Part shown: in pieces, positions 1 to 64,000 of the stretch
Numbering within the stretch: the first letter of the stretch is position 1
How the letters are laid out: every line of letters starts with the position of its first letter
Origin: a virus
Lineage: Duplodnaviria; Caudoviricetes
Direction: 5' to 3' (one strand)
Length of the DNA: 64,000 bases
IMG/VR virus record: IMGVR_UViG_3300028601_000020
Made by a program: the position numbers and the translations under genes
The notes under the pieces: generated by a model
What the model saw: only the letters and a program-made list of their open reading frames with translations
The model's database searches: none
What the model was told of the DNA's origin: nothing

Positions 1-2
1 AA

Positions 3-2600
3 GACTCTATTCAAGGAATTAATAAATGTGTTTCTGATATGATGCTTTGCGCTGCGAAACGTCAAGGTCTTGGTGTTGACGTTTCTATTCTTCGGCCTAA
101 AGGAGCGAAAGTCAATAATGCAGCAAACGAGTCCACAGGAGCAATTCCTTGGATGGATTATCTTCAGTCAATGGGCAATTATGTTGGTCAAGCAGGAAGG
201 CGACCGGCTGTTTTGCTGTCTATCAAGTGCAACCATCCTGATGTGATTGATTTTATCAAAGCAAAGACTGATTTGAACCTTATTCAGAATGCAAATATTT
301 CCGTTCAGATTACCGATGCTTTTATGGAAGCCGTCATTGAAGACAATGATTGGGAATTGCATTTTGAAACCAAACACGAAATTATTTCCAAGATTGTCCG
401 AGCAAAAGATATTTTCAGTCTTATTTCTGAATCTGCTCATGTTAGCGCGGAACCAGGTGTTCAGTTTATTGATCTAATGCGGAAAGGATCTATGATCCAC
501 CAGATTTATCTGGCCATTGGTGATAAACGTTTTTGTGTGGTCAGTACAAATGCCTGTTGTTTTGTTGAAACCACCAATGTGCTTACTGTTGATGGAATGA
601 TGAAGATTTCCGAAATAAGAAAGAAACTTGAAAAAGGAGAAGATGTTTTAGTTTATTCTTTTAATATTCACACTGGAAAAAACGAAATTAAGCCGGTGAT
701 TGATTGTTTTCCCCGCAACAATGGAGAACCAGTTCAAACAATTTCAATTGAACTCGAAAATGGGAAATCAATTGAATGCACTCCCGATCATAAATTCATG
801 ACACAACACGGGTGGATCAAAGCCACCGATTTGGAAGAATCATATGATGAATTATCGGGCGTTGACGATAACGAAACAATAAAAATAAAAAATAAAACAA
901 AAAACAAAAAAAAGCAAGTTACTTGGAACATTACTGTTGCAGATAATCATAATTACTATGTTGAAAGCGTTTTGGTAAAAAATTCGGAAAAACCGCTTGC
1001 TCCTTATGGAATTTGTCTTTTGGGTTCAATCAACATGGGTATGTTCCCAAATAATCCTATGGATTACGGTCCAATTCTATATCAGAAGACACAGAACCTT
1101 ATCCGTCTTCTGGATAATGCCATTCAGTATGAAATTGACAATGACCGTTATGGAGTGCCCGAACAGCGTGATCTTGCAAAACTGACAAGAGAAGTTGGTA
1201 TGGGCATTACAAATCTTCACCAGTGGTTCTTGAATGCTGATATTCAGTATGATTCAAAAGAAGCAATTAAAGCAAGTTCTGAATTCATGGAATATTATGC
1301 AAAGTTTGCTTTTCAAGCATCCCAAGAACTTGCAGAAGAAAAAGGCCCAGCGGGAGCATACGAATTAGGAATCACTGCAAAGGATCTAATGGGATCAAGT
1401 TTCTTTAGTAATATCATTCATTCTCTTGAACTTGAAAACGATCTTGATGAAGTTCTCCCGCTTCGGAACTTGGCACTTATGTCAATCGCGCCCACGGGTT
1501 CGCTTTCTATGACATTTCCTGAAGGGTGTATTTCTTCTGGTCTTGAACCTGTTTTTGCTCCTGCATACTGGCGCAAGACAAGAGCCGTATCAAAAAATGA
1601 TTGGGAATATTATTTTGTCATGCCAACAGGCGTGAAAACGTACTTGATGCAAAAAGTAAAAAATTCCGAAGAATACGTTTTCCTTGAAAATCTTCCTGAG
1701 GCAGTCAAAGACGATACAGGAGAAATTGGAAAACATGCAATGAAGATTCTCAAAACCTATCTTGGTGAAGGATTCTTTAAAGCTGCTCATGAAATTGATC
1801 CATTCATGAAACTTGAAATGATGGCAGGAATGTACAGGTTTATTGATGCTGCTGCCTCAGTGACGTATAACTTGCCCGAGGATTGTACGGTTGAAACAAT
1901 TGAATCTCTGTACATGAAAGCGTGGGAACAGGGTGTAAGGGCTGTTTCTGTGTATCGTGAAGGGTCCCGTGAAGGAATTCTTGTTTTCACTCCGCCTGAT
2001 CAGCAAAAAGAAAAAAGAGTGACGTATTGTGATGAACGACCAAACACAATACAGTTCAATTGTGCGCCGAAACGTCCTAAAGATGTTTCTTGCGACATTC
2101 ACCACGCTAAAGTTATGGGAAAGGATTGGATTGTTCTGGTGGGAATTCATGAAGGATTTCCGTATGAAATTTTTGCAGGAGAAGCGAACAAGGAAGAAAT
2201 GTACGTTCCTCAGTCTGCAAAACAAGGAATTCTCCGCAAAGACGGACGAAAATATTCATTGATTGTTCCTATCAAGAAATCTGATGTGGAATACAAGGAT
2301 ATTGCAAATCTCTTTATGAATGAACGTTATCGGTCCACCACAAGGCTTATTTCTCTTGCGTTGCGTCATGGGGTGCGTCCTGCATTTATAATTGATCAGT
2401 TGAAGAAAGCAGACGAAGGAATAACCGAATTTTCTTCTGTTGTGACCCGTGTTCTTGGCAAATACATGAAGGCGCTTGAATTTGAATATCTAAATAAAAA
2501 AGACGGGGATTCCTGTCCTTTCTGTGGGAGTACAGAATGGATATATCAAGGATCCTGTAAAATTTGCGCCGCGTGTTCAAAAGGGTCAAAGTGTGACTGA
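3..2600 (+). CDS. nrdJ: Class II (adenosylcobalamin-dependent) ribonucleotide reductase, intein-containing; 5' end lies outside the window
   Basis: Frame is open from position 3. RNR motifs include GLGVDVSILRPKGAKV, ANISV, AEPGVQF, TNAC/SE active site, CLLGSIN, REVGMGI, SIAPTGSLS and VSVYREGSR. C-terminal TSCPD-like domain (KRPKDVSCDIHH...PYEIF) and CxxC-CxxC ribbon are typical of NrdJ. Confidence 0.92.
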   Translation, partial: DSIQGINKCVSDMMLCAAKRQGLGVDVSILRPKGAKVNNAANESTGAIPWMDYLQSMGNYVGQAGRRPAVLLSIKCNHPDVIDFIKAKTDLNLIQNANISVQITDAFMEAVIEDNDWELHFETKHEIISKIVRAKDIFSLISESAHVSAEPGVQFIDLMRKGSMIHQIYLAIGDKRFCVVSTNACCFVETTNVLTVDGMMKISEIRKKLEKGEDVLVYSFNIHTGKNEIKPVIDCFPRNNGEPVQTISIELENGKSIECTPDHKFMTQHGWIKATDLEESYDELSGVDDNETIKIKNKTKNKKKQVTWNITVADNHNYYVESVLVKNSEKPLAPYGICLLGSINMGMFPNNPMDYGPILYQKTQNLIRLLDNAIQYEIDNDRYGVPEQRDLAKLTREVGMGITNLHQWFLNADIQYDSKEAIKASSEFMEYYAKFAFQASQELAEEKGPAGAYELGITAKDLMGSSFFSNIIHSLELENDLDEVLPLRNLALMSIAPTGSLSMTFPEGCISSGLEPVFAPAYWRKTRAVSKNDWEYYFVMPTGVKTYLMQKVKNSEEYVFLENLPEAVKDDTGEIGKHAMKILKTYLGEGFFKAAHEIDPFMKLEMMAGMYRFIDAAASVTYNLPEDCTVETIESLYMKAWEQGVRAVSVYREGSREGILVFTPPDQQKEKRVTYCDERPNTIQFNCAPKRPKDVSCDIHHAKVMGKDWIVLVGIHEGFPYEIFAGEANKEEMYVPQSAKQGILRKDGRKYSLIVPIKKSDVEYKDIANLFMNERYRSTTRLISLALRHGVRPAFIIDQLKKADEGITEFSSVVTRVLGKYMKALEFEYLNKKDGDSCPFCGSTEWIYQGSCKICAACSKGSKCD
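558..983 (+). mobile_element. Mini-intein (142 aa, no homing endonuclease) in the RNR active-site motif
   Basis: Starts CFVETTNVLTVDG (block A); has IECTPDHKF (block B TxxH) and WNITVADNHNYYVESVLVKN (blocks F/G); followed by Ser. Removing it restores TNAC-SEKPL. Confidence 0.92.
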
Positions 2601-2626
2601 CAGGGGCACCAGAAGAGAAAAGAAAT

Positions 2627-2791
2627 ATGGCTAAAAAAATAGAAATCTCATGCATTGAATGTAATGCTGATTTTGAGGTTCTTCATGAAATGGGTTCAAC
2701 TTATTCTCCTAAATTTTGTTGCTTTTGTGGAGAAGAAATAGTAGATGATGATTATATGTATTGCGAAGATGAGGACGAAGACGAATATTAA
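2627..2791 (+). CDS. Small Zn-ribbon protein with acidic tail (54 aa)
   Basis: Read manually: MAKKIEISCIECNADFEVL...KFCCFCGEEIVDDDYMYCEDEDEDEY; two CxxC pairs; below the ORF-track cutoff. Confidence 0.75.
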   Translation: MAKKIEISCIECNADFEVLHEMGSTYSPKFCCFCGEEIVDDDYMYCEDEDEDEY

Positions 2792-2809
2792 TTCATAAAA
2801 AGGAATCTT

Positions 2810-3163
2810 ATGAGAAAAAAAACTTTTTTTATTCTTGGATCTGTGTTATTGTTTTCTATGGTTTCAACGGTTTGTTTCGGGGCGGCTGAATGGGATAGAA
2901 GTATTCATGCTGAATGGGAATACACTCCACCTGAAGACGTTAATGTGGTCAGTTTTCGGTTGTATCAAAATGGGACTAGGGTTTGTGATTTTGCAGGAGC
3001 GACAACGGTTTCTGGAGATTGTGACGTTACTCTAACCAGAAAGACAACCAATTACACCCTTACCGCAGTGACAGACGACGGCGGAGAAAGTCCTCATTCA
3101 GACATTTATCCGTTCGTTGATTGGGGTCCGAAGGCCAAGATCAAATCAATTATTAATCGTTAA
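2810..3163 (+). CDS. Secreted single-domain fibronectin type III-like protein
   Basis: N-terminal signal peptide; W..(S/G)FRLY...YTLTAV..DG.ES..S pattern characteristic of Fn3 domains. Confidence 0.6.
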   Translation: MRKKTFFILGSVLLFSMVSTVCFGAAEWDRSIHAEWEYTPPEDVNVVSFRLYQNGTRVCDFAGATTVSGDCDVTLTRKTTNYTLTAVTDDGGESPHSDIYPFVDWGPKAKIKSIINR

Positions 3164-3179
3164 TTAGTCTGGAGGTTTT

Positions 3180-3410
3180 ATGTATCGTGTATTTGAGCAT
3201 TTTCCGAATGATGCCGAGTTTGTGTGTCCTATTTGCAAGAAAAATGATGATTCTCCGTGTTGGCTCATGCCAATTGACGGAACTCAGGAAGACAACATTG
3301 AGCAAGCCACCCCTGTGCATGTGAAGTGTACGGGGGAGGAACTAATCGGAAAAATGAGGTTTAACCAAAAAATGAAAATTGTTTATGCTTTTGTTGAAAA
3401 TAATGGTTGA
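3180..3410 (+). CDS. Hypothetical protein (CPIC...HxxC, possible Zn finger)
   Basis: Good RBS (GGAGG); ORF packed in the operon. Confidence 0.65.
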   Translation: MYRVFEHFPNDAEFVCPICKKNDDSPCWLMPIDGTQEDNIEQATPVHVKCTGEELIGKMRFNQKMKIVYAFVENNG

Positions 3411-3448
3411 ATCATTTAATTAAAAAACTTAATGTGTTGGAGGGTATT

Positions 3449-3706
3449 ATGAAAGCAAGCATTGAAAAAGGGAAAGAATTTAGGCCTTTTAGCGTGATCA
3501 TATCATTAGAAACAGAAAAAGATGCTATGAACCTCAGAACTTTATTGAATACTCCCGGAGTAGTTACTATATATGGGCTTGACGATATAAGTGACCGGCT
3601 CCGGGAGCAAATTGATTTGGAATGCAGTTTTGACGTAAAGGAAACTAGCATTGCGTTCAATAAAAGCAGAGAAGAATTTTACGCATATTATGGAATAGAT
3701 GACTGA
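3449..3706 (+). CDS. Hypothetical protein (paralog of 18769..19020)
   Basis: GGAGG before the ATG at 3449; shares the F.PF.V.I..E...DA......L.N pattern. Confidence 0.6.
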   Translation: MKASIEKGKEFRPFSVIISLETEKDAMNLRTLLNTPGVVTIYGLDDISDRLREQIDLECSFDVKETSIAFNKSREEFYAYYGIDD

Positions 3707-3799
3707 TTCCGTTTCTTTTTAGTTGCATAAAAAAACGAAAAGAGTTAAAAGATAGATGAATGAAAAATATCTTTTAACTCTTTTTTCTTTTGAGGTTTT

Positions 3800-5134
3800 A
3801 TGATGAATCTACCCGAAAAAATCAAAAATATCTGGTCAGTGCTTGAAAGTGCTGGCCATCCCACGTTTCTTGTCGGCGGCGCTGTTCGTGATTATTTTCT
3901 TGGCCATGAACCCCATGATTTTGATCTTGCGACAAAAGCCCGTCCAGAAGAAATCATTTCACTTGCAAAAAAACATTTTCCCGATTCAGATATCAATTTT
4001 GTCGGTGCTACCTTCGGTGTTGTTCTGATTGACGGCATTGAAATTGCTACGTTCCGCGGAGATCGTTACTCTGGCAACGGCAACGAAAAAGATGTTTCAA
4101 TTTCGTTTGTTGACACGATTGAAGAAGACCTTTCCCGTAGAGATTTCACTTGGAACGCAATGGCGATTAGTTCTATTGGAGAAGTCATTGATCCTTTTAA
4201 CGGTTATGAAGACCTTGAAAACGGCATAATTCGTTTTGTTGGTGATCCTAATGTTCGGATTGCAGAAGACGCCAACAGGATCATTCGTCTTTGCCGATTT
4301 GTTGCAAAGAACGATTTTGAAATTAATTTTGAAACGTTTATGGCTGTTCGGGATAATCTTCATCTTGTGTCAAGCATTGCACCCGAAAGAATCAAGATGG
4401 AAATCATGAAGGCCATGGAACTGAAAAATGCCTCAGCGTTTTGGGGTGCTTTGTTGACAGTCGGCGTTCTTGAAATGATTCTTCCTGAAATGGCCGAAGC
4501 ATGGAACCACACAGGCGGAAAATTTCACACTGAAACTGTTTGGGACCACATGATGCTTGCTGGTGATCATGTTTCTACTAAGTTTCCAATTGTCAAGTTA
4601 GCTGCTTATTTACATGATATCGGAAAGCCGCTTGCATATAAGATTGCGTGTGATGGGAGTTTTTCCGGTCATGAAGTTCTTGGAAAAAATATCATCGTTA
4701 GCCGTCTCAAGGATCTTCGCTTCAGTAATGACGAAATTTTCCAGATTGCTGGTCTGTGTAAGTTCCATATGCGACAAATGTTTGATCTTTCTCCGAAGGC
4801 GCGGCGAAAGTTAAAGAAGGATCTGAATGAAGCAAGCCTTTCATGGGAGGATTTGACTCGGATTCGTATTGCTGACACAAAGGCAAACATTGCAAACGAT
4901 GCCCTTGCTCTTTATGAAATCAAGAACATTGTTTGCGGGTGTACGACGGTTGAAGAGGTTGTTTTTAGCACCCATTCACTGTCTGTTTCGGGAAAGGATC
5001 TTATTCGTGAATGGGAACTTTCTCCGGGCCCAATTGTCGGTAAGTTGCAGAAGTTTTTGCTTGAATTTTCAATTGAAGAAGGAAACAACGATCCTGATTG
5101 TCTTCTTTTGAAGAGCAAAGACTTTTTCTCTTGA
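3800..5134 (+). CDS. cca: CCA-adding tRNA nucleotidyltransferase with HD domain
   Basis: FLVGGAVRD..LG..PHDFDLAT, EIATFRGD, EDLSRRDFTWNAMA, DPFNGYEDL, RIAEDANRIIRLCRF, ERIKME, H...H.ETVWDH and LHDIGKP. Confidence 0.92.
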   Translation: MMNLPEKIKNIWSVLESAGHPTFLVGGAVRDYFLGHEPHDFDLATKARPEEIISLAKKHFPDSDINFVGATFGVVLIDGIEIATFRGDRYSGNGNEKDVSISFVDTIEEDLSRRDFTWNAMAISSIGEVIDPFNGYEDLENGIIRFVGDPNVRIAEDANRIIRLCRFVAKNDFEINFETFMAVRDNLHLVSSIAPERIKMEIMKAMELKNASAFWGALLTVGVLEMILPEMAEAWNHTGGKFHTETVWDHMMLAGDHVSTKFPIVKLAAYLHDIGKPLAYKIACDGSFSGHEVLGKNIIVSRLKDLRFSNDEIFQIAGLCKFHMRQMFDLSPKARRKLKKDLNEASLSWEDLTRIRIADTKANIANDALALYEIKNIVCGCTTVEEVVFSTHSLSVSGKDLIREWELSPGPIVGKLQKFLLEFSIEEGNNDPDCLLLKSKDFFS

Positions 5135-5159
5135 CAATTTATTAAATAATGTGTTTACT
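5131..5159 (+). promoter_or_regulatory. sigma70-type early promoter
   Basis: TTGACA-N17-TTTACT. Confidence 0.55.
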
Positions 5160-5522
5160 GAATCAAAACTTTTGGAGGATAAAATGATTATAAATTTTCA
5201 TGAATGTCATTATCATGGTTTTATGCCTGCGGTTGAGGTTGAAAACGCCTCAAAAGAATTTCATGATTTTATAATGAAAACGGTTTTTTCTAATAGTATG
5301 AATGATTCGTGGTATATTCTTAAAAACAAACTGAATATACATCCATTTTTTCAGGGCGGTTGTATTTTTGAACGCGCTGAAGGATGGATGTTCATTGAAT
5401 TTTGGACAAAAGACGTTGAAGCGGTATATATTTTTTTTACAAAGCTCATTTCGTCTTGGGAAGATCAAATGGGTCATGACGATTCGTTTGAGATTGTATA
5501 TCATACGAAAGATGACCAATGA
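5151..5522 (+). CDS. Hypothetical protein
   Basis: ORF; likely start at the ATG after GGAGG (about 5184). Confidence 0.6.
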   Translation: MFTESKLLEDKMIINFHECHYHGFMPAVEVENASKEFHDFIMKTVFSNSMNDSWYILKNKLNIHPFFQGGCIFERAEGWMFIEFWTKDVEAVYIFFTKLISSWEDQMGHDDSFEIVYHTKDDQ

Positions 5523-5535
5523 CAAAGGAAATAAG

Positions 5536-5781
5536 ATGAAAACCGAATTTACAATAAGTATCAAGTGGCCTTTTGTTGTTCTTTTAACATTAATTCTTGG
5601 AGCGTTAAAATATTGGGGAGGTTTTAACATTTCATGGGTATGGGTATTTTCTCCAATCATTTTCATGGTTTGTTGGATTGTTGCTGCTCTTGCTCTTATC
5701 GGATATTTTTTCGTAAGTAAAAGAGTGGAAAGGATTGACAGAGATGTAAAAAATGTGTTAAAAAGGAGGACATTCAAATGA
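5536..5781 (+). CDS. Small membrane protein
   Basis: Two hydrophobic segments; LK..G..NISWVWVFSPI motif common in phage membrane proteins. Confidence 0.65.
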   Translation: MKTEFTISIKWPFVVLLTLILGALKYWGGFNISWVWVFSPIIFMVCWIVAALALIGYFFVSKRVERIDRDVKNVLKRRTFK

Positions 5782-6023
5782 AAATTGTAAAAGAAGCAAA
5801 CACAGAAAAGAAATTTGTCCGAGACGTTACAGGGAACACTGTTTTTGAAACCTTGCCTGACTTTGCAGGGCCGTTTGTTCTTGCTTATGAATCATTTGAG
5901 GTCAAAGCAAATTATGAAAATGTTCTTTGTTTCAATCTTGCGGAATGTTTGCTTGAGACATTGACTATTGACACAGAAGTAAAAATTTATAAAAACGCAA
6001 AACTCATTCTCAAAACCGAATAG
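5778..6023 (+). CDS. Hypothetical protein
   Basis: AGGAGG RBS; ATGA overlap with the upstream gene. Confidence 0.65.
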   Translation: MKIVKEANTEKKFVRDVTGNTVFETLPDFAGPFVLAYESFEVKANYENVLCFNLAECLLETLTIDTEVKIYKNAKLILKTE

Positions 6024-6033
6024 GAGACTTATT

Positions 6034-6474
6034 ATGGCAACTCCCCGCGAATCTAAAGTTCCGTATCCAGTAAAAAAAGATTTCAAGACCTTTTATCTCT
6101 ACAAAGAAGGAAAGTGTATTTTCAAAGGCAACGAACAGGAACTTTTTAAATCTCCATTTAGTGAAAATTGCCATTCTATTGCTGCAATTCGTGACAAATT
6201 CATCATGGAAGAAATTGTTGATACGGATGCCTTTAAGAAAGCCATGAAGGCATATAATGATGAACAGAAAGAAATTCACGATGAATTCATGCAAAATGTT
6301 ATTGAAGAGGAAGGATTTTATCCCGGTCTGGAGGGATTGAATCATTTACTTTTTGAAAAAGCATGGGAAAACAGTCATTCCAGCGGTTGCAGTAGTGTTC
6401 AAAGTGAATTTGTTGAATTGGTTGGATTCGCCAAAGAAATCATTGATATTTACGAACAGGAGAAGATAAATTGA
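6034..6474 (+). CDS. Hypothetical protein
   Basis: AGGAG RBS; LFEKAWENSHSSG motif seen in phage hypotheticals. Confidence 0.65.
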   Translation: MATPRESKVPYPVKKDFKTFYLYKEGKCIFKGNEQELFKSPFSENCHSIAAIRDKFIMEEIVDTDAFKKAMKAYNDEQKEIHDEFMQNVIEEEGFYPGLEGLNHLLFEKAWENSHSSGCSSVQSEFVELVGFAKEIIDIYEQEKIN

Positions 6475-6641
6475 AAGACGAAAAGCTGTGTTTTACTTGT
6501 GAGTATAATAACCAAGACGAAGAAATTCAATTTGACAAAAATGGCAGATATGAAATAAAGTCAAAATGTTATACCTGTTGGAACAACGGAGTTAAGAAGA
6601 ATTACATGGAAAAGGAGTCTAATAATGAAGAAAACGATTGA
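6471..6641 (+). CDS. Small Cys-rich (CxxC...CxxC) protein, 56 aa
   Basis: Read manually: TTG start with AGGAG RBS, MKDEKLCFTCEY...KCYTCWNNG; fills the intergenic gap. Confidence 0.55.
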   Translation: MKDEKLCFTCEYNNQDEEIQFDKNGRYEIKSKCYTCWNNGVKKNYMEKESNNEEND

Positions 6642-7629
6642 TTTGCCTACAGGAAAAATTGTCATTGATACATACTCGAATGGAGAACTTGAAACCCTTT
6701 CCATTGGCGACTACGGAAAAGACAAAAACATTCGGGCACAATTTCTTGGTTTCAATGAAGAAATTAACGGCGTTGCAAATGGACCAGTAAAGTCTTTGAC
6801 TGAAAAATGGGTCATGACGCTTTCCACCCAGTACGGTTGTTCAATGAAATGTCGTTTTTGTGATGTACCGAATGTTAAGTTCGCTGGAAACGCAACAGTT
6901 TCCGATATGTTCAATCAACTCAAAAATGCCCGTGATTGTTATCCGGGAGTGAAGTACACGGATCGGCTGAATCTACATTTTGCACGAATGGGAGAACCAA
7001 CATTCAACAGCGAAAACGTTTTTGCTTTCGCGGAACAATTGATCACGGACAAATATTATATTCAAGAGTTGCTTAATTTGCGGGTTGAAACGCTTCATCC
7101 GGTATTTACTACCATGATGCCGAAGACCATCAACATTCATGATCTTGACGATATTATCAACCACTGGTGTACCATTAAAAACATTTCATATAATGGCCAA
7201 GCTGGATTGCAGTTGTCTATTAACACAACAAACGAAGAAAAACGAAATTTCATGTTCAGGAATCTTTCCCACTCTCTTGATCATATTGCAAGAATCGCAA
7301 AATATCTTCCGCCTCCTGTTGGTCGGAAATACTGTTTGAATTTTGCGATTACTTCAAGCAATGATATTGACGCAAACAAACTTGCCGAGCTATTTGACCC
7401 TATGAGTTGGATGGTAAAAATCACCCCGATTCATAACAATGACGCTTGCAAAGAGAACGGCTTCAAGACAGAAAACGGATACTGTTCTTATGAAGTTTAC
7501 CGGGAAGCAGAAAACAACTTGATTGAAGCTGGTTTTGATGTTATTGTCTTTGTGCCGTCTATGGATGAAGAAGACGGCACAATCACTTGTGGGAATGCAA
7601 TTCTTGGAGGATCAAAAATCAAACTATGA
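6625..7629 (+). CDS. RlmN/Cfr-like radical SAM protein
   Basis: STQYGCSMKCRFC (CxxxCxxC), RMGEP, LQLSINT and C-terminal ITCG, matching the RlmN-family motif order. Confidence 0.8.
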   Translation: MKKTIDLPTGKIVIDTYSNGELETLSIGDYGKDKNIRAQFLGFNEEINGVANGPVKSLTEKWVMTLSTQYGCSMKCRFCDVPNVKFAGNATVSDMFNQLKNARDCYPGVKYTDRLNLHFARMGEPTFNSENVFAFAEQLITDKYYIQELLNLRVETLHPVFTTMMPKTINIHDLDDIINHWCTIKNISYNGQAGLQLSINTTNEEKRNFMFRNLSHSLDHIARIAKYLPPPVGRKYCLNFAITSSNDIDANKLAELFDPMSWMVKITPIHNNDACKENGFKTENGYCSYEVYREAENNLIEAGFDVIVFVPSMDEEDGTITCGNAILGGSKIKL

Positions 7630-7880
7630 GTTTTACATGGTTGTCAGGCGCAGTCAAATATGATGAAAACGAAAGAACCCAAACATGGGTAGTAGCAGAT
7701 GAATTTAAACCGAAGAAATTTGACAAGGATGAAAAAATTTCTTGTCAAATTTCTTCGGAAGAAATAGATTCATGTATCATTGACGAAGAAACCCAAGAAT
7801 TTATGGACGCAATTTCAGATGAAATAATCCAGCGGGAGTTGGAGAAAATATCAGAAGAGGACGATAATGATTTACTTTGA
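7626..7880 (+). CDS. Hypothetical acidic protein
   Basis: ATGA overlap with the radical SAM gene stop. Confidence 0.55.
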   Translation: MSFTWLSGAVKYDENERTQTWVVADEFKPKKFDKDEKISCQISSEEIDSCIIDEETQEFMDAISDEIIQRELEKISEEDDNDLL

Positions 7881-8250
7881 CCCGTATGCAGAAGGATGGA
7901 TGGACACAAACGATCCTAGATTTTTTGTCTGTACAACCATAAAAGGAGAACAGTTCAAAGAAGAATTCAACACAAGAGAAGAATTTTATGAGTGGTATTC
8001 TGCTTTGATTCCTCAAGAAAAGAAAACACCGAAGAAACCCAATTTTTTTAAATTCTACGCACCACGAATTGTTGGTATTTTAATTATTTTTGCGATTTGT
8101 GTGGGTGTGTGGCTATATACGTTCGGTGATAATTGGTTAATTGCGTTTGTGGAAATATCAAAACTTCTTGGTTTGTTTTTTGGTACAATCATCGTTATTG
8201 GCGGAGCGGTAATTTTAATCTCAAAAAATTCGTTTAATATCTTTGAATAA
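7867..8250 (+). CDS. Hypothetical membrane protein
   Basis: Two C-terminal TM segments; GAGG RBS. Confidence 0.65.
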   Translation: MIYFDPYAEGWMDTNDPRFFVCTTIKGEQFKEEFNTREEFYEWYSALIPQEKKTPKKPNFFKFYAPRIVGILIIFAICVGVWLYTFGDNWLIAFVEISKLLGLFFGTIIVIGGAVILISKNSFNIFE

Positions 8251-8253
8251 GTA

Positions 8254-8305
8254 TTGACTCTGGGAGGGAAATCGTTTATTCTGTTTGTGAAAGTTAAGTG
8301 ATGCT
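8254..8305 (+). promoter_or_regulatory. Repeated early promoter plus conserved leader, copy 1
   Basis: TTGACT-N17-TATTCT-GTTTGT-GAAAGTTAAGTGATGCT. Confidence 0.85.
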
Positions 8306-8325
8306 AACAAACAAATGAGATGATC

Positions 8326-8613
8326 ATGAGAACGTTTGAAGTTCTTTCCCGCCAAGAAGACAATTCATTCATCAAAACAAAAGTGAATTTCACTGATGAT
8401 GATGTGTTTGTAAACATTCCTGAAACGGAAGCGATTCTTCTACCCACGCTTCTTAATGCTATGTATCCGGGAGTTTATGGAGATGATTGGGTAAAAATTC
8501 GGCGGCATCTCCAGAAAGCGATTCTGGTTCTTGAAGAGAACGGGAAAATTGAATATGTTCGGGGTGGCGGGTCTGGCCGATTCAATGATGGTTTTGTGAG
8601 AAAAATAAAATAA
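8326..8613 (+). CDS. Hypothetical early protein
   Basis: Directly follows promoter copy 1. Confidence 0.65.
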   Translation: MRTFEVLSRQEDNSFIKTKVNFTDDDVFVNIPETEAILLPTLLNAMYPGVYGDDWVKIRRHLQKAILVLEENGKIEYVRGGGSGRFNDGFVRKIK

Positions 8614-8631
8614 TTTTCTTTGTTTTTTCTA

Positions 8632-8683
8632 TTGCGTTATCCCATTAAATCGTTTAATCTGTTTGTGAAAGTTAAGTGATGCT
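8632..8683 (+). promoter_or_regulatory. Repeated early promoter plus conserved leader, copy 2
   Basis: TTGCGT-N17-TAATCT-GTTTGT-GAAAGTTAAGTGATGCT. Confidence 0.82.
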
Positions 8684-8708
8684 TTAAAAACAAACAAATG
8701 AGGTGACC

Positions 8709-9299
8709 ATGAAGATTTTCAGTGACGACATGAAAGCCATTCTTGACCGCGCCGATGACGTGAAAGCAGAACTGAAAAGTTTCGGTTTCGCTGAGATTGA
8801 AATTGATTTTCGTATTGAAGTCTTGAAGCGTGGTTTCGCTGGTGTTGCGTATACTGGTGAATCTGGCTACATGTACGTTGATGAACGTCGGCCGCGTTTG
8901 GGAACAACTTATCGGGAACGCCCGGTTGTTAAAATTTCCCCTGACTACCTCAAAGAATACCGCGAAGAAATTCTTCATCGGACTGTTGCCCACGAAATTT
9001 GTCATTGTTATGTTCATCATTATTATCCTCGGGCAAAACAGGCTCATGGTCCTGAGTTTCGTCGGATGATGCGTCTTCTGGGTCTTGAAGGTTCTACTTA
9101 TCACAGTATGAAGCTGGAAAACGGACCCAAGAAGCGGGTATATGCGAAAAAGCGTTATGGGTACAAAAACCCGGTTTCTGGTGAAATGTATTGGATCACA
9201 AAAGCAAAGCACGAAAAAGCCATGAAGGGTTTGACTACTCTTTACGCAAGAGGCGGAGTTGCTGTTGTGTTCTCCGGCGAAATCAAAGAAGTTAAATAA
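8709..9299 (+). CDS. SprT-like zinc metalloprotease
   Basis: TVAHEICH (HExxH), followed by AHGPEFRRMM and a downstream His; GAGG RBS. Confidence 0.85.
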   Translation: MKIFSDDMKAILDRADDVKAELKSFGFAEIEIDFRIEVLKRGFAGVAYTGESGYMYVDERRPRLGTTYRERPVVKISPDYLKEYREEILHRTVAHEICHCYVHHYYPRAKQAHGPEFRRMMRLLGLEGSTYHSMKLENGPKKRVYAKKRYGYKNPVSGEMYWITKAKHEKAMKGLTTLYARGGVAVVFSGEIKEVK

Positions 9300-9309
9300 G
9301 GAGATTATT

Positions 9310-9819
9310 ATGTTTTCATTTGATGCTAAATCCGTTATCCAAATGTTGGTTGATCAGAATATTGATCGTTCTTTGAGTATTGCGAATTGCGAATATCCTC
9401 TTTTTTACTCCGATGGGATTAAAATTGATTTTCGGGTGTGTGTTGATTCTACTTTCACTGATTCAGATGAATATCTTTCGGAAACTCGGTTTGTTTCAAT
9501 GATTTTCTTTGGAGCGGTATCTGTTTTTTACTCTGTTAGCGATTCGTCCGAATATTTTAACAATAAAAACGACGATCCGAAAAATTATATCAATTCCAGC
9601 AACCACAGTTCTTGTTGGCGAACCGATGGTTTTCATTTTCTTTCAACGTTGTATTTTGAATTGTGCAAGAAAGTGAATCCTTCTGTTGCTCCTAAATCTC
9701 TCAATTCGGTTGATTTCGCAAGTCAAATCCGAGTTTCAAAAGTATCTGTGTGTTGGAAACACACAGGCGAAACAAATCATAAAGAAATTGTCAGTTTCAA
9801 GATAAAGACAGAAAAATAA
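9310..9819 (+). CDS. Hypothetical protein
   Basis: AAGGAG RBS before the ATG at 9310. Confidence 0.6.
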   Translation: MFSFDAKSVIQMLVDQNIDRSLSIANCEYPLFYSDGIKIDFRVCVDSTFTDSDEYLSETRFVSMIFFGAVSVFYSVSDSSEYFNNKNDDPKNYINSSNHSSCWRTDGFHFLSTLYFELCKKVNPSVAPKSLNSVDFASQIRVSKVSVCWKHTGETNHKEIVSFKIKTEK

Positions 9820-9860
9820 TTCACCGGTTCACTGATTAACTTTTTTCTAAGGAGATTATT

Positions 9861-10082
9861 ATGCACTTCATGCCAGCAATCGGTTCCCGTGTGATGTATG
9901 AATCTTTTGATGCTTTGGTCCCGTATCTTATTATTGGATACGAAGAGGATGATATTGCGATAATCAAAGACATGGACACAGGTCATGAAACGTGGATTAT
10001 CGTCAAATTCTTCAAATATGACGGAGATCATCCGCGTGGCTATCGTGAAGTTTGGAACGAAAGATTAACTTTATTGGATTGA
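9861..10082 (+). CDS. Hypothetical protein
   Basis: AAGGAG RBS. Confidence 0.6.
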   Translation: MHFMPAIGSRVMYESFDALVPYLIIGYEEDDIAIIKDMDTGHETWIIVKFFKYDGDHPRGYREVWNERLTLLD

Positions 10083-10092
10083 GGAAATATAA

Positions 10093-10563
10093 ATGGGAAA
10101 CATGAAACGACTGAATGAAACACTTGAAGACTTGGCAGATTTGTATGAATACGGGAATCTTCAATTAAGCGCAGATCCTGCGGGATTTCTTGAAGATGTT
10201 ATTTCTGAAATCAAAGAACTCCGAAAAGAAAATCATGAACTAATGCTCCGATTGGATTCGTTTGATGATGAACGCCACGAGATATTAGATAATTATCCGG
10301 CAGGAGAAAAAGTTTTTGTTCATCTAAACGATGACGCGGGATTGATTTTGGCTTCTGTTGAGCCATATTCTTGTCCGGGTGATTGGATAACCTCCTTTTC
10401 GTTCATTGGCAGTGCAGAGTCCTATATTAAGGAGAATGGATATAAATACGATAGATCCAAGGATTTCTATTGTACTCTATCTCCAGACAAAAGGACTACT
10501 TATGAACGATTCGTGGGAAAAATCCCAGAACCCCAAAAATTTCATCCCCTTGAAACAGAGTGA
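10093..10563 (+). CDS. Hypothetical protein
   Basis: GAGG RBS; short coiled-coil segment. Confidence 0.6.
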   Translation: MGNMKRLNETLEDLADLYEYGNLQLSADPAGFLEDVISEIKELRKENHELMLRLDSFDDERHEILDNYPAGEKVFVHLNDDAGLILASVEPYSCPGDWITSFSFIGSAESYIKENGYKYDRSKDFYCTLSPDKRTTYERFVGKIPEPQKFHPLETE

Positions 10564-11041
10564 CATAATCAAACTAAAAGAAGAATTGCATACCGCTCAA
10601 AATAATATTTGCCCTATCCTCAAGAAAGAATTTCCTCTTGAAGACATGGTTGTTGATCATGTTCATAAAAGAAAACAAATGGACGAGCCTAACGAAGAAA
10701 ATGGCGGGCTTGTTCGTGGAGCAATAAATCGGTACGCAAACATTATGTTGGGCAAGATTGAAAATTCATGGAGACGCACGGGACTCGAAAATCAAGGTTA
10801 TGACTTGCCTTCTGCTTTAAGAGCAATGGCCGATTTTCTTGACCAAGAACCCCTGCCTTATATCCATCCTTCTGAAAAGATTCCTCATAAAAAGGTAATG
10901 AAGTCTTGTTTTAATAAACTCATTAAAGAGATGAAAAAACAAGAAGTTAAACGTCTTCCTCTTTATCCAAGAACAGGAAAACTAACAAAAAAACTGGAAT
11001 CGTTGTTTGAAAAATATGAAATACCTATAGAATTTTATTGA
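10502..11041 (+). CDS. gp49: Recombination endonuclease VII (T4 gp49-like Holliday junction resolvase)
   Basis: Q...CPI...VVDHVH...G.VRG......N..LGKIEN...R.GL matches the Endo VII His-Me core; AAGGA RBS before the ATG at 10502. Confidence 0.78.
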   Translation: MNDSWEKSQNPKNFIPLKQSDIIKLKEELHTAQNNICPILKKEFPLEDMVVDHVHKRKQMDEPNEENGGLVRGAINRYANIMLGKIENSWRRTGLENQGYDLPSALRAMADFLDQEPLPYIHPSEKIPHKKVMKSCFNKLIKEMKKQEVKRLPLYPRTGKLTKKLESLFEKYEIPIEFY

Positions 11042-11088
11042 TTTTGCTGAATAAAGCGTGTATTCTGTTTATGAAAGTTAATTGAACG
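11038..11088 (+). promoter_or_regulatory. Repeated early promoter plus conserved leader, copy 3
   Basis: TTGATT-N17-TATTCT-GTTTAT-GAAAGTTAATTGA. Confidence 0.78.
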
Positions 11089-11111
11089 ATAAAAACAAAA
11101 CGGAGCTAATT

Positions 11112-11426
11112 ATGAAAGAATTTGAATATGGTGTTTATCATCTTGGTATCGCACTGAGCCTTTTTGTAACTGAATGTTCTGTTGATCCAGGAGAAGCTGC
11201 CGGATATTGGTCTCCCGGTTATGCGCCCGAAGTTGAAGGAATGGACGGCTATGTTCGTCTTGAACCTGAACATGCGTGGGATGAACTTGAAGAAGGAGCA
11301 AAGGAATTTCTTGCACTCTTGGAGCGCGATCCCGAAAAGGCGTTTTATGAACTTATTGTTAAATATTGGGATGATGTTGCGCGGGAGTTGATTGATCATC
11401 TGGAATCCGAACTAAAGGAGTATTAA
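11112..11426 (+). CDS. Hypothetical acidic early protein
   Basis: GGAG RBS; DPGE...YWSPG...EVE motif. Confidence 0.65.
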   Translation: MKEFEYGVYHLGIALSLFVTECSVDPGEAAGYWSPGYAPEVEGMDGYVRLEPEHAWDELEEGAKEFLALLERDPEKAFYELIVKYWDDVARELIDHLESELKEY

Positions 11427-11431
11427 ATAGC

Positions 11432-12397
11432 ATGATTTTAACAGATTATTCGGCACTGTGCATCGCCTCTATCACTGGGGCGGTGTTCAGGGAGAAGATT
11501 ACCTTAAATGATAATCTTCTCCGTCATATCATCTTGAACAAGTACAGGGAACTAAACGTCAAGTTATCAAGTCAATTTGGAGAATTGTTGGTTCTGTGTG
11601 ATTCAAAATCATGGCGAAAAGATTATTTTCCTTATTATAAAGCCCATCGTCAAAAGCTAAAAGATGATTCGGTTATTGATTGGGACATGGTTTTCCGTGT
11701 AATGGATGAAATGAAAGTGATTCTTCATGAAAACTTTCCATTTTATGTTGTTTCGGTCAAAAACTGTGAGGCAGACGACTTGATTGCAGCGTTTGCTTAT
11801 AAAGCGGATTCTCCTGTGTGTATCGTTTCAAAAGACAAAGATTTTTATCAACTTCAAAAAAATCCACTTGTGAAGCAGTGGGATTATTCTTCAAAGGATT
11901 TTATTGAAATCAACGAACCGGATTACTTCCGGAATGAACTTATAATTAAAGGTGATTCTGGAGACGGTGTTCCTAATATTCTTTCGGATGACGATACTTT
12001 TGTGACTGAAGGAAAGAGGCAAAAGCCGATTACGAAAAAACGTCTTCAAGATTTAATGATCCACACAAAAGATGATTTTGTTTCTGCTCCGGTTGAACTC
12101 CGAAGAAATTGGGAACGAAACAAAAAATTGATTGACTTACTTGAGCCAGTTGATATTGCTTTTGAAGGTATTGAAAATTTTAACGAACAAAAGCTAAATA
12201 AAAATGTATCGCAGGGCGACACAATGAAATATTTGGCAGAAAACAAAATGGTTGTCTTGCTTGGAAAGATGACAGATTTTTACCGAAAAGGAGAAAGAAA
12301 AGAAAATGGATCCACACCTTTACCACGAAATGTTGACGAAGAAAATTCTGGACGAAAAGTTCAAGACTGGTCACTTGAACAATTTATCAATTCCTGA
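11432..12397 (+). CDS. rnh: T4-type RNase H / 5'-3' exonuclease
   Basis: MILTDYS, LRHIILN, SWRKDYFPYYKAHR, EADDLIA, IVSKDKDFYQL and IIKGDSGDGVPNILS..D.FV...RQKPI. Confidence 0.93.
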   Translation: MILTDYSALCIASITGAVFREKITLNDNLLRHIILNKYRELNVKLSSQFGELLVLCDSKSWRKDYFPYYKAHRQKLKDDSVIDWDMVFRVMDEMKVILHENFPFYVVSVKNCEADDLIAAFAYKADSPVCIVSKDKDFYQLQKNPLVKQWDYSSKDFIEINEPDYFRNELIIKGDSGDGVPNILSDDDTFVTEGKRQKPITKKRLQDLMIHTKDDFVSAPVELRRNWERNKKLIDLLEPVDIAFEGIENFNEQKLNKNVSQGDTMKYLAENKMVVLLGKMTDFYRKGERKENGSTPLPRNVDEENSGRKVQDWSLEQFINS

Positions 12398-12956
12398 AAA
12401 ACTGGAAACTATTTCAAAAATCAACCCGTTCAGCGAAAGAGTAAAAGCCCTTCAAGCGAACTCCGAACGGTCGCTTAACACGATTCTTTTGTATACTTTC
12501 GGAGATTATAAATGGAAGTTCACAAAAGAAGATATTGACAAACTTGAATACAAAGAGCCTCCTGCGGATGAAGATGTTTTTATTCAAGGAACAAATCTGA
12601 ATCAAGAGGCAAAGCGACTTTATATTTTCATGGAAGGAGAGAAAGCAAGCAAAGAAAAACTTTCTGAAATTCTTTTGGTGATGCTTGAAAATCTTCACCC
12701 AGACGAAGGAAAAATTCTGAAAGGTATCTTTGAAGGAAATTCTCCTTATAAGAATATCACCAAAAAACTTGTCGCAACTGCATTTCCTGATCTTTTCCCT
12801 GATTATAAGGAGGAGGAGAAAAAGCCTGAGGGAAAGTCAAACCCTACGCCAAAGCCATCAGGTGGATCAAAGAAAAAATCAACGAAGCAAACGGAACCTG
12901 CTCCGGAGAAGACTGAAGACAAGAAGGAGGAGTCAAATGCCGACTTATCTGTATAA
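12306..12956 (+). CDS. Conserved T4-like hypothetical protein (DUF6433-like) with low-complexity C-terminus
   Basis: L..E.KRLYIF...MLENLHPDE..IL...Y..IT..LV..AFP motif typical of T4-like phages. Confidence 0.7.
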   Translation: MDPHLYHEMLTKKILDEKFKTGHLNNLSIPEKLETISKINPFSERVKALQANSERSLNTILLYTFGDYKWKFTKEDIDKLEYKEPPADEDVFIQGTNLNQEAKRLYIFMEGEKASKEKLSEILLVMLENLHPDEGKILKGIFEGNSPYKNITKKLVATAFPDLFPDYKEEEKKPEGKSNPTPKPSGGSKKKSTKQTEPAPEKTEDKKEESNADLSV

Positions 12957-13209
12957 GTGCGATGATTCATATCCACACAAGGGGTGTGGACACGAATGGG
13001 AGGAGACACTAAGCATTGCAGAACGAACCGTGCCAATGAAAGGGAAATGTCCTGAATGCGGAAAGAAAGATAATATCATTCGTGTTTTCACTGCCGCGAC
13101 TCTTTTTCATGGTGTTGTGAATCCTCACGACAAGATGGACGAAAATTTCAAGTCTGAAATGAAACGTATAAAAAAAGAACATCCTGATATGGAAAGTTCA
13201 TACTTCTAG
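12937..13209 (+). CDS. FmdB-family zinc-ribbon protein
   Basis: MPTYLYKC...CGHEWEE...CPECG; GGAGG RBS. Confidence 0.8.
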   Translation: MPTYLYKCDDSYPHKGCGHEWEETLSIAERTVPMKGKCPECGKKDNIIRVFTAATLFHGVVNPHDKMDENFKSEMKRIKKEHPDMESSYF

Positions 13210-13217
13210 GAGAGAAA

Positions 13218-13682
13218 ATGAGAAAATTTTATTGGGTTCAACTAGACGGGAAAGACGAATGGGTAATTGCTGAAAAGCAAGACCTTGGAAGGTGGTTTAT
13301 TTGTGGAATTGATTATGTTATGAATGAAAAATCCATCGGAAAAAACGGATCAATAACAAAAGTTGGATCTGAAGTTCATTGCCCATATACCATAGCATAC
13401 GAAGGAATCCTCAATGAGGACGTGTTCACTTTTATAGGAATGAAAGCAAAGGAGAAAGAAATGAACAACACGACGAACAAAGACAACTGGAAAGACAAAG
13501 CAACAGGAATGGTTTGTTCAACTTGTACAAATTATGCACCAAAAAACGAATTTATCGGTCGGTGCCGCAGGAATGCACCAACAATGAAAGGATTTCCTGC
13601 TGTCTTTCCGACTGATTGGTGTGGAGAACATAAAATGAATGATGCATTGGTTGCAGAGAGGAAGAAAAATGCCGCTGTTTGA
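13218..13682 (+). CDS. Hypothetical protein; C-terminal Cys-rich domain with its own internal start
   Basis: C-terminal CSTC...GRCRRNAP...FP.V...DWCGEH; internal AAGGAG plus ATG at 13461. Confidence 0.6.
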   Translation: MRKFYWVQLDGKDEWVIAEKQDLGRWFICGIDYVMNEKSIGKNGSITKVGSEVHCPYTIAYEGILNEDVFTFIGMKAKEKEMNNTTNKDNWKDKATGMVCSTCTNYAPKNEFIGRCRRNAPTMKGFPAVFPTDWCGEHKMNDALVAERKKNAAV

Positions 13683-13875
13683 TTACCACTGTCTTGTCTG
13701 CAAACACGACTATGAGGAATTTTCAAATATTAAAGTTGACAGCAACGGAAATAATCTGTTAGATGTACCAAGATGCCCAAGATGTGGCTCAGATGAGGTT
13801 ATGAAACAGATTTCGCCTTGTAATTTTCATTTAAAGGGAAACGGGTGGGCAAAAGATGGATATGCAAAAAAGTAA
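13669..13875 (+). CDS. FmdB-family zinc-ribbon protein (second copy)
   Basis: MPLFDYHCLVC...CPRCGS...KQIS...FHLKGNGWAKDGY. Confidence 0.82.
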   Translation: MPLFDYHCLVCKHDYEEFSNIKVDSNGNNLLDVPRCPRCGSDEVMKQISPCNFHLKGNGWAKDGYAKK

Positions 13876-14053
13876 AGACACAGAGCCTAATATATTATAT
13901 CTTGCCATTAAAGGTGTAATTGCTAGTTTAAATAAAGAAGACCAAAAAAAGGTTTTTGAAATCGTTGAGGATTTCGAGTATGAAATTGAAACAAACAAAG
14001 ATCATGCTTATATTGCATTGAGCCTTTTAGCGGCAAAATACGGATACAAATGA
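13856..14053 (+). CDS. Hypothetical protein
   Basis: ORF packed in the operon. Confidence 0.55.
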   Translation: MDMQKSKDTEPNILYLAIKGVIASLNKEDQKKVFEIVEDFEYEIETNKDHAYIALSLLAAKYGYK

Positions 14054-14256
14054 AATCAAAAATGATTCTCACTAAAGAAGGCGATTCGTCCAAATCACGG
14101 GACAAATATAATATTACTCTTCGTTGTTCTGTTTGTGGAGCGGAGTATATTATGAAATGGACAGATTATGAAATAGACAAGGGTTGTAAGTTTGATTGCG
14201 AATATTGCCACTTCAAAGGAGTAGTAGAACCGAAATTGAATATTTTAAATGGATGA
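14050..14256 (+). CDS. Small Zn-ribbon protein
   Basis: CSVCG...CEYC. Confidence 0.6.
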   Translation: MKSKMILTKEGDSSKSRDKYNITLRCSVCGAEYIMKWTDYEIDKGCKFDCEYCHFKGVVEPKLNILNG

Positions 14257-14423
14257 GGTAACCGTTTCTTATGACGATGTTGGCCGCCGTTACCATGTTC
14301 ATGATCAAAAATTTTATTTTTATTCTGTTATTGTGTTTTTTGATTATTTTTGTTCTTTTCTGGAACGATATAAAAACAAAATTGTTCCAGAAAAGAACAA
14401 AATGTAAAATCAATAACTAGAAA

Positions 14424-15048
14424 TCATTTATTAGAAGAATTGTTTTTACATTTGTCAAAATGATATCTTTTCATCCCTCCTTGTCCTCCTGTTTTACCGC
14501 AGTGAGGACAAGTTATTGTCTTCTGGGTGTAATTTCTTCTCTTTTTTCCATACATCGCATTTTTATTTCCTTTCATTGATTCGCTGATTTTTCTTTTGTG
14601 TTCTTCTGATTTTAATTTGCCTTTATGAGAATCACTCATTTTTTGTTTTGATTTACTAGAAGCCTTTTTGCCAAAATTATGATTTCTCTCTCCTTTCATT
14701 GATTCGCTGATTTTTCTTTTTGATTCTCCTGAATGAGAAAAAACCACGATTTCCTTGACCGCCACCACAAAGATTATAATTGTCTCTGCGATTTACAAAA
14801 TTCTCATTGACGATTTCTTTTTCTTTCTTGTATGCTTCTTTTGCTGTATAAAAGATATGGAGAGTTTCACGAATGAAATTTTCCTCGCCGTATTTCTTGA
14901 TGGCTCTTTTTAGCATGAGTCCACTTCCAAGATATCCGTCAAAAATTATCGGCAAGAAAAAATCTTGTTTATGAACACCAATATAAAATTTTCCATTGAC
15001 AAGATTGGTAGTTCGGTATACAATATAAATATGCTTAGATTCTGACAT
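14424..15048 (-). pseudogene. GIY-YIG (Seg-like) homing endonuclease with NUMOD3 repeats, split by a 1-nt frameshift
   Basis: IYIVYRTTNLVNGKFYIGVH...YLGSG..LKRAIKKYG.ENF...YNL..GG in one frame; HS.ESKRKISESMKGE.N..FGK repeats plus CPHCGK in another. The junction is at a T6 run (minus strand) near 14738-14743. Confidence 0.85.
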
Positions 15049-15079
15049 GCTATACCTCGAATATAGATGTTGGGGTTTA

Positions 15080-15120
15080 GGTTTGTTGAAGAATTCGCCG
15101 TTCTTCAACAAACCGTTTTT
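15080..15120. terminator. Perfect 14-bp hairpin with a T-run (+ strand terminator-like); lies in the leader of the GIY-YIG gene on the - strand
   Basis: GGTTTGTTGAAGAA-ttcgccg-TTCTTCAACAAACC followed by GTTTTTT. Confidence 0.6.
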
Positions 15121-15128
15121 TGTATAAG

Positions 15129-15136
15129 TATTTATG
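15129..15136 (-). promoter_or_regulatory. Putative late promoter for the GIY-YIG gene
   Basis: CATAAATA (1 mismatch to TATAAATA), about 80 nt upstream of the start at 15048. Confidence 0.5.
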
Positions 15137-15166
15137 ATTTCCACAAATTGATAAAGGAGAAATACA

Positions 15167-15721
15167 ATGAATGAAGATTCAAAGAAACGATATTATGAAC
15201 GCCTTCAATCTCTTGATATTCACGAAGGAGACGTTGAATTTTTCTTTGATGTGTTTTGTCACCAAATTGACGCTATCACAAATCTGAAAGAAAAAAATCT
15301 CGTTCTAAAAAAAGAAATTGAAAAACGCCAACTTGATAGCTTTCTTGATTCAAGGGAATATGCAAAATCTCGTTTCATGGAAATCGTCCGAGACAAATCA
15401 AGAAAAGCAAAAATCACAATCAATCCTTGCACAGGAAGGATTACGGTAAAAATTCCTCAAAGTTTCAGTGATAAAGAGAAAAACCGGATTATTGCTCTTG
15501 GTAATAAAGTCTTTTTCTGTGATGATTTTGTGAAGATGACTTACCGTGGAACGGTTCAAACAAAAAATGATGGAACGTTTTCTGTTTGTATGCAGACAGA
15601 AGACAAAAAATTCAATGTTCGTTTTGATGAAGAGTTTGACAGCCCAGAAGAAACGCCAGAACATTTCGGGAAAAATTTTTTAAAAATGAGTGAAAAACTA
15701 TTGACTCCCCTTTCGGAATAG
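15167..15721 (+). CDS. Hypothetical protein
   Basis: AAGGAG RBS. Confidence 0.65.
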   Translation: MNEDSKKRYYERLQSLDIHEGDVEFFFDVFCHQIDAITNLKEKNLVLKKEIEKRQLDSFLDSREYAKSRFMEIVRDKSRKAKITINPCTGRITVKIPQSFSDKEKNRIIALGNKVFFCDDFVKMTYRGTVQTKNDGTFSVCMQTEDKKFNVRFDEEFDSPEETPEHFGKNFLKMSEKLLTPLSE

Positions 15722-15752
15722 TTTATTCTGTTCTTGAAAGTTAAGTGATGCT
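15701..15752 (+). promoter_or_regulatory. Repeated early promoter plus conserved leader, copy 4
   Basis: TTGACT-N17-TATTCT-GTTCTT-GAAAGTTAAGTGATGCT. Confidence 0.85.
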
Positions 15753-15780
15753 CAAAATTAATTCTGACGGAGGTTTGATC

Positions 15781-16020
15781 ATGAAACATTGTCTGTTCGT
15801 TCCCGAAAAATTGAACGTTGCCGTTTTTGAAGAAACCGGCAAAGATGAAATGACCGTTTCGGCTTCTCTCGGTTATACGAACATGAAGTCCCGTGAGAAG
15901 ATGACCAAAGACGAGGCCCGCGCTTTTTATCGTGAATTGTGTTGTAAAGGTTGGGTTAAGCCTGATGCAAAAACCGCAGCAAAGTTTACCCACTCTTATG
16001 TTTACCGCATTTATGACTGA
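15781..16020 (+). CDS. Hypothetical early protein
   Basis: GGAGG RBS after promoter copy 4. Confidence 0.65.
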   Translation: MKHCLFVPEKLNVAVFEETGKDEMTVSASLGYTNMKSREKMTKDEARAFYRELCCKGWVKPDAKTAAKFTHSYVYRIYD

Positions 16021-16033
16021 GGAGGTTTGTGAA

Positions 16034-16240
16034 ATGTTTATCCGTCAAGAAGAAGTTCCTGACCCTGAATTCCCGTGGTATCTTGTTCAATACTTTCCTT
16101 TTTCAACCAATATCTATATCTTTTCCCGCCACAAATCTTATCAAGAGGCTCAGGATTATCGGCGAGAACAAAAGAAAGAAGGGTTGTGTTTTGTTTCTCC
16201 GTATGCCGAAGTTTGTTACTATTTAGATCAAAAAAGGTAA
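16034..16240 (+). CDS. Hypothetical protein
   Basis: GAGGAGG RBS. Confidence 0.6.
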   Translation: MFIRQEEVPDPEFPWYLVQYFPFSTNIYIFSRHKSYQEAQDYRREQKKEGLCFVSPYAEVCYYLDQKR

Positions 16241-16248
16241 AAAAGTTA

Positions 16249-16300
16249 TTGACTCTGGTTTCAAAATAAAGTATTCTGTTCTTGAAAGTTAGGTGATGTT
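16249..16300 (+). promoter_or_regulatory. Repeated early promoter plus conserved leader, copy 5
   Basis: TTGACT-N17-TATTCT-GTTCTT-GAAAGTTAGGTGATGTT. Confidence 0.85.
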
Positions 16301-16327
16301 CAAAACAAATTCTGAAGGAGACTGATC

Positions 16328-16606
16328 ATGAAGGCAATCGTAACTCGCAAAGAAGCAATCGCAACCAAGTCCACCCGTTATTTCACCGGTAAGCCCTGCA
16401 AGCACGGTCACGTTGCCGAGCGGTTCACCAGCAACCGCGAATGCAAGGAGTGCCATGACATTCGTAAGGGCTACATCAAGCCCGCGCCCGTTGCCGAGCC
16501 GAAGAAGGAAGTTCGTGTTGTTTCTTTCGCAAAGGTTCCCCGTGGTTACGGCAAGCATCGTCGGCCGATCATCGTTTCTGAAACCTACAAGACTGCTTCT
16601 TTCTAA
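16328..16606 (+). CDS. Small basic protein with a Cys/His Zn-binding motif
   Basis: TRKEA...RYFTGKPCKHGHVAERFTSNRECKEC, a module usually found N-terminal to phage HNH nucleases. Confidence 0.7.
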   Translation: MKAIVTRKEAIATKSTRYFTGKPCKHGHVAERFTSNRECKECHDIRKGYIKPAPVAEPKKEVRVVSFAKVPRGYGKHRRPIIVSETYKTASF

Positions 16607-16616
16607 GGAGAACAAA

Positions 16617-16892
16617 ATGAACTTTTTTGTTGAATATAAAAACGAATTCGGTTCCCGTGAAGAGTTTAACGATTTCGTTGAACTAATCAAAAAAATATGG
16701 GTGATTAATGAGGAAGCCGCCCGTAAATTGACAAAAGCAGACGGATACACGTTCCCAAGTTTTTCTTATTCCGGTGATTTATCAGAGTGTTTCATGTGGG
16801 ACCGAACGAGTGAGGGCCATGATTATTGGTACAGTATTTTTGATATTATTCATCCGATTGATGAAGAAGACATTGAAAAGGAGGATGAATAA
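16617..16892 (+). CDS. Hypothetical protein
   Basis: AAGGAG RBS; F.W..T.EG.DYW motif common in phage proteins. Confidence 0.65.
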   Translation: MNFFVEYKNEFGSREEFNDFVELIKKIWVINEEAARKLTKADGYTFPSFSYSGDLSECFMWDRTSEGHDYWYSIFDIIHPIDEEDIEKEDE

Positions 16893-16893
16893 A

Positions 16894-17118
16894 ATGCGTG
16901 ATTTTCGCGTTTATGGTGATTGTGAAGACTACTTGATTGTTTATCTTCCAGAAGAAATTAAATTGTTTTCCGGAGTCATGCGAATGGATTTTGTTTATGA
17001 TTCCGAATATTTTTCAAAATTGTTTGCTGATGGTTGGAAAATTCTCACCATCAGCCACAAGGAAAACACCATCAATGAAAACACCATAACTCTTTACAAG
17101 AAACATGCCGATAACTGA
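16894..17118 (+). CDS. Hypothetical protein (tandem paralog A)
   Basis: AAGGAGG RBS; RMDFVYDSEYFSKLFADGWKIL. Confidence 0.65.
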   Translation: MRDFRVYGDCEDYLIVYLPEEIKLFSGVMRMDFVYDSEYFSKLFADGWKILTISHKENTINENTITLYKKHADN

Positions 17119-17296
17119 AGACGTTAAGGAGAATATAATGACAATTGAGCTGCCTAATTTAATGAAAAATTACACCGGAATTGACCGGATGAATTTCATA
17201 TATAATTCTGAACTGTTTGCAAAATACTTTGCTGACGGTTGGAAGATTCTCAGTATATTTCATGGACAGAATAAAGTAACCCTTTACAAACCTTAA
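17105..17296 (+). CDS. Hypothetical protein (tandem paralog B)
   Basis: RMNFIYNSELFAKYFADGWKIL. Confidence 0.65.
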   Translation: MPITEDVKENIMTIELPNLMKNYTGIDRMNFIYNSELFAKYFADGWKILSIFHGQNKVTLYKP

Positions 17297-17310
17297 AAAT
17301 CAGGATCAAA

Positions 17311-17772
17311 ATGGATTCGGAATTACTCAAAGCAATTGACGATTGGCTTTTCAAAAACGAAAAGAAATATGCGGAGGCCATAAAGAAAAAGAAAGCCATC
17401 ATCCCAGATCATTTCAAAAAGTACACAAAAGAACTATACCGTGGAATGGTCGTTGACGCTGACTTTTTGAAACTGGTTTCAGAAGGGAAAATGACGTTCA
17501 AGGACATTACTTCATGGTCCAAGTCTGAAAAGATGGCATTGGCTTTTATCAAAGACAAGCGATATAAAATTTCAGTCAAGTCAGGTGTGAATATTTTGAT
17601 CACAAAAAAGATTCCGCCGTCTAAAATTATTCTTGACATTCATAATCTGGTATTGTTTACTGGAGGTATAGGACTGGATGAGTTAAGCGTGGATTCTGCA
17701 TACAAGGAACAAGAGATCCTTGTTGACAAAGGAATCAAAATCACAGAAAAAGACATTACGGTTTTAAAATGA
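17311..17772 (+). CDS. Putative ADP-ribosyltransferase-fold protein
   Basis: LYRG...TSWS....A..F...EQEILV, i.e. the R-S-ExE motif order. Confidence 0.6.
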   Translation: MDSELLKAIDDWLFKNEKKYAEAIKKKKAIIPDHFKKYTKELYRGMVVDADFLKLVSEGKMTFKDITSWSKSEKMALAFIKDKRYKISVKSGVNILITKKIPPSKIILDIHNLVLFTGGIGLDELSVDSAYKEQEILVDKGIKITEKDITVLK

Positions 17773-17957
17773 ACGAAACAGAAGAGAAAAAAGTCAACAT
17801 CCCAGAAGTGTACGAATGTCCCGTAGAGTTTCAGATTATTTTTGAAAATTCTGCTGGACAAAGAATTCACGGATATATTGAAGCAACTGGATGGGATGAC
17901 ATTGAAGAAAAAATTAAGCCATGTATTCTTGTAAGCACGTTTCGGGTTGTACGCTAA
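17769..17957 (+). CDS. Hypothetical protein
   Basis: ATGA overlap with the upstream gene. Confidence 0.55.
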   Translation: MNETEEKKVNIPEVYECPVEFQIIFENSAGQRIHGYIEATGWDDIEEKIKPCILVSTFRVVR

Positions 17958-17995
17958 AAAGTAGCGGTGTAGCTCAATGGTAGAGCAAGCGAAGT

Positions 17996-18679
17996 TCATT
18001 TCAATTTCGTCTTGAACCCGCGTCTTCTAAAAGAATGACACAATCCACTCACAGAAAAACTAAGATTGTTTTGTTTAATGAATTCAGAATATGATAAGTT
18101 TGAATTAATATAAGATAAAAACAAATCAAAATAATATTTTTCTGTGAGTTTCTTTTTTTCTGATTCTCTTGGATTTTGTCGGGTACCCTTTGTTTGTTTT
18201 TTTATGTAATGATTTTTGTTTATTATTCTTCCTTTTTCACACCCATTGTCTAAATATGTCTGAAGATCGGATTTAGGAACTTTTCTTGAAATAAGAGTAT
18301 AAGGACAGTAAATCCATGTTGTGCCGTATTGAGAGTTGTTTTCGCCTTGTTGGAGAACTGACATTGATTCTGCAAAAAGTTTTCTGTGTTTTTCATAAAG
18401 GCGAGAATTCCAGTATCTTTTTCGGTTATTGCTCGTGGCATTCATCATATTAAATGCTTTAATGAGTTTCCAAAATTTGGGGGATTTTGTTGGAACCATT
18501 TTAATTAAAAGATAATGACAAAGAAAGTGTTTCCTTGCGGAAAGAGAAACGAGATTTAAGGTATCGTCGGAACCACCCAAACACCTTGGGATAATATGAT
18601 GGTTTTCGGTATAATCGTCTGTGTCTGACGATGAAGTGAGTTTGAAATAAAGTTTTGTGTATTTGTTTTTTAGAAACAT
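17996..18679 (-). CDS. HNH homing endonuclease (Mob-like, free-standing)
   Basis: NKYTKLY...YTENHHIIPRCLGGSD...NLV.LSARKHFLCHYLL.KM, plus GENNSQYGT.WI. Confidence 0.88.
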   Translation of the reverse strand: MFLKNKYTKLYFKLTSSSDTDDYTENHHIIPRCLGGSDDTLNLVSLSARKHFLCHYLLIKMVPTKSPKFWKLIKAFNMMNATSNNRKRYWNSRLYEKHRKLFAESMSVLQQGENNSQYGTTWIYCPYTLISRKVPKSDLQTYLDNGCEKGRIINKNHYIKKQTKGTRQNPRESEKKKLTEKYYFDLFLSYINSNLSYSEFIKQNNLSFSVSGLCHSFRRRGFKTKLK

Positions 18680-18718
18680 ACTGAAATTCCTTGACTGTTT
18701 AAATTAAAAGTATATACT

Positions 18719-18726
18719 TATTTATA
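18719..18726 (-). promoter_or_regulatory. T4-type late promoter for the HNH gene
   Basis: Exact TATAAATA on the minus strand, 40 nt upstream of the start codon. Confidence 0.75.
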
Positions 18727-18768
18727 TAATCAAAGAATTAACCGCTTCCAAACAAAACAGGAGCCGCC

Positions 18769-19020
18769 ATGCAGCATGTTGAAACTGAAATTCCGGTTGG
18801 GTTTGCACCTTTCGCTGTTAGTATTAAGATTGAAAGTGTTGAGGATGCAATCAAGATTTATTCACTGTTCAATTGCGCCTCTGTCACCGAAAGTTTTGAA
18901 ATTCCTGATAAAGTACATTATGATATCAGGAATCATATCTTGAGTAAATGTCCCGAAGCTGGTTATTACAAACAGTTTTTTGAAGAAGCAGTAAACAAAT
19001 TATCAGTAAAAAACAGATGA
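18769..19020 (+). CDS. Hypothetical protein (paralog of 3449..3706)
   Basis: AGGAG RBS. Confidence 0.65.
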   Translation: MQHVETEIPVGFAPFAVSIKIESVEDAIKIYSLFNCASVTESFEIPDKVHYDIRNHILSKCPEAGYYKQFFEEAVNKLSVKNR

Positions 19021-19463
19021 AAACACCAATGAAAAGTGACATTGAAATCATAATGGATCATCCGCTAGATGATGTGGTCCGTTTAATGCTAAAACATATG
19101 GAGGATTGGAAAGTATCAAGAATAAGAGGTGAATTGAAACCGCACTGGTCAGACGGAATGTATGGTAACTGGTCAACCGAAGACCCTTTATTGAAAGTGG
19201 TCTTTGTTCCCAGCGGTAAAGATTGGGTGACTTCAAGAGATACATACTCGGGTGACGTTGAAAGAGATTTAGTCAATATTTCTGAGTGTAAATTGTGTGG
19301 AGAAGCATTAGTAAATGATGAAAGATTTGCAAGCGAATTCTATAGTCATTTATTCGCAAAATGTAAAATAGCCGGAGAGTTAATGAAATCATCCAAATCA
19401 GAAGATGAATTCAGAGAGAAAGTTTCCCAAGTTATCAAATCGTCGGAGAAAAATGAGAATTAA
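19017..19463 (+). CDS. Hypothetical protein
   Basis: ORF with CKLC...H...C. Confidence 0.6.
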   Translation: MKTPMKSDIEIIMDHPLDDVVRLMLKHMEDWKVSRIRGELKPHWSDGMYGNWSTEDPLLKVVFVPSGKDWVTSRDTYSGDVERDLVNISECKLCGEALVNDERFASEFYSHLFAKCKIAGELMKSSKSEDEFREKVSQVIKSSEKNEN

Positions 19464-19962
19464 ACAAAATTGGATGTATTTTAAATATTTGATTCGCCAC
19501 AAATATTATGTTATGAAAGCGTGCTACATGCTTGGATTAGGAACGTGGGCAGGACTGAAACATGATATGAGCAAGTTTCTTCCTTCTGAATGGATTCCAT
19601 ACAAGGAATGTTTTTATGACGATACCGGAAAAAAGCGTTATCTTGAAACGGATGAATTTCTTGATGCATGGTTTCTTCATCAAAAGCGAAACAAGCACCA
19701 CTGGCAATATTGGCTTTTGGTTTTTGATAGAGGAGAAATCCGAGCAGTAAAAATGCCAGAAAGATACATGATTGAAATGGTAGCTGATTGGATAGGAGCA
19801 GGAATAGCGATTACCGGCAAGATGGAAGTTTGGGAATGGTACAAAGCAAATAGAAATAATATGACGCTTCATCCGGAAACAAGAAACGACGTTGAAACGC
19901 TTTTGCATTGGGCAAAAATAGAGCATGACAAAAAGGAGAAACATGTATTGCAAAGAAATTAA
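19453..19962 (+). CDS. DUF5662-like (HD-related, His-rich) protein
   Basis: RHK..V, HDMSKF.PSEW.PY, AW..HQKRNKHHWQYW, MP..Y..EMVADW.GAG. Confidence 0.75.
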   Translation: MRIKQNWMYFKYLIRHKYYVMKACYMLGLGTWAGLKHDMSKFLPSEWIPYKECFYDDTGKKRYLETDEFLDAWFLHQKRNKHHWQYWLLVFDRGEIRAVKMPERYMIEMVADWIGAGIAITGKMEVWEWYKANRNNMTLHPETRNDVETLLHWAKIEHDKKEKHVLQRN

Positions 19963-20134
19963 AGACGTAAAAACTGAGGCACTTCACGACATGGACCTTC
20001 ATCATTCGTTTAAATGTCGTGATGGAGAGATTATCAAAGTAAAAGATGGATGGTTGTATATCTTTAATCGTATTGCAAACAATGGAACGATTGTTTATCT
20101 TGCACCCGTATTTGTACCTTGGAGCAAACAATGA
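19943..20134 (+). CDS. Hypothetical protein
   Basis: AAGGAG RBS; I.KV.DGWLY...VFVP motif. Confidence 0.6.
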   Translation: MYCKEIKDVKTEALHDMDLHHSFKCRDGEIIKVKDGWLYIFNRIANNGTIVYLAPVFVPWSKQ

Positions 20135-20601
20135 GACACAAAAGCGAATTAGCATTAAAAGTTGACCACGCAATTATTCGGGAATTGATGGATTCTGATC
20201 CTGAATTTACGGTTGAAGTCAAAAAAGGAATCATCAAGTCTGCATTGAAACACACGTTGGTAAGAGTGTTTGATGTTATGACAAAAGAAGAACTGAACGA
20301 TGCCGTAAAGCACGAAATCGGCGAACTGGTATATGGTTTTCGTGAAACTCCTTCAACCATCAGGTTTAATCCTTTGTATGCTAAAGCAATCAATAATACC
20401 GTATTGCTTTATATTGAAAAGACAAAGGATGAAATAGCCAAGAATATGACCGACATGCTTGAAGAGAGTGAATTGTCAAAGAAAATTGAAAAAAAGATTG
20501 AAGAGTATATTAATCAGAAAATTGATGAAAAAATTGATGAACTGACCACAAATATTCTTCAAAAGAAAATCAATAAATTTTTTGCTGAACTGTCTAATTA
20601 A
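20131..20601 (+). CDS. Hypothetical protein (C-terminal coiled coil)
   Basis: GGAG RBS; ATGA overlap. Confidence 0.6.
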   Translation: MRHKSELALKVDHAIIRELMDSDPEFTVEVKKGIIKSALKHTLVRVFDVMTKEELNDAVKHEIGELVYGFRETPSTIRFNPLYAKAINNTVLLYIEKTKDEIAKNMTDMLEESELSKKIEKKIEEYINQKIDEKIDELTTNILQKKINKFFAELSN

Positions 20602-20613
20602 AGGAGAACAACA

Positions 20614-20979
20614 ATGAACACTGAAAACACAGAATTCAACGAAAACGAAGAAATCCAGAAAATGATGCCGAAGTCTGGAAAGATTTATGATTTTGAATTC
20701 GGTCCAAAAAAACGCATGCCAGACGAAACTTTTCAAAAATACAAACTTCGCCGAAAGGTTGAGGCGTATATTCTAAATATGCGACTTGTACAGGGAATAA
20801 ATACATGGGACGCTTCTAAGCATGGAGGCTTCACCGATCCCGGGAAGAAACAGCGCAAGACGTTCAATAAAGTAAAAAAGATGTTCCTCAAGCGAAAGAT
20901 GAAGGAATACAAACAGAATAATTATGGAGCCAAGATGCCGCTTGAAGTCATTGAAGATATCAAAACTTCTTGGTCCTAA
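20614..20979 (+). CDS. Hypothetical basic protein
   Basis: AAGGAG RBS; R...E.F..YK.RRK motif. Confidence 0.65.
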   Translation: MNTENTEFNENEEIQKMMPKSGKIYDFEFGPKKRMPDETFQKYKLRRKVEAYILNMRLVQGINTWDASKHGGFTDPGKKQRKTFNKVKKMFLKRKMKEYKQNNYGAKMPLEVIEDIKTSWS

Positions 20980-21083
20980 AACAAACGAGGATTGTCTGTG
21001 TTCAAAATTTATCACGAAACGTAGTTGTGTATACGTTTATATAAAAAATTACAATACAGGCTAATCCTAGCGATCCTGAGACG

Positions 21084-21121
21084 AAAGACACAAAGAACAA
21101 TGTTCTCTGTGTCTTTTTTTG
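21084..21121 (+). terminator. Rho-independent terminator
   Basis: AAGACACA-A-AGAAC / GTTCT-C-TGTGTCTT hairpin followed by a T-run. Confidence 0.75.
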
Positions 21122-21138
21122 TTTACATGTTTCAAAAG

Positions 21139-21146
21139 AATAAATA
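21139..21146 (+). promoter_or_regulatory. Putative late promoter upstream of the holin cassette
   Basis: AATAAATA (1 mismatch to TATAAATA) just after the terminator. Confidence 0.45.
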
Positions 21147-21168
21147 ATATATAAGGAATAAAAAGAAA

Positions 21169-21396
21169 ATGGATAAATTTATTGATATCATTAATAATGA
21201 ATCGGCCAGTTTTGATGAAATTGAATCTGCGATTACCATTCTAACCATGAGACGGGAAAACTTTGATTGGCAAGAACAAACATATAAGGCAAAATCTGAA
21301 GCAGCGTTAAATAATAAAAATTTTGTCACTGGAATTCTGAAATTATTGTATCTAAAAAAACAGAAATTAAAACCAAATGAGACAAAAAAGGAATGA
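21169..21396 (+). CDS. Hypothetical protein
   Basis: AAGGA RBS; ATGA overlap with the holin. Confidence 0.55.
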   Translation: MDKFIDIINNESASFDEIESAITILTMRRENFDWQEQTYKAKSEAALNNKNFVTGILKLLYLKKQKLKPNETKKE

Positions 21397-21743
21397 ATTT
21401 TTTCGGAGAAAATTTCACTTATATAATTACCGCCGTTGGTGTTGCTATGGTCGGTGGCGTTGCAAACTGGCTTATGAGTGAAGATCATACAATATTTCAA
21501 TTTGTTGTTGCCGTCTTTTTAGCTGGTTTCGCTGGATTCCTTGTAGGTGAATTGTGTATTGAAGCCAAGATTTCAGAATCATGGGCATTCTTCTTTTGTG
21601 GAACTGCTGGTCTTTCAGCGGAAGTTGTTTTAAAACTCTTGAGAAAATACGGACTGAAGAAATTGAGCAAATTGACCGGCGAAGAACTTACAGATTTTAT
21701 TCAACCGCTTAAAAAAGACAAAAAAGGAAACGAAGAGGAATAA
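21393..21743 (+). CDS. Putative holin (LydA / lambda-like, 3 TM)
   Basis: Three Gly/Ala-rich TM segments (GGVANWL; FLAGFAGFLVG; GTAGLSAEVVL) and a charged C-tail. Confidence 0.7.
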   Translation: MNFFGENFTYIITAVGVAMVGGVANWLMSEDHTIFQFVVAVFLAGFAGFLVGELCIEAKISESWAFFFCGTAGLSAEVVLKLLRKYGLKKLSKLTGEELTDFIQPLKKDKKGNEEE

Positions 21744-21746
21744 ATT

Positions 21747-22580
21747 ATGTATAGTGCAAGGATAGGAGAATATATTCTTAATTTTTTTACTCATTCTTCA
21801 ATTACTCCGATTCAAATGATAGGAGTAATTGAAATACTTATTGGTCTTTTTGGATTATATATTGCTCATTTGTTCAGAAGGAGCGTTATGTTCCGATTTA
21901 AATTGGCTATGGTTTATACTTTACCAATTATTGCAGGAATAATGTCAATGACTGATTTATCTGATATTCATTTTTACAAACATTTATTAATCTTGACTTA
22001 CATGTTATTCATTACTATACTTTATTGGCGTGAAGTTAAATCTTTGACCACAACAGAAGGTTATCACAAAAATTCACTTGCGAATTATCTTGACGATGTT
22101 CCTGATTTAATTTGGGTCAAGGACGCGGATATGAGATATACATATTGTAACAAAGCAGTTTTGAAAACTTTTGGTTTTTGTAAAAATGAAATATTAGGAA
22201 GAACGGATATTGAACTGGGCATAATCAAGAAAAGAAACAATGAACGATATGATTTTGATTTAATTTGTGATAAATCAGATCACGAAGTATTATTGTCCCA
22301 GAAAGCACAAAAAACAATTGAATCTGGATACATCAGAGATAATTTTTATTCATTTCAAGTTTATAAAGCTCCAATTCTGATTGAAAGATTAGATCCTCAT
22401 GATCCGTCAAAGAAACATATTGGATACATTGGAATTGCGCGGGATTTGACTTATGATGTTATTGATCATAAAGAGATTGAAGAAATGTTTGTGAATGACG
22501 AAATTGATAAGGCAATTAATCTGTTTTGTTTACACACAAAACGATATAAAAACATTGAATTAAAAGACAAGGAAAAATAA
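21747..22580 (+). CDS. Membrane-anchored PAS-domain protein without an output domain
   Basis: About 3 N-terminal TM helices, then LDDVPDLIWVKD.DMRYTYCNKA...FG....EILGRTD.EL...D.EVL...VYKAPI...IGYIGIARDLT (PAS_4/PAC signature). Confidence 0.82.
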   Translation: MYSARIGEYILNFFTHSSITPIQMIGVIEILIGLFGLYIAHLFRRSVMFRFKLAMVYTLPIIAGIMSMTDLSDIHFYKHLLILTYMLFITILYWREVKSLTTTEGYHKNSLANYLDDVPDLIWVKDADMRYTYCNKAVLKTFGFCKNEILGRTDIELGIIKKRNNERYDFDLICDKSDHEVLLSQKAQKTIESGYIRDNFYSFQVYKAPILIERLDPHDPSKKHIGYIGIARDLTYDVIDHKEIEEMFVNDEIDKAINLFCLHTKRYKNIELKDKEK

Positions 22581-22610
22581 ATTTCAATCAAAACTTCAAG
22601 AGGTGTAATA

Positions 22611-23315
22611 TTGAAGAATCTGATAATCCCTTTCATTGTTTCTTTTTTTGTATTTGCTCCAGCAGAATGTTTTACCAGTTCAACCGACCAATCCTATTTC
22701 AAATACAAATACAACAAAAAAACAGCAAAAGAAAGGATCATAAAAAATTACAAGGATTCTTTTTTTGTCAAGAAACCAAAGAAGATTCAAACAGAAAAAC
22801 CAGTCAAAACCAAAAAAGATGAAAGCGGCTCGCTTTTCGCCGAATTCAAAAATTTACGAAAACAATTATTAGGAGATTCAGAAGTGGAAAAAGTTCTCAA
22901 TATAACAAATTCAGACAGACATTGGCTTGCGTTAAATATTTTTCACGAAGCTAGAGGTGAAAATCTTCACGGTAAAATGGCCGTTGCTTTTGTGACTTTA
23001 AATAGAGTTGTTCACAGAGCATGGCCAGATACTATCAAAGATGTTGTTACACAGCCTTATCAATTTTCGTGGTATAATTCAAAGAAAGTACCTCCTATCA
23101 CCGCTGCCCAACAAAAATCATGGGAAGAATGTAAAAGAGTTGCAGACCTTTCAATTGAGTTGTATAATTCTATGGCAGAATCAGAAGAATTTGTAGTTGA
23201 CGGTTTAACACGCGGAGCAGACCATTATTTTGCAGATTACATCAAACCACCTAAGTGGGCTGCAAAAATGGCATATCAAGCAAAAGTGGGTCGGCATTTG
23301 TTTTACAAGATGTAA
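22611..23315 (+). CDS. SleB-like cell wall hydrolase (Hydrolase_2) with signal peptide
   Basis: LALNIFHEARGE...GKMAVA.VTLNRV...WP.TIKDVV.Q..QFSW...GADHYFADYI.PPKWA...VG.HLFYK. Confidence 0.9.
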   Translation: MKNLIIPFIVSFFVFAPAECFTSSTDQSYFKYKYNKKTAKERIIKNYKDSFFVKKPKKIQTEKPVKTKKDESGSLFAEFKNLRKQLLGDSEVEKVLNITNSDRHWLALNIFHEARGENLHGKMAVAFVTLNRVVHRAWPDTIKDVVTQPYQFSWYNSKKVPPITAAQQKSWEECKRVADLSIELYNSMAESEEFVVDGLTRGADHYFADYIKPPKWAAKMAYQAKVGRHLFYKM

Positions 23316-23340
23316 ATCATGAAAAGAGAAAGGAGAAACT

Positions 23341-23565
23341 ATGATTGTCAGAAAAGAGGAATTTTGTACATGGGTTGAACGACACAAGATCAAAACAAAC
23401 CAAAATTATATTGATTCAGTGTTGGATGCTTGTGACAGATTCAAGATTCAAGAGGATTTCGTTCCTAGTCTTTTGAATGACAAGATCATTCAAAACATTC
23501 AAGCAGAAGCCAAAGAGCTAAACTACCTTCCTAATAATGAATATAATATGAAAGAATTCCTATGA
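23341..23565 (+). CDS. gp33: Late transcription co-activator gp33
   Basis: F...VE......YIDSVL..C....I..D....L...I...I..EA.ELNYL; gp33-gp59-gp32 synteny. Confidence 0.8.
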   Translation: MIVRKEEFCTWVERHKIKTNQNYIDSVLDACDRFKIQEDFVPSLLNDKIIQNIQAEAKELNYLPNNEYNMKEFL

Positions 23566-24194
23566 AAATTGGTGTTTTTAAGACGTATGAATTATTTTGT
23601 GCGATGAAATTACATTGGAACACAAAACATTATAATTTTGTTGAATACAAAGGGAAAACTAAATTAACAAGAGTTTCACTTGATACATCTTCTGAAAAAA
23701 GTTTTTATTATCATCTAAACGAGAAATATAAAACATCTGAAGAATTGATAGGTTATCTGATTCCTTGTTTTTTAGAAAACCCGAAAGTCAATGTGCGTGA
23801 TTTGTGTAATGAACGATATAAAAACGCCGCAGAAAAATGGTTAAATAAGATCAAATCACTGAAGTCTGTTTTCAAAGATGATGTTTTTCATATTGCTTTA
23901 TTCATAAAACAGAATAAAATTGATTCGGATTATTTCTTTTGTTCTGATATGATTTATAAAGCACTAATTAATGACAGCATTCAAATTGAGACTTTTATTA
24001 TTTTGAATTTTATTTTAAAATTTCTTGACAAACACGCCGTAGATGATATAATATACAAGTATGAGTATGAATTGAAGGTGAATAAATATAAGGCCTTCAT
24101 TTCAGTAAATCTTGAGGTTTACAAAAACATTTTAATCAATTCAATAGCCGAGGCTAAGGAGGAAGGTTATGTGATATCAAAAATTTCTGTGTAG
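23562..24194 (+). CDS. gp59: Helicase loader gp59
   Basis: Y..F.AMKLHW....YNF..Y.GK; I.IETFIILN; synteny. Confidence 0.8.
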   Translation: MKIGVFKTYELFCAMKLHWNTKHYNFVEYKGKTKLTRVSLDTSSEKSFYYHLNEKYKTSEELIGYLIPCFLENPKVNVRDLCNERYKNAAEKWLNKIKSLKSVFKDDVFHIALFIKQNKIDSDYFFCSDMIYKALINDSIQIETFIILNFILKFLDKHAVDDIIYKYEYELKVNKYKAFISVNLEVYKNILINSIAEAKEEGYVISKISV

Positions 24195-24236
24195 GTAACA
24201 CAGAATACTTTCAACTGCTTTCAACTGCTTTCAACT
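24185..24236 (+). repeat. Hairpin plus 10-nt tandem repeat (CTTTCAACTG x3) in the gene 32 leader; likely autoregulatory operator
   Basis: TTCTGTGT-aggta-ACACAGAA, then repeats at 24208, 24218 and 24228. Confidence 0.6.
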
Positions 24237-24268
24237 TTTTAAACAATTTTCAAAGGACACGCAACTGT

Positions 24269-25192
24269 ATGGATTTTAGCAAAATAAACGCAAACGAAAA
24301 GTCCCTCAATGCCCTTCTTGGTGCATTCGGTAAAACCAGATTTGCAAAATCTGATTTCGGTGATGAAACTGAATGGAAACTCCAGAAAGACAAAGCTGGA
24401 AATGGGTCAGCAAAGCTCCGTTTTCTTCCTTCTCCCACTGGTGAGTATTTTGTAGAAACACGGGATCATGGATTCAAGATCAAGGATGCATGGTATATTG
24501 AACGCTGTCCAAAGACTCTTGATTGGGAAAATCCTTGTCCTGCTTGTGAATATGCAGACGCTTTAAAGAAGGGGCGTGAATGGGACCATATTCCTGAGTC
24601 TGAACAAGCAGGAATTCGTCCAATCTTTGGTAAAACTTCGTATTGGGCAAATGTTCTTGTAGAAAAGGATCCTGAGAATCCCGAGAATGAAGGAAAGATT
24701 TTCAAGTACCGATTTGGGAAGAAAATTCTGGAGAAGATTTATAATCGGGCAATTGACGATCCTATTGACGGAACGAAAGGAATCAATGTGTTTGATCCTG
24801 TTGAAGGAGCCTCGTTCACTCTTCGTTGCAAGAAAGTGAAAGGATTCTTTAATTATGACGATTCTTCTTTTGGTCCGCCTGAGTCTCTTCTTGGAGGGGA
24901 TGCCGACAAAATTGATGAACTGATCAAGAGCGGACAGAATATCAATGAAGAACGAGGAGAAAAGAAATTTTCTTCTTATGAGGATGCGAACAAAAAACTG
25001 AAACGTCTTATTGGTGGGAAAAACGTTGTTATTCCAGATGCTCCGCCGGTGAAAGAGAATCATATTGACAAAGAAGAAAAACAGTATGATTCTTCAGAAG
25101 GAGTTGATCTTCCAGAAGGGAATGAGGATGATGACGCTTTTAACTACTTCAAGCAACTGGCTGATACAGGAAACGATGATGTGCCATTCTGA
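24269..25192 (+). CDS. gp32: Single-stranded DNA-binding protein gp32
   Basis: WKL..DKAGNGSA.LRFLP, HGFK...WYIE.C..T.....CP.C, Y.ANVLV.KDP.NPENEGKIFKYRFGKKI and an acidic tail. Confidence 0.95.
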   Translation: MDFSKINANEKSLNALLGAFGKTRFAKSDFGDETEWKLQKDKAGNGSAKLRFLPSPTGEYFVETRDHGFKIKDAWYIERCPKTLDWENPCPACEYADALKKGREWDHIPESEQAGIRPIFGKTSYWANVLVEKDPENPENEGKIFKYRFGKKILEKIYNRAIDDPIDGTKGINVFDPVEGASFTLRCKKVKGFFNYDDSSFGPPESLLGGDADKIDELIKSGQNINEERGEKKFSSYEDANKKLKRLIGGKNVVIPDAPPVKENHIDKEEKQYDSSEGVDLPEGNEDDDAFNYFKQLADTGNDDVPF

Positions 25193-25222
25193 TTGTTGAA
25201 ATCTGAACAGTCCAAGTAAAAC

Positions 25223-25257
25223 AAAAGAGGCGGAACAATAAGTTCCGCCTCTTTTTT
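25223..25257. terminator. Bidirectional rho-independent terminator
   Basis: AAAAGAGGCGGAAC-aataa-GTTCCGCCTCTTTT between convergent genes. Confidence 0.88.
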
Positions 25258-27601
25258 AATATCCAAATGAATTGCTCATTGAACGAATTGATATGTCCGT
25301 TTCTCTTGGAGAAAGATTTGTGTGAACCGATGATTTGTTTGATGAATTATTGATTGTCGTTTTTGGAGCATTGACGATTGCAGAACCACCTCCGCCTTTA
25401 GGTGCGTTTGCGGTTTTTGCTGCATTGATGGAATTTCCATACAACGATCCTGTTCTTGAGTCTTGAAAATCAATTTTTGGCTGAATAGGAGAAAGTTTAA
25501 TGTCTCCTTCTTCGTTTATACCAACAAATTTTAATTGATTTTCATCATTGCTCTTGACAGTGAATTCCTCTTTATCGCTGAGAATTCTTCTTAAATTGTT
25601 TGTTGTTTCTTTATCCCAGTCATTTAGGTTCAGAATATCATTAATCTGTTCAGCATTGGCTTTTTTGACCTTCTCCCAATTTCTGATTTCAGAGTAACCA
25701 ATAATATTTTTTTGAATCTCCCCATCTTCAATCATTTGACGAATAAAGTCGTTAGGAGTTGAAGGAATAAGCCCTTTTATCTTTCCTCCGATGCCCTTTA
25801 CTGTCTCTGTTGCTTTCTCTTTCCCTACATTCACAAGTCGTTTTGTCTCACCATAGTATGCTTTTGCTTCATCTTTTGCTTGCCCAAGATTATTTACAAG
25901 ATTCCCGGGAGCATCCTTGATAAACTGAACAGGCGCACTTGCTGGTTCTGATCCTCTAAACTGCTTAACAACTTTTCCAACACCCGGAATCTTTTCAAGA
26001 CTATTGAGAACCATATCAAATATTTTATCAAAAAGTTCATCAGCAAAAGACTTTACTTTGTCAAAAAGGAATGCCAAATCGTCTGCAAACGGAAGTTTGA
26101 CGTTGAACAAAGATTCAAACCATCCTTTAATTTTTTTGGCTGCGCCTGAAATCATATTCGTTAAAGAAAATCCTTCAATAGGAAAAACGGCTCTAAACAT
26201 TTCAGTGAAAAATTCAGGTATCCTTTTGATTGCATCAAACATTTCTGCCATTGCAACAGTAACTTTTTTATCAACCCACTCACCGAAATTTGTGTCCCAT
26301 CCGAGCAAGAACTTTGTTAATATATCAACAGTTTCCGCGATTCCACCAAAAACACTACCAATCGCTGAAGCAAATCTATCAGTTATTGTTACCATATCTG
26401 GCATTTTTTCTAATTTTTCGGCTGCCTTTTCTAATTTAAATCCTTGAAATGCATCATAAATTCCCATTGCAATAGTCAAAGGAAGCATGACTTTACCTAA
26501 AAGTCTTCCTGCTTTTCCTAAAAATGCTGTTAATTTCAACAATCGTTCTTTGAAAACTAACCACATCAACATCAAGGAATCAAAATCCATTCCTAATAAT
26601 TTGCTAAAAATTCCTTGCTTCTCTGTTGATTTGTCTGAAATCAAGGATTCTTTGTCTGTACCACCAAGACCTTCAAGAGCATCAATTGTTTCATCGTGTC
26701 TTATTTGATCTTCATGACGCTTTTCAATTTCAGCAAATCTATTACCTTGAGAATCCTTCGTAAGAATATTTACGCCATCTTCAATTCCTTCAAGTTTTTT
26801 GTTTGAAATGTCTATTGCTTCTTTTAGAACAACATTGCCTTTTGTCAATAAATCAATTATTGAATTACTTATTTCAATGTCTTCCTCTTCATACCACGAA
26901 TCTTCTTCTGTTTCTTTCTTTTTCTCTGCTTTTTTCTTTACTTTTTCAGTTTCGTCTGGTTCGTCGGTTTTTAATATACCACGGTTTTTTACCATCTGCT
27001 CAAATTGTTTTTCTTTCACAGAATTCATAAGACTTTCTTTCTTTTGTTTCTTTTCTTTGCGAACATCAACCATATCTTGAATTAATGATCCAAGAAACAT
27101 GAAAGCAGGATTGTCTAGGCCAATAGCACCAAGCAAACCAGTAATAGAAGGAAGTTTTTCTTTAATTTTTTCCTTCATTACTTTTTTCATTGAATAATCA
27201 GTTTCAAGCAATTGTTTGTTGGTTCTTTCGAGTTCAGAAACCATATCATTGAAAAATTTACTTTCTTCAATGGTGATTTCTTTCATTTCAGACAATTCAT
27301 CAATTTGCTTTTTGAAATATTTTATAATTTCAGTGTTTTGTTTGGCTTCTGTTCGTGAATCCGCATCAAGAACACCAGAAACAATTTTTGTTTGAGTATC
27401 AAAAAGTTCATCAAACAATGCACTTTGATTTTTATTTTCTTTTTCAAATCTTTCCGCAAATTCTTCATAAAGCATTGACTTACCAAATCTTGCAAGATCA
27501 GGAGATTTGCGGATAATGTCTTCAAGAGCATTAGATAATGCTTTGAGATCCTTTGGATCAATTTGTTCTTGTTCTTGTCCTGATAAATTTTGGTCAGCCA
27601 T
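25256..27601 (-). CDS. Tape-measure / baseplate hub length-determining protein (gp29-like)
   Basis: Long helical protein; hydrophobic GK..LPLTIAMGIYDAFQG segment; C-terminal VNAP.T.INN tail typical of T4-like gp29/TMP; follows gp26/gp51. Confidence 0.65.
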   Translation of the reverse strand: MADQNLSGQEQEQIDPKDLKALSNALEDIIRKSPDLARFGKSMLYEEFAERFEKENKNQSALFDELFDTQTKIVSGVLDADSRTEAKQNTEIIKYFKKQIDELSEMKEITIEESKFFNDMVSELERTNKQLLETDYSMKKVMKEKIKEKLPSITGLLGAIGLDNPAFMFLGSLIQDMVDVRKEKKQKKESLMNSVKEKQFEQMVKNRGILKTDEPDETEKVKKKAEKKKETEEDSWYEEEDIEISNSIIDLLTKGNVVLKEAIDISNKKLEGIEDGVNILTKDSQGNRFAEIEKRHEDQIRHDETIDALEGLGGTDKESLISDKSTEKQGIFSKLLGMDFDSLMLMWLVFKERLLKLTAFLGKAGRLLGKVMLPLTIAMGIYDAFQGFKLEKAAEKLEKMPDMVTITDRFASAIGSVFGGIAETVDILTKFLLGWDTNFGEWVDKKVTVAMAEMFDAIKRIPEFFTEMFRAVFPIEGFSLTNMISGAAKKIKGWFESLFNVKLPFADDLAFLFDKVKSFADELFDKIFDMVLNSLEKIPGVGKVVKQFRGSEPASAPVQFIKDAPGNLVNNLGQAKDEAKAYYGETKRLVNVGKEKATETVKGIGGKIKGLIPSTPNDFIRQMIEDGEIQKNIIGYSEIRNWEKVKKANAEQINDILNLNDWDKETTNNLRRILSDKEEFTVKSNDENQLKFVGINEEGDIKLSPIQPKIDFQDSRTGSLYGNSINAAKTANAPKGGGGSAIVNAPKTTINNSSNKSSVHTNLSPRETDISIRSMSNSFGY

Positions 27602-27610
27602 ATTTGCTCT

Positions 27611-27730
27611 TTATTTTGTTTTTTCTATAAATTGAACAAGCAATCCGATATAAGATTCCCTTTCCCATGGTTGCAGCATATTTAATTCAGTTAGACTAAA
27701 TTTGTATTGATTCATCAAAATGAAATTCAT
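27611..27730 (-). CDS. gp51: gp51-like small baseplate hub assembly protein (probably the -1 frameshift extension of gp26)
   Basis: Read manually: MNFILMNQYKFSLTELNMLQPWERESYIGLLVQFIEKTK; the K.SLTEL..M.PWER..Y..LL motif is conserved in T4-like phages. Confidence 0.78.
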   Translation of the reverse strand: MNFILMNQYKFSLTELNMLQPWERESYIGLLVQFIEKTK

Positions 27731-27765
27731 TCGTATCCTATTAAAGATAGAATCATGAGAAAGGC

Positions 27766-28497
27766 TTATCCGAAAAAATTTCTAATACCACCTAATTGAT
27801 ATTCATGAATTTTATTACAAGTTGAGCATTTTCCTTTTACTGAATGGACAATTTTTGGTGCATTTTCAATGAAATCAATAATCTTTTTCAATGTCTTTGA
27901 ATTCATGTTTTTAATGAATCTTTCTTTTTCTTCAAATGTAAAATCGGATGCACTGTAAACGTTATCTCCACTAACAACCGTTTCCATCAATTCAGAAACA
28001 ATTTTAATTGTACTTGACTTTTCTTTATCATCAAGCAATAATATCAATGTTTCAAAACCGGGATATTTCATAACAAGCGAAACTGTATCATTCAGTTTGA
28101 CAACGTTTCCGCCTTTCACAAAAGTTGGTGCTTTAACGTCTTCAATATTAAAAACACAATCAACGTTTCCTTTGCAGTCTGGGGTCTTGCACTTCAAAGA
28201 AATTTCAACCTCTTCGCCGATAGATTTTGATCTAAGTTTAAGGAAGAAATATTCAATATCAAAATAAGCAAGAGTGTTTGGGTCAACTTCACCAAACGTA
28301 CACGAACGAATCAATTCTTTGATATTGTCAATCACAAGTTCAATATCATCTGATTCTTTTACCATTAACAAACTCTGTTCCTCTCCCACAGTAAAAGGTC
28401 GGTATTTGACTTTTTGACCGGAAGAAGGAATGACCAATGAATAAATTGGCGCCTGATTTAGGGTGTCAAGAATAGACTGCTTTGTTTGTCGTTTCAC
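27766..28497 (-). CDS. gp26: Baseplate hub assembly protein gp26
   Basis: P.Y.L.IPSSG.KVKYRPFTV.EE..LL, L.YFDIEYFFLKLRSKSIGE, MKYP, ending in G..NFF. Confidence 0.88.
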   Translation of the reverse strand: MKRQTKQSILDTLNQAPIYSLVIPSSGQKVKYRPFTVGEEQSLLMVKESDDIELVIDNIKELIRSCTFGEVDPNTLAYFDIEYFFLKLRSKSIGEEVEISLKCKTPDCKGNVDCVFNIEDVKAPTFVKGGNVVKLNDTVSLVMKYPGFETLILLLDDKEKSSTIKIVSELMETVVSGDNVYSASDFTFEEKERFIKNMNSKTLKKIIDFIENAPKIVHSVKGKCSTCNKIHEYQLGGIRNFFG

Positions 28498-28521
28498 TTT
28501 GTTCTCCTTTCTCTTTATTGC

Positions 28522-29517
28522 TTATTGATTTTCTGTATTGCCACTGGCATAATTTTGAAATTCTTGATAACTTCCAAATTGGTTGTAATCCATTTCAGGA
28601 GACGCATCAATTTGTTCTTGAGTGGGCAATTGTGGTTCTGCTTTTGGTTTAACCGTTGTTGGCTCTTGTGACTGCGGTACTTGAACATCGGCTTTAGGTT
28701 CGCTTACAGTTTTATAATTATAATCATCAGGATTATAATCTGCCGGTACATCATATTCAGAAACCATTTCACTATTATCAATTGTTTCATTAGCCAAATC
28801 TGAATAATCTCCAGGAGTTCTGTTCAATCGTGCTTTTTTTGATTTTACTGGTTTTGTTTCTGCTGGTATTTGCGGTCCTGCTTTAGGAGCAACAGTAACG
28901 GGCTCTGTTATTATTGGAGGTTGAACATCTGCTTTTGGATTATAAGTGTTTTCTGGCTTTGTTCCTTCAGGAACTTTATCAAATACTGTTGTACTTTCCC
29001 CTTGCTCGCCTTTAACTTCCCAATGGTGATAAGTAAATGAAACATTAAACAAAGGAAGCTGGTCACCAGCAGTATAATCAAATGTCAAAGGATCCATACT
29101 AATAGGATATGCTTCAAAAAGTGTCGTGCTTGTCTTTACATTTCCTTGTTTATCTAAATTATTAATAACAACTGTTCCTATAATTTCTTCATACCATGCC
29201 ATATTCCATGAAGTATTTCCGCTCATTAATCGTTGCCATTGATTGAAGAAATCTCTTTCTTTCAAAACATCAGAGGCAATAAAAGACAATTGAATATCAT
29301 CATATAATTCCATATAATGAATTTTTCTAACTGGACCATGAGTAAACAATTCTGTAGTTGAAAAACCACGACCCGGTAATACAACAGAAGTACACCTCAA
29401 TGAAATTTCTCTATCAAGAGTTCCAAGAGGTCCAGTAATCATAACTTCATATTTTGACAAATCAAGTAAAGGATATTTACTTAATGATGCCTTTAATTCC
29501 TTTATTGATAATCCCAT
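28522..29517 (-). CDS. gp54: Baseplate tail-tube initiator gp54-like, with a Pro/Thr-rich C-terminal extension
   Basis: LRC.SV.LPGR...T, Y.DI.LSF......ER.FF..WQ, L.EAYP.S...L, V.FTYHHW. Confidence 0.75.
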   Translation of the reverse strand: MGLSIKELKASLSKYPLLDLSKYEVMITGPLGTLDREISLRCTSVVLPGRGFSTTELFTHGPVRKIHYMELYDDIQLSFIASDVLKERDFFNQWQRLMSGNTSWNMAWYEEIIGTVVINNLDKQGNVKTSTTLFEAYPISMDPLTFDYTAGDQLPLFNVSFTYHHWEVKGEQGESTTVFDKVPEGTKPENTYNPKADVQPPIITEPVTVAPKAGPQIPAETKPVKSKKARLNRTPGDYSDLANETIDNSEMVSEYDVPADYNPDDYNYKTVSEPKADVQVPQSQEPTTVKPKAEPQLPTQEQIDASPEMDYNQFGSYQEFQNYASGNTENQ

Positions 29518-29523
29518 TTTGTT

Positions 29524-30114
29524 TTACCGGTAATATTTTCGTGAATCTGTCCAAACTTGTTTCTCTGTAGCACCTTTGAATCTTGCTACAGGAAGATTTA
29601 TTGCTAAATGCCACTGTGAAGGCCTTATAATCATGATATTTGATCGTAAATTCTTTTTAATATATCTCTTCAAACAAGGCTGAAAGTATCTATATTTTGA
29701 AACGCTTTTTAGTAATCCGTATGTAATTTTTAATTTTGTTGATTTGTCAAACCTAGAATTATTTATTACGTCCATCAGTCTTGTAAGAAATGTTCCTCTC
29801 ACTCCCGGGGGCAAATAATGAAGATTCATTCCGAGAAAATGTTCAGACGTTTCGTCAACCATTATTACTAACGGAAACTTATCCCAATACGGAAGTTTGC
29901 CGTCGTATTTCGCTTGATATTTGTAGTACACCATACGTCCAATCAAAGGCACTTGTCCTCTATAACGAAGATCAGACATATCTTTTGAGGCTATCTCACG
30001 GCCCGTCAAGGCTATCAGTTTTTCCCTGAACCACTTTTTGGCTAACTTCTCTTCTTCGCCTTTAAAAATATTCGTGGCGAATGGATTTTTCTTCGCTGTC
30101 TGATTAGTTGCCAT
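29524..30114 (-). CDS. gp2: DNA end protector protein gp2
   Basis: G.M.YY.Y.AK....LPYWDKFPLVI, FLGMNLHYLPP..R, PCLKRYI, W..A..LP...F, VW.DS. Confidence 0.92.
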   Translation of the reverse strand: MATNQTAKKNPFATNIFKGEEEKLAKKWFREKLIALTGREIASKDMSDLRYRGQVPLIGRMVYYKYQAKYDGKLPYWDKFPLVIMVDETSEHFLGMNLHYLPPGVRGTFLTRLMDVINNSRFDKSTKLKITYGLLKSVSKYRYFQPCLKRYIKKNLRSNIMIIRPSQWHLAINLPVARFKGATEKQVWTDSRKYYR

Positions 30115-30652
30115 TTCGTTTCATCGTGGTTATTGGTTTCAGTCTTTTAATCTGTTTTTTATTTTTTCCGTATTGCACATGCCTGAATCGCTGAGAAACT
30201 TGGAGTTTGATTCCTAATTTCTGCAATTCTTCTTCTGTCCATATAACGAAGACCGCGCCCCCTCTTTCAGCAACGATTTTTGCAGCATCCCATTTGCTTG
30301 TGTTCACTGCATACGTTTTTGCTTCATATAAATATCTTTTTTTCGTCTTCTTTTCAGTCTTAACTGGTTCTTTTGTTTGTGCTTTTGGTTTTACTTCAAC
30401 CAGCAATTTTGCTCCATTTTTAAATACAATATTGAAATCAGCATAATATCGGTGAGGTTTTCCGTCAAACTTTGAAATATAAGGAATTACAATTTCCTCT
30501 GATCCCCACAATAAAACATCATCATTATTGTCCAGCCATATCATGAGACTCCTTTCCCATGACGATCTAAAAACTATTTCTTTGATTCTTCTGGGGTTGG
30601 AATACTTTTCTGGATTTTTTGGTCTGTAAAAACCTTGATGAAATTTTGACAT
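30104..30652 (-). CDS. gp4: Head completion nuclease gp4 (TnsA-like)
   Basis: G.YRPKNPEKY, RSSWER..M.WLD.N..V..WGSEE..IPY, HRYYADF, EVKP..QT, N.SKW.AA. Confidence 0.92.
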   Translation of the reverse strand: MSKFHQGFYRPKNPEKYSNPRRIKEIVFRSSWERSLMIWLDNNDDVLLWGSEEIVIPYISKFDGKPHRYYADFNIVFKNGAKLLVEVKPKAQTKEPVKTEKKTKKRYLYEAKTYAVNTSKWDAAKIVAERGGAVFVIWTEEELQKLGIKLQVSQRFRHVQYGKNKKQIKRLKPITTMKRNGN

Positions 30653-30688
30653 AGCCTCCGCAATATCTTATTGATTAAGTGTATGTTG

Positions 30689-30696
30689 TATAAATA
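30689..30696 (+). promoter_or_regulatory. T4-type late promoter (rightward, baseplate operon)
   Basis: Exact TATAAATA. Confidence 0.8.
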
Positions 30697-30717
30697 AAAG
30701 AAATATCTTTTCAGTTT

Positions 30718-30725
30718 TATTTATA
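30718..30725 (-). promoter_or_regulatory. T4-type late promoter (leftward, gp4 operon)
   Basis: Exact TATAAATA on the minus strand. Confidence 0.8.
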
Positions 30726-30746
30726 CAAAAGACAATAGGACATAAA

Positions 30747-31505
30747 ATGGCAATTGATTTATTGTTAAATCATAAACAACAAAGCGGAATTACTCGAATA
30801 GGCGATTTCGGTCAAAACGCTCCTTATACAATGTTTAGGGTTGGCGGAGAAACAATCTTAATTCAAATGCCAGTTTCAATCATGAGCAGAGGGGCGTTAT
30901 TGTGGGACCAGAGAGATTTTACTCCAGATAGTGTTATGGCGAATGCAGCAGTTGAATTAGTTGATGCAGATTCTTTAATTAAAAATTTACCATGGGCAGG
31001 ATCAACTGTTGGTAGAGGTATCGTTGAACAAGCAAAAAGAGGCGTACAATCAAGAATAGGCGAAGCTGTTGGTTTTAGGGACGCAGCAGACTACATGGCA
31101 CACAAAGCAGGAAAAGCAGTCAATCCAAATAAAGAATTGACTTTCTCTGGTCTTGGATACAGAAACTTTAACTTTGAATTTGAACTTGTTCCAACAAACA
31201 GAGCAACGAATGACGCAATTGCAGTGTTCACAGAAAAAATGCAATACTACGCCGCGCCTGACTTTGCAGGAGAAGGAAAAACGTATTTTGCTTATCCTGA
31301 TATATGGGAAGTTAGTTTTGTTCCTGATACTTTTTTACCAAGAATTATGCCTTGTTATTTGACAGATTATTCAATCAACTATGCAGGGGCAGGAAAATTA
31401 GTTCTTCATGAAAGCGCAGCACCCCTTGCGGTTACATTTTCAATGACATTCACTGAAGCAGAACTCCACATGAGAGACAAGATTAAATCAGGATATTGGG
31501 GATAA
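30747..31505 (+). CDS. gp48: Baseplate tail-tube cap gp48
   Basis: G.AVNPN.EL.F.G...R.F.FEF.L.P, F.YP, C.LT..SINY, ..TF.E.E....D.I..GY. Confidence 0.85.
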   Translation: MAIDLLLNHKQQSGITRIGDFGQNAPYTMFRVGGETILIQMPVSIMSRGALLWDQRDFTPDSVMANAAVELVDADSLIKNLPWAGSTVGRGIVEQAKRGVQSRIGEAVGFRDAADYMAHKAGKAVNPNKELTFSGLGYRNFNFEFELVPTNRATNDAIAVFTEKMQYYAAPDFAGEGKTYFAYPDIWEVSFVPDTFLPRIMPCYLTDYSINYAGAGKLVLHESAAPLAVTFSMTFTEAELHMRDKIKSGYWG

Positions 31506-31506
31506 A

Positions 31507-32085
31507 ATGAAAATTTTCAAAGAACGATTTTATTATTTCAATGGATTCCCGAGAGTTAAATATTATTTGAATGATGAAGAAAAAGATTCAATTGATTTTC
31601 TTCATAGATGGGCTTTTAGGGAAACAATAAAAAATAACTCTGCTTCTTTTTCAAAATGGCTTATCCGTGATGAAGACACAATGTTCAGCATTGCCGAAAC
31701 TCTTTATAAATCACGATTTTATTTTTGGGTTATTTTAATGATGAATGATATGATTGATCCTTTATTTGATTGGCCAATGAATGAACACGATTTGTATGAG
31801 TACACAAAAAAGAAATACGGACCTGAAAACATTGCTGGTATTCATCATTATGAAGCAGATGAAGACGATAATCTTTATTCGTATCCTCCGGGAACAATTG
31901 TTTCTTTTGACTACCAGAACCACATTGAATCTGGTACATCAAGAAATATCATTGCAATTAATAATTTCGAGTATGAAGCAAGGAAAAATGAAGATAAGCG
32001 AATTATCAGGCTTTTAAAACCAGAATATCTTGATCAGGTAAAGAAAGAGCGTGATCAAATCACAAAACAAGGATTCATAATCTAA
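31507..32085 (+). CDS. gp53: Baseplate wedge protein gp53
   Basis: YF..FP...Y, IA..LY....YFWVIL.MN...DP..DWPM, IHHYE, YE...NE.KR.I.LLKP.YL. Confidence 0.88.
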   Translation: MKIFKERFYYFNGFPRVKYYLNDEEKDSIDFLHRWAFRETIKNNSASFSKWLIRDEDTMFSIAETLYKSRFYFWVILMMNDMIDPLFDWPMNEHDLYEYTKKKYGPENIAGIHHYEADEDDNLYSYPPGTIVSFDYQNHIESGTSRNIIAINNFEYEARKNEDKRIIRLLKPEYLDQVKKERDQITKQGFII

Positions 32086-33557
32086 TGGCTTACAATTACT
32101 TTGACGCAGAAATTGATCCAGGTGCGTATGACGTTGATTATTTAAAGATAATCGGAGATGAAGGAGAAGTAGATGTTACATACCTCCTTATTGAATTGAA
32201 CATCATTGAAAATATTTTTGCAAAATGCATTACAGGATCTATTGTTTTACAGGATTCGTTAAATATCATAACGAATCTTCCAGTAAGAGAAGGTGATTTG
32301 ATTGAAGGAAGACTAAAAACTATTGATACTGATCCTTATGTTTCAATGTTTGACCCTGACGGAGAAATTGAATTTACTTTTGAAATAATAAAAATTTCAC
32401 ACCAAGAAAAAACCAAACAGGATGCCCAAGTTTGGTCTGCTTCTTTTGTATCATCAACATGGACAGACAACCTTGCAAATAGAATTTCAAGAGCATGGAA
32501 GCAAGTTCAGTATAATACCATCATTGAAGATATATTTATGGATTACCTGAGCCACCAAGGATTAAAGAAAAAACTGCCGATTAAACCATTAGACGCAAAA
32601 CCAACAGAAGGATTATGGAATGTTGTTATTCCTAATTGGAAACCTTATGATGCAATAACTTGGATTTCAAGGCGTTCGTTTGATGGACTTGCTGTTAATT
32701 TTTTGTTTTATGAAGACAAAGAGCAGTTTTATTATGTTTCAATGAATGAAATTCTTGGCAAAGGTCCTGTTGAAGAATATTTTACATCTTCAGCGGATAG
32801 ATTTGTTTCAGATGGAATGTCGGACGAACCAAACCCCGAATATCTTCGTCCAAGATACTTGAATATTGCTACGATGAAATTTCTTGGTTATCATGACATT
32901 ACAAAAGCAGCAGCAAAAGGAATGATCGGAAACAGAATGATACGATGGGATCCTTTCTATAAAAGAGTGACTGACTTCTATCCTCATGGTCCAGAAGCAC
33001 CAAATTATACCCTTGACGAACCTTACAATTATATTGACGATTTTGAAGCATTAAACCACTGTGAAAAATTAAGAGAACTTATCAGGGACGAAGTAAGCGC
33101 AAAATTCAGCACAGAAGAGGCTAATGCTGTTTTAACGGTTGTTCCTGATCATAACCATTGTTGGGACGACCAAGAAACATTTGAGACAGAAAAATATGTT
33201 CGTCAAAGGCCGGGCCAAATTGAACAACTTGAATTCTTGTCGCTTGAAGTAACAATGCCGGGAAATTTCACCAGAAGAGTAGGCGAAAAAATAGAAATTG
33301 ACTTTAATTCTCCTGAGTTTAAATATAAAGGACCAGACGAAACGCCTGTTCCAGATGTTCGTTTTAGGGGAAATTGGCTTATTGCTACTTTAAGACGAAA
33401 ATTCACTTCAGACAGACATACGCTTGTCTGCGAACTAATAAAAGACAACTATCATACCTTGAGAATCAATCCAATTTGGGAGAAAATGCTTCCTCCTGAT
33501 TCAGATCCTCAAGCAGAACTCAAGTATGACGGTCAAGGAAAGGTTAGAGGTCTTTAA
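32085..33557 (+). CDS. Baseplate hub protein (gp27-like)
   Basis: LNI.ENIF...ITG.I...D..N....LP, IPNWKP..AI.W, FLFYE, PG....VG..I, G.WLI..LR; position between gp53 and gp5. Confidence 0.72.
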   Translation: MAYNYFDAEIDPGAYDVDYLKIIGDEGEVDVTYLLIELNIIENIFAKCITGSIVLQDSLNIITNLPVREGDLIEGRLKTIDTDPYVSMFDPDGEIEFTFEIIKISHQEKTKQDAQVWSASFVSSTWTDNLANRISRAWKQVQYNTIIEDIFMDYLSHQGLKKKLPIKPLDAKPTEGLWNVVIPNWKPYDAITWISRRSFDGLAVNFLFYEDKEQFYYVSMNEILGKGPVEEYFTSSADRFVSDGMSDEPNPEYLRPRYLNIATMKFLGYHDITKAAAKGMIGNRMIRWDPFYKRVTDFYPHGPEAPNYTLDEPYNYIDDFEALNHCEKLRELIRDEVSAKFSTEEANAVLTVVPDHNHCWDDQETFETEKYVRQRPGQIEQLEFLSLEVTMPGNFTRRVGEKIEIDFNSPEFKYKGPDETPVPDVRFRGNWLIATLRRKFTSDRHTLVCELIKDNYHTLRINPIWEKMLPPDSDPQAELKYDGQGKVRGL

Positions 33558-35176
33558 TGGAATCACAAAATTTAATGGGGTTGACAGGAAGATTTTTTCA
33601 CTTTGTTGGTGTTGTGGAATGTATTCTTGATCCTGAAAAACTTGGTCGCGTTCGGGTAAGAGTTTTAGGAGAGCATACACAAGACAAAGTTGAAATTCCT
33701 ACTGATCATTTACCGTGGGCAATGGTTGTTATGCCCGTGACTTCTGCATCCATATCAGGGGTTGGAGAATCTCCTCTCGGTCTTATGGTAGGTTCATGGG
33801 TTGTTGGATTTTATCTTGACGGGGAAAACAAACAACAACCTTGCATTCTCGGTTCTTTGGGTGGATTTCCTCTTGATCCTCCTTTTGGTGATGTTGGTTT
33901 TAATGACTTCACTGAATGTTTTCCGCAAGAGGACAAACTTGAAGAACCAGACACAAATAGACTTGCAAGAGGAATTGTCGGTGAACATGTTAAAGATCAC
34001 GTTGCCGTTACTGTCAGAAAAGAATCAGTAATGAACAATATTGCAACTGCCGCAGATCAATGGTCAGAACCAGAAACACCTTATGCTGCAATTTATCCTT
34101 ACAATTATGTATGGGAAGGTCCGTATAATCCAAAATGCGACGGTTGCGAGTGGGGACATTTAGAAGAATGGGACAGCACACCCGGAGCAGAACGATATTT
34201 CAGACAACACAAAACGTCACAAAACTTTCTTGAAATTCACCCTGACGGGAAAGAAGTACGAAAAATTTATGGAGATGGATTTGAGATTGACTTAGGATCA
34301 AAACATTTGTACATTGAAGGTGATTATCGGGTTACTGTCATGGGAAACAAAGATGAATACATTAAAGGAGACTATTGGCAACACATTGAAGGTGATTATA
34401 TCAGAGTTGTAGAAGGCGATAAGATTTGCATGACTGAAGGGAAAGACGCCTTGACTTCTCAAGATGAAATAATTCAAAGAGCAAAAGGAAATATATTCGT
34501 TGCCTCAGAACAAAACCTGATAAATCAAGCAAATATTGATATAAATATTCTTTCTGGTTCAAAAGTCAAAATATCTTCTGTTCAAGAATCAACAATAGGA
34601 ATTGGTACTTATTCTCCTATCACAATTGAACCCATCCCGCCAATTAACGTTGATTCAGATAGTTTTCCTTCTGTTACATTAAAATGCGATGAAATGAACC
34701 AAGAAAAGGATACCATTTCAAACACCATTATTCCAGAAATTCCTGCATTTTCATTAGAAGCATCCTCAACGTTTGACGCTCAAGTAAAAATTGTTCCGGA
34801 TAAAATTTATGTTGACGCCGACGATATTCATGAATTAGGTGAAACGTATTTTAAAGAAGACGTTCATTTTAACAAAAATGTTTTTGTTTTCAACACACTA
34901 AACGTCAATGATGATGTCAAAATTGACGGAGAATTGCATGTTGGAATGGACGCTTATATAGGCAACTTTCTTGAAGTAGTTGAAGAAATATGGGGTATTG
35001 TAGTAGAAACTCCGGGCATGCCGCCAGAAGAAGCAGACGTTCCAACAAAAGCAGAAGAAACAGAAAAAGCGACAATCGCAGAAACATCCGAAATACCAGA
35101 CAAAACTTATTCGCCTAATAATAAATCCACAACTCCGGTTGAGCCAGACGATTATTTTGAATGCGAAGAAAGCTAA
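33557..35176 (+). CDS. gp5: Baseplate central spike gp5 (OB fold plus beta-helix, no lysozyme domain)
   Basis: FVGVVE...DPEKLGRVRVRV.G.HT.DK..IPT..LPWA, GSWVVGF.LDG...QQP..LG, YPYN.V, DSTPGAER and IEGDY repeats. Confidence 0.9.
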   Translation: MESQNLMGLTGRFFHFVGVVECILDPEKLGRVRVRVLGEHTQDKVEIPTDHLPWAMVVMPVTSASISGVGESPLGLMVGSWVVGFYLDGENKQQPCILGSLGGFPLDPPFGDVGFNDFTECFPQEDKLEEPDTNRLARGIVGEHVKDHVAVTVRKESVMNNIATAADQWSEPETPYAAIYPYNYVWEGPYNPKCDGCEWGHLEEWDSTPGAERYFRQHKTSQNFLEIHPDGKEVRKIYGDGFEIDLGSKHLYIEGDYRVTVMGNKDEYIKGDYWQHIEGDYIRVVEGDKICMTEGKDALTSQDEIIQRAKGNIFVASEQNLINQANIDINILSGSKVKISSVQESTIGIGTYSPITIEPIPPINVDSDSFPSVTLKCDEMNQEKDTISNTIIPEIPAFSLEASSTFDAQVKIVPDKIYVDADDIHELGETYFKEDVHFNKNVFVFNTLNVNDDVKIDGELHVGMDAYIGNFLEVVEEIWGIVVETPGMPPEEADVPTKAEETEKATIAETSEIPDKTYSPNNKSTTPVEPDDYFECEES

Positions 35177-35219
35177 TAAATACTAAAAGAATGAATCAAA
35201 ATTTTTCTAATGGTCTAAA

Positions 35220-35645
35220 ATGGCAAACAGATATAACTATAGTTACATTGAATCAAATCCAAGCAGAACATACACGGATTTAAACTTTTCGTTTGCGAAG
35301 CATCCAATAACAAATGATGTTGCGAAAAAAACAAACGAGGAAGCAATCAAACAAAGCCTAAAATCTTTAATTTATCTTGGGAAAAATGAAAAACCCTTTC
35401 ATCCTGAAATAGGTGGAGGGATATATGATTTCTTGTTTGAAAACATTGCTGAAGAAAATCTTGATGTTATTTTAGAGAAAAAAATCCATCATGTATTAAG
35501 TGTTTACGAACCAAGAGCGGAAATTCGGGGAGTATCAGTAAAAGCCTCTCCAGAAAGAAATGGATTCAGTATTTCGGTTTATTTTGTCGTCCTCAACACA
35601 CTATCTCCAGTAACCCTAGACATGTTTCTTAAAACAGTCAGATAA
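35220..35645 (+). CDS. gp25: Baseplate wedge / sheath initiator gp25
   Basis: Y.DL..SF.KHPIT.D.......AIKQS.K.L......EKPF.PE.G, YEPR. Confidence 0.92.
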   Translation: MANRYNYSYIESNPSRTYTDLNFSFAKHPITNDVAKKTNEEAIKQSLKSLIYLGKNEKPFHPEIGGGIYDFLFENIAEENLDVILEKKIHHVLSVYEPRAEIRGVSVKASPERNGFSISVYFVVLNTLSPVTLDMFLKTVR

Positions 35646-35654
35646 GGAATTAAC

Positions 35655-37457
35655 ATGGCAAACAATCTTGCAGAAATAAACATTACGGAACTTGATTTTG
35701 ATCTTATCAAGAAAAATTTAATTGATTATTTCAAAGCCGATCCTACTTTTTCTGACTATGAATTTGAAGGATCAGCACTGAATATTTTGATTGATATTCT
35801 TGCATATAACACCCACATGAATGCAGTTATGGCAAACATGAGCGCAAATGAAATGTTTATTGACTCTGCCCAAATGCGGTCATCCGTCATTTCATTAGCA
35901 AAAGCTCTTGCGTATACTCCTAGAAGTGTACGAACAGCAAAAGCAGAAATTTCATTAACGTTCACGGGTGTTTCTGGTTCTCCTGCTTATATCACAGTTC
36001 CAGCAGGCACCCGGTTTTCATCTAACTCAAAATACATTTTTAGTTCAAAAGAACAGTGTTTTGCCTATCCCACCGACACTGTTGGAGTATATTCTTGTCC
36101 CAAACTTGAAATTTATGAAGGGATTATGAACGATTTTTCTTATATTGTCAACTATAATGATCCTAATCAGCGATTTATTATCCCGAGCATAAACGCGGAC
36201 ACTTCTTCTCTTTCTGTGAGAACATTATCTGGAGCAACCACAACCGCGTATTCGTTGAATCAGAATATCACTCTTTTGGATCCTTCTTCGCTTGTATTTT
36301 TCTTGCACGAAAATCCGTCTGGTTATTTTGAAGTTTCTTTCGGTGATAATATTTTGGGCAAGCGTCCAATTAATAACTCTAAAGTTATTCTTTCTTATAT
36401 TGTATCATACGGCAAAGAAAAAGCAATCAATTCTTCAATTTTTACTCCTTATCAGCCAATCAGTGGATATTCATCCTACACAATAAAAACGCTTATTTCT
36501 GCTTATGGAGCCGCCGAGAAAGAGCCAAAGGAAGAAATTGCGACTCGGGCACCAAGAATGTACAAGGCGCAACACAGGGCGGTTATTACAGAAGATTATG
36601 AAAATTTTATGTTACAAGAATTTCCGTTCATTGAATCACTTTCTGTTTGGGGAGGTGAACATAACGATCCACCGATTTATGGTAAAGTTTTCTTCTCAAT
36701 AAAACCTTCCCACACCGAATATCTTTCTGACAATTTAAAAGCAAAGATCAAAGAAGAACTTATTAAAAAATTTAATGTAGTCACCGTTATTCCTGAAATA
36801 GTTGATCCGACATATCTTTATATTTTGTCGGATGTTAGCGTAATGTTCAACAAAGCAAAAACAGTTCTGGCTGAATCAGGAATCCAAAGCAGAGTAAGAG
36901 AAGAGATTTTAAAATATTCAAATTCTTATCTCCAAAAATTTAACTCAACGTTTTATTTTTCAAAACTTCTTGGAATCATAGATGATATTGATTCAAGTAT
37001 TTCTGGTTCTTTGATGGATTTAACTCTTATGGCAAAAATATTTCCAAGAACTGGAGTTGAAGAGCAATTCACAATAAATTTCTCAAATGCAATTGTACCG
37101 GGTTCCGTGTTTTCAACATATTACAACACTGGTGTTACTGGATCAACTGCAAAACAAGCAATTTATGATGATGGGAAAGGAAATCTTTTGACAAAGGATG
37201 CATTGTTAAATATGCCCGTGTTTAATAATATAGGAACGGTTGATTATACAACAGGAAAAGTTCAATTTTCTGTTCTTCCTTATTCAGTTCCATCTGATAC
37301 ATTTGATATAAGAATTCATGCGACTCCTGTTTCTGAAAATATTCATTCAGAAAACAATCAAATCATCATGATGGACGATTCAGCAGCAAAACAAGATTTT
37401 AATCGGAAACAAGGAATTGTTACCCATGTAACCGCGATCAATCTTGATTACAAATAA
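35655..37457 (+). CDS. gp6: Baseplate wedge protein gp6
   Basis: ELDFD.IK.NL..Y......FSDYEFEGS.L..LID.LAYNTH.NA, SAQ.RSSV.S.AK.L.Y.PRS, Q.RAV..EDY, WGGE.NDPP.YGKVF. Confidence 0.93.
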   Translation: MANNLAEINITELDFDLIKKNLIDYFKADPTFSDYEFEGSALNILIDILAYNTHMNAVMANMSANEMFIDSAQMRSSVISLAKALAYTPRSVRTAKAEISLTFTGVSGSPAYITVPAGTRFSSNSKYIFSSKEQCFAYPTDTVGVYSCPKLEIYEGIMNDFSYIVNYNDPNQRFIIPSINADTSSLSVRTLSGATTTAYSLNQNITLLDPSSLVFFLHENPSGYFEVSFGDNILGKRPINNSKVILSYIVSYGKEKAINSSIFTPYQPISGYSSYTIKTLISAYGAAEKEPKEEIATRAPRMYKAQHRAVITEDYENFMLQEFPFIESLSVWGGEHNDPPIYGKVFFSIKPSHTEYLSDNLKAKIKEELIKKFNVVTVIPEIVDPTYLYILSDVSVMFNKAKTVLAESGIQSRVREEILKYSNSYLQKFNSTFYFSKLLGIIDDIDSSISGSLMDLTLMAKIFPRTGVEEQFTINFSNAIVPGSVFSTYYNTGVTGSTAKQAIYDDGKGNLLTKDALLNMPVFNNIGTVDYTTGKVQFSVLPYSVPSDTFDIRIHATPVSENIHSENNQIIMMDDSAAKQDFNRKQGIVTHVTAINLDYK

Positions 37458-37487
37458 TTTTTTGATCAACAAAACGAGAGACAATAA

Positions 37488-39410
37488 ATGGATGGTATGA
37501 ACGATAAAAAAATAACAGCATTAATTGAAAATTCTATCCCAAAATTTGTCACGATAGAATATCCTCGTTTTGTTGAATTTCTTAAAGTTTATTATTCTCA
37601 GCAAGAAAATCAAGGCCAGCCTTATGAATTTTTGGCGAACTTATTAAATTATGCAAACATTGACGAAACAACACTTGAGTATCTTGAAAATTTCAGTGAA
37701 CAATTCTTATCCGGCCTTCCACATGAAAGACTTGCAGCACTTGATAAAAGGAATCTGATAAAGAATATTAAACAATTTTATCAATCTGTGGGGACTGAAG
37801 CATCAGTAAAATTCTTATTCAGGATTCTTTTCAATGAAGACGTTACATTATATTATCCTACTGTTGACATTCTTCGTGCCTCAGACGGAAAATGGCAGAA
37901 TGATTTTGTTATTAAAGTGACAAATTCACAGCAAAACGATGAAATTAAAAGACTTGAAGGCTCAGAAATATACGGTTTCTCTTCTGGAGCTAAAGCACTG
38001 GTTGAAAAAGTCAAAACTTATATTGCTTCAAATGGATATTATGTTGCTGAATTGTTCTTAACGCAATACGACTTAATGAATCCAATAACAAATTTCCAAG
38101 TCAACGAAAGTGTTATTGGAACATCTTATGATGGATATAGATTTAATGAGAAAATTTATTCAATCATTAGTGATTATGAAATTCTTGTTCCCGGTTTAAA
38201 TAATTTGCCGGGCGACTTCATTAATATCCAAAGCAACACGGGTGTGGATGCTTTTGTTCTAGTTGATGAAGTCCAAAAAGGAAGCATAGAAAACATTGAA
38301 ATTATCACTGCTGGAGAAAACTATGAAATAAACGACGAAATTGTTTTTACTTCTGAATCTGGCCTGAAAGCAAAAGCAAGAGTTTCAAATATTGATGTTA
38401 ATGGCGGAATTACAGAAATTAAAATACTTAATAATGGGTATGACTATCAAGAAATTCCACGCATTGATATTGATACTGAAAATGGAACCGGCGCTGAACT
38501 TTATCCGGTATCATCTACTATCGGAGCAATCAAGAAACTAAAATTCATTTCTTTTGGTGTTAATTATTCAAACAACGAATCGGTTTCATTCCCTTATTCG
38601 TTTCCTATTAATTTTTCATCTGTTCCTTCTGAAATAAATCCATTTCAGAACATTTTTGTTTATAATGTTATAGGAGGATTTGCTGTAAATGATGAAATTG
38701 AAGGTTCAATTTCTGGAGCAACAGGGACGATTAGACGATATTCAAATAATATAATGGGCATTGCATTAATTGATGGAACTTTTATTGAAGGAGAAACAAT
38801 TACTGGTCCATCAGGAACAGGAATAATTTATAAACAATCAATTGCAATGATAAATTTTCTTTATGGTGCTATTGGAAACTATAAAGGATATTTCAGAAAT
38901 ACAGATGGTTTCCTAGACTCTAATAAATATCTACAAGACTCTTATTATTATCAGGATTTCTCTTATGTTATCAATACAACAAAAGATAAATCTCTATGGA
39001 TTAACCCGTTAAAGAATACAATTCATCCAGCGGGTTCTATTGTATTTGGATTGATGGAAAAAGGAAGCGAACTTTATTCTTCTTCTATTGGTGGTATTAT
39101 TTCTCCGTGGCTCAACACGACAGAATTTTATAAATTCAGATTTGAGTATCAACCATTTGATGACGGATTCTTGTCAGAATTTGGAAATACTCAAATATCC
39201 TCATTTGAAGATTTTTATCTTTATGAACTTGGTTGGCTCAGTCCTAATGATTACACAGAAGATCCTGATCATTTGACTTTAAATGCTTCAAGAAAATCTA
39301 ATATTTGTCTTGGTTCTGATATAAAAATAGGAGATTTTGAAGGCCCTCTTAATATTGATTTAGTGAATTATTTTCTTATTGATGAAGACAATCCTTTAAA
39401 CACAATTTAA
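37488..39410 (+). CDS. gp7: Baseplate wedge protein gp7-like
   Basis: P.FV..EYP.FVEFLK.YY, LIKNIK.FY.S.GTE.S.KFLFRILF, SDGKW, LQDSYYYQDFSYVI, HPAG. Confidence 0.85.
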   Translation: MDGMNDKKITALIENSIPKFVTIEYPRFVEFLKVYYSQQENQGQPYEFLANLLNYANIDETTLEYLENFSEQFLSGLPHERLAALDKRNLIKNIKQFYQSVGTEASVKFLFRILFNEDVTLYYPTVDILRASDGKWQNDFVIKVTNSQQNDEIKRLEGSEIYGFSSGAKALVEKVKTYIASNGYYVAELFLTQYDLMNPITNFQVNESVIGTSYDGYRFNEKIYSIISDYEILVPGLNNLPGDFINIQSNTGVDAFVLVDEVQKGSIENIEIITAGENYEINDEIVFTSESGLKAKARVSNIDVNGGITEIKILNNGYDYQEIPRIDIDTENGTGAELYPVSSTIGAIKKLKFISFGVNYSNNESVSFPYSFPINFSSVPSEINPFQNIFVYNVIGGFAVNDEIEGSISGATGTIRRYSNNIMGIALIDGTFIEGETITGPSGTGIIYKQSIAMINFLYGAIGNYKGYFRNTDGFLDSNKYLQDSYYYQDFSYVINTTKDKSLWINPLKNTIHPAGSIVFGLMEKGSELYSSSIGGIISPWLNTTEFYKFRFEYQPFDDGFLSEFGNTQISSFEDFYLYELGWLSPNDYTEDPDHLTLNASRKSNICLGSDIKIGDFEGPLNIDLVNYFLIDEDNPLNTI

Positions 39411-39422
39411 AATAAAGACTTC

Positions 39423-42419
39423 ATGATCAATTACGATAAACCAAAACAATTACATGAACTTGATAATGTCTCTTTTTCAATAACAGAAAATTCTTTACTC
39501 CCTTGTCAAAGTGATATTACCGATAGATTAGGAAATATCCGAATTGTTGATGTTATCAGGAACATTTCTCTTGATGATATCAGAGATGGTGTTTTTTATC
39601 AAAAATTCACAGTTGATGAAAAAAATTATTGGAATACCCATGCAGCATCAAAAAACAATCCTCATACAGTAACAAAAGAACAAATTGATTTAGGATTTGT
39701 TGATAATACAAGTGACTTGGATAAACCTCTTTCAACAGCAGTTATTGGCGCATTAGCTTTAAAAGCAGATAAAATAACAGTTGATAATTTAATATCAGAC
39801 GTTGAACAATACGCAATTGCAGCAGCAGCAAGCGCGGGTTCCGCTTCAACCTCAGAAACGAATGCAGCAACCTCAGAAATTAATGCGGCAGAAAGCGCAA
39901 ATAATGCTTCAATTAGTGCTTCTAATGCTTCAATTAGTGCTTCTAATGCTTCAATATCCGAAACGAATGCGGCGGCAAGTGAATCAGCCGCGGCTTTGTC
40001 AGAAACGAATGCGGCAACAAGCGCAACAAACGCAGCAACCTCAGAAACAAATGCGGCTTCTTATGCTGCGGCCGCCAATGCATCAAAAACAGCGGCAGCG
40101 ACAAGTGCAACGAATGCAGCAGCAAGTGCTTTAGCGGCGGCAACATCAGAAGACAATGCTGCCACATCCGAAACAAATGCAGCATCAAGCGCAAGTTCCG
40201 CAGCGACAAGTGCAACGAATGCGGCAGGATCAGCAACGAATGCAAATAATTCAAGAATAGCAGCAGCAACCTCAGAAACGAATGCGGCTAACTCAGCAAG
40301 TGCCGCCAATGCGTCAAAATTAGCCGCTGCCGCATCCGAGAGCGCAGCAGCATCATCAGCAACGAATGCGGCGACCAGCGCAACACAGGCTGCTTCCTCC
40401 TCTTCCTCGGCTGCTTCCTCAGCAAGCGCAGCAGCTTTGTCGGAAACAAATGCGGCAGCAAGCGCAAGTTCCGCTAATTCGTCAAAACTTGCAGCAGAGA
40501 CAGCCGAAACGAATGCGGCGGCAAGTTCCGCCAGTGCAGCGACAAGCGCAACGAATGCGGCAAATAGCGCAACAGCAGCAAACACGTCAAAACTTGCGGC
40601 TGCGGCAAGTGCAAGCGCGGCAGCCACATCCGAAACGAATGCGGCAGGATCAGCAACAGCGGCAGCGACAAGCGCAACGAATGCGGCAACATCGGAAACG
40701 AATGCGGCAGGATCAGCAACAGCGGCAGCGACAAGCGCAACGAATGCGGCCAATAGCGCATCAGCGGCAGCGACAAGCGCAACGAATGCGGCAGGATCAG
40801 CAACGGCAGCAAACAATTCAAAACTTGCGGCGGCAGCAAGCGAATCAGCAGCGGCTTTGTCTGAAACGAATGCTGCCAACAGTGCATCAGCAGCTTCTTT
40901 ATCCGAAACGAATGCGGCAGGATCAGCAACAGCGGCAGCGACAAGCGCAACGAATGCGGCAACATCGGAAACGAATGCAGCAGGATCGGCATCATCGGCG
41001 GCAAGTTCTGCAAGTGCTGCAAACACTTCAAAGTTAGCAGCCGAAGCAGCCGAAACGAATGCCGCAGCAAGCGCCAGTGCTGCAAATTTGTCCCGCATTG
41101 CAGCAGAAACAGCAGAAACTAATGCTATTGGAGCATCACAAGCTGCGGCATTGTCTGAAACGAATGCTGCCAACAGTGCATCAGCAGCCTCTTTATCTGA
41201 AACGAATGCTGCCACATCCGAAACAAATGCAGCAGGATCAGCAGCAGCGGCCTCTTTATCTGAAACAAATGCTTCCACAAGCGAATATAACGCGGACCAA
41301 GCTAGAATTTTAGCAGAAGCAGCAGCAGCAAATTTACCTAATGCTGTTACTGCCGGACCTTCTAAAATTCCCGTTACAAATGCAACAGGAGATGGATGGA
41401 ATTATCCAACATACAATGAAGTAGCACAAGATATTGTCAGTTTAATTCCTTTGCAAGGAAAAAATTATATAATTAATGGTAATTTTAGATTTTGGCAGAG
41501 GGGGACAGCACAATCATCTATAGTAAATTCTTATGGAAGTGATGATAGATGGATAAATGAATTTAACGGAATCACAAGATCACACGGATTGGGAACTTTT
41601 CCTTTAGGTCAAACCGAGGTTGAAGGGAATCCTACATATTACAGTTCAACAAATGTACAATCATTAGGAACATTATCCTCTCATTATTGTATAAAAAGAC
41701 ATAGAGTTGATAGAGTTCAATATTCTTCTGGAAAAACAATGACATTAAGTTTTTGGGCAAGAACGTCTGTTCCCGGAAACAATTTATCAGTTTCTTATCA
41801 ACAATCAACGGGAGTTGGAGGATCAGTTGTAAATAATGAACATATAACCAAAGTTACATTGAGCGGTTCATGGACAAAATTTACAGCAACTTTTACTTGG
41901 CTGAGTATTGCTGGAGAAACACTAGGATCAAATCATTATTTTGGTATTGATTTTTGGTTTTCTTCTGGAAGTAATTTTAATGATAGAACTGATTCATTGG
42001 GATTTCAAACAGGAACTTTTGAAATTGCTCAAGTTCAACTTGAAGACGGTACAGTTGCAACAGATTTTGAAAACATAGGAGAAGACTTGCAATTTTATCA
42101 ATGTTTAAGATATTATCAAAAGACGACTCCTTATGGAACTTCCCCTTATTATCCTTCGGGTGGTATTTATATTAGAAATTGTTGGCCAAGCGCGCTTGCT
42201 TCATATTTAAAATACAATTTTTTTGTTCCTATGAGAGTTGTTCCAACTGTTACATTTTGGAACACAGCAACAGAAACAAGTGGTTCATGGAGAACCACTT
42301 CTTCAACTAACCTCGTAGTGAATTATACTCATTTAACAGAAAAATCAATTTTATTATACCCAACATTAGAAACGGGATCGTTGTTATACGGGCAATTAGA
42401 AATGGACGCGGAGTTATGA
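39423..42419 (+). CDS. Tail fibre protein with a long Ala/Ser/Thr heptad-repeat stalk and a C-terminal receptor-binding-like domain
   Basis: NPH.VTK.QI.LG.VDNTSD.DKP.S motif; about 500 aa of S(E/A)TNAA repeats; KNYIINGNF..WQRG...QLE.G.VAT.FE...C.RYYQ...DAEL head. Confidence 0.82.
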   Translation: MINYDKPKQLHELDNVSFSITENSLLPCQSDITDRLGNIRIVDVIRNISLDDIRDGVFYQKFTVDEKNYWNTHAASKNNPHTVTKEQIDLGFVDNTSDLDKPLSTAVIGALALKADKITVDNLISDVEQYAIAAAASAGSASTSETNAATSEINAAESANNASISASNASISASNASISETNAAASESAAALSETNAATSATNAATSETNAASYAAAANASKTAAATSATNAAASALAAATSEDNAATSETNAASSASSAATSATNAAGSATNANNSRIAAATSETNAANSASAANASKLAAAASESAAASSATNAATSATQAASSSSSAASSASAAALSETNAAASASSANSSKLAAETAETNAAASSASAATSATNAANSATAANTSKLAAAASASAAATSETNAAGSATAAATSATNAATSETNAAGSATAAATSATNAANSASAAATSATNAAGSATAANNSKLAAAASESAAALSETNAANSASAASLSETNAAGSATAAATSATNAATSETNAAGSASSAASSASAANTSKLAAEAAETNAAASASAANLSRIAAETAETNAIGASQAAALSETNAANSASAASLSETNAATSETNAAGSAAAASLSETNASTSEYNADQARILAEAAAANLPNAVTAGPSKIPVTNATGDGWNYPTYNEVAQDIVSLIPLQGKNYIINGNFRFWQRGTAQSSIVNSYGSDDRWINEFNGITRSHGLGTFPLGQTEVEGNPTYYSSTNVQSLGTLSSHYCIKRHRVDRVQYSSGKTMTLSFWARTSVPGNNLSVSYQQSTGVGGSVVNNEHITKVTLSGSWTKFTATFTWLSIAGETLGSNHYFGIDFWFSSGSNFNDRTDSLGFQTGTFEIAQVQLEDGTVATDFENIGEDLQFYQCLRYYQKTTPYGTSPYYPSGGIYIRNCWPSALASYLKYNFFVPMRVVPTVTFWNTATETSGSWRTTSSTNLVVNYTHLTEKSILLYPTLETGSLLYGQLEMDAEL
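39820..41330 (+). repeat. GC-richer coding tandem repeat (21-nt base unit with near-identical 63-nt blocks)
   Basis: Recurring GAAACGAATGCGGCA / GCAACGAATGCGGCA; near-exact 63-nt duplication at about 40628-40750, repeated near 40900. Confidence 0.85.
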
Positions 42420-42420
42420 A

Positions 42421-42963
42421 ATGAAATATAAATTTGCTAACAAAGAAAACACTACTGTAAATGACAATGAAAATAATGTTATGAACATTACCCAGCATAA
42501 TTGGAGATGGCAAGAATATCAAGATTGGCTTGCAGAAGGAAACGTCACTGAACCTTATCAAACAGAAGAAGAAGAATTAAATGAAGCATTAAATCAAAAA
42601 ATCAGTGAAATTTTAATAATGAATGACGCAAAAGATAAAGAACCAATTCTTTTCAAAGGAGAATTGTTCAAAAATACAAATGCAGTAACCGAAACCATCA
42701 AAGTAGGTGAAATGATGGGACAGCAAGACACTGATCCTTTATTTGTCAATGGAGGTTATTGGGACAACTTTGATGGATCTATTTCTGTTCCCTTTACTTT
42801 CAAAGACTTGAAGGATTTATATACCACTGATTATATGAAGTGCGCCGTTCATTATGCAGTTGCTAAATATCATATAGATACAGTCAAATCTTTTTCCACT
42901 CCAGAAGAAATACTAAATTATGATATAACTGTCGGTTGGGATGGTAGTATACTCAATAATTAA
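42421..42963 (+). CDS. Tail fibre assembly chaperone (DUF4376-like)
   Basis: N..WQEYQ.WLAEGN..EP, W...D...VP.T..DL..L, EEI..YDI..GW; follows the fibre gene. Confidence 0.7.
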   Translation: MKYKFANKENTTVNDNENNVMNITQHNWRWQEYQDWLAEGNVTEPYQTEEEELNEALNQKISEILIMNDAKDKEPILFKGELFKNTNAVTETIKVGEMMGQQDTDPLFVNGGYWDNFDGSISVPFTFKDLKDLYTTDYMKCAVHYAVAKYHIDTVKSFSTPEEILNYDITVGWDGSILNN

Positions 42964-42982
42964 AATCTCGGATTAAAATAAT

Positions 42983-44299
42983 ATGTCAGCAACTATTTCA
43001 ACGGCAACACGAATTCATTCTGCAAAAAAATTCATTGAATCATTAAGTGAATTATATTTTTTCGCTTCAAAAATTTCTCCTTGGGAAGATGAACAGTCTC
43101 CAGACGTAGCGACAAATGAAGTGGATGTTATCAACAAAACAAGACGAGGTTTGATTTTCATGAAAAAAAGTGATCCTGTCGGCGTTCTTGGATTGAAACG
43201 CTTTGAATGGGATGCCGGTATTGTCTATACTCCATGGGATTCAAAACATGATTTACATTTTGCAAGAAATTGGCTTGGTCCAGAGCAACCTTTTTATGTT
43301 TTTGTACAAGACAATTCTTCTGGGGTGTTCCAATATAATGTTTACCTCTGCATTGACAACAATCAAGGGTCTCCTTCATTAGATACTCCGACTGGCCAAT
43401 CAACAGATGTTTTTGAAACAACAGACGGGTATATATGGAAATTCATGTATAATATTCATTCTGATTACCTTGAATATGTAAACACTGCTTTGATTCCTTG
43501 TCCGATGAACGATGAACAAAAAACACAAGCGCACTTGACAGTTGAACAAACTGTTACGCCTGGGACAATTAATCGTTATGAAATCGTTAATCCGGGTTCT
43601 GGATATTCAGGAGCAACCATTTCAATTGATGGTGATGGAACAGGAGCAACAGCAATTATTGACATTGAGAACAATGAAATATCAAAAATTACTGTCACTG
43701 ATCCGGGTTCTGGATATACTTTTGCGAATATTACAATTTATGGTGATGGAGAAGGTGCAGAAGTGAGAGCCGTTCTTTCTCCTGCAAAAGGACACGGTAG
43801 TAATGCAGCGGCACAATTAGGTGCAACCCACGCAATGACAAAACAAACTTTCATGGGAAGCGAACTTGGGCTTTTTACTGAATTAAATGCTTACAGAAAA
43901 ATTGGACTTATAAAAGATATCAAATATTTATCTGGTGAACCTTTAACTGGAAATGCTTACTCTCTTATGGATTCCATTGAAGTGATAAACATTACTTCGG
44001 AATTTCCGTATGTTCAAAAAATATTAGGTCTATCTTCTAATGCAGAAGCAAGAATTTTTGAAATTGAACCACCTAATTCACCAACAGCAATTTTTTACAT
44101 AAGCGATAGAATTGGAAATTTTGCTATGAATGAATTCGTTCAGCTTGAAAATTCGCCAAGCACGATTGCACAAGTAACAGACGTTATAAATAATGTTGTA
44201 GACAAAAACAGCGGAGAAATCGTGTATCTTGAACATTTACAAGCTATTTCTCGTTCTGCTGGTCAATCCGAATCGTTCATTTTTTCAATTGAATTTTAA
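42983..44299 (+). CDS. gp8: Baseplate wedge protein gp8
   Basis: PW.DE..P, R.EW..G.VY..W, FYV, VY.CIDN.....S...PTG, T.DGYIWKFMY.I, SP..GHG.N...LGA, SGEI.Y.E....ISR...Q.E......EF. Confidence 0.88.
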   Translation: MSATISTATRIHSAKKFIESLSELYFFASKISPWEDEQSPDVATNEVDVINKTRRGLIFMKKSDPVGVLGLKRFEWDAGIVYTPWDSKHDLHFARNWLGPEQPFYVFVQDNSSGVFQYNVYLCIDNNQGSPSLDTPTGQSTDVFETTDGYIWKFMYNIHSDYLEYVNTALIPCPMNDEQKTQAHLTVEQTVTPGTINRYEIVNPGSGYSGATISIDGDGTGATAIIDIENNEISKITVTDPGSGYTFANITIYGDGEGAEVRAVLSPAKGHGSNAAAQLGATHAMTKQTFMGSELGLFTELNAYRKIGLIKDIKYLSGEPLTGNAYSLMDSIEVINITSEFPYVQKILGLSSNAEARIFEIEPPNSPTAIFYISDRIGNFAMNEFVQLENSPSTIAQVTDVINNVVDKNSGEIVYLEHLQAISRSAGQSESFIFSIEF

Positions 44300-44346
44300 T
44301 TGATCTCTGAAAGAAAAAATAAAATTTTATAGGATACTAAATTCAA

Positions 44347-47300
44347 ATGGCAATAAATTTCGAGAAAAATCCGTTTTTTGATGATTATAAGGAGTCAAAG
44401 AATTTTCACCGAATTCTTTACCGTCCATCTATTGCTGTTCAAGCAAGAGAGTTGACACAACAGCAGACCATTTTACAGAATCAAATTGCCCGTTTTGGTA
44501 ACCACATTTTCAAAAACGGAGCAATGGTCATTCCCGGTCAGATAACGTTTGACAACAAATACCATTATGTTAAAATAAATCAACTTTATGATTCGGAAGA
44601 AGTTGTATTAAGTAATTTTGTTGGTTCAAAAATCACTGGTTTGACTTCTGGGGTTATTGCGGAAGTCATTAATGCTGTTGATATTGAAGGAGATGATCCA
44701 AAAACACTTTATGTAAAATATATTCAATCAGGAATTTCCGATATTCAGACATTTCAAGATGGTGAAATTCTTCAACGAACGGATAATGCTCTTTTTGCAT
44801 GTCAAGTACAAGGATCCACTGACGTAACCTCATTTTCTTCTATCGGTATAGGTTCAGCATCGTCAATTGAAGCTGGTGTTTATTATATTGATGGTTTTTT
44901 TGTTAATGTTTACAAACAAACACTAATTCTTTCAAAATATTCAGACACTCCAACATGTAAAGTCGGATTGAGAAATTACGAAAGAATCATTACCCCAGAA
45001 GATGATCCGACGCTTAATGATAATGCTATTGGTTCGTATAACTATGCTGCTCCGGGTGCGTATCGGTATAAAATTGATCTATTACTTGAATACATCAACG
45101 TAAATGACGAAGTTCCTGAGGATTTTGTTGAATTACAACGAATTGAAGTTGGAACAATCATTAATGAAATCAGAACTTCAGAGTACAGTGAACTCGAAAA
45201 GACTTTTGCACGAAGGACCTATGACGAATCAGGAGACTATACAGTTTCTCCTTTTAATATTTCAATCAGAGAACATCTTAAAGATGAATCAATTCCTAGA
45301 TTTGCAGACGGTAAGTATCTTGCAACAGACTCTCCTTCTGGTGATGAATCAAAACTTGCAATTGGCATTGAGCCGGGCAAAGCATACGTTCGTGGTTACG
45401 AACGACAGAAATTAGCGACCACTTGGATTGAGACAAACAAAGCACGATCAACAGCAGTTTATAATAATGCCGTTTTGAACTTTAATATCGGGAATTATAT
45501 TTACGTCACACGGTGTTACATGATTCCTGATTGGTCAACATTTGAAACTCTTTATCTTTGGCATTCAGATCCTCTTCCATTAGACGGCAATATTCCAGCA
45601 TCAGGAACTCCTATTGGCACAGCAAGAGTCAGAGGGATTGAGTTAATTGATAACTCTGCTGGTGCCGCGCATGAAGAATACGTTTATAAACTGTATCTTT
45701 TTGATATTAACCTAAATGATGGTGAAACATGGAGTTCAGTATCATGGATCACGGATTCTAATTCTTCAGCACAATTTACTTGCACTCCTAATGTTGGTGG
45801 TGATTATGCAGATTTAGACAAAATGATTATCAATCCAACAAAAAAATCAAGTATCTTTAAACTTCCACACCAATATGTAAGAACACTCAAACCAAACGGA
45901 ATAAATGATACTTCATATACAGTAAACAGATATTATCCTTCTGTTCCTGTATCTTCTGAATCAATTGAAATTGACGTTGGAACCAATGCTGTTCCTAATG
46001 CATTCACAGGAAGAAACTATATTATTATGGACCTCGCTGCTTCAACTTCAGCGGCTTCTTTTGTTCCAATAAGCGACGGTGATGTAACCATTAACGGATC
46101 AGTTGTAACCATTACAGGTTTGACTGGACTTTCTGGATCAAATGTTAGTATTAGTTTGCCAATAGTGAAAACAATCTCAGCAGAAAGAACAAAGTCTATT
46201 ACTGAAATCACCCAAGTTATTTCATCCCCTAATACAGTGCCAGGTGAATTTGACGATTTATCAAGAGCAGACGGTTATAGATTGATTTCTGTAACTGATG
46301 GCGGTGATTCTGATAGAGATATCACCGAACGATATTTATTTGATAATGGACAAAGGGATTCATTTTATGATCTTTCACGAATTCAATTAAAATCAGGTTA
46401 TAGCGCACCAAAAGGAAGTCTCACAGTAACATTTTCGTTCTTTTCTCATACAACTGGCGATTTCTGTTCTGTTGATTCTTACTCTTCTTTGGGCACTTCT
46501 TTAGATGAATATTATTATGACATTCCTGCATATTATTCAGAAGATGGACAATATGATCTTGCTGATTGTATTGACTTTAGACCAGTAATCAATTCAACCG
46601 GTAATTCATTTATAGGAACTGGTTCGCGTACATGCGAAATGCCTGTTGCGCTGTCAAATATTAGAATGGATTATGAACACTACTTGAGCCGTATTGACAA
46701 ACTTTACATTGATTACACTGGAAGATTTGGTATTATTGAAGGTAATCCAGATGTTTATCCTTCTCCTCCTAAATCTCCTTCTGACGGCATGGTTCTTTAT
46801 GAAATCTTCATGACTGCATACACATATTCTCCGAAAAATGCAAAACCAAAGTTTATTGACAATAAGCGTTACACAATGAGAGATATTGGCCGTCTTGAAA
46901 AGCGAATTAGTAATCTTGAATATTATACTTCGTTGTCATTGCTTGAAAAAGAAACCGCTCAAATGCAAATCAAAGATGTTTCTGGTTTTGAAAGATTTAA
47001 AAATGGTTTCTTGGTTGAACCATTTAAGTCTCATGGTATTGGCGATTCTTTGAATCCTGATTATCGTTGTTCAATTGATCCAAGATTGGAACAAATGAGA
47101 TCAACCTTTTCAACTGATTCAGTGAATCTTGAATTTGACGAAACAAATTCAACCACTGTTCAAAAAACAGGGCCGCTTGTCACGCTTCCTTATACCTCTG
47201 TGCCTTTCATTTCTCAAACTTTAGCAAGTATGACAGAGAATGTCAACCCTTTTGCTATTCGTTTGTTTGAGGGGAAAGTAAATTTTCAGCCTGATTCAGA

Positions 47301-50064
47301 TAATTGGTACGACACGAAGAAAAACGGCGATTTGATTGTAAATGATGATGCTCATTTCCAAGCACTTGAATTCATCGCAACTTACGGTGAAGGACTTAAT
47401 GGAATTTCTTGGAATGATTGGGAAACAACGTGGTCAAGTTCATCAACTCAGGTTACTTCAAACACAAGTCGTGAAATTGACAGAACAAGAGATCATGATA
47501 CAGAAAAGCAAGTTAGAGCAATTATTACTGCAACAGCTACAACCACAACAACCGCAAAACAAACACGTTCTGGCACAAAAACAACTTTCTCTGAGGAAAC
47601 AATTAACAAATTCCTTGGAGATAGAACAGTAGGAATAAATTATATTCCTTACATGAGAAGTATTCCTGTTCTAGTTAAAGTTGAAGCAATGAAACCGTCA
47701 ACTGTTGTTTATCCTTTCTTTGATGATATTAATGTTTCGGCGCACTGTACTCCTGCAATTCGCATTCCTATTACCGGCAAAACTGGTTCATTCTTGACGG
47801 CAGTAGGCAAAGAAGAAACTATTACTACATCAGGCAACGGATCTGCAATTGTAGTTTTTGAGTCTGATACTGAATTAACAATCGTCAATTGGAACCAATC
47901 AGCTTTCACTGATGGACAAGTTGTTACAGGATCCACTTCAGGAGCAACAGCAACACTGGCTGATAGTGCAAATATCCTTGCAACTACAGCAGGAGATGAA
48001 TTAAAGACTGACGAAAAAGGAAGAATTTCTCTTATTTTCAAAATTCCTAATAATGACAATCTGAAATTTAGAACTGGCGAAAGAAAGTTTATCCTTAATG
48101 ATCAACAGAACAATGCAGAAGCGAACCAAACAAAAGCAGAAGGATTTTTCAAGTCCCTTGGTTCAATGCTTCAGCAAGAAGGAACTGTTCTTTCAACAAA
48201 GACTATTAGATTTAACCGTGAACCGCTCAATCAACAAAGAACTGTTAGATCAACCACTTCAACAACCACGACAAGTGCAACTGAATGGTATGATCCTCTT
48301 GCACAAACTTTCCTTGTTCAAGAGGAAGGTGGTTGTTTTGTAACGTCATGTTATCTGTATTTTCAGAAAAAAGATGCTTCTGGTTTACCTATTACATTTC
48401 AAATTCGTGAAGTTGTAAATGGATATCCCGGTCAAACCATTGTTCCATATTCAGAAGTAACACTTTATCCCGAAGATGTTAATGACACACCCGAAGGAGA
48501 ATTAGCAACCATATTTGAAATGCAAGCTCCGGTATTTTTGCAACAGGGAGTTGAATATTGCTTTGTTCTCTTGTCTGATTCATTTGATTATAATGTCTGG
48601 ATTGCAAACATGGGCCAGCTTGATATTAGAACAAAACAAATGATTTCAAAACAACCTTATAATGGTGTTCTATTTAAATCACAAAATGCTTCAACTTGGA
48701 CAGCAAATCAAGATCAAGACATGAAGTTTATCTTGAATAAAGCAAGATTCCAAATTGAAACCGCTGAAGGTTCTGGTATTCCTTATATTGGTCAAGCATT
48801 TTTCAATAATCAAGAACTTACAACTGATATTCTTGATATTAATTCAATTGAAACTTTCATTGATTCAACAAAGGTCAGAGTTCACCAGTTCGCACATGGT
48901 TTTGTTGAAAATTCAAAAGTAACATTAAGTGGATTCAGCGAATTATCTACATATAATGGAATTCCCGGATCAGAATTGAATGGATCGTTTTTGATTGATA
49001 GCATTGAATTTGATTCTTATCAAATTGAAGTGATTACCCCAGCAACTGATACTGGATTGACGGGTGGATTAGGAATTGAAGCGACAAGAAACATTCAAAT
49101 GGATGTTCTTCGCCCGAACATTTCGGAACTCGTTCTGCCTGGGTCGTCTTCTCTTTGGGGCTCAAAGACAACAACCAAAGATTATTCAATTGTTCCTATT
49201 GGTTCGTATTCTGGATTGAGTATTGTTGAAAATAACTTCATGAAAGAATCAATGAGAATTTGTTCTTATGAGAATGAATCTTTCAATTTAAGCAACGAAA
49301 AATCACTTCAATTGATAAATATCATAAACAGCACAAACAGGAACATTTCTCCTGTTGTAGATATGAATAGATGTTCTGTCATTACTGTTGCGAATAGAAT
49401 TGATAATCACACTACACAAACAGCCAATTTTAATTGTTCTGTAACTATAAATGAATCTTTATTAACTATTACGCATTCCGAACATGGTATGGCAACAGGA
49501 GCGGCTATTTATATTGATTCAGACGTAACAATTGGTGGTGTTTCTACTTCCTCACTGACTGGTTATTATACAATATCTCGAATTGACGATAATTCATATT
49601 TTGTTGATGTCAATGAAAATGCAACTTCAACGGCGTCTGGTACAATCAGTGTAACATGGTGTAACACACAATACAAATATATTCCTGAGAATTTTGCTCA
49701 AGGTGGAACTGCTATTTCAAAATATCAGACTAAAAAAGTAACAGTTGAAGAACCCGCGATTGCAGTAAAAGTCTTAGTAACTGCGGTGGTCATGAATGGT
49801 TCAGACATTGAACTTTGGTATAAAAAACAAGGTCCGTATGATACTTCACGTTTTGCTGATCTTGAATGGAGCCTCTTGGGCGACCCTGATATATTTGTTC
49901 CTGTTTCTGAAAATGAAGAGGATTTCAAAGAATATGAATTCACAAGAGAATTTGAAGACGGAGAAGAATTCACTTCGTTTGCAATCAAAATTGTTTCAAA
50001 ATCTTCAAGTACAACCATTGTTCCTATAATTGATGATTTGCGAATCATTTGCTTAGGAACCTGA
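44347..50064 (+). CDS. Large virion structural protein (DUF4815 / VrlC-like)
   Basis: NPFFDD....KNFHRILYRP...VQARELTQ.QTILQNQI.RFG.HIFK.G, APGA.RYKI, ARRTYDESGDY.V, KRYTMRDIG.LEKRI.NLEYYTSLSLLE, DPLAQTF. Confidence 0.88.
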   Translation: MAINFEKNPFFDDYKESKNFHRILYRPSIAVQARELTQQQTILQNQIARFGNHIFKNGAMVIPGQITFDNKYHYVKINQLYDSEEVVLSNFVGSKITGLTSGVIAEVINAVDIEGDDPKTLYVKYIQSGISDIQTFQDGEILQRTDNALFACQVQGSTDVTSFSSIGIGSASSIEAGVYYIDGFFVNVYKQTLILSKYSDTPTCKVGLRNYERIITPEDDPTLNDNAIGSYNYAAPGAYRYKIDLLLEYINVNDEVPEDFVELQRIEVGTIINEIRTSEYSELEKTFARRTYDESGDYTVSPFNISIREHLKDESIPRFADGKYLATDSPSGDESKLAIGIEPGKAYVRGYERQKLATTWIETNKARSTAVYNNAVLNFNIGNYIYVTRCYMIPDWSTFETLYLWHSDPLPLDGNIPASGTPIGTARVRGIELIDNSAGAAHEEYVYKLYLFDINLNDGETWSSVSWITDSNSSAQFTCTPNVGGDYADLDKMIINPTKKSSIFKLPHQYVRTLKPNGINDTSYTVNRYYPSVPVSSESIEIDVGTNAVPNAFTGRNYIIMDLAASTSAASFVPISDGDVTINGSVVTITGLTGLSGSNVSISLPIVKTISAERTKSITEITQVISSPNTVPGEFDDLSRADGYRLISVTDGGDSDRDITERYLFDNGQRDSFYDLSRIQLKSGYSAPKGSLTVTFSFFSHTTGDFCSVDSYSSLGTSLDEYYYDIPAYYSEDGQYDLADCIDFRPVINSTGNSFIGTGSRTCEMPVALSNIRMDYEHYLSRIDKLYIDYTGRFGIIEGNPDVYPSPPKSPSDGMVLYEIFMTAYTYSPKNAKPKFIDNKRYTMRDIGRLEKRISNLEYYTSLSLLEKETAQMQIKDVSGFERFKNGFLVEPFKSHGIGDSLNPDYRCSIDPRLEQMRSTFSTDSVNLEFDETNSTTVQKTGPLVTLPYTSVPFISQTLASMTENVNPFAIRLFEGKVNFQPDSDNWYDTKKNGDLIVNDDAHFQALEFIATYGEGLNGISWNDWETTWSSSSTQVTSNTSREIDRTRDHDTEKQVRAIITATATTTTTAKQTRSGTKTTFSEETINKFLGDRTVGINYIPYMRSIPVLVKVEAMKPSTVVYPFFDDINVSAHCTPAIRIPITGKTGSFLTAVGKEETITTSGNGSAIVVFESDTELTIVNWNQSAFTDGQVVTGSTSGATATLADSANILATTAGDELKTDEKGRISLIFKIPNNDNLKFRTGERKFILNDQQNNAEANQTKAEGFFKSLGSMLQQEGTVLSTKTIRFNREPLNQQRTVRSTTSTTTTSATEWYDPLAQTFLVQEEGGCFVTSCYLYFQKKDASGLPITFQIREVVNGYPGQTIVPYSEVTLYPEDVNDTPEGELATIFEMQAPVFLQQGVEYCFVLLSDSFDYNVWIANMGQLDIRTKQMISKQPYNGVLFKSQNASTWTANQDQDMKFILNKARFQIETAEGSGIPYIGQAFFNNQELTTDILDINSIETFIDSTKVRVHQFAHGFVENSKVTLSGFSELSTYNGIPGSELNGSFLIDSIEFDSYQIEVITPATDTGLTGGLGIEATRNIQMDVLRPNISELVLPGSSSLWGSKTTTKDYSIVPIGSYSGLSIVENNFMKESMRICSYENESFNLSNEKSLQLINIINSTNRNISPVVDMNRCSVITVANRIDNHTTQTANFNCSVTINESLLTITHSEHGMATGAAIYIDSDVTIGGVSTSSLTGYYTISRIDDNSYFVDVNENATSTASGTISVTWCNTQYKYIPENFAQGGTAISKYQTKKVTVEEPAIAVKVLVTAVVMNGSDIELWYKKQGPYDTSRFADLEWSLLGDPDIFVPVSENEEDFKEYEFTREFEDGEEFTSFAIKIVSKSSSTTIVPIIDDLRIICLGT

Positions 50065-50080
50065 AAATAGAGGACACTGA

Positions 50081-51130
50081 ATGATCCCACAAGTTTCAAT
50101 AACAGATAAAGTCATTGACTTTATTGAAAAATCAAATCAAATTTCTGAAAATGTAGGAGATCCTTCTGATCTACTAACAAATGAAAAAGATATTCTTATT
50201 TTATCTGTTAATGAAATTATTGTTTCAATGAATGAAATTGATTTTAGAATAGGAGATTTGGAATCTCTTGTCACGACAGAAAAAGGAACGTTGGTTGGTG
50301 GCATCAATGAAATGAGAGCCACCAACTATTCCACTTTTGGTGCTGTTGAATCTTATTATGATCTTGAAGTTCAACGATTGGATGGAGAAATTGATAACAA
50401 TGACAATTATATAATACATACAAATAATTTAATTGGTTCTCTTGGTTCTCTTGAAACGACAGCCAAAACCTCCATTGTTAATTCATTAAATGAACTTGAT
50501 TCAACGTCTTCTGTTGTGTTTAAAATTGAAGATTATCCAGACTTAGGCGTTGAACAGTTTATGGGATTTCTTAATGCAAGCAATTTTATTGGATCAAATA
50601 AAGAAAATTATCTAAAACTGCCTTCATCTTCGGGTCAGCTTCTTTTTAGTGATTTAGACGGAAAAAGATATTGGGGATCAATTACTGGTTTTTCAAACTA
50701 TATTGAAGCGCAATATGATTATGCAGAGGCATTAAATGATAAAGATAATATTGAGACATATTTAAGTATGATAAAAGATAATACCAATTTAACTGTTGAT
50801 TATGCTAATATGGTTAGCGCAAAAGTTCCATATCCCATTGATACTCTTGTAGGAATTACAGTAGGAACCACCACCGTAATTGATGCATCTCTCGGGGATT
50901 CGTTTTTTGTTGTTTTGGATAGAAATACTACTTTGTCTTATATAAATTTCAATTCTGGAAGAAGCATTACTATATATATTGCTTATGGAAATTCTTATAC
51001 GATAACTTGGCCAGCAAACACATATTTTCCAAAAGGTCTCAAACCAACACTAAGAACCGCTGAACGGGTTTCCGTTCAAAGATATTCAACGGTGTATTTT
51101 ACAACCCTTGATACAACATATTTTGCCTGA
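50081..51130 (+). CDS. Fibre/whisker-like structural protein (short paralog of 51323..54049)
   Basis: IG.L..L.T..K..LV..INE repeats; shares linker and C-terminal modules with the next fibre. Confidence 0.65.
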   Translation: MIPQVSITDKVIDFIEKSNQISENVGDPSDLLTNEKDILILSVNEIIVSMNEIDFRIGDLESLVTTEKGTLVGGINEMRATNYSTFGAVESYYDLEVQRLDGEIDNNDNYIIHTNNLIGSLGSLETTAKTSIVNSLNELDSTSSVVFKIEDYPDLGVEQFMGFLNASNFIGSNKENYLKLPSSSGQLLFSDLDGKRYWGSITGFSNYIEAQYDYAEALNDKDNIETYLSMIKDNTNLTVDYANMVSAKVPYPIDTLVGITVGTTTVIDASLGDSFFVVLDRNTTLSYINFNSGRSITIYIAYGNSYTITWPANTYFPKGLKPTLRTAERVSVQRYSTVYFTTLDTTYFA

Positions 51131-51138
51131 TATTAATT

Positions 51139-51330
51139 ATGGATTTTAGAAAAAAGCCATCGGGTGTAGTCATAAATACAAATAAAGAAGGATTTTTGAA
51201 AGCAAAGAAAATGAAAGAATTGATTCAGAAAGACAGAAATCGCCTTTCTGATTTAGAAGAAAGAATGAATCGGCAAGAATCAATTCTTAATGAAATTTTA
51301 ACAATACTTAAAGAAAACAAACATGGCTAA
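51139..51330 (+). CDS. Small conserved coiled-coil protein
   Basis: SG.VINT.......K.K...LE........IL..L, typical downstream of DUF4815 genes. Confidence 0.6.
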   Translation: MDFRKKPSGVVINTNKEGFLKAKKMKELIQKDRNRLSDLEERMNRQESILNEILTILKENKHG

Positions 51331-54049
51331 ACCAATTGTCACAAAGAAAGATACATTTGATCAATGGCGTTTAAAAGTAAACCAAGTTTCTGAAAATATC
51401 GGTGACATTGGTTTTTTGAATACCACTGACAAATCTTCTCTTGTCGCCGGAATCAATGAAAACAAGACTAATTTAGATAATTCAATTTCAAATATTGGTA
51501 ATCTTGCTGATCTTGATACGACAGACAAATCCTCTGCGGTTGCAGCAATCAATGAAATCAACACCGACATAACAACAGAGTCAACCAGAATTTCTGGAGA
51601 ATTTGATATTGAGGTTGCCCGGCTTGATGGAGAAATTGACGCAAACACTTCTGATATTGACGATATCAATACCACAATCGGACCACTGGCTTCATTAACA
51701 ACCGATGATAAAACCTCTGTTGTCAATTCAATCAACGAAATCACACGAAGGCTTTTAGCGAATTATGATGTTTCAGAAGTTTCGTTTGATTTTCTGGTGG
51801 CTACGGATATTTTAGATATTTTCCTTTATGACACTTCGCAGGACACAGATCGTGGTATTTGGCGTTTTCAAACACATACACTTAATTGGTATAACGAGAC
51901 ATTAAACACTGTTTCCCGTGGTCAAACGAAAGAATTTCCGGCTGTTGCGCTTATTGTGACAAGAGACAATGCAGATAGCGCAGTAACAATTTATGACGCA
52001 ACTGATACTGATTTTCCTATGTGGATGAATTTTCCAAGAGGATCAATCTTCACTTCTACAACAAAAATGCCAATTTCAATGCTGAATGGTGTTTTGTGTG
52101 TAGGCAATTATGGAGAAGGATTGATCAAAATTGATTTCTTGAAAGAAATATCAATAAAAATAATGGATGACGGATATTATAAACCAATTGACGAATTGAT
52201 TGCTAACAGATACACAACCTCATGGTCCGTTGTAAATTATGAACCAACTTATGATCTTGTAAGCAACGATATCAATGATGTTGCTTTGACTTATTTAAAA
52301 GATTCTGTTCCTGATCCTATTACTGGTCTTCATCCTGTTGTTATTGGTGTTTCAACCGATTCTGGTGTAACAATTCTTGATGGACCTGCTGGTTCAGGAA
52401 CCGCTGTTGATATTACTGGAGGAAGTTCAAATAATGTTGGATTTGCAACCAATAAAAGATTAATGCTCACTGTTGCTCCTGTTTCATCACCCGATGATGT
52501 TTTTAAAATCGGAGAAATACCTTCTGTTGATATTGATCAAAATTCTTTTGGTACATTTTATACCATAAGTTCTAAAGTAAAAACTTCAAATATTACTCCA
52601 GGAAACAGTGGATTCAATAATGATGTTATTTTCTTCAAAAATGATATTATAGCAGGAGCACATTATATTGACGCAAATTATCAGAATCCTGCACTTGTTT
52701 TCATAAAAGAAAACCAAAATCCTGATTTAGGGATGAATTGTTTTATTGATTACACATATAATACTGGATGGATGGTCGGTGATATTAGAGGTTGTTATCT
52801 TGCTGATACAGTTGAAGGAATTTTGACTTCTCCTGACGTTGAAAAAGACAGAACAGTTAAAGCAAACAACCTTACTATAACAGGATCATTGGTCAAGTCA
52901 AAAATTTATCCTGGTTCTGATTTAGTAAAATATTCAGGATTCAGTTATGAAAATTATCTTGAATTGAATGATGCAGATTTTTCCGGCGTTCTTTATGTTT
53001 ATGGATGGCAATATAATGGAGTTGTATGGGAATTCAAATCAGGATTGGCTACAACGAACCCAATTGAAGGCGTTACAATCACTTCTTCAACATTAAAAAT
53101 TGCCGGTTCTTATCCAAAAGCTCTTATTAGAGTGACAGCAACAGGACCACAACAAACCCAATTACAACACATTGAATTAACCGAATCAAAATTGTTTTTG
53201 CCTGACGCAAAATGCACAATTCAAGGAACAGGCGGACATATTACTTCACTGTCTTACGACAAAATAACAGATATTCTTTCTTGCGCCACAAGTGATGGTG
53301 TAACAGAATTTCAAGACCTAGTAGCAATTAATCATCTTCATGATAACGTTTCAATCAAAAAAGTTTCAACAATTAACAAAAAGAAAGCGACTCTTAAAAC
53401 AAGTGGAGCCCATATTTATCTTCCTGAATCATCATTGCTTGATAAATTCAATGAAATGAGTTCAGCATTAGCAATAGAAGACACGAAAGAAGATTATTTG
53501 GGACTTCCTTCTGAAGATGGTATGTTACTTGCGTCTTCAACAACAGGTATAAGAACATGGGTTACTTCGCCTTCTGCAAGTGATGTTACATCATTAACAA
53601 ATGCTGTTAATGATCTAAAAGCAGAAATTGAAGCAAAAGAAACGGAGCTTCAAAATTTAGACAGCACATATATTGGTCTTCATTCCCAAATAGGAAGTGT
53701 CAATTTAAAAATTCCTTATCCAATTGATACTATTAGAGGTTTTGGCGCAATTGCAAACGGAGGAAATGTTTCTATTGATGCAACACTTTATGACTCATTT
53801 ATTTGGAATTGTCCTTCTGGTTCAATGACTGTTTATATAACAGATTTCCCTATTGGTAGAACCATACATTTACTTTTCTCGAATGGAGGAAACTGTTCAA
53901 TCACATGGAGCGGTTTAACAATATGGTGGCCAAGAGCAGTTATTCCTTCATGGACAGCAGCAAGTGGTTATGACCGTGTAGTATTTTATAAAGTTAATAG
54001 TACCACCATTCAAGCAGCAGTTGCGGGAATGGATTTCAGACCATCTTAA
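51323..54049 (+). CDS. Tail fibre / fibritin-like structural protein
   Basis: DTFDQWR.K.N, L.TTDKSS.VA.INE repeats; FLYDTS.D.D.G.WR...WYNE.LNT..RG...EFPAVALIV domain. Confidence 0.7.
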   Translation: MAKPIVTKKDTFDQWRLKVNQVSENIGDIGFLNTTDKSSLVAGINENKTNLDNSISNIGNLADLDTTDKSSAVAAINEINTDITTESTRISGEFDIEVARLDGEIDANTSDIDDINTTIGPLASLTTDDKTSVVNSINEITRRLLANYDVSEVSFDFLVATDILDIFLYDTSQDTDRGIWRFQTHTLNWYNETLNTVSRGQTKEFPAVALIVTRDNADSAVTIYDATDTDFPMWMNFPRGSIFTSTTKMPISMLNGVLCVGNYGEGLIKIDFLKEISIKIMDDGYYKPIDELIANRYTTSWSVVNYEPTYDLVSNDINDVALTYLKDSVPDPITGLHPVVIGVSTDSGVTILDGPAGSGTAVDITGGSSNNVGFATNKRLMLTVAPVSSPDDVFKIGEIPSVDIDQNSFGTFYTISSKVKTSNITPGNSGFNNDVIFFKNDIIAGAHYIDANYQNPALVFIKENQNPDLGMNCFIDYTYNTGWMVGDIRGCYLADTVEGILTSPDVEKDRTVKANNLTITGSLVKSKIYPGSDLVKYSGFSYENYLELNDADFSGVLYVYGWQYNGVVWEFKSGLATTNPIEGVTITSSTLKIAGSYPKALIRVTATGPQQTQLQHIELTESKLFLPDAKCTIQGTGGHITSLSYDKITDILSCATSDGVTEFQDLVAINHLHDNVSIKKVSTINKKKATLKTSGAHIYLPESSLLDKFNEMSSALAIEDTKEDYLGLPSEDGMLLASSTTGIRTWVTSPSASDVTSLTNAVNDLKAEIEAKETELQNLDSTYIGLHSQIGSVNLKIPYPIDTIRGFGAIANGGNVSIDATLYDSFIWNCPSGSMTVYITDFPIGRTIHLLFSNGGNCSITWSGLTIWWPRAVIPSWTAASGYDRVVFYKVNSTTIQAAVAGMDFRPS

Positions 54050-54060
54050 TAAGGGATAAA

Positions 54061-55113
54061 ATGCCAGTTTCAGCATTAATAAGAGCAAACGGAGCAGTAA
54101 AAGCTCCACCAGGAATGATTGTTGGAATCCCAACAGACGATACTATTCCACCATATTGGGCTGTTTATAACAGAGCCCAAGATTACTTTATTAGAGGAAC
54201 AACAAGTGATTCTTTAGTAAATACTGTTGCAAGTAGCAGTTCAATATCATTTTCAACCCTTTCTGCTGGATCACATTTAGGATCCCGAGCCAGGGATTGT
54301 GAAATCGGATACACATCAGCTTGTACAACAAGTTGTCATTCTCCTTCAACTTATAATGGTGCATTAAGCGGTCACGGACATAGTGTTGGTTTTTCTTATA
54401 GACCAAATGGAGTTAGACTAAAATTGATTTATGCATATAGTAGTTATTCTTATTTGTATCCCGGCATAATAATGTTTTCCATGGCAAATCTTCCTAATCA
54501 TACAAGCTATTCTTATCTTGATGGTGCTGGAAGTCGTCTTTTGCTTTCTCATGCAAGTAAAACAGAATATTATAATGGGTGGATAACCCCAAACGCAAAA
54601 ACCGGCAGCACAAGTGATAGCCACATTCATACAACAGCAGTAAACAAACAAGTTTATTATCTCAAATCAAATAAATGGACAACTGTTGGTGCAGCCGGTG
54701 GGGCACATCCCCATACAATTGCAGCACCAACATCTTTGACATATAGTCCTAAATATGTAACTTTAAGATCGTACCGCCTTACAGACATTTATAATCCTCG
54801 TGATTTAATAGGTATATGGCCTTATACTGGTGCAATTCCAGCCGGATGGCAAGTTGTTGGAGAAGTGAACGACAGATATATACGTTTTGCCTCCGTATAT
54901 TCTGCCGGTGGAGGGAACGACTCTCTTGAATTTTCTGGCGTAACAGGAACCGCCTCTCATGTTCATCCTTATGGTTCAAGTACTTTAATATCAAGAGCAG
55001 TAACGCCATCAGGACATTGGGACGCTGAAAGTCATGCTCATCAATATTATAGATCTCAAACTTTTAAGCCATTAACTCTTTATTTAAAATTCATCAGATA
55101 TGTAGGAATCTAA
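54061..55113 (+). CDS. Tail fibre tip-like protein with HxH motifs
   Basis: Collar-like P.G.I...IP..W units and HGH, HIH, HPH, HVH, HAH motifs. Confidence 0.6.
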   Translation: MPVSALIRANGAVKAPPGMIVGIPTDDTIPPYWAVYNRAQDYFIRGTTSDSLVNTVASSSSISFSTLSAGSHLGSRARDCEIGYTSACTTSCHSPSTYNGALSGHGHSVGFSYRPNGVRLKLIYAYSSYSYLYPGIIMFSMANLPNHTSYSYLDGAGSRLLLSHASKTEYYNGWITPNAKTGSTSDSHIHTTAVNKQVYYLKSNKWTTVGAAGGAHPHTIAAPTSLTYSPKYVTLRSYRLTDIYNPRDLIGIWPYTGAIPAGWQVVGEVNDRYIRFASVYSAGGGNDSLEFSGVTGTASHVHPYGSSTLISRAVTPSGHWDAESHAHQYYRSQTFKPLTLYLKFIRYVGI

Positions 55114-55114
55114 A

Positions 55115-55795
55115 ATGAAAATATTTCTCCTCCAAGAAGACAATTTAATTTACATGCAAAATGGCGATAAGAAATTATCGTTCATTAACATTGACGAATT
55201 CACAAAATACACAGGAGAAACTTTACCTGTATCCGATTTCATTGACTATGAGCCTAACAGCAATATATTCATTGTAGGGAAAAATGAAGGAATTCCTGTT
55301 CAAGGTGAATCTCATAATTCGTTTTTTGAGCAATTGTTAAATAATATTGACATATACATTGAACGTTATGAAAATCCTTTTTGGGGAATGGATGAATCCC
55401 AACAAACCAATCAAGCATATATAATGAAAATGGCAGAAATCGTCTCAAGACGACAAATTGAAAACAGCAAAGATTTTTATTATAATAATGTTCCTTATAA
55501 GTCAGATGAAACTAATATTCAAGGAGTTCGTCTTGCAACAGAACGAATGATGGATAATACCAAGATTCCAACTTTCAAAGGAACTGAAATTGAAGGGACT
55601 TGGGCAACAGCAGACGAACGTTTTATTCCTTTTACTGTTGGAGAGTTCAGAAAATTCTCTAATTATTATTTTGAAATGAGAAACAAGAATTTCACAAACT
55701 ATACGTTGTTGGCTATTGCTTTGACAAAAATTTATAATAATGGTGCAACAAAAGAACAGATTTTAAACTTCAATATAGAAGATGGATGGGTATAA
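55115..55795 (+). CDS. Tail fibre assembly chaperone (DUF4376-like)
   Basis: R......F.Y....Y.SD...I.G, W.TAD..F.PFT, I..GW end. Confidence 0.62.
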   Translation: MKIFLLQEDNLIYMQNGDKKLSFINIDEFTKYTGETLPVSDFIDYEPNSNIFIVGKNEGIPVQGESHNSFFEQLLNNIDIYIERYENPFWGMDESQQTNQAYIMKMAEIVSRRQIENSKDFYYNNVPYKSDETNIQGVRLATERMMDNTKIPTFKGTEIEGTWATADERFIPFTVGEFRKFSNYYFEMRNKNFTNYTLLAIALTKIYNNGATKEQILNFNIEDGWV

Positions 55796-58651
55796 ATGGC
55801 TTTTATTACGATTCCGACGAAAAATTTCAATGCTAGTCTTACAGCAACAGAATTCAACCAAATTCTTTCAGCACTGAAAGATGGAACACTTGATATTAAT
55901 ACTGGTTTGCTTATTTCTTCTGGTATTACTGTCAATGGAGACTTGACAGTAATAGGAAATTCATCATTCGGTGGTCAGTCTGGTCCTTTTGCACGTTTTT
56001 ATGAACACGACCATATAATTTATGTAGCCAAAGATGGCGGTGAATATGACGGTGATGTATACGATGGAAAATCACCGGGAAGGGCACTAGGATCGTTTCA
56101 GAACGCAATTAACAATGCAGTTAATGTCTTGGGTAGTTCTCCTTCAGAAACGTCTAGGATCGTCATTGTGTGCCTTGACGGGGGCACATATTCAGAAAGC
56201 ATTTTCTGTTCTGATTTTGTGGACATTTATGCGCCTAATGCTGTTCTTCAACTTGGCGGCGCAAGTAATTTTTCTGTTACACTTGCCCAGAACAATTTTG
56301 TCTTTAGAAAAGTATTTCGTGAAACTGGTTCAGGGCCGATGATTGTCAATAATGCGACAACTGGTTTGAACCGAATTGAAATTTACACTCTTAGTGATAA
56401 TTCTTCAGGAACTATTATTGAGAATCGTTCAAACAATATTTTTTATGTCAACTCCGAACGAATCTTTGTCAGTGGCGGTGGTATTGCGTATGCTGAAACT
56501 ACTGCGACAAATAAACACGTTCATTTTTCTATCAAAACGATTGCTCTTGATTCAAGCAATGCCCGTGGTCTTGTAATGACTCAACCGGGTTCAGCACACG
56601 GTTCGTTTGACGGAATTTATAAAACCTCTTCTGGATATTCAAACACGAAAGGTATTGTTATTTCTGCTGGAAATCTTGACGTTTTCATGAACCAATTAGT
56701 GGCAGACGTTGCTTATGAACAATCCGGAACATCTTCAATTAGTGCATTCGTGACTGAACTTTCTGGCACTGAAACCGCTGCAATTCCTAATAATGTTTCT
56801 TTTGTTTCTCCACAGAATCTCAAAGCAGACATTTCAGAAATTTTCACGAAAGAAGATTCTCTTGGCAACCCAATTTCTTCTGGTTATCTTCTTACGTCAA
56901 CGTCTTCTGGAACACGTTCATGGATTCCGATTCCGGGAAACATGCTGAAGTCAACTTATGATCCAACAAACAAAGCCGTTGACGCTTTTAAACATGAAAA
57001 CCACATCGGTGATTATATTGATTTCTCAAACACTGCACCGGTTCCTAGTCAAGAAAAACGAATTTCTTGGAATGAAAATGACAACACAATTAATATTCAT
57101 ACTGGTCTTGATGGAACCATTATTCAAGTAGGGCAAGAACATGTTGTTAAAGTTTACAACCCTAATGTTTATCCTTTGTTAAATGGAAAAGCTGTCAAGA
57201 GTCTTGGCACCGCAACAAACGGATTTCCTAATGTTGATTTAGTTATTGCCAATTCTTTTGAAGAAATTTCAAAACCAATGGGAGTTATTACAGGAACAAT
57301 CAATCCCGGAGAATATGGTTTTGTCACAACAAACGGAAAAGTAAGAAATATTGATACATCTTCTTTGTCTGCTGGGCCAGTTTATCTTTCTGCAACGAAT
57401 GCAGGAGAAATAACAAACGAACGTCCTTCTATTCCTAATTATGCAATTTTCATTGGAACGGTTTATACTGTTGATGCAGTAAACGGAGAAATTTTTGTTA
57501 ATATTCGTGGATCTCAATATGACACAATTCTGAATTATTGGAATGGTTCAATTCGTGAAGAATTTATTTTTATTGCTTCAAGCAATGGAACAACAATTAC
57601 AGGATCGCTTGAAAAAGAAAGTGGTGGAGACTTAACGGCGATTTTCTCTTCTGGTATGTATAGACTTGATTGCACTCCGGCACAAACCATTACACTAACT
57701 CCAGGGACAAACACTGTTCCTGTGAAAAATTATGTTTATATTCCTTATTCAACAAAAAATCTTACGGTTTCAACTGTAAGTTGGCCCTCTGAAGAACACA
57801 TTAAAATTGCAGATTTGGTTTTACAAACTGCTTCAACAGTTCAATCACAAGGCCCATTGCAATTAAGAAACTGGAATGATTCTCTTCAAAATGAAACAAA
57901 CATGGGAGAAAATTCCCATATTGGTGAATGGATACGTTCAAAACATGCTGCATGGGAATCTGGGTGTTTTGGTACAATGACAGTTGCTTCTCCGACTCAA
58001 GTTTATTTTTCTAATACTTCTGGATATGTTTATCAGAAACATTTACATTCGTTCTCTGCTTTTGATACAGCGACCGGAGATTTGATTAATGTTTTCAACC
58101 ATCCAACAAATCCATATGTTGGGATCACGAACATTGCAACACTAACAACAGACGCAACAAATACAGCAATACCAAACGGCAATTTTTTCAATATAGTTGT
58201 TTGGGGAATAAACAACAAAAACGGTTCGCCTGATAAAATTCTTCTGAATCTTCCTAATGGAACATACGGAACACTTGCAAATGCAATTGCTGATTCAAGT
58301 AGTTTTGACGTTTACTCTATTCCGCAAGCATACAGAGGTTGTGCATTTCTAATTGGAAGATACACTTTCCAAAGATCCACAACACCATCTGTTGCATGGA
58401 CACTTCAGAACTCTCAAGATTTGCGTGGAATTACTCCTTCAGCAGGAGGCGGAATTAGTGTTTCTGGTGTGTCTGAATTTACTGCATTAAGCGATGTTCC
58501 TAATTCTTATCTTGGTAAAGAATATGATGTTGTCAGAGTTAACGGAACTGCTAACGGATTAGAATTCGTTAATGGTGTTTCAGGGACATTCACAAGCGCA
58601 GACGGAAAAACTATAACTGTCACTTACGGTGTGATTACGGGAATCTCTTAA
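55796..58651 (+). CDS. Large structural / fibre protein with a beta-helix-like N-terminal part
   Basis: IYVAKDG....DG.S...AL.S.Q.AI; QVGQE..V.V.N...NGKAV...G.VTT.G.VR.IDTS; L.DVP.SY.G; GTFTSADGKTITVT.GVIT.I. Confidence 0.62.
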   Translation: MAFITIPTKNFNASLTATEFNQILSALKDGTLDINTGLLISSGITVNGDLTVIGNSSFGGQSGPFARFYEHDHIIYVAKDGGEYDGDVYDGKSPGRALGSFQNAINNAVNVLGSSPSETSRIVIVCLDGGTYSESIFCSDFVDIYAPNAVLQLGGASNFSVTLAQNNFVFRKVFRETGSGPMIVNNATTGLNRIEIYTLSDNSSGTIIENRSNNIFYVNSERIFVSGGGIAYAETTATNKHVHFSIKTIALDSSNARGLVMTQPGSAHGSFDGIYKTSSGYSNTKGIVISAGNLDVFMNQLVADVAYEQSGTSSISAFVTELSGTETAAIPNNVSFVSPQNLKADISEIFTKEDSLGNPISSGYLLTSTSSGTRSWIPIPGNMLKSTYDPTNKAVDAFKHENHIGDYIDFSNTAPVPSQEKRISWNENDNTINIHTGLDGTIIQVGQEHVVKVYNPNVYPLLNGKAVKSLGTATNGFPNVDLVIANSFEEISKPMGVITGTINPGEYGFVTTNGKVRNIDTSSLSAGPVYLSATNAGEITNERPSIPNYAIFIGTVYTVDAVNGEIFVNIRGSQYDTILNYWNGSIREEFIFIASSNGTTITGSLEKESGGDLTAIFSSGMYRLDCTPAQTITLTPGTNTVPVKNYVYIPYSTKNLTVSTVSWPSEEHIKIADLVLQTASTVQSQGPLQLRNWNDSLQNETNMGENSHIGEWIRSKHAAWESGCFGTMTVASPTQVYFSNTSGYVYQKHLHSFSAFDTATGDLINVFNHPTNPYVGITNIATLTTDATNTAIPNGNFFNIVVWGINNKNGSPDKILLNLPNGTYGTLANAIADSSSFDVYSIPQAYRGCAFLIGRYTFQRSTTPSVAWTLQNSQDLRGITPSAGGGISVSGVSEFTALSDVPNSYLGKEYDVVRVNGTANGLEFVNGVSGTFTSADGKTITVTYGVITGIS

Positions 58652-58661
58652 ATTTATGAAG

Positions 58662-58669
58662 TATAAATA
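58662..58669 (+). promoter_or_regulatory. T4-type late promoter
   Basis: Exact TATAAATA followed by AAAGAAA, the same context as 30689. Confidence 0.8.
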
Positions 58670-58709
58670 AAAGAAAGGTTCAAAAATAATGTTGAAAAAG
58701 GAGAAAGGA

Positions 58710-59351
58710 ATGAAAACATTTAAAGGATTAGTATTGCCGGTTGTATCATCATTTTTACTGGTTGGGTGTGCTGGTGACTACAAAGATTATTCAACTTCAA
58801 TTGAACGATCAAATACTGTTAATTCGGCATTAGGTGCGTCATATTTTGAAAATCAAAGCAAGATCATGAAAGAAGTTGCAAATAATCTTAAAGGCAACGA
58901 AACAGCACTTGTTTTGTTCGCAATAATGAGCCAACAAAATAACAATGAAATTGCAAAAACATTTAAAGCAGAACGTCCAGTTAAACCGACAACAGGAAAC
59001 GATGTTCTTAATACTGTTGTTGGAACAACAGTTCCGACTCTTATTCAATGGGGTGCAGGTGCATTTCTTGGAAACGAAATTGTTAAGGGCCTATCAAAAG
59101 CAGGGAAAGTTACTGTTAAAGGTGACGGAAATAACATGAATTATAAATCAGGAAATGCTTATCAGGACGGTAATGCAAAACTTGATGCTTCAAGACCTGA
59201 TAATTCTGGACAGACACACAATGAATATCTTGCTCCTGAAGAACCAGAAATTCCTGAAGGTGAGGTTCCTGAAGGTGAGTTTGTTCCAACTGAACCGCCG
59301 GCAGAATTTGATGATTTACCAATAGACATTCCAGAAATTCCAGCAGAATAA
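58710..59351 (+). CDS. Putative lipoprotein
   Basis: Lipobox LVGC after the signal sequence; Pro/Glu-rich C-tail. Confidence 0.7.
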   Translation: MKTFKGLVLPVVSSFLLVGCAGDYKDYSTSIERSNTVNSALGASYFENQSKIMKEVANNLKGNETALVLFAIMSQQNNNEIAKTFKAERPVKPTTGNDVLNTVVGTTVPTLIQWGAGAFLGNEIVKGLSKAGKVTVKGDGNNMNYKSGNAYQDGNAKLDASRPDNSGQTHNEYLAPEEPEIPEGEVPEGEFVPTEPPAEFDDLPIDIPEIPAE

Positions 59352-59363
59352 ACGGACAGTAAC

Positions 59364-59906
59364 ATGAAAAAACTTTTTTTACCAATATTCTTATCACTCT
59401 TTTTGGTTTTTTCTTCAGGATGCTCTCAAAAACATGTTGATTATTCTATTGATATGGCAATGATCAATGCTGATTATAATCTTTTAGTTGAAAGATATGA
59501 TGTTTTGCGAGCATTCGTGATTTCTAAATGGGAGATTTTTTCTGAAGCAGACAAGATGAAACTTTCTACCATTAATGATAATGTTGAACGAATCATTAAT
59601 AAAATAGATGTTTTAAGGTCTTCAAGGGCTTATGAACTTTCTCCAGCAGATATTGGATACATGTATACTCTTGGAAAACAATCTTATATTATGTCCAAAG
59701 AAATTTATATGAATTATGAACCACAATTGTCTCAATATGAAATTTTATCAATTAAAATGTTTGATGATAGAGTGAAGGATCTTGATAAACAAATGAACGA
59801 TCTTATGTATGACCCACAAAACGCAGATATCAATTATACCTTGGTAAGTATTTTGACTGTTGTATCTGTTGGTCTCAAATTAATTCTACCATTATTGGTG
59901 CCGTAA
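59364..59906 (+). CDS. Putative lipoprotein with a C-terminal hydrophobic helix
   Basis: MKK-hydrophobic-SSGC; helical middle; C-terminal TM-like LVSILTVVSVGLKLILPLLV. Confidence 0.7.
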   Translation: MKKLFLPIFLSLFLVFSSGCSQKHVDYSIDMAMINADYNLLVERYDVLRAFVISKWEIFSEADKMKLSTINDNVERIINKIDVLRSSRAYELSPADIGYMYTLGKQSYIMSKEIYMNYEPQLSQYEILSIKMFDDRVKDLDKQMNDLMYDPQNADINYTLVSILTVVSVGLKLILPLLVP

Positions 59907-59907
59907 T

Positions 59908-60210
59908 ATGAAAAAGGGGAGAAAAACCAGCGAATTTGTTGTAACTATTGTTACAGGTGTTTTATCTGCCGGTATTGGTCTTGGTCTTATTGATCCAAAT
60001 ATTCTTGATATTTCTGCAAAAGTTATTTCAGACGCAAGGGAGGCTTCAACAGGAATGGATGGTTCAAGTCTTCAAGCGATTCTTGATACCATCTATAAGA
60101 TGTTTGCTTTGGGTGTCGGTGGATATACTGTTGGGGCTTATTCAAAGTCAAGAGGGGTTGCCAAAAGCAACACAAACATAAAAGAGGATTCTGATGAGGA
60201 AGACGGGTAA
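59908..60210 (+). CDS. Holin-like small membrane protein
   Basis: G.KTSEF N-terminal motif, two hydrophobic segments, Y..SRG.AK. Confidence 0.55.
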   Translation: MKKGRKTSEFVVTIVTGVLSAGIGLGLIDPNILDISAKVISDAREASTGMDGSSLQAILDTIYKMFALGVGGYTVGAYSKSRGVAKSNTNIKEDSDEEDG

Positions 60211-60565
60211 AGTTGCTTTATTTGCATTTTTTTCGTATATATTCATATTCACAACTGTTGCACTAAGCGCAAATTTTTCTGCAAAATGGGATTTTCCTAA
60301 AGATTATGAAGGTGTTATTCATGGGTATAAAATTTATCACAATGGAAAAAATATAGCAACGATTGCTGATCCTTCAAAAAGAACCAGTAAATTTGAAGCA
60401 GAACTTGATGAACACACAAAAAATGAATTTTATATGCGGACATACAAGACACACGGAGAAATAAAAGGGGAAAAGTTCACTGAATTTTCAGCACCAAGTG
60501 AAATCAAAGAATTAGAACAATTACCACCAGTTACTAACTTTTATTTCTACAGGCTAAACGAATAA
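60194..60565 (+). CDS. Secreted Fn3-like protein
   Basis: Signal peptide (ALSA); WD......GYKIY.NG pattern; similar to 2810..3163. Confidence 0.55.
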   Translation: MRKTGKVALFAFFSYIFIFTTVALSANFSAKWDFPKDYEGVIHGYKIYHNGKNIATIADPSKRTSKFEAELDEHTKNEFYMRTYKTHGEIKGEKFTEFSAPSEIKELEQLPPVTNFYFYRLNE

Positions 60566-61117
60566 ATGGAAAAACCATCAAAAGATTATGCAGACATAGA
60601 CATATCTCCGATTCCTTTTTTGATAAAGGAACGGGGAATTTTTGGTTTCTTTAAATGGAGAATTTCACAGAGACATTGGGTTCTTAATGAAGACTTTATT
60701 TTCTGGTGCGAAACTTCAAAATTGTGGATAAAAATTCCTAAAGGATTTGTTTCTGATGCTGCTTCTATTCCAAAAATTCTCCATTTCGTTATAAACCCTA
60801 TTGACGCAATTCTTTTTGGCTCTCTTGTTCACGACTTCATTTATAGATTTGATGCATTAATTGTCTGTGATGATGAAAATTTTGGTGATTGGACAATTGT
60901 TGAAAACATTTCAAGAAAATATGCAGACAAACTACTGAGAGAAATTTCAATGCAGTATGACAAAATTCCATGGGCGGCCGAGATTTGTTATTGGACAATC
61001 ATCCCATTCGGATATTTTGCTTGGGAACGTGCAAGAGGCAGAAATTATAAATTAACCTCAGTGAATCCTGATCCTCATGATGTTTATTTAAACAAAGGAA
61101 TATCGGTTAGGATATGA
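60566..61117 (+). CDS. DUF1353-family protein
   Basis: W.L.EDF...IPKGFVSD.ASIP.......P......SLVHDFIYR...R..AD.L.RE. Confidence 0.82.
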   Translation: MEKPSKDYADIDISPIPFLIKERGIFGFFKWRISQRHWVLNEDFIFWCETSKLWIKIPKGFVSDAASIPKILHFVINPIDAILFGSLVHDFIYRFDALIVCDDENFGDWTIVENISRKYADKLLREISMQYDKIPWAAEICYWTIIPFGYFAWERARGRNYKLTSVNPDPHDVYLNKGISVRI

Positions 61118-61875
61118 GTATACCAACAACAAAAACAGAATTTGCAGAATATTGTTTACGAAAACTTGGAAAACCAGTCATTGAAATAAACGTTGACGCA
61201 ACACAAATTGATGATAGAATAGACGAGGCAGTTCAACTTTTTCAAATGTTTCATATGGACGCTGTTGAACGGGTTTTTCTTGGACATGTTGTGACAGAAG
61301 ATGATGTTGCAAACGGATACTTGACTCTTGACGCTCCTGTTATCTCTGTTACAAAAATTGTATTTTCTGGTTCTGGGTTTGGCTCTGCTAACTTTGCAAC
61401 AAACATATGGCAATTTCAGTATGATGCGTTTTATGAAATGGGGTTCACTTCAACTGGTGGAGCTTCAACCTCAATGTCTGATTATATTATGAGAATGAGC
61501 CATCTTAAAATGGTTGAAGGAATTATTGCAAGTTATCCGACAATTCATCATTCAATGCACGGGAACAAGATTTATATTGACGATGATTGGTCAAAACTTC
61601 CTGTTGGAGCTTCGGTAGTTTATGAAGCGTATATTGCTCTTGATCCATCTGTATACACGTCAATATGGAGTGATATATGGCTTTCGTCATACACAGTCGC
61701 ATTAATAGGACGACAATGGGGCGAAAATTTAAGCAAATTCCAAGAAGTTCAATTGCCCGGAGGAATTACGTTAAACGGCGATGCCATTTATGAAAAGTTT
61801 GATGCAAGACTGAAAGACCTTATGGAAGATTTAGACACAAGATGGTCATATCCTCCTGACTTTTTTGTAGGATGA
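61114..61875 (+). CDS. gp13: Neck protein gp13
   Basis: YCLRKLGKPVIEINVD..QIDDRIDEA.Q.F...H.D, QWGENLSKF..VQLPGGITLNG, PPDFFVG. Confidence 0.93.
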   Translation: MSIPTTKTEFAEYCLRKLGKPVIEINVDATQIDDRIDEAVQLFQMFHMDAVERVFLGHVVTEDDVANGYLTLDAPVISVTKIVFSGSGFGSANFATNIWQFQYDAFYEMGFTSTGGASTSMSDYIMRMSHLKMVEGIIASYPTIHHSMHGNKIYIDDDWSKLPVGASVVYEAYIALDPSVYTSIWSDIWLSSYTVALIGRQWGENLSKFQEVQLPGGITLNGDAIYEKFDARLKDLMEDLDTRWSYPPDFFVG

Positions 61876-61879
61876 AAAT

Positions 61880-62500
61880 ATGACAATATCACCACATTTC
61901 TTTCATATTTCATCTTCCGCTGAACAGAAATTGATGCAAGACCTCACAAGAGAAACAATCCAGTTAAAAGGTCTTGATCTGAAATACATTCCAAGGGATT
62001 CAAGCGATGCTGATTTTCTTTTTGGTGAAGACGTTCAAAGCACTTTTTCGTCGGCAGTTGTTCTTGAAATGTATTGTGAAGAACAAACAGGATTCGGCGG
62101 AGAAGGCGATTTCTTGTCTAACTTCGGGCTTGATATCAGAGATGAAGCAAAATTCATAATTGACAAAGTAAGGTTCACAGAAGAGGTAACAGACGTTTAT
62201 CCAGCAATAAAGCGACCAAGAGAAGGCGACTTAATTTTTTATGATCTTGCAAATTCTCTCTTTGAAATCACTTTCGTTGAAAACGAACGTCCTTTTTATC
62301 AAAGAGGTATTCAAACTGTTTGGGATTGCAGCGCAAAGAAAGTTGAGTACAACCACGATATCCTTTCTTCTGGTGATATAAAAGTTGACGCTCTTGAGGA
62401 TAAAGTTGATACACTTGATGATGGAAACGATATCCAGACTGAAGGAGACGAATTCATTGATTTTTCTGAAGCCGATCCTTTTAGCGATAATGATTACTAA
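61880..62500 (+). CDS. gp14: Neck protein gp14
   Basis: EQ.L..DL..E.I...G.D..YIPR, LFGED..S.F, GFGG.GD..S.FGL.IRDE, RPREGDLI, FEI.FVE.E.PFYQ.G, DFSE.DPF. Confidence 0.93.
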   Translation: MTISPHFFHISSSAEQKLMQDLTRETIQLKGLDLKYIPRDSSDADFLFGEDVQSTFSSAVVLEMYCEEQTGFGGEGDFLSNFGLDIRDEAKFIIDKVRFTEEVTDVYPAIKRPREGDLIFYDLANSLFEITFVENERPFYQRGIQTVWDCSAKKVEYNHDILSSGDIKVDALEDKVDTLDDGNDIQTEGDEFIDFSEADPFSDNDY

Positions 62501-62512
62501 TAAGGAAATAAG

Positions 62513-63301
62513 ATGGCACTAACTTCTTTTTATTACAACAAATCCCTCAGAAGAATCGTCGTTCTTTTTGGCACTCTTTTTAATGGATACACAATCCAAA
62601 AAACAAGCGGAGCGTTCATTGAAGTTCCGTTGTCTTATTCTTCAAAGAAAAAGTGGTACGTTCAACTTAAACAGAATTTAGACAAGACTAATCTTGAAGC
62701 AATCATTTTTCCAAGAATGGGGTTCCTGCTTACCAGTATTGGAATTGATTATGAAAGAAAAACGTCAAGTCTAAATTATTTTGCGTCAAAACACGTTGAT
62801 CCTAATCAGTTAAATAAAATTCATGTTCCAACGCCAGTCACGTTGACCTTTTCTCTTTTCATTGCGTCAAAAACAATGGATGAAGGACTTCAACTCATTG
62901 AACAAATTGTTCCTTATTTTGATCCAACTTTCGTAGTTGAGATTGATGAATTAGATTCTTTTGAAACTCCAAGAGATATTCCGGTAACTTTAAATTCCGT
63001 TTCTTTTGATAATGATTTTGTAGGAGCCTTTGACGGAAACGATTTATACACATGGGACTTGCAATTTACAGTGGAAACTTATCTTTATAAAAACATTACT
63101 CCTTCAAAGATTATTAAGAAAGTTGTCGTATATACCCATATTGATGCGGCAGACGGAGTAGAAGAAAATTATAAAGAAAAATACACAGCAGAAGTTGATC
63201 CATTCACGGCTGTCATTGACGATGAATGGGCTGTCTTGGAATCTTGGGGATTAGTTGATAAAGACGAAGAAGCATTCCCAGAGCCTGAACCAACCCCATA
63301 A
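62513..63301 (+). CDS. gp15: Tail sheath stabilizer / terminator gp15
   Basis: YN.S.R..VV.FGTLFN, VPLSY..K.K, PRMGF....I.YD.ERK, QLIEQIVPYF.P, RDIP.TL, W.L.FT...YLY. Confidence 0.93.
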   Translation: MALTSFYYNKSLRRIVVLFGTLFNGYTIQKTSGAFIEVPLSYSSKKKWYVQLKQNLDKTNLEAIIFPRMGFLLTSIGIDYERKTSSLNYFASKHVDPNQLNKIHVPTPVTLTFSLFIASKTMDEGLQLIEQIVPYFDPTFVVEIDELDSFETPRDIPVTLNSVSFDNDFVGAFDGNDLYTWDLQFTVETYLYKNITPSKIIKKVVVYTHIDAADGVEENYKEKYTAEVDPFTAVIDDEWAVLESWGLVDKDEEAFPEPEPTP

Positions 63302-63304
63302 AAT

Positions 63305-63343
63305 AAAAACGACAGCGGAGCATTGTCTTCCGCTGTCGTTTTT
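63305..63343. terminator. Bidirectional rho-independent terminator
   Basis: AAAAACGACAGCGGA-gcattgtct-TCCGCTGTCGTTTTT between convergent genes. Confidence 0.88.
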
Positions 63344-63352
63344 CGTTCTTTT

Positions 63353-63658
63353 TTAGAACGAGAGATACAAACCAGTTTCCCTTTCAAAAACCGGCTTCAA
63401 CTGGTCCCAAAACAGACCGTCAATTTCACTGATCTTTTTGAGTTCCATTTTCTTCGGCATGAGCTTGTAAAGAGTCATGGTATAAGTATCAGACGGGTCA
63501 AGAGTGATTCTCACGCAGTTCATTTTCCGCGAACCTTTGAACTGAAACGAAACGCCGTTTTCACTCACCATAAACGTTTTTACTCCTACCATAGCGCGAA
63601 TTTTACCAGCGCCGCCCATCTGTTCAATGATAGTCTTTGCAATCGTCGGATCAGTCAT
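63353..63658 (-). CDS. Conserved phage hypothetical protein
   Basis: IAKTII.QMGG.....M.G.K...N.V.ITL...DTY.M.....D.L...FE..TGLYL motif; GAGG RBS. Confidence 0.75.
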   Translation of the reverse strand: MTDPTIAKTIIEQMGGAGKIRAMVGVKTFMVSENGVSFQFKGSRKMNCVRITLDPSDTYTMTLYKLMPKKMELKKISEIDGLFWDQLKPVFERETGLYLSF

Positions 63659-63691
63659 TTTTGTTACCTCATGATTTTTGTTTGTCTTAAA

Positions 63692-63742
63692 CGCCTCACT
63701 TAACCTTCACTTTCTTTATAACATACTCTGAATTATTCGCAA
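63692..63742 (-). promoter_or_regulatory. Repeated early promoter plus conserved leader, diverged copy 6
   Basis: Minus strand: TTGCGA-N16-TATAAA-GAAAGT-GAAGGTTAAGTGAGGCG, with the same 6-nt gap between the -10 and the leader motif. Confidence 0.6.
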
Positions 63743-63948
63743 AGGTTTTTCGCGCCTTTATGAAAAATTATTTCCTTGGCAACCAATCCAATTGGAACGT
63801 AAAAATAAATTTCATCTTCATCCAAAGATTCAAACTCCCACAGATACTTCGGTTTACGCCCTTTCGGAAAACCAATTTCAACGTGACTGTACGGACCTTG
63901 ATTCCCTCTTGGATGGCAGCAATGAATGATGCTTGCTTGTACGGACAT
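63733..63948 (-). CDS. Hypothetical protein (C-terminal part; may start further right)
   Basis: MSVQAS..H.C.PR...GPYSHVEIGFP...Y.YVP motif seen in phage hypotheticals. Confidence 0.6.
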   Translation of the reverse strand: MSVQASIIHCCHPRGNQGPYSHVEIGFPKGRKPKYLWEFESLDEDEIYFYVPIGLVAKEIIFHKGAKNLCE

Positions 63949-64000
63949 ACTAAATCCGTCATTGCAAACAATACGAGGAGCTAATCCGGCTTTATGAAAA

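Follow-up and report, generated by a model that had tools for sequence, protein, structure and literature searches.

A predicted Mob-like HNH homing endonuclease gene interrupts a tRNA-Gln gene in an uncultured T4-like phage

Group I intron-encoded homing endonucleases occur in bacterial and cyanobacterial tRNA genes. In phages, homing endonuclease genes (HEGs) are already known from tRNA regions, and Mob-type HEGs are known from the inside of other genes. An example of the first kind is SegB, which is encoded between T4 tRNA genes and recognizes a 27-bp site with the T-psi-C stem-loop as its core (PMC2330249; PMC2988022 Table 1). SegB cuts inside the tRNA genes of phages that lack SegB (PMC2330249; PMC2988022), and its homologues co-localize with tRNAs (PMC13096335). 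Further HEGs, F-TflI/II/IV, are found in the tRNA clusters of T5 (PMC2330249). Free-standing HEGs often or usually cut apart from their own insertion site, and those inside genes include mobE in Aeh1 nrdA and mobA in T4 gene 60/39 (PMC2988022). A literature search, partial in coverage and therefore weak evidence of absence, returned no report of an intron-less HEG that interrupts and inactivates a tRNA gene.

The window analyzed here is a 64,000-nt stretch of DNA from a virus (Duplodnaviria; Caudoviricetes; record IMGVR_UViG_3300028601_000020), an uncultured, T4-like phage. A preliminary description of the window had proposed that an HNH cassette invaded and destroyed a tRNA gene, and had invoked SegB as precedent; the precedent is apt, as SegB recognizes the T-psi-C stem-loop DNA of tRNA genes (PMC2330249). 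Like T4 SegB, the gene at this locus is a free-standing HEG in a phage tRNA region, is absent from close relatives and has its own late promoter; SegB targets tRNA-gene DNA, a target that we infer for the enzyme described here. SegB is a GIY-YIG enzyme encoded between intact tRNA genes, which it spreads, whereas this gene is of the HNH type and lies inside a tRNA gene, eliminating the tRNA. The resemblance to T4 MobA-E is that of a Mob-like HNH gene, free-standing, that landed inside a host gene. However, the split protein halves at mobE/nrdA and mobA/60/39 assemble into a working enzyme, whereas tRNA function is lost here; unlike the Aeh1 nrdA “genes in pieces,” a tRNA whose anticodon loop and T arm are gone cannot keep its function.

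The F-TflI/II/IV genes of T5, together with genes of Vibrio phage VB_VaC_SRILMA, Rhizobium phage LG08 and Synechococcus phage S-CBWM1, are likewise HEGs embedded in tRNA clusters. In contrast to the gene in the window, the full-length relatives in SRILMA, LG08 and S-CBWM1 touch or overlap tRNAs that are annotated as intact, and none is reported to interrupt a tRNA. Group I intron endonucleases share with this locus an endonuclease gene in a tRNA gene near the anticodon loop; unlike them, the locus has no ribozyme match, its open reading frame (ORF) is antisense, 33 nt of the tRNA are deleted and no splicing is possible. The novelty lies in the association of a Mob-like HNH lineage with tRNA loci, and in a member of that lineage that inactivates a tRNA gene without an intron.

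Two tRNA-Gln ends around an HNH cassette

In the window, plus-strand genes reach position 17957, and the next plus-strand gene begins at 18769. The features of this interval and its two neighbors are listed by window coordinates and strand; L001, L002, L003 and L005 are related viral contigs.

17769..17957, plus strand: left flanking gene, 62 aa, no assigned function (ORF list; an orthologue precedes the tRNA in L001, L002 and L005)
17963..17992, plus strand: tRNA-Gln 5' remnant, tRNA positions 1-31 (alignment of the relatives' tRNAs)
17993..18740, minus strand: inserted HNH cassette, ~748 bp (missing from L001, L002 and L005; same junctions in L003)
17995..18009, plus strand: T-arm-like stretch TTCATTTCAATTTCG (13/15 matches to the L001 T arm, local alignment)
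17996..18679, minus strand: predicted Mob-like HNH free-standing homing endonuclease gene, 227 aa, intact (phrog_655, tblastn)
18688..18692, minus strand: ribosome-binding site AAGGA, 8 nt 5' of the HNH ATG (direct read)
18691..18718, plus strand: candidate sigma70-type promoter TTGACT-16 nt-TATACT (promoter scan, 10/12 matches)
18719..18726, minus strand: T4-type late promoter TATAAATA, 40 nt 5' of the HNH start codon (exact match)
18741..18750, plus strand: tRNA-Gln 3' remnant ACCGCTTCCA (identical to the tRNA 3' ends of L001 and L005)
18769..19020, plus strand: right flanking gene, 83 aa, no assigned function (an orthologue follows the intact tRNA-Gln in L001/L002)

The 5' remnant consists of the acceptor 5' strand, the D arm, position 26 and the 5' strand of the anticodon stem. 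Its first 24 nt (17963-17986; AGCGGTG TA GCTC AATGGTA GAGC by direct read) are identical to the intact L001 tRNA, and they lie just beyond the HNH stop codon (17996-17998, minus strand), where the preliminary description had placed a tRNA 5' part. That description stopped short of the full extent, as tRNA identity continues for six more bases, to 17992. The remnant bases AAGCGA have the counterparts AAGCGG in L005 and TGGCGA in L001. The 3' remnant (18741-18750; ACCGCT-T-CCA) supplies positions 67-72 of the acceptor 3' strand, the discriminator T and an encoded CCA. It stands, as had been noted, just past the late promoter, at a distance of 15 nt, and is followed by AACAAAA, as in L001.

The cassette occupies the place of tRNA positions ~32-66 (33 nt in L001), and has thus replaced the anticodon loop, the 3' strand of the anticodon stem, the variable loop and the T arm. 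ARAGORN identified no tRNA in the whole 64 kb window, and Rfam identified no tRNA and no group I/II intron at E<=10 in positions 17000-19800, as expected of a tRNA gene without its anticodon loop and 3' half. The earlier observation that the T arm and 3' anticodon strand are not visible is therefore borne out by both programs, with the qualification that 17995-18009 gives an ambiguous 13/15 match to a T arm. The same blank searches exclude a group I intron and a split or permuted functional tRNA. With only positions 1-31 and 67-76 left, we read the tRNA-Gln gene as dead in the window allele, with the HNH gene antisense inside it.

The preliminary description had named chance, or membership in another element, as ways in which the match could mislead. 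A chance match is excluded by the 24-mer, which is the start of an intact tRNA at the syntenic position in relatives, and by the rarity of ACCGCTNCCA, which occurs once in 64 kb (both strands) vs. 0.12 expected. The 3' piece is absent from the compared copies of the window's repeated early-promoter cassettes, so it is not part of those.

The left end of the cassette is ambiguous and may be placed anywhere from 17993 to 18009. When the cassette was shuffled, 5/2000 shuffles reached the T-arm score of TTCATTTCAATTTCG within the first 40 nt, and 66/2000 reached it cassette-wide. Read on the opposite strand, positions 17995-18009 are the last four codons of the HNH gene (TKLK) and its stop codon. 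We favor a junction at the start of the anticodon loop (17993), with the T-arm-like stretch as part of the cassette; this boundary coincides with that inferred for the homologue P0008, described below. Somewhat less favored is an entry of the cassette into the 3' strand of the T stem, with three bases lost, plus a separate 13-nt deletion that would have taken the anticodon loop and 3' stem strand and is possibly a cleavage-site scar. By either reading, TTCATTTCAATTTCG appears as microhomology between the HEG 3' end and tRNA T arms. Microhomology between tRNA and segB has been implicated in SegB-driven amplification (PMC13096335), and the T-arm-like end of the HNH gene may be a sign of similar rearrangements driven by microhomology.

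Based on its own predicted late promoter and ribosome-binding site, and on its position outside any detected intron or intein, the HNH gene is classed as free-standing. The promoter motif TATAAATA occurs 11 times in the window vs. 3.75 +/- 1.86 expected, and 0/100 shuffles reached 11. The sigma70-like promoter within the cassette points outward and may drive the downstream genes, given its match to the consensus only. In L001, an alternative promoter-like site (TTGACA-17-CATTAT) lies between the tRNA and the 83-aa orthologue, where the window has 18 nt. For T4, it has been discussed that an embedded host promoter would favor retention of an HEG (PMC2988022).

Intact and interrupted alleles in related phages

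An exact search of viral contigs with the 24-mer returned three contigs, and querying with the DUF5662 protein encoded downstream added L005. In L001 and L002, the 24-mer begins a 73-nt tRNA-Gln(UUG) (ARAGORN; Rfam tRNA 50.3 bits, cut-off 29), which lies between the orthologue of the 62-aa gene and that of the 83-aa gene and ends in CACCGCT-T-CCA followed by AACAAAA, as in the window. L005 carries a diverged but intact tRNA-Gln(UUG) at the equivalent place (Rfam tRNA 57.3 bits, cut-off 29), so that intact lengths across the three contigs are 73-74 nt. The anticodon stems of the intact alleles (GGCGA/TCGCC vs. AGCGG/CCGCT) differ by compensatory changes, as expected under selection, and these argue that the tRNA is functional where it is present. 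In the HNH-less 66-kb and 25-kb contigs, tRNA-Gln is the sole tRNA, and no HNH homologue was found anywhere.

The window and the HNH-less contigs share 88-95% identity in the DNA flanking the locus. Homology in blastn ends at 17991 with L005 and at 17996 with L001; it restarts at 18741, the tRNA 3' end, for L001. For L005, whose right flanking gene is shorter because the first half of the 83-aa gene is missing, it restarts at 18946. Thus, the cassette is present in the window and L003 and absent from L001, L002 and L005 at a syntenic locus, and related phages without the HNH gene do have a tRNA there. The intact tRNA-Gln between the same flanks supports the proposal that the cassette invaded and destroyed a tRNA gene. 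The sample comprises two independent HNH-bearing contigs (the window and L003) and two kinds of intact allele. When the locus was compared with deposited phages by megablast, no match was obtained, and a 17-mer scan for further alleles gave just unrelated tRNAs and coding coincidences.

L003 has the same insertion with both junctions identical. The window and L003 differ at 9 positions in 788 nt, all within the ORF, and the tRNA remnants have 0 substitutions. Identity between the two is 98-100% across 17819-18818, 93.6% to the left and 85% to the right; a tract of this kind between less similar sides would fit a recent exchange of the cassette with short flanks.

Several other features of these contigs were recorded. 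The region right of the tRNA is hyperplastic (window 18769-19463 vs. L001:5339-5600 and L005:3440-4030), and a 148-aa gene (window 19017-19463) is absent from L001. To the left, a 153-aa early protein (window 17311-17772, plus strand) matches phrog_27460 (E 4e-24) and, weakly, an “RNA polymerase ADP-ribosylase” PHROG (E 0.0066), with homologues in Vibrio phage phiKT1024 and Sinorhizobium phiM12-like phages. L003 contains a second, unrelated HNH homing-endonuclease gene (L003:9223-10080, minus strand; 285 aa with GxNNPxxGK repeats) directly after a cell-wall-hydrolase-like gene, at ~23205-23305 in window terms; it is missing from the window and represents another HEG presence/absence polymorphism. 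In two unrelated GC-rich viral contigs (L264 and L266), the tRNA 5' 17-mer is followed by CAGAGC without a callable tRNA, which could be a tRNA-fragment attachment site.

A Mob-like HNH lineage at phage tRNA loci

The HNH ORF matches phrog_655, annotated “homing endonuclease,” with E 1e-36, and scores 17.2 bits against Pfam HNH, under the 21.4 cut-off. By tblastn, about a thousand phage records match; several of those listed are MobE, MobD-like, homing or HNH endonucleases of T4-like phages. Residues H27, H28, N42, H51 and H55 are invariant in 15 homologues, and a profile of the homologues matches the HNH domains of solved structures (E 0.0013). Family searches returned HNH families only, with no GIY-YIG catalytic domain. 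The AF2 model (pLDDT 78.6) has an N-terminal beta-beta-alpha region, and its C-terminal three-helix unit (residues 169-227) weakly resembles the Fis/NtrC helix-turn-helix (VIA-align, Z 5.0-5.5); Foldseek found no significant match for the whole model. Among homologues, the N-terminal 160 residues are retained and the C-terminal regions are swapped, which conforms at the sequence level to the modular pattern of homing endonucleases.

The closest homologues (P0002-P0012) are 53-87% identical to the window protein, and scans of viral and metagenome contigs with the protein or its alignment returned, L003 aside, only relatives of <=55% identity. From these contigs we assembled 125 non-redundant loci that encode HNH relatives. 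A tRNA lies within 1 kb at 8/13 loci whose match spans >=150 aa, with one further tRNA at 1.4 kb; the corresponding count for matches to the nuclease core only is 0/112. The HNH genes are usually antisense to the tRNAs and tail-to-tail with the tRNA 3' end, 1-50 nt off or overlapping. Three cultured phages, among the fullest matches (82-96% protein coverage, 30-40% identity), were checked: in SRILMA the HNH relative overlaps the start of a tRNA-Thr, in LG08 it is followed by tRNA-Asn and tRNA-Gln, and in S-CBWM1 it lies between tRNA-Asn and tRNA-Cys. This Mob-like HNH lineage is specifically tied to phage tRNA loci, and in several phages fusion at the DNA level between the end of an HEG and that of a tRNA is routine. 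Six other loci were searched for pieces of tRNA beside the related HNH genes, with intact tRNAs as the only finding apart from one sub-threshold match. To our knowledge, the lineage has had no study.

Individual overlaps vary in extent. In L171, the HNH ORF ends at L171:3166, running antisense through the T arm of a tRNA at L171:3117-3194. In the records of SRILMA and LG08 (L271, PP083314.1, and L272, PP429226.1), the HNH ORF overlaps the annotated tRNA start by 10 nt.

Two of the closest homologues, P0007 and P0008 (~60% identical), share the entire C-terminal domain and the terminal ...TKLK. P0008 has no stop codon and continues as L-MEAVPEIESR; the antisense translation of the tRNA-Gln 3' end reads MEAVSMIEME in L005 and LEAVSGIELN in L001. 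By this match, 4 nt separate the end of the P0008 gene from the CCA of a tRNA that, as read through its antisense translation, has the same acceptor strand, discriminator and T loop.

Proposed homing into the intact tRNA gene and its alternatives

The explanation that we regard as probable is a Mob-type HEG cassette within tRNA-Gln(UUG) that is expressed late and homes into the intact allele. The HNH gene would be transcribed late from its own TATAAATA promoter. In a mixed infection, the enzyme would cut the rival's intact tRNA-Gln, in or near the segment that the carrier lacks, and recombinational repair off the HEG-bearing genome would copy the cassette, and with it the tRNA knock-out, into the rival. 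The carrier lacks the stretch running from the anticodon loop through the T arm and would be immune. What we infer here is that the protein is an active nuclease, which sequence it targets and that it homes; by analogy with SegB, we lean toward the view that co-infecting relatives have their intact tRNA-Gln allele cut by the enzyme and receive a copy of its gene through recombinational repair. Cutting of tRNA-gene DNA is made more credible by the occurrence of the HNH lineage at tRNA loci and of P0008 at a like tRNA. A wider proposal, to be held only tentatively, is that the HNH clade recognizes tRNA-gene DNA and destroys its own target as self-immunity, spreading the knock-out among the phages of the population. 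Because related HNH genes lie between intact tRNAs, the disruption seen here may instead have arisen by accident, through illegitimate insertion, and not as a strategy.

The strongest alternative, though an unlikely one, is that the homing element is genuine but its target is elsewhere (a flanking protein gene or tRNA-like DNA), with the tRNA lost as a dispensable bystander of a single illegitimate insertion. This would agree with the tendency of free-standing HEGs to cut apart from their insertion site (PMC2988022), with the related HNH genes of other phages that sit between intact tRNAs, and with junctions that lack obvious long homology. However, the orthologue P0008 also adjoins a tRNA whose acceptor end is the same, and the association of the whole lineage with tRNA loci suggests that tRNA DNA is what the enzyme recognizes. 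The T arm, which forms the core of the SegB recognition site (PMC2330249), is also part of the segment deleted here.

Decay or domestication is improbable. If the HNH gene were no longer an active mobile element and were inherited vertically with the dead tRNA, a single insertion event would suffice for the identical junctions in both carriers. Its ORF is nevertheless full length with conserved catalytic residues, and its promoter and ribosome-binding site are intact. The differences between the window and L003 are mostly synonymous (7 synonymous, 2 nonsynonymous), by which the gene has stayed open and looks constrained, and the near-identical tract between more diverged sides suggests recent exchange.

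The preliminary description had also raised the idea that the tRNA ends pair in early plus-strand read-through RNA, so that RNase P and 3' processing free an antisense RNA against the HNH mRNA. RNase P normally uses the T arm, and a related idea has the retained ends act as a natural intramolecular external guide sequence (acceptor-like stem, 3' UCCA), with the antisense RNA silencing the HNH gene until its late promoter fires; we consider this guide-sequence version very doubtful. The processing scheme itself is the least credible of all: the MFE and centroid folds of 17958-18755 do pair both ends and retain the D hairpin, and a plus-strand terminator was not found within the interval, but the folded interval was picked to finish at both pieces, the stem has 6 bp (the seventh pair is G/A) across ~770 nt without a T arm, the promoter-like plus-strand site in the cassette would yield transcripts lacking the 5' piece, and the preserved ends are fully explained by recency, the remnants being free of substitutions.

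The lost tRNA-Gln(UUG) reads CAA, the preferred Gln codon of the phage (384 CAA : 148 CAG), so the knock-out is probably costly, or it is compensated in a part of the genome outside the window. The intact and HEG-disrupted tRNA-Gln genes form a natural allele pair, in phages that are otherwise 88-95% identical, and with this pair, homing into an RNA gene without an intron can be tested directly. That HEGs associate with phage tRNA loci is known from the GIY-YIG enzyme SegB; a Mob-like HNH lineage, widespread among phages whether cultured or uncultured, acquired this association independently. If the enzyme cuts tRNA-gene DNA, selfish elements would remove phage tRNA genes besides spreading them; such removal, if true, bears on the evolution of phage tRNA repertoires.

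Follow-up and report, generated by a model that had tools for sequence, protein, structure and literature searches.

A membrane-anchored PAS protein encoded directly behind a LydA-type holin in an uncultured T4-like phage: a probable regulator of lysis timing

Introduction

Lysis timing determines phage burst size and fitness. To our knowledge, the known antiholins either sense nothing, as with the dual-start products of lambda and phage 21, or, in the case of T4 RI, detect superinfection from the periplasm. In phage P1, the antiholin gene lydB overlaps the end of lydA (PMC9025707). In T4, as two accounts describe (PMC8385771, PMC11413866), lysis is held back upon a signal by a distinct holin-binding protein that carries a sensing domain.

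The DNA analyzed here is a stretch of 64,000 nucleotides (the window) from an uncultured T4-like phage of wastewater/landfill origin. Its lysis cassette, at positions 21393–23315, is comprised of genes for a LydA-type holin, a 277-residue PAS protein and a probable Hydrolase_2 endolysin, in that order (Table 1). The three open reading frames had been delineated in the original prediction and were all recovered at the same positions.

Comparison with described systems

The locus shares with P1 LydA/LydB a holin of family PF16083 (30.1 bits for P1 LydA and 37.6 bits for the window holin) and a partner gene located just downstream, overlapping or abutting the holin stop codon, in a late operon. 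LydB, in contrast, is a soluble protein of 147 residues with no TM helix and belongs to PF16084, whereas the PAS protein combines three TM helices with a PAS domain and is non-homologous: it has no PF16084 match, and hhalign against P1 LydB gave a probability of 0.5% (E = 0.12). The likeness to T4 T/RI/RIII is that both cases concern a T4-like phage. There is no sequence relationship, the window holin is LydA-type and not T-type, and no similarity to the T4 rI/rIII families was found in the PAS protein or in the 75-residue ORF that opens the unit (PHROG, E of 0.01 or below). The T4 holin and antiholin genes are scattered, whereas the holin and PAS genes are adjacent in the window, and RI senses in the periplasm (RIII being cytoplasmic), whereas the sensor here would be cytoplasmic with a PAS fold.

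VqmA of phage VP882 is a soluble PAS-HTH quorum-sensing receptor that controls transcription through its HTH output. This phage protein thus uses a PAS sensor to link the lysis decision to a small molecule, and its PAS fold matches that of the window protein (Z = 11.8–12.8, 20% identity; 7dwm, 6ugl). The window protein, unlike VqmA, sits in the membrane and lacks a DNA-binding domain, and its gene is part of a late lysis operon. Short LOV proteins, stand-alone PAS proteins and Aer-type membrane-anchored PAS proteins signal via protein-protein contacts. They resemble the window protein in that helices flank the PAS core and no enzymatic output is attached (Foldseek 7a6p, 7yx0, and 5j3w). The window protein differs from this group in having neither the flavin-binding Cys nor the NCRFLQ motif, and in its N-terminal three-TM domain and C-terminal hairpin. 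A literature search returned no paper that connects PAS domains with holins or antiholins of phages.

Table 1. Features of the lysis unit and its control region (window positions)
Feature	Position	Strand	Basis
Rho-independent terminator-like hairpin and T-run	21079..21124	+	RNA folding; closes upstream unit
Late-promoter-like AATAAATA	21139..21146	+	One mismatch to T4 late consensus TATAAATA
75-aa soluble helical protein, first gene of unit	21169..21396	+	ORF
LydA-type holin, 116 aa	21393..21743	+	PF16083, 37.6 bits; PHROG 785
277-aa membrane PAS protein	21747..22580	+	ORF, PAS profiles, AF2 model
Three TM helices, residues 21–42, 47–68, 72–101	21807..22049	+	AF2 helices
Complete PAS domain, residues 107–234, predicted cytoplasmic	22065..22448	+	AF2, Foldseek, VIA, PAS_4
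C-terminal helical hairpin, residues 235–269, with H241/H263 pair	22449..22553	+	AF2 helices
Hydrolase_2 (SleB-type) cell-wall hydrolase, 234 aa	22611..23315	+	PF07486; PHROG 938

Control region, holin, and hydrolase

The PAS gene has the same direction as the holin and endolysin genes. A terminator and, after it, a late-promoter site of the T4 type had been predicted ahead of the cassette, and both were located there. The hairpin does not appear in the list produced by the terminator scan and was therefore assessed by folding, which gave a dG of −17.5 kcal/mol and a z of −3.6, with 0 of 200 shuffles as good. Exact TATAAATA is found at the same place at the cassette head in five relatives (L001, L002, L003, L099, and L100), which supports the late expression originally proposed, and is preceded by a terminator hairpin in four of them (L001, L002, L003, and L099). 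The motif is also enriched in the window, with 11 observed versus 3.75 expected. Four runs labelled RNA-Seq, but flagged "probably DNA," gave short low-depth contigs that reach into all three genes of the cassette; these say nothing about expression.

The first gene of the cassette had been described as holin-like. Its product matched Pfam Phage_holin_3_3 (LydA, PF16083) above the cut-off of 28.4 bits, as well as PHROG families 785 (3.6e-11) and 6384, both annotated "holin." It contains three hydrophobic segments, and its cytoplasmic C-tail is rich in Lys, with a mean of 8.4 Lys/Arg residues. An alignment of eight homologues contains 17 invariant residues. By these matches the protein is a member of the LydA family, with a putative hole-forming role. 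Only one start is present in the gene, without a dual-start motif, so that any antiholin must come from a separate gene.

The hydrolase matched PF07486 with 66.7 bits over profile positions 1–100 of 100 and PHROG 938 ("endolysin") at 4.2e-22, and is probably the endolysin. Its N terminus (MK, a hydrophobic run and APA-E) reads as a Sec signal peptide, in keeping with the original description of a SleB-type enzyme with such a peptide, and a Lys-rich linker is present. The catalytic part is conserved in L001, L002, L003, L099, and L100, whereas the N terminus is variable and an export signal is missing in L001, L003, and L100.

Structure of the PAS protein

The AF2 model of the PAS protein has a mean pLDDT of 82, with values above 90 over the PAS core (residues 110–233). 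In this model the protein has the PAS fold, a five-stranded antiparallel sheet with flanking helices, located between a domain of three TM helices and a C-terminal helical hairpin; the one complete PAS domain and approximately three TM helices anticipated earlier are thus both found. Comparison of the PAS domain with known structures (VIA) gave Z = 12.9 and an r.m.s. deviation of 2.0 to the ThkA PAS domain, with 95 of the 96 ThkA residues aligned; Z-scores of 12.4–12.9 to the PAS domains of ThkA, VqmA, PYP, and CitA; and over 600 chains at Z of 8 or above. Foldseek matched it to the BvgS PAS domain (E = 7e-7). At the sequence level, PAS_4 (residues 115–154, 31.4 bits, cut-off 23.1) and PAS_8 (23.1 bits, cut-off 21.8) both cover the N-terminal part of the domain, and PAS_9 aligns end to end on residues 119–235 yet remains below its cut-off (19.3 versus 27). 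Strong purifying selection (dN/dS 0.065–0.12) acts on the gene, which is genuine.

The family motif of the loop between TM1 and TM2 is FRRxxxFRxKL; the end of TM3 reads LYWRE. Residues Gly36, Arg45, Lys52, Leu53, Arg95, and Glu96, which include TM and loop positions, are invariant in 21 sequences. The distribution of Lys and Arg (0.4 at the N terminus, 4.1 in loop 1, 0.5 in loop 2, and 3.5 after TM3) indicates an N-out, C-in topology, and positive-inside counts accordingly predict that the PAS domain lies on the cytoplasmic side, as does the C-tail of the holin. The hairpin is formed from helices of 15 and 17 residues (235–249 and 253–269) and is a family-specific candidate output module. His241, located six residues beyond the DLT-type exit motif of the highly conserved PAS core, is invariant in the same 21 sequences, where His263 is at least 90% conserved; in most of the listed sequences of the type ii relatives, which have a longer N terminus, Tyr replaces one His or both.

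Domain search revealed no kinase, GGDEF, or HTH domain in the PAS protein, in agreement with the original prediction. It is not a sensor histidine kinase, as there is no HisKA or HATPase_c match at an E of 0.1 or below and the chain ends 43 residues past the PAS domain. A DHp remnant with a phospho-His was likewise rejected on the shortness of the helices, the proximity of His241 to the DLT motif and the Tyr in most type ii relatives; being mostly Tyr in this sister subfamily, the conserved His is no phospho-acceptor candidate. A LOV domain does not fit, since the relevant segment reads YTYxNKA versus GXNCRFLQ and Cys134 is Val, Ala, or Met in homologues, and neither does a heme domain, the PAS core having no such motif and no invariant His. 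No flavin, heme, or other cofactor or ligand signature was found in the family alignment of the PAS core, and the domain may consequently serve dimerization only. The protein matched no PHROG family, and hence no known lysis regulator family; nor did the TM part and the hairpin when scanned separately against PHROG. The TM domain showed no similarity to the holin of the kind expected of a paralogue (hhalign probability 0.1%).

Distribution of the family and linkage with the holin

The PAS protein family is phage-restricted and comprises about 50 clusters at 50% identity, type ii and a Peptidase_M24-linked subgroup among them; gene contexts were looked up for 12 of the cluster representatives. 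GenBank phages gave no DNA match to the window, nor did tblastn with either the PAS protein or the holin find one, and a distant family member (P0034) matched only generic PAS genes there. Among 185,579 species genomes of bacteria and archaea no relative was found; the 14 pattern matches did not encode one. The nearest sequence matches outside the family are to the PAS domains of large kinases from bacteria that carry several such domains, which match only in the PAS core, and the three-TM domain and C-terminal hairpin are unique to this family. A pattern scan of metagenomes returned mostly generic PAS kinases, with useful loci limited to L014–L017, and the ESM Atlas only generic stand-alone PAS clusters, many of them bacterial.

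The PAS gene had been predicted to start 3 nucleotides beyond the holin gene, as is the case (stop codon TAA at 21741–21743, ATG at 21747), and its ribosome site, GAAGAGGAA, sits within the last codons of the holin. In the core subfamily, which reaches down to about 30% identity, all 13 independent contexts (the window, L001, L002, L003, the P0015 contig, L008, L009, L010/L011, L015, L016, L099, L100, and L102/L103) have a LydA-type (PF16083) holin gene immediately upstream of the PAS gene, with spacing that ranges from an 8-nucleotide overlap to a 26-nucleotide gap. The reverse search, from the holin, revealed a PAS gene downstream in 7/7 IMG/VR loci. An endolysin gene is mostly nearby, as the proposed linkage of all three genes would have it, and Hydrolase_2 follows the PAS gene directly in seven contexts. 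The enzyme is a Peptidase_M15_3 four genes off in L009 and a Phage_lysozyme in L010/L011, several genes away in L010, and the downstream genes vary in L003, L100, and L102. The order of holin then PAS gene is thus kept through deep divergence while endolysin type and flanking genes change, although the related loci are mostly T4-like phages and the conserved order could partly reflect inherited synteny and not selection. In the divergent relatives L012 and L104 the PAS gene has another conserved context with no recognizable holin, and L012 has a stand-alone receiver domain two genes upstream.

Proposed function and alternative explanations

The constant position of the PAS gene behind the holin gene in a late lysis operon suggests a new kind of lysis-timing regulator, and we consider it somewhat probable that the PAS protein is coupled to the LydA-type holin as its dedicated partner. 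It would contact the holin in the membrane, via the conserved TM domain and/or the PAS domain and hairpin against the basic holin tail, and determine when the holin triggers, most likely holding it back in the manner of an antiholin. The PAS domain would read an intracellular cue, such as a metabolite or the redox or energy state, and the protein would fill the role of LydB for LydA in P1 and of RI/RIII for T in T4. Physical binding to the holin, antiholin polarity, and ligand or redox gating are each inferred here; prediction of a holin-PAS protein complex scored 0.00, which counts neither for nor against binding. The original prediction had proposed an antiholin or hydrolase regulator. As the holin is the constant partner and the hydrolase is swapped, a holin regulator is favored over the hydrolase regulator of that proposal.

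Several other functions were weighed against a holin-coupled regulator. The same linkage and coupling data would fit a structural co-holin or accessory subunit that builds or localizes the lesion, as in two-component holins, with the PAS domain as a dimerization module or scaffold that senses nothing; the missing cofactor motif and the invariant TM residues point the same way, as does the His241/His263 pair, for which the switch to Tyr among most type ii relatives hints at a structural role. However, signaling PAS domains usually take just the form seen here, a complete and highly conserved core that ends in a conserved DLT-type exit motif, and the TM domain is unlike the holin, and we regard this function as unlikely. 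Some other late membrane function sharing the operon but unrelated to lysis timing, for example in excluding superinfection, remodelling the envelope, or evading defence, is conceivable given that T4-like phages carry late membrane genes of varied function, but the tight and deep pairing with the holin is best explained by stoichiometric co-function, which makes such a role improbable.

It appears more improbable still that the protein is a sensor or decoy that disturbs host signaling, for example by forming heterodimers with PAS-containing histidine kinases of the host, and that it lies in the cassette only incidentally. The kinase PAS domains among the closest non-family matches and the receiver domain in L012 are in line with this, yet the resemblance to kinases stops at the PAS core, the TM domain and hairpin being phage-specific, and the holin adjacency in all core contexts, translational coupling and late timing would be left unexplained. 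The related proposal that the protein jams a host two-component system found no support, as neither a HisKA/HATPase domain nor any other trace of a kinase is present and the sister subfamily mostly has Tyr in place of the conserved His pair. Least probable of all is a regulator or escort of the endolysin that, for example, restrains the secreted hydrolase until the membrane depolarizes. The hydrolase gene is often directly next and, with its signal peptide, the window enzyme would need restraint, but the hydrolase family changes between relatives, its gene is distant in L009 and L010, three relatives have no hydrolase export signal, and a cytoplasmic PAS domain would be on the opposite side of the membrane from an enzyme acting in the periplasm.

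A broader version of holin-coupled regulation, which we put forward tentatively and with more doubt than belief, is a PAS-gated lysis clock: a class of sensor antiholins or holin activators, widespread in uncultured wastewater/landfill T4-like phages, in which burst timing follows host physiology via the PAS domain, TM domain, and hairpin. If true, this would be the first lysis timing wired directly to the internal state of the host and would offer a compact, ligand-controllable lysis switch as a tool. The clean pairing, about 50 diverged members, and small size of the proteins make the hypothesis directly testable.

A further small gene in the unit

The original prediction did not include the 75-residue ORF between the promoter-like site and the holin gene. 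It matched no Pfam family and no PHROG family at an E of 0.01 or below. Its stop codon overlaps the holin start (ATGA), positional counterparts are present in L001, L002, and L003, and comparison with near-identical strains gave a dN/dS of 0.06–0.09. The ORF is a second candidate regulator in the same operon.

Organization and late expression of the cassette

The lysis cassette of this phage consists of a 75-aa ORF, a holin gene, the gene of the 277-aa PAS protein and a hydrolase gene, all behind a hairpin and a late-promoter-like site. The last three genes had been named in the original prediction and are present exactly where it had placed them; the 75-aa ORF was absent from its list. Profile searches bore out the holin-like identity proposed for the 116-aa protein, which exceeds the Pfam cut-off and also matches PHROG 785 and PHROG 6384, both labelled "holin." They likewise upheld the SleB-type assignment of the hydrolase, whose N terminus (MK, a hydrophobic run and APA|E) reads by eye as a Sec signal peptide. 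The ribosome site of the PAS gene, GAAGAGGAA, sits within the final holin codons, and 30 nt separate the PAS gene from the hydrolase gene. Among strains 93–97% identical in DNA, dN/dS was 0.065–0.12 for the PAS gene, 0.04–0.24 for the holin gene and 0.06–0.09 for the 75-aa ORF, low values that mark all three as real, constrained genes. The 75-aa product is soluble and helical, and its gene follows the late-promoter-like site and precedes the holin gene. Small ORFs occupy this position in three relative loci from other contigs (L001, L002, and L003), with none in L100, and the protein could be a second soluble lysis regulator, RIII- or LydB-like.

The T4 late-promoter consensus, TATAAATA, is found 11 times in the window versus 3.75 expected, a number reached in 0 of 100 shuffles, and several copies lie just 5′ of late structural genes (e.g. 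30689, 30718 (minus strand), and 58662). This enrichment and placement are consistent with a T4-type late-promoter system. Both the terminator and the late-promoter-like site predicted ahead of the group were recovered, the former as a strong terminator-like hairpin with a T-run and the latter as AATAAATA. Relatives L001, L002, L003, L099, and L100 carry an exact TATAAATA at the same position, mostly as GTATAAATAATA, with a terminator-like hairpin just before it in the first four. Consequently, the cassette is very probably a late transcription unit, an assignment that in the window rests on a one-mismatch site.

Homologues of gp33, gp59, and gp32 lie 3′ of the cassette and a T4 baseplate gene is found on the opposite strand, which identifies the element as a T4-like myovirus. 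The gp32 homologue shares just 35–46% identity with its counterparts in cultured phages, and the cassette-region DNA has no match among GenBank phages. Nearly identical DNA is present in metagenomes labelled landfill, wastewater, and "terrestrial," 7 studies each containing half or more of the words sampled (a possible source run of the window not counted).

Location of the features discussed (nucleotides unless residues are given)
Feature	Location	Remarks
Hairpin and T-run	21079-21124	dG -17.5 kcal/mol, z -3.6
Late-promoter-like site	21139-21146	One mismatch
75-aa ORF	21169-21396	Stop overlaps holin ATG
LydA-type holin, 116 aa	21393-21743	Phage_holin_3_3, 37.6 bits (cut-off 28.4)
PAS protein, 277 aa	21747-22580	Start 3 nt past holin stop
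N-terminal amphipathic helix	residues 2-16	AF2
Three TM helices	residues 21-42, 47-68, 72-101	AF2
Complete PAS domain	residues ~107-234	AF2, pLDDT above 90
Helical hairpin	residues 235-249 and 253-269	AF2
Hydrolase_2 (SleB type), 234 aa	22611-23315	66.7 bits; PHROG 938 "endolysin"
Hydrolase_2 regions compared	window 22611-22900; L001 6834-7268; L002 6916-7506; L003 6839-7273; L099 2249-2884; L100 4237-4662
HNH gene	L009 1301-1606
NUMOD3-bearing homing-endonuclease-type gene	L100 4612-5325	Minus strand
Type ii upstream genes	L013 3558-4001; L017 2701-3117; L105 3073-3501
Divergent subgroup contexts	L012 2369-4771; L104 1577-5186
180-aa protein	59364-59906	Lipobox (LVFSSGC), C-terminal TM segment; u-spanin-like topology
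Two-TM protein, 100 aa	59908-60210
DUF1353 protein	60566-61117	52 bits

Structure of the PAS protein

An AF2 model built from 11 homologues (mean pLDDT 82) comprises an amphipathic helix, three TM helices, a PAS domain and a terminal helical hairpin. The PAS fold is confirmed at the level of this model by Foldseek, which matched it to the PAS domain of BvgS at E 7e-7, and by VIA-align, in which 95 of 96 ThkA PAS-domain residues aligned (Z 12.9, rmsd 2.0) and the PAS domains of VqmA, PYP, and CitA gave Z 12.3–12.8. A Pfam search of the protein detected no output domain, whether kinase, GGDEF, HTH or another type, so that model, fold matches and search all agree with the predicted architecture of about three TM helices and one complete PAS domain lacking such outputs. 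A holin-paralogue identity for the TM domain was rejected (hhalign probability 0.1%).

Across 21 homologues, the mean number of Lys and Arg residues is 0.4 at the N terminus, 4.1 in the TM1-TM2 loop, 0.5 in the TM2-TM3 loop and 3.5 directly past TM3. By the positive-inside rule these counts predict an N-out, C-in topology, which would place the PAS domain in the cytoplasm on the same side as the Lys-rich C-terminal tail of the holin. Residues invariant in the 21 sequences include Gly36, Arg45, Lys52, Leu53, Arg95, and Glu96 in the TM helices and loops, Pro119, Asp126, Asn135, Gln204, Gly226, Arg232, and Thr235 in the PAS domain, and His241 in the hairpin. A LOV domain was rejected, as Cys134 is unconserved and the NCRFLQ motif is absent, and the PAS core of the homologues has no invariant His able to ligate heme. 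His241 and His263 lie one on each hairpin helix, and most of the type ii sequences inspected (relatives with a longer N terminus) have Tyr at one or both positions, which argues for a structural contact pair and disfavors a phospho-acceptor or metal site.

Conservation of the holin-PAS pair

A word-based search returned 11 homologues of 158–296 aa, every one metagenomic, and an exhaustive profile search returned 74 representatives with E below 1e-30. About 50 are short proteins (roughly 160–330 aa) matching from the TM region through the hairpin; the rest are PAS repeats in very large bacterial kinases, where the match is limited to the PAS core. With no member among 50,697 GenBank phage records and no relative in 185,579 bacterial and archaeal species (one genome per species), the family is, as far as these searches reach, restricted to phages.

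The core subfamily, whose members carry an FRRxxxFRxKL loop motif, was surveyed in 13 independent contexts (the window, L001, L002, L003, the contig of family member P0015, L008, L009, L010/L011, L015, L016, L099, L100, and L102/L103), with PAS-protein identity from 69% down to ∼30%. Linkage of homologues to lysis genes, on which the original prediction depended, was found for the holin throughout: in 13/13, the next gene upstream, on the same strand, encodes a LydA-type holin, with an overlap of up to 8 nt or a gap of at most 26 nt. The reverse search from the holin found the PAS gene behind it in all seven IMG/VR loci with a holin relative.

The endolysin varies. A Hydrolase_2 gene directly follows the PAS gene in seven core contexts; L009 has a Peptidase_M15_3 gene four genes off, past an HNH and a DUF1353 gene, L010/L011 a Phage_lysozyme gene two to three genes away, and L102 no recognizable endolysin within 3.5 kb. 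The Hydrolase_2 N termini also differ, with a signal peptide in the window and L099, a TM anchor in L002 and no export signal in L001, L003, and L100. Flanking genes vary as well (e.g. L003, L015, and L102), and thus the conserved unit is holin plus PAS protein rather than PAS protein plus hydrolase. The signal peptides of the window and L099 are followed by a Lys-rich linker, and the L003 frame has no ATG, GTG or TTG start before the conserved domain. Homing-endonuclease-type genes lie directly beside the cassette in two relatives, L009 and L100.

Proposed function and comparison with known systems

On balance, the PAS protein is probably a holin-coupled regulator of lysis timing. Its synthesis would be late and parallel that of the holin, and it would meet the holin in the inner membrane, presumably by binding, and modulate holin triggering by a cue, possibly a ligand, detected in the cytoplasmic PAS domain. 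By analogy with LydB and RI, a delay of triggering (antiholin polarity) appears more likely than activation. The original prediction had offered holin or hydrolase as the target; that reading is partly supported, with the 13/13 linkage pointing to the holin as the partner, whereas the hydrolase, inconstant in type, position and export, fell away, and an endolysin regulator is the most improbable of the readings considered. The conserved order could partly be inherited synteny, but endolysins and flanks turn over around an unbroken holin-PAS pair, which makes this less likely. A co-holin that does not sense anything is unlikely; some other late membrane function is more doubtful again, and a decoy for host signaling has slightly less still to recommend it.

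In a late operon of phage P1, lydB directly follows lydA, the two genes overlapping by 4 nt, and LydA scores 30.1 bits against the Phage_holin_3_3 model. LydB is soluble and an experimentally established antagonist of LydA (PMC9025707). The PAS gene takes the position of lydB, next to a gene for a holin of the LydA family, yet its product is non-homologous to LydB (hhalign probability 0.5%). RI and RIII of T4 are analogous in function but share no sequence similarity with the PAS protein, and RI does its sensing in the periplasm, whereas the PAS domain is predicted to be cytoplasmic. Among phage PAS sensors, VqmA of phage VP882 is, to our knowledge, alone in controlling lysis; its structure (PDB code 7dwm) is a neighbor of the PAS domain (Z 11.8), yet it is a soluble transcription factor and the PAS protein a membrane protein. 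Full-text literature searches returned no paper joining a PAS domain with a holin or antiholin, nor was a cultured or published holin-PAS pair found; as far as these searches reach, a PAS membrane protein as the partner of the holin adds a new form to the holin/antiholin theme.

Divergent relatives and a separate late unit

Type ii relatives (about 310–327 aa) have a longer N-terminal TM region, and their start is overlapped by the stop of a different conserved gene. Its product, a protein of ∼140 aa containing one TM segment as well as coiled coils (31–40% identity among L013, L017, and L105), may be a different holin-like partner. The coupling of a PAS membrane protein to a small membrane protein may thus reach past LydA holins. 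In L017, a Hydrolase_2 gene whose product has a hydrophobic N terminus resembling a signal lies 1.7 kb downstream, and in L105 the pair comes after tail-fibre-type genes. A third, divergent subgroup (P0047 and P0056; loci L012 and L104) has the order HD protein, PRPP synthetase, two small genes, PAS protein and Peptidase_M24, with no recognizable holin in either context, and may do something else. L012 additionally has a gene for a stand-alone receiver domain of the response-regulator type (30.6 bits, barely over the cut-off).

A separate late unit of the window (58662-61117), behind an exact TATAAATA, encodes the 180-aa lipobox protein, the two-TM protein, a secreted fn3-like protein and a DUF1353 protein. 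A DUF1353 gene also adjoins the PAS gene in L009.
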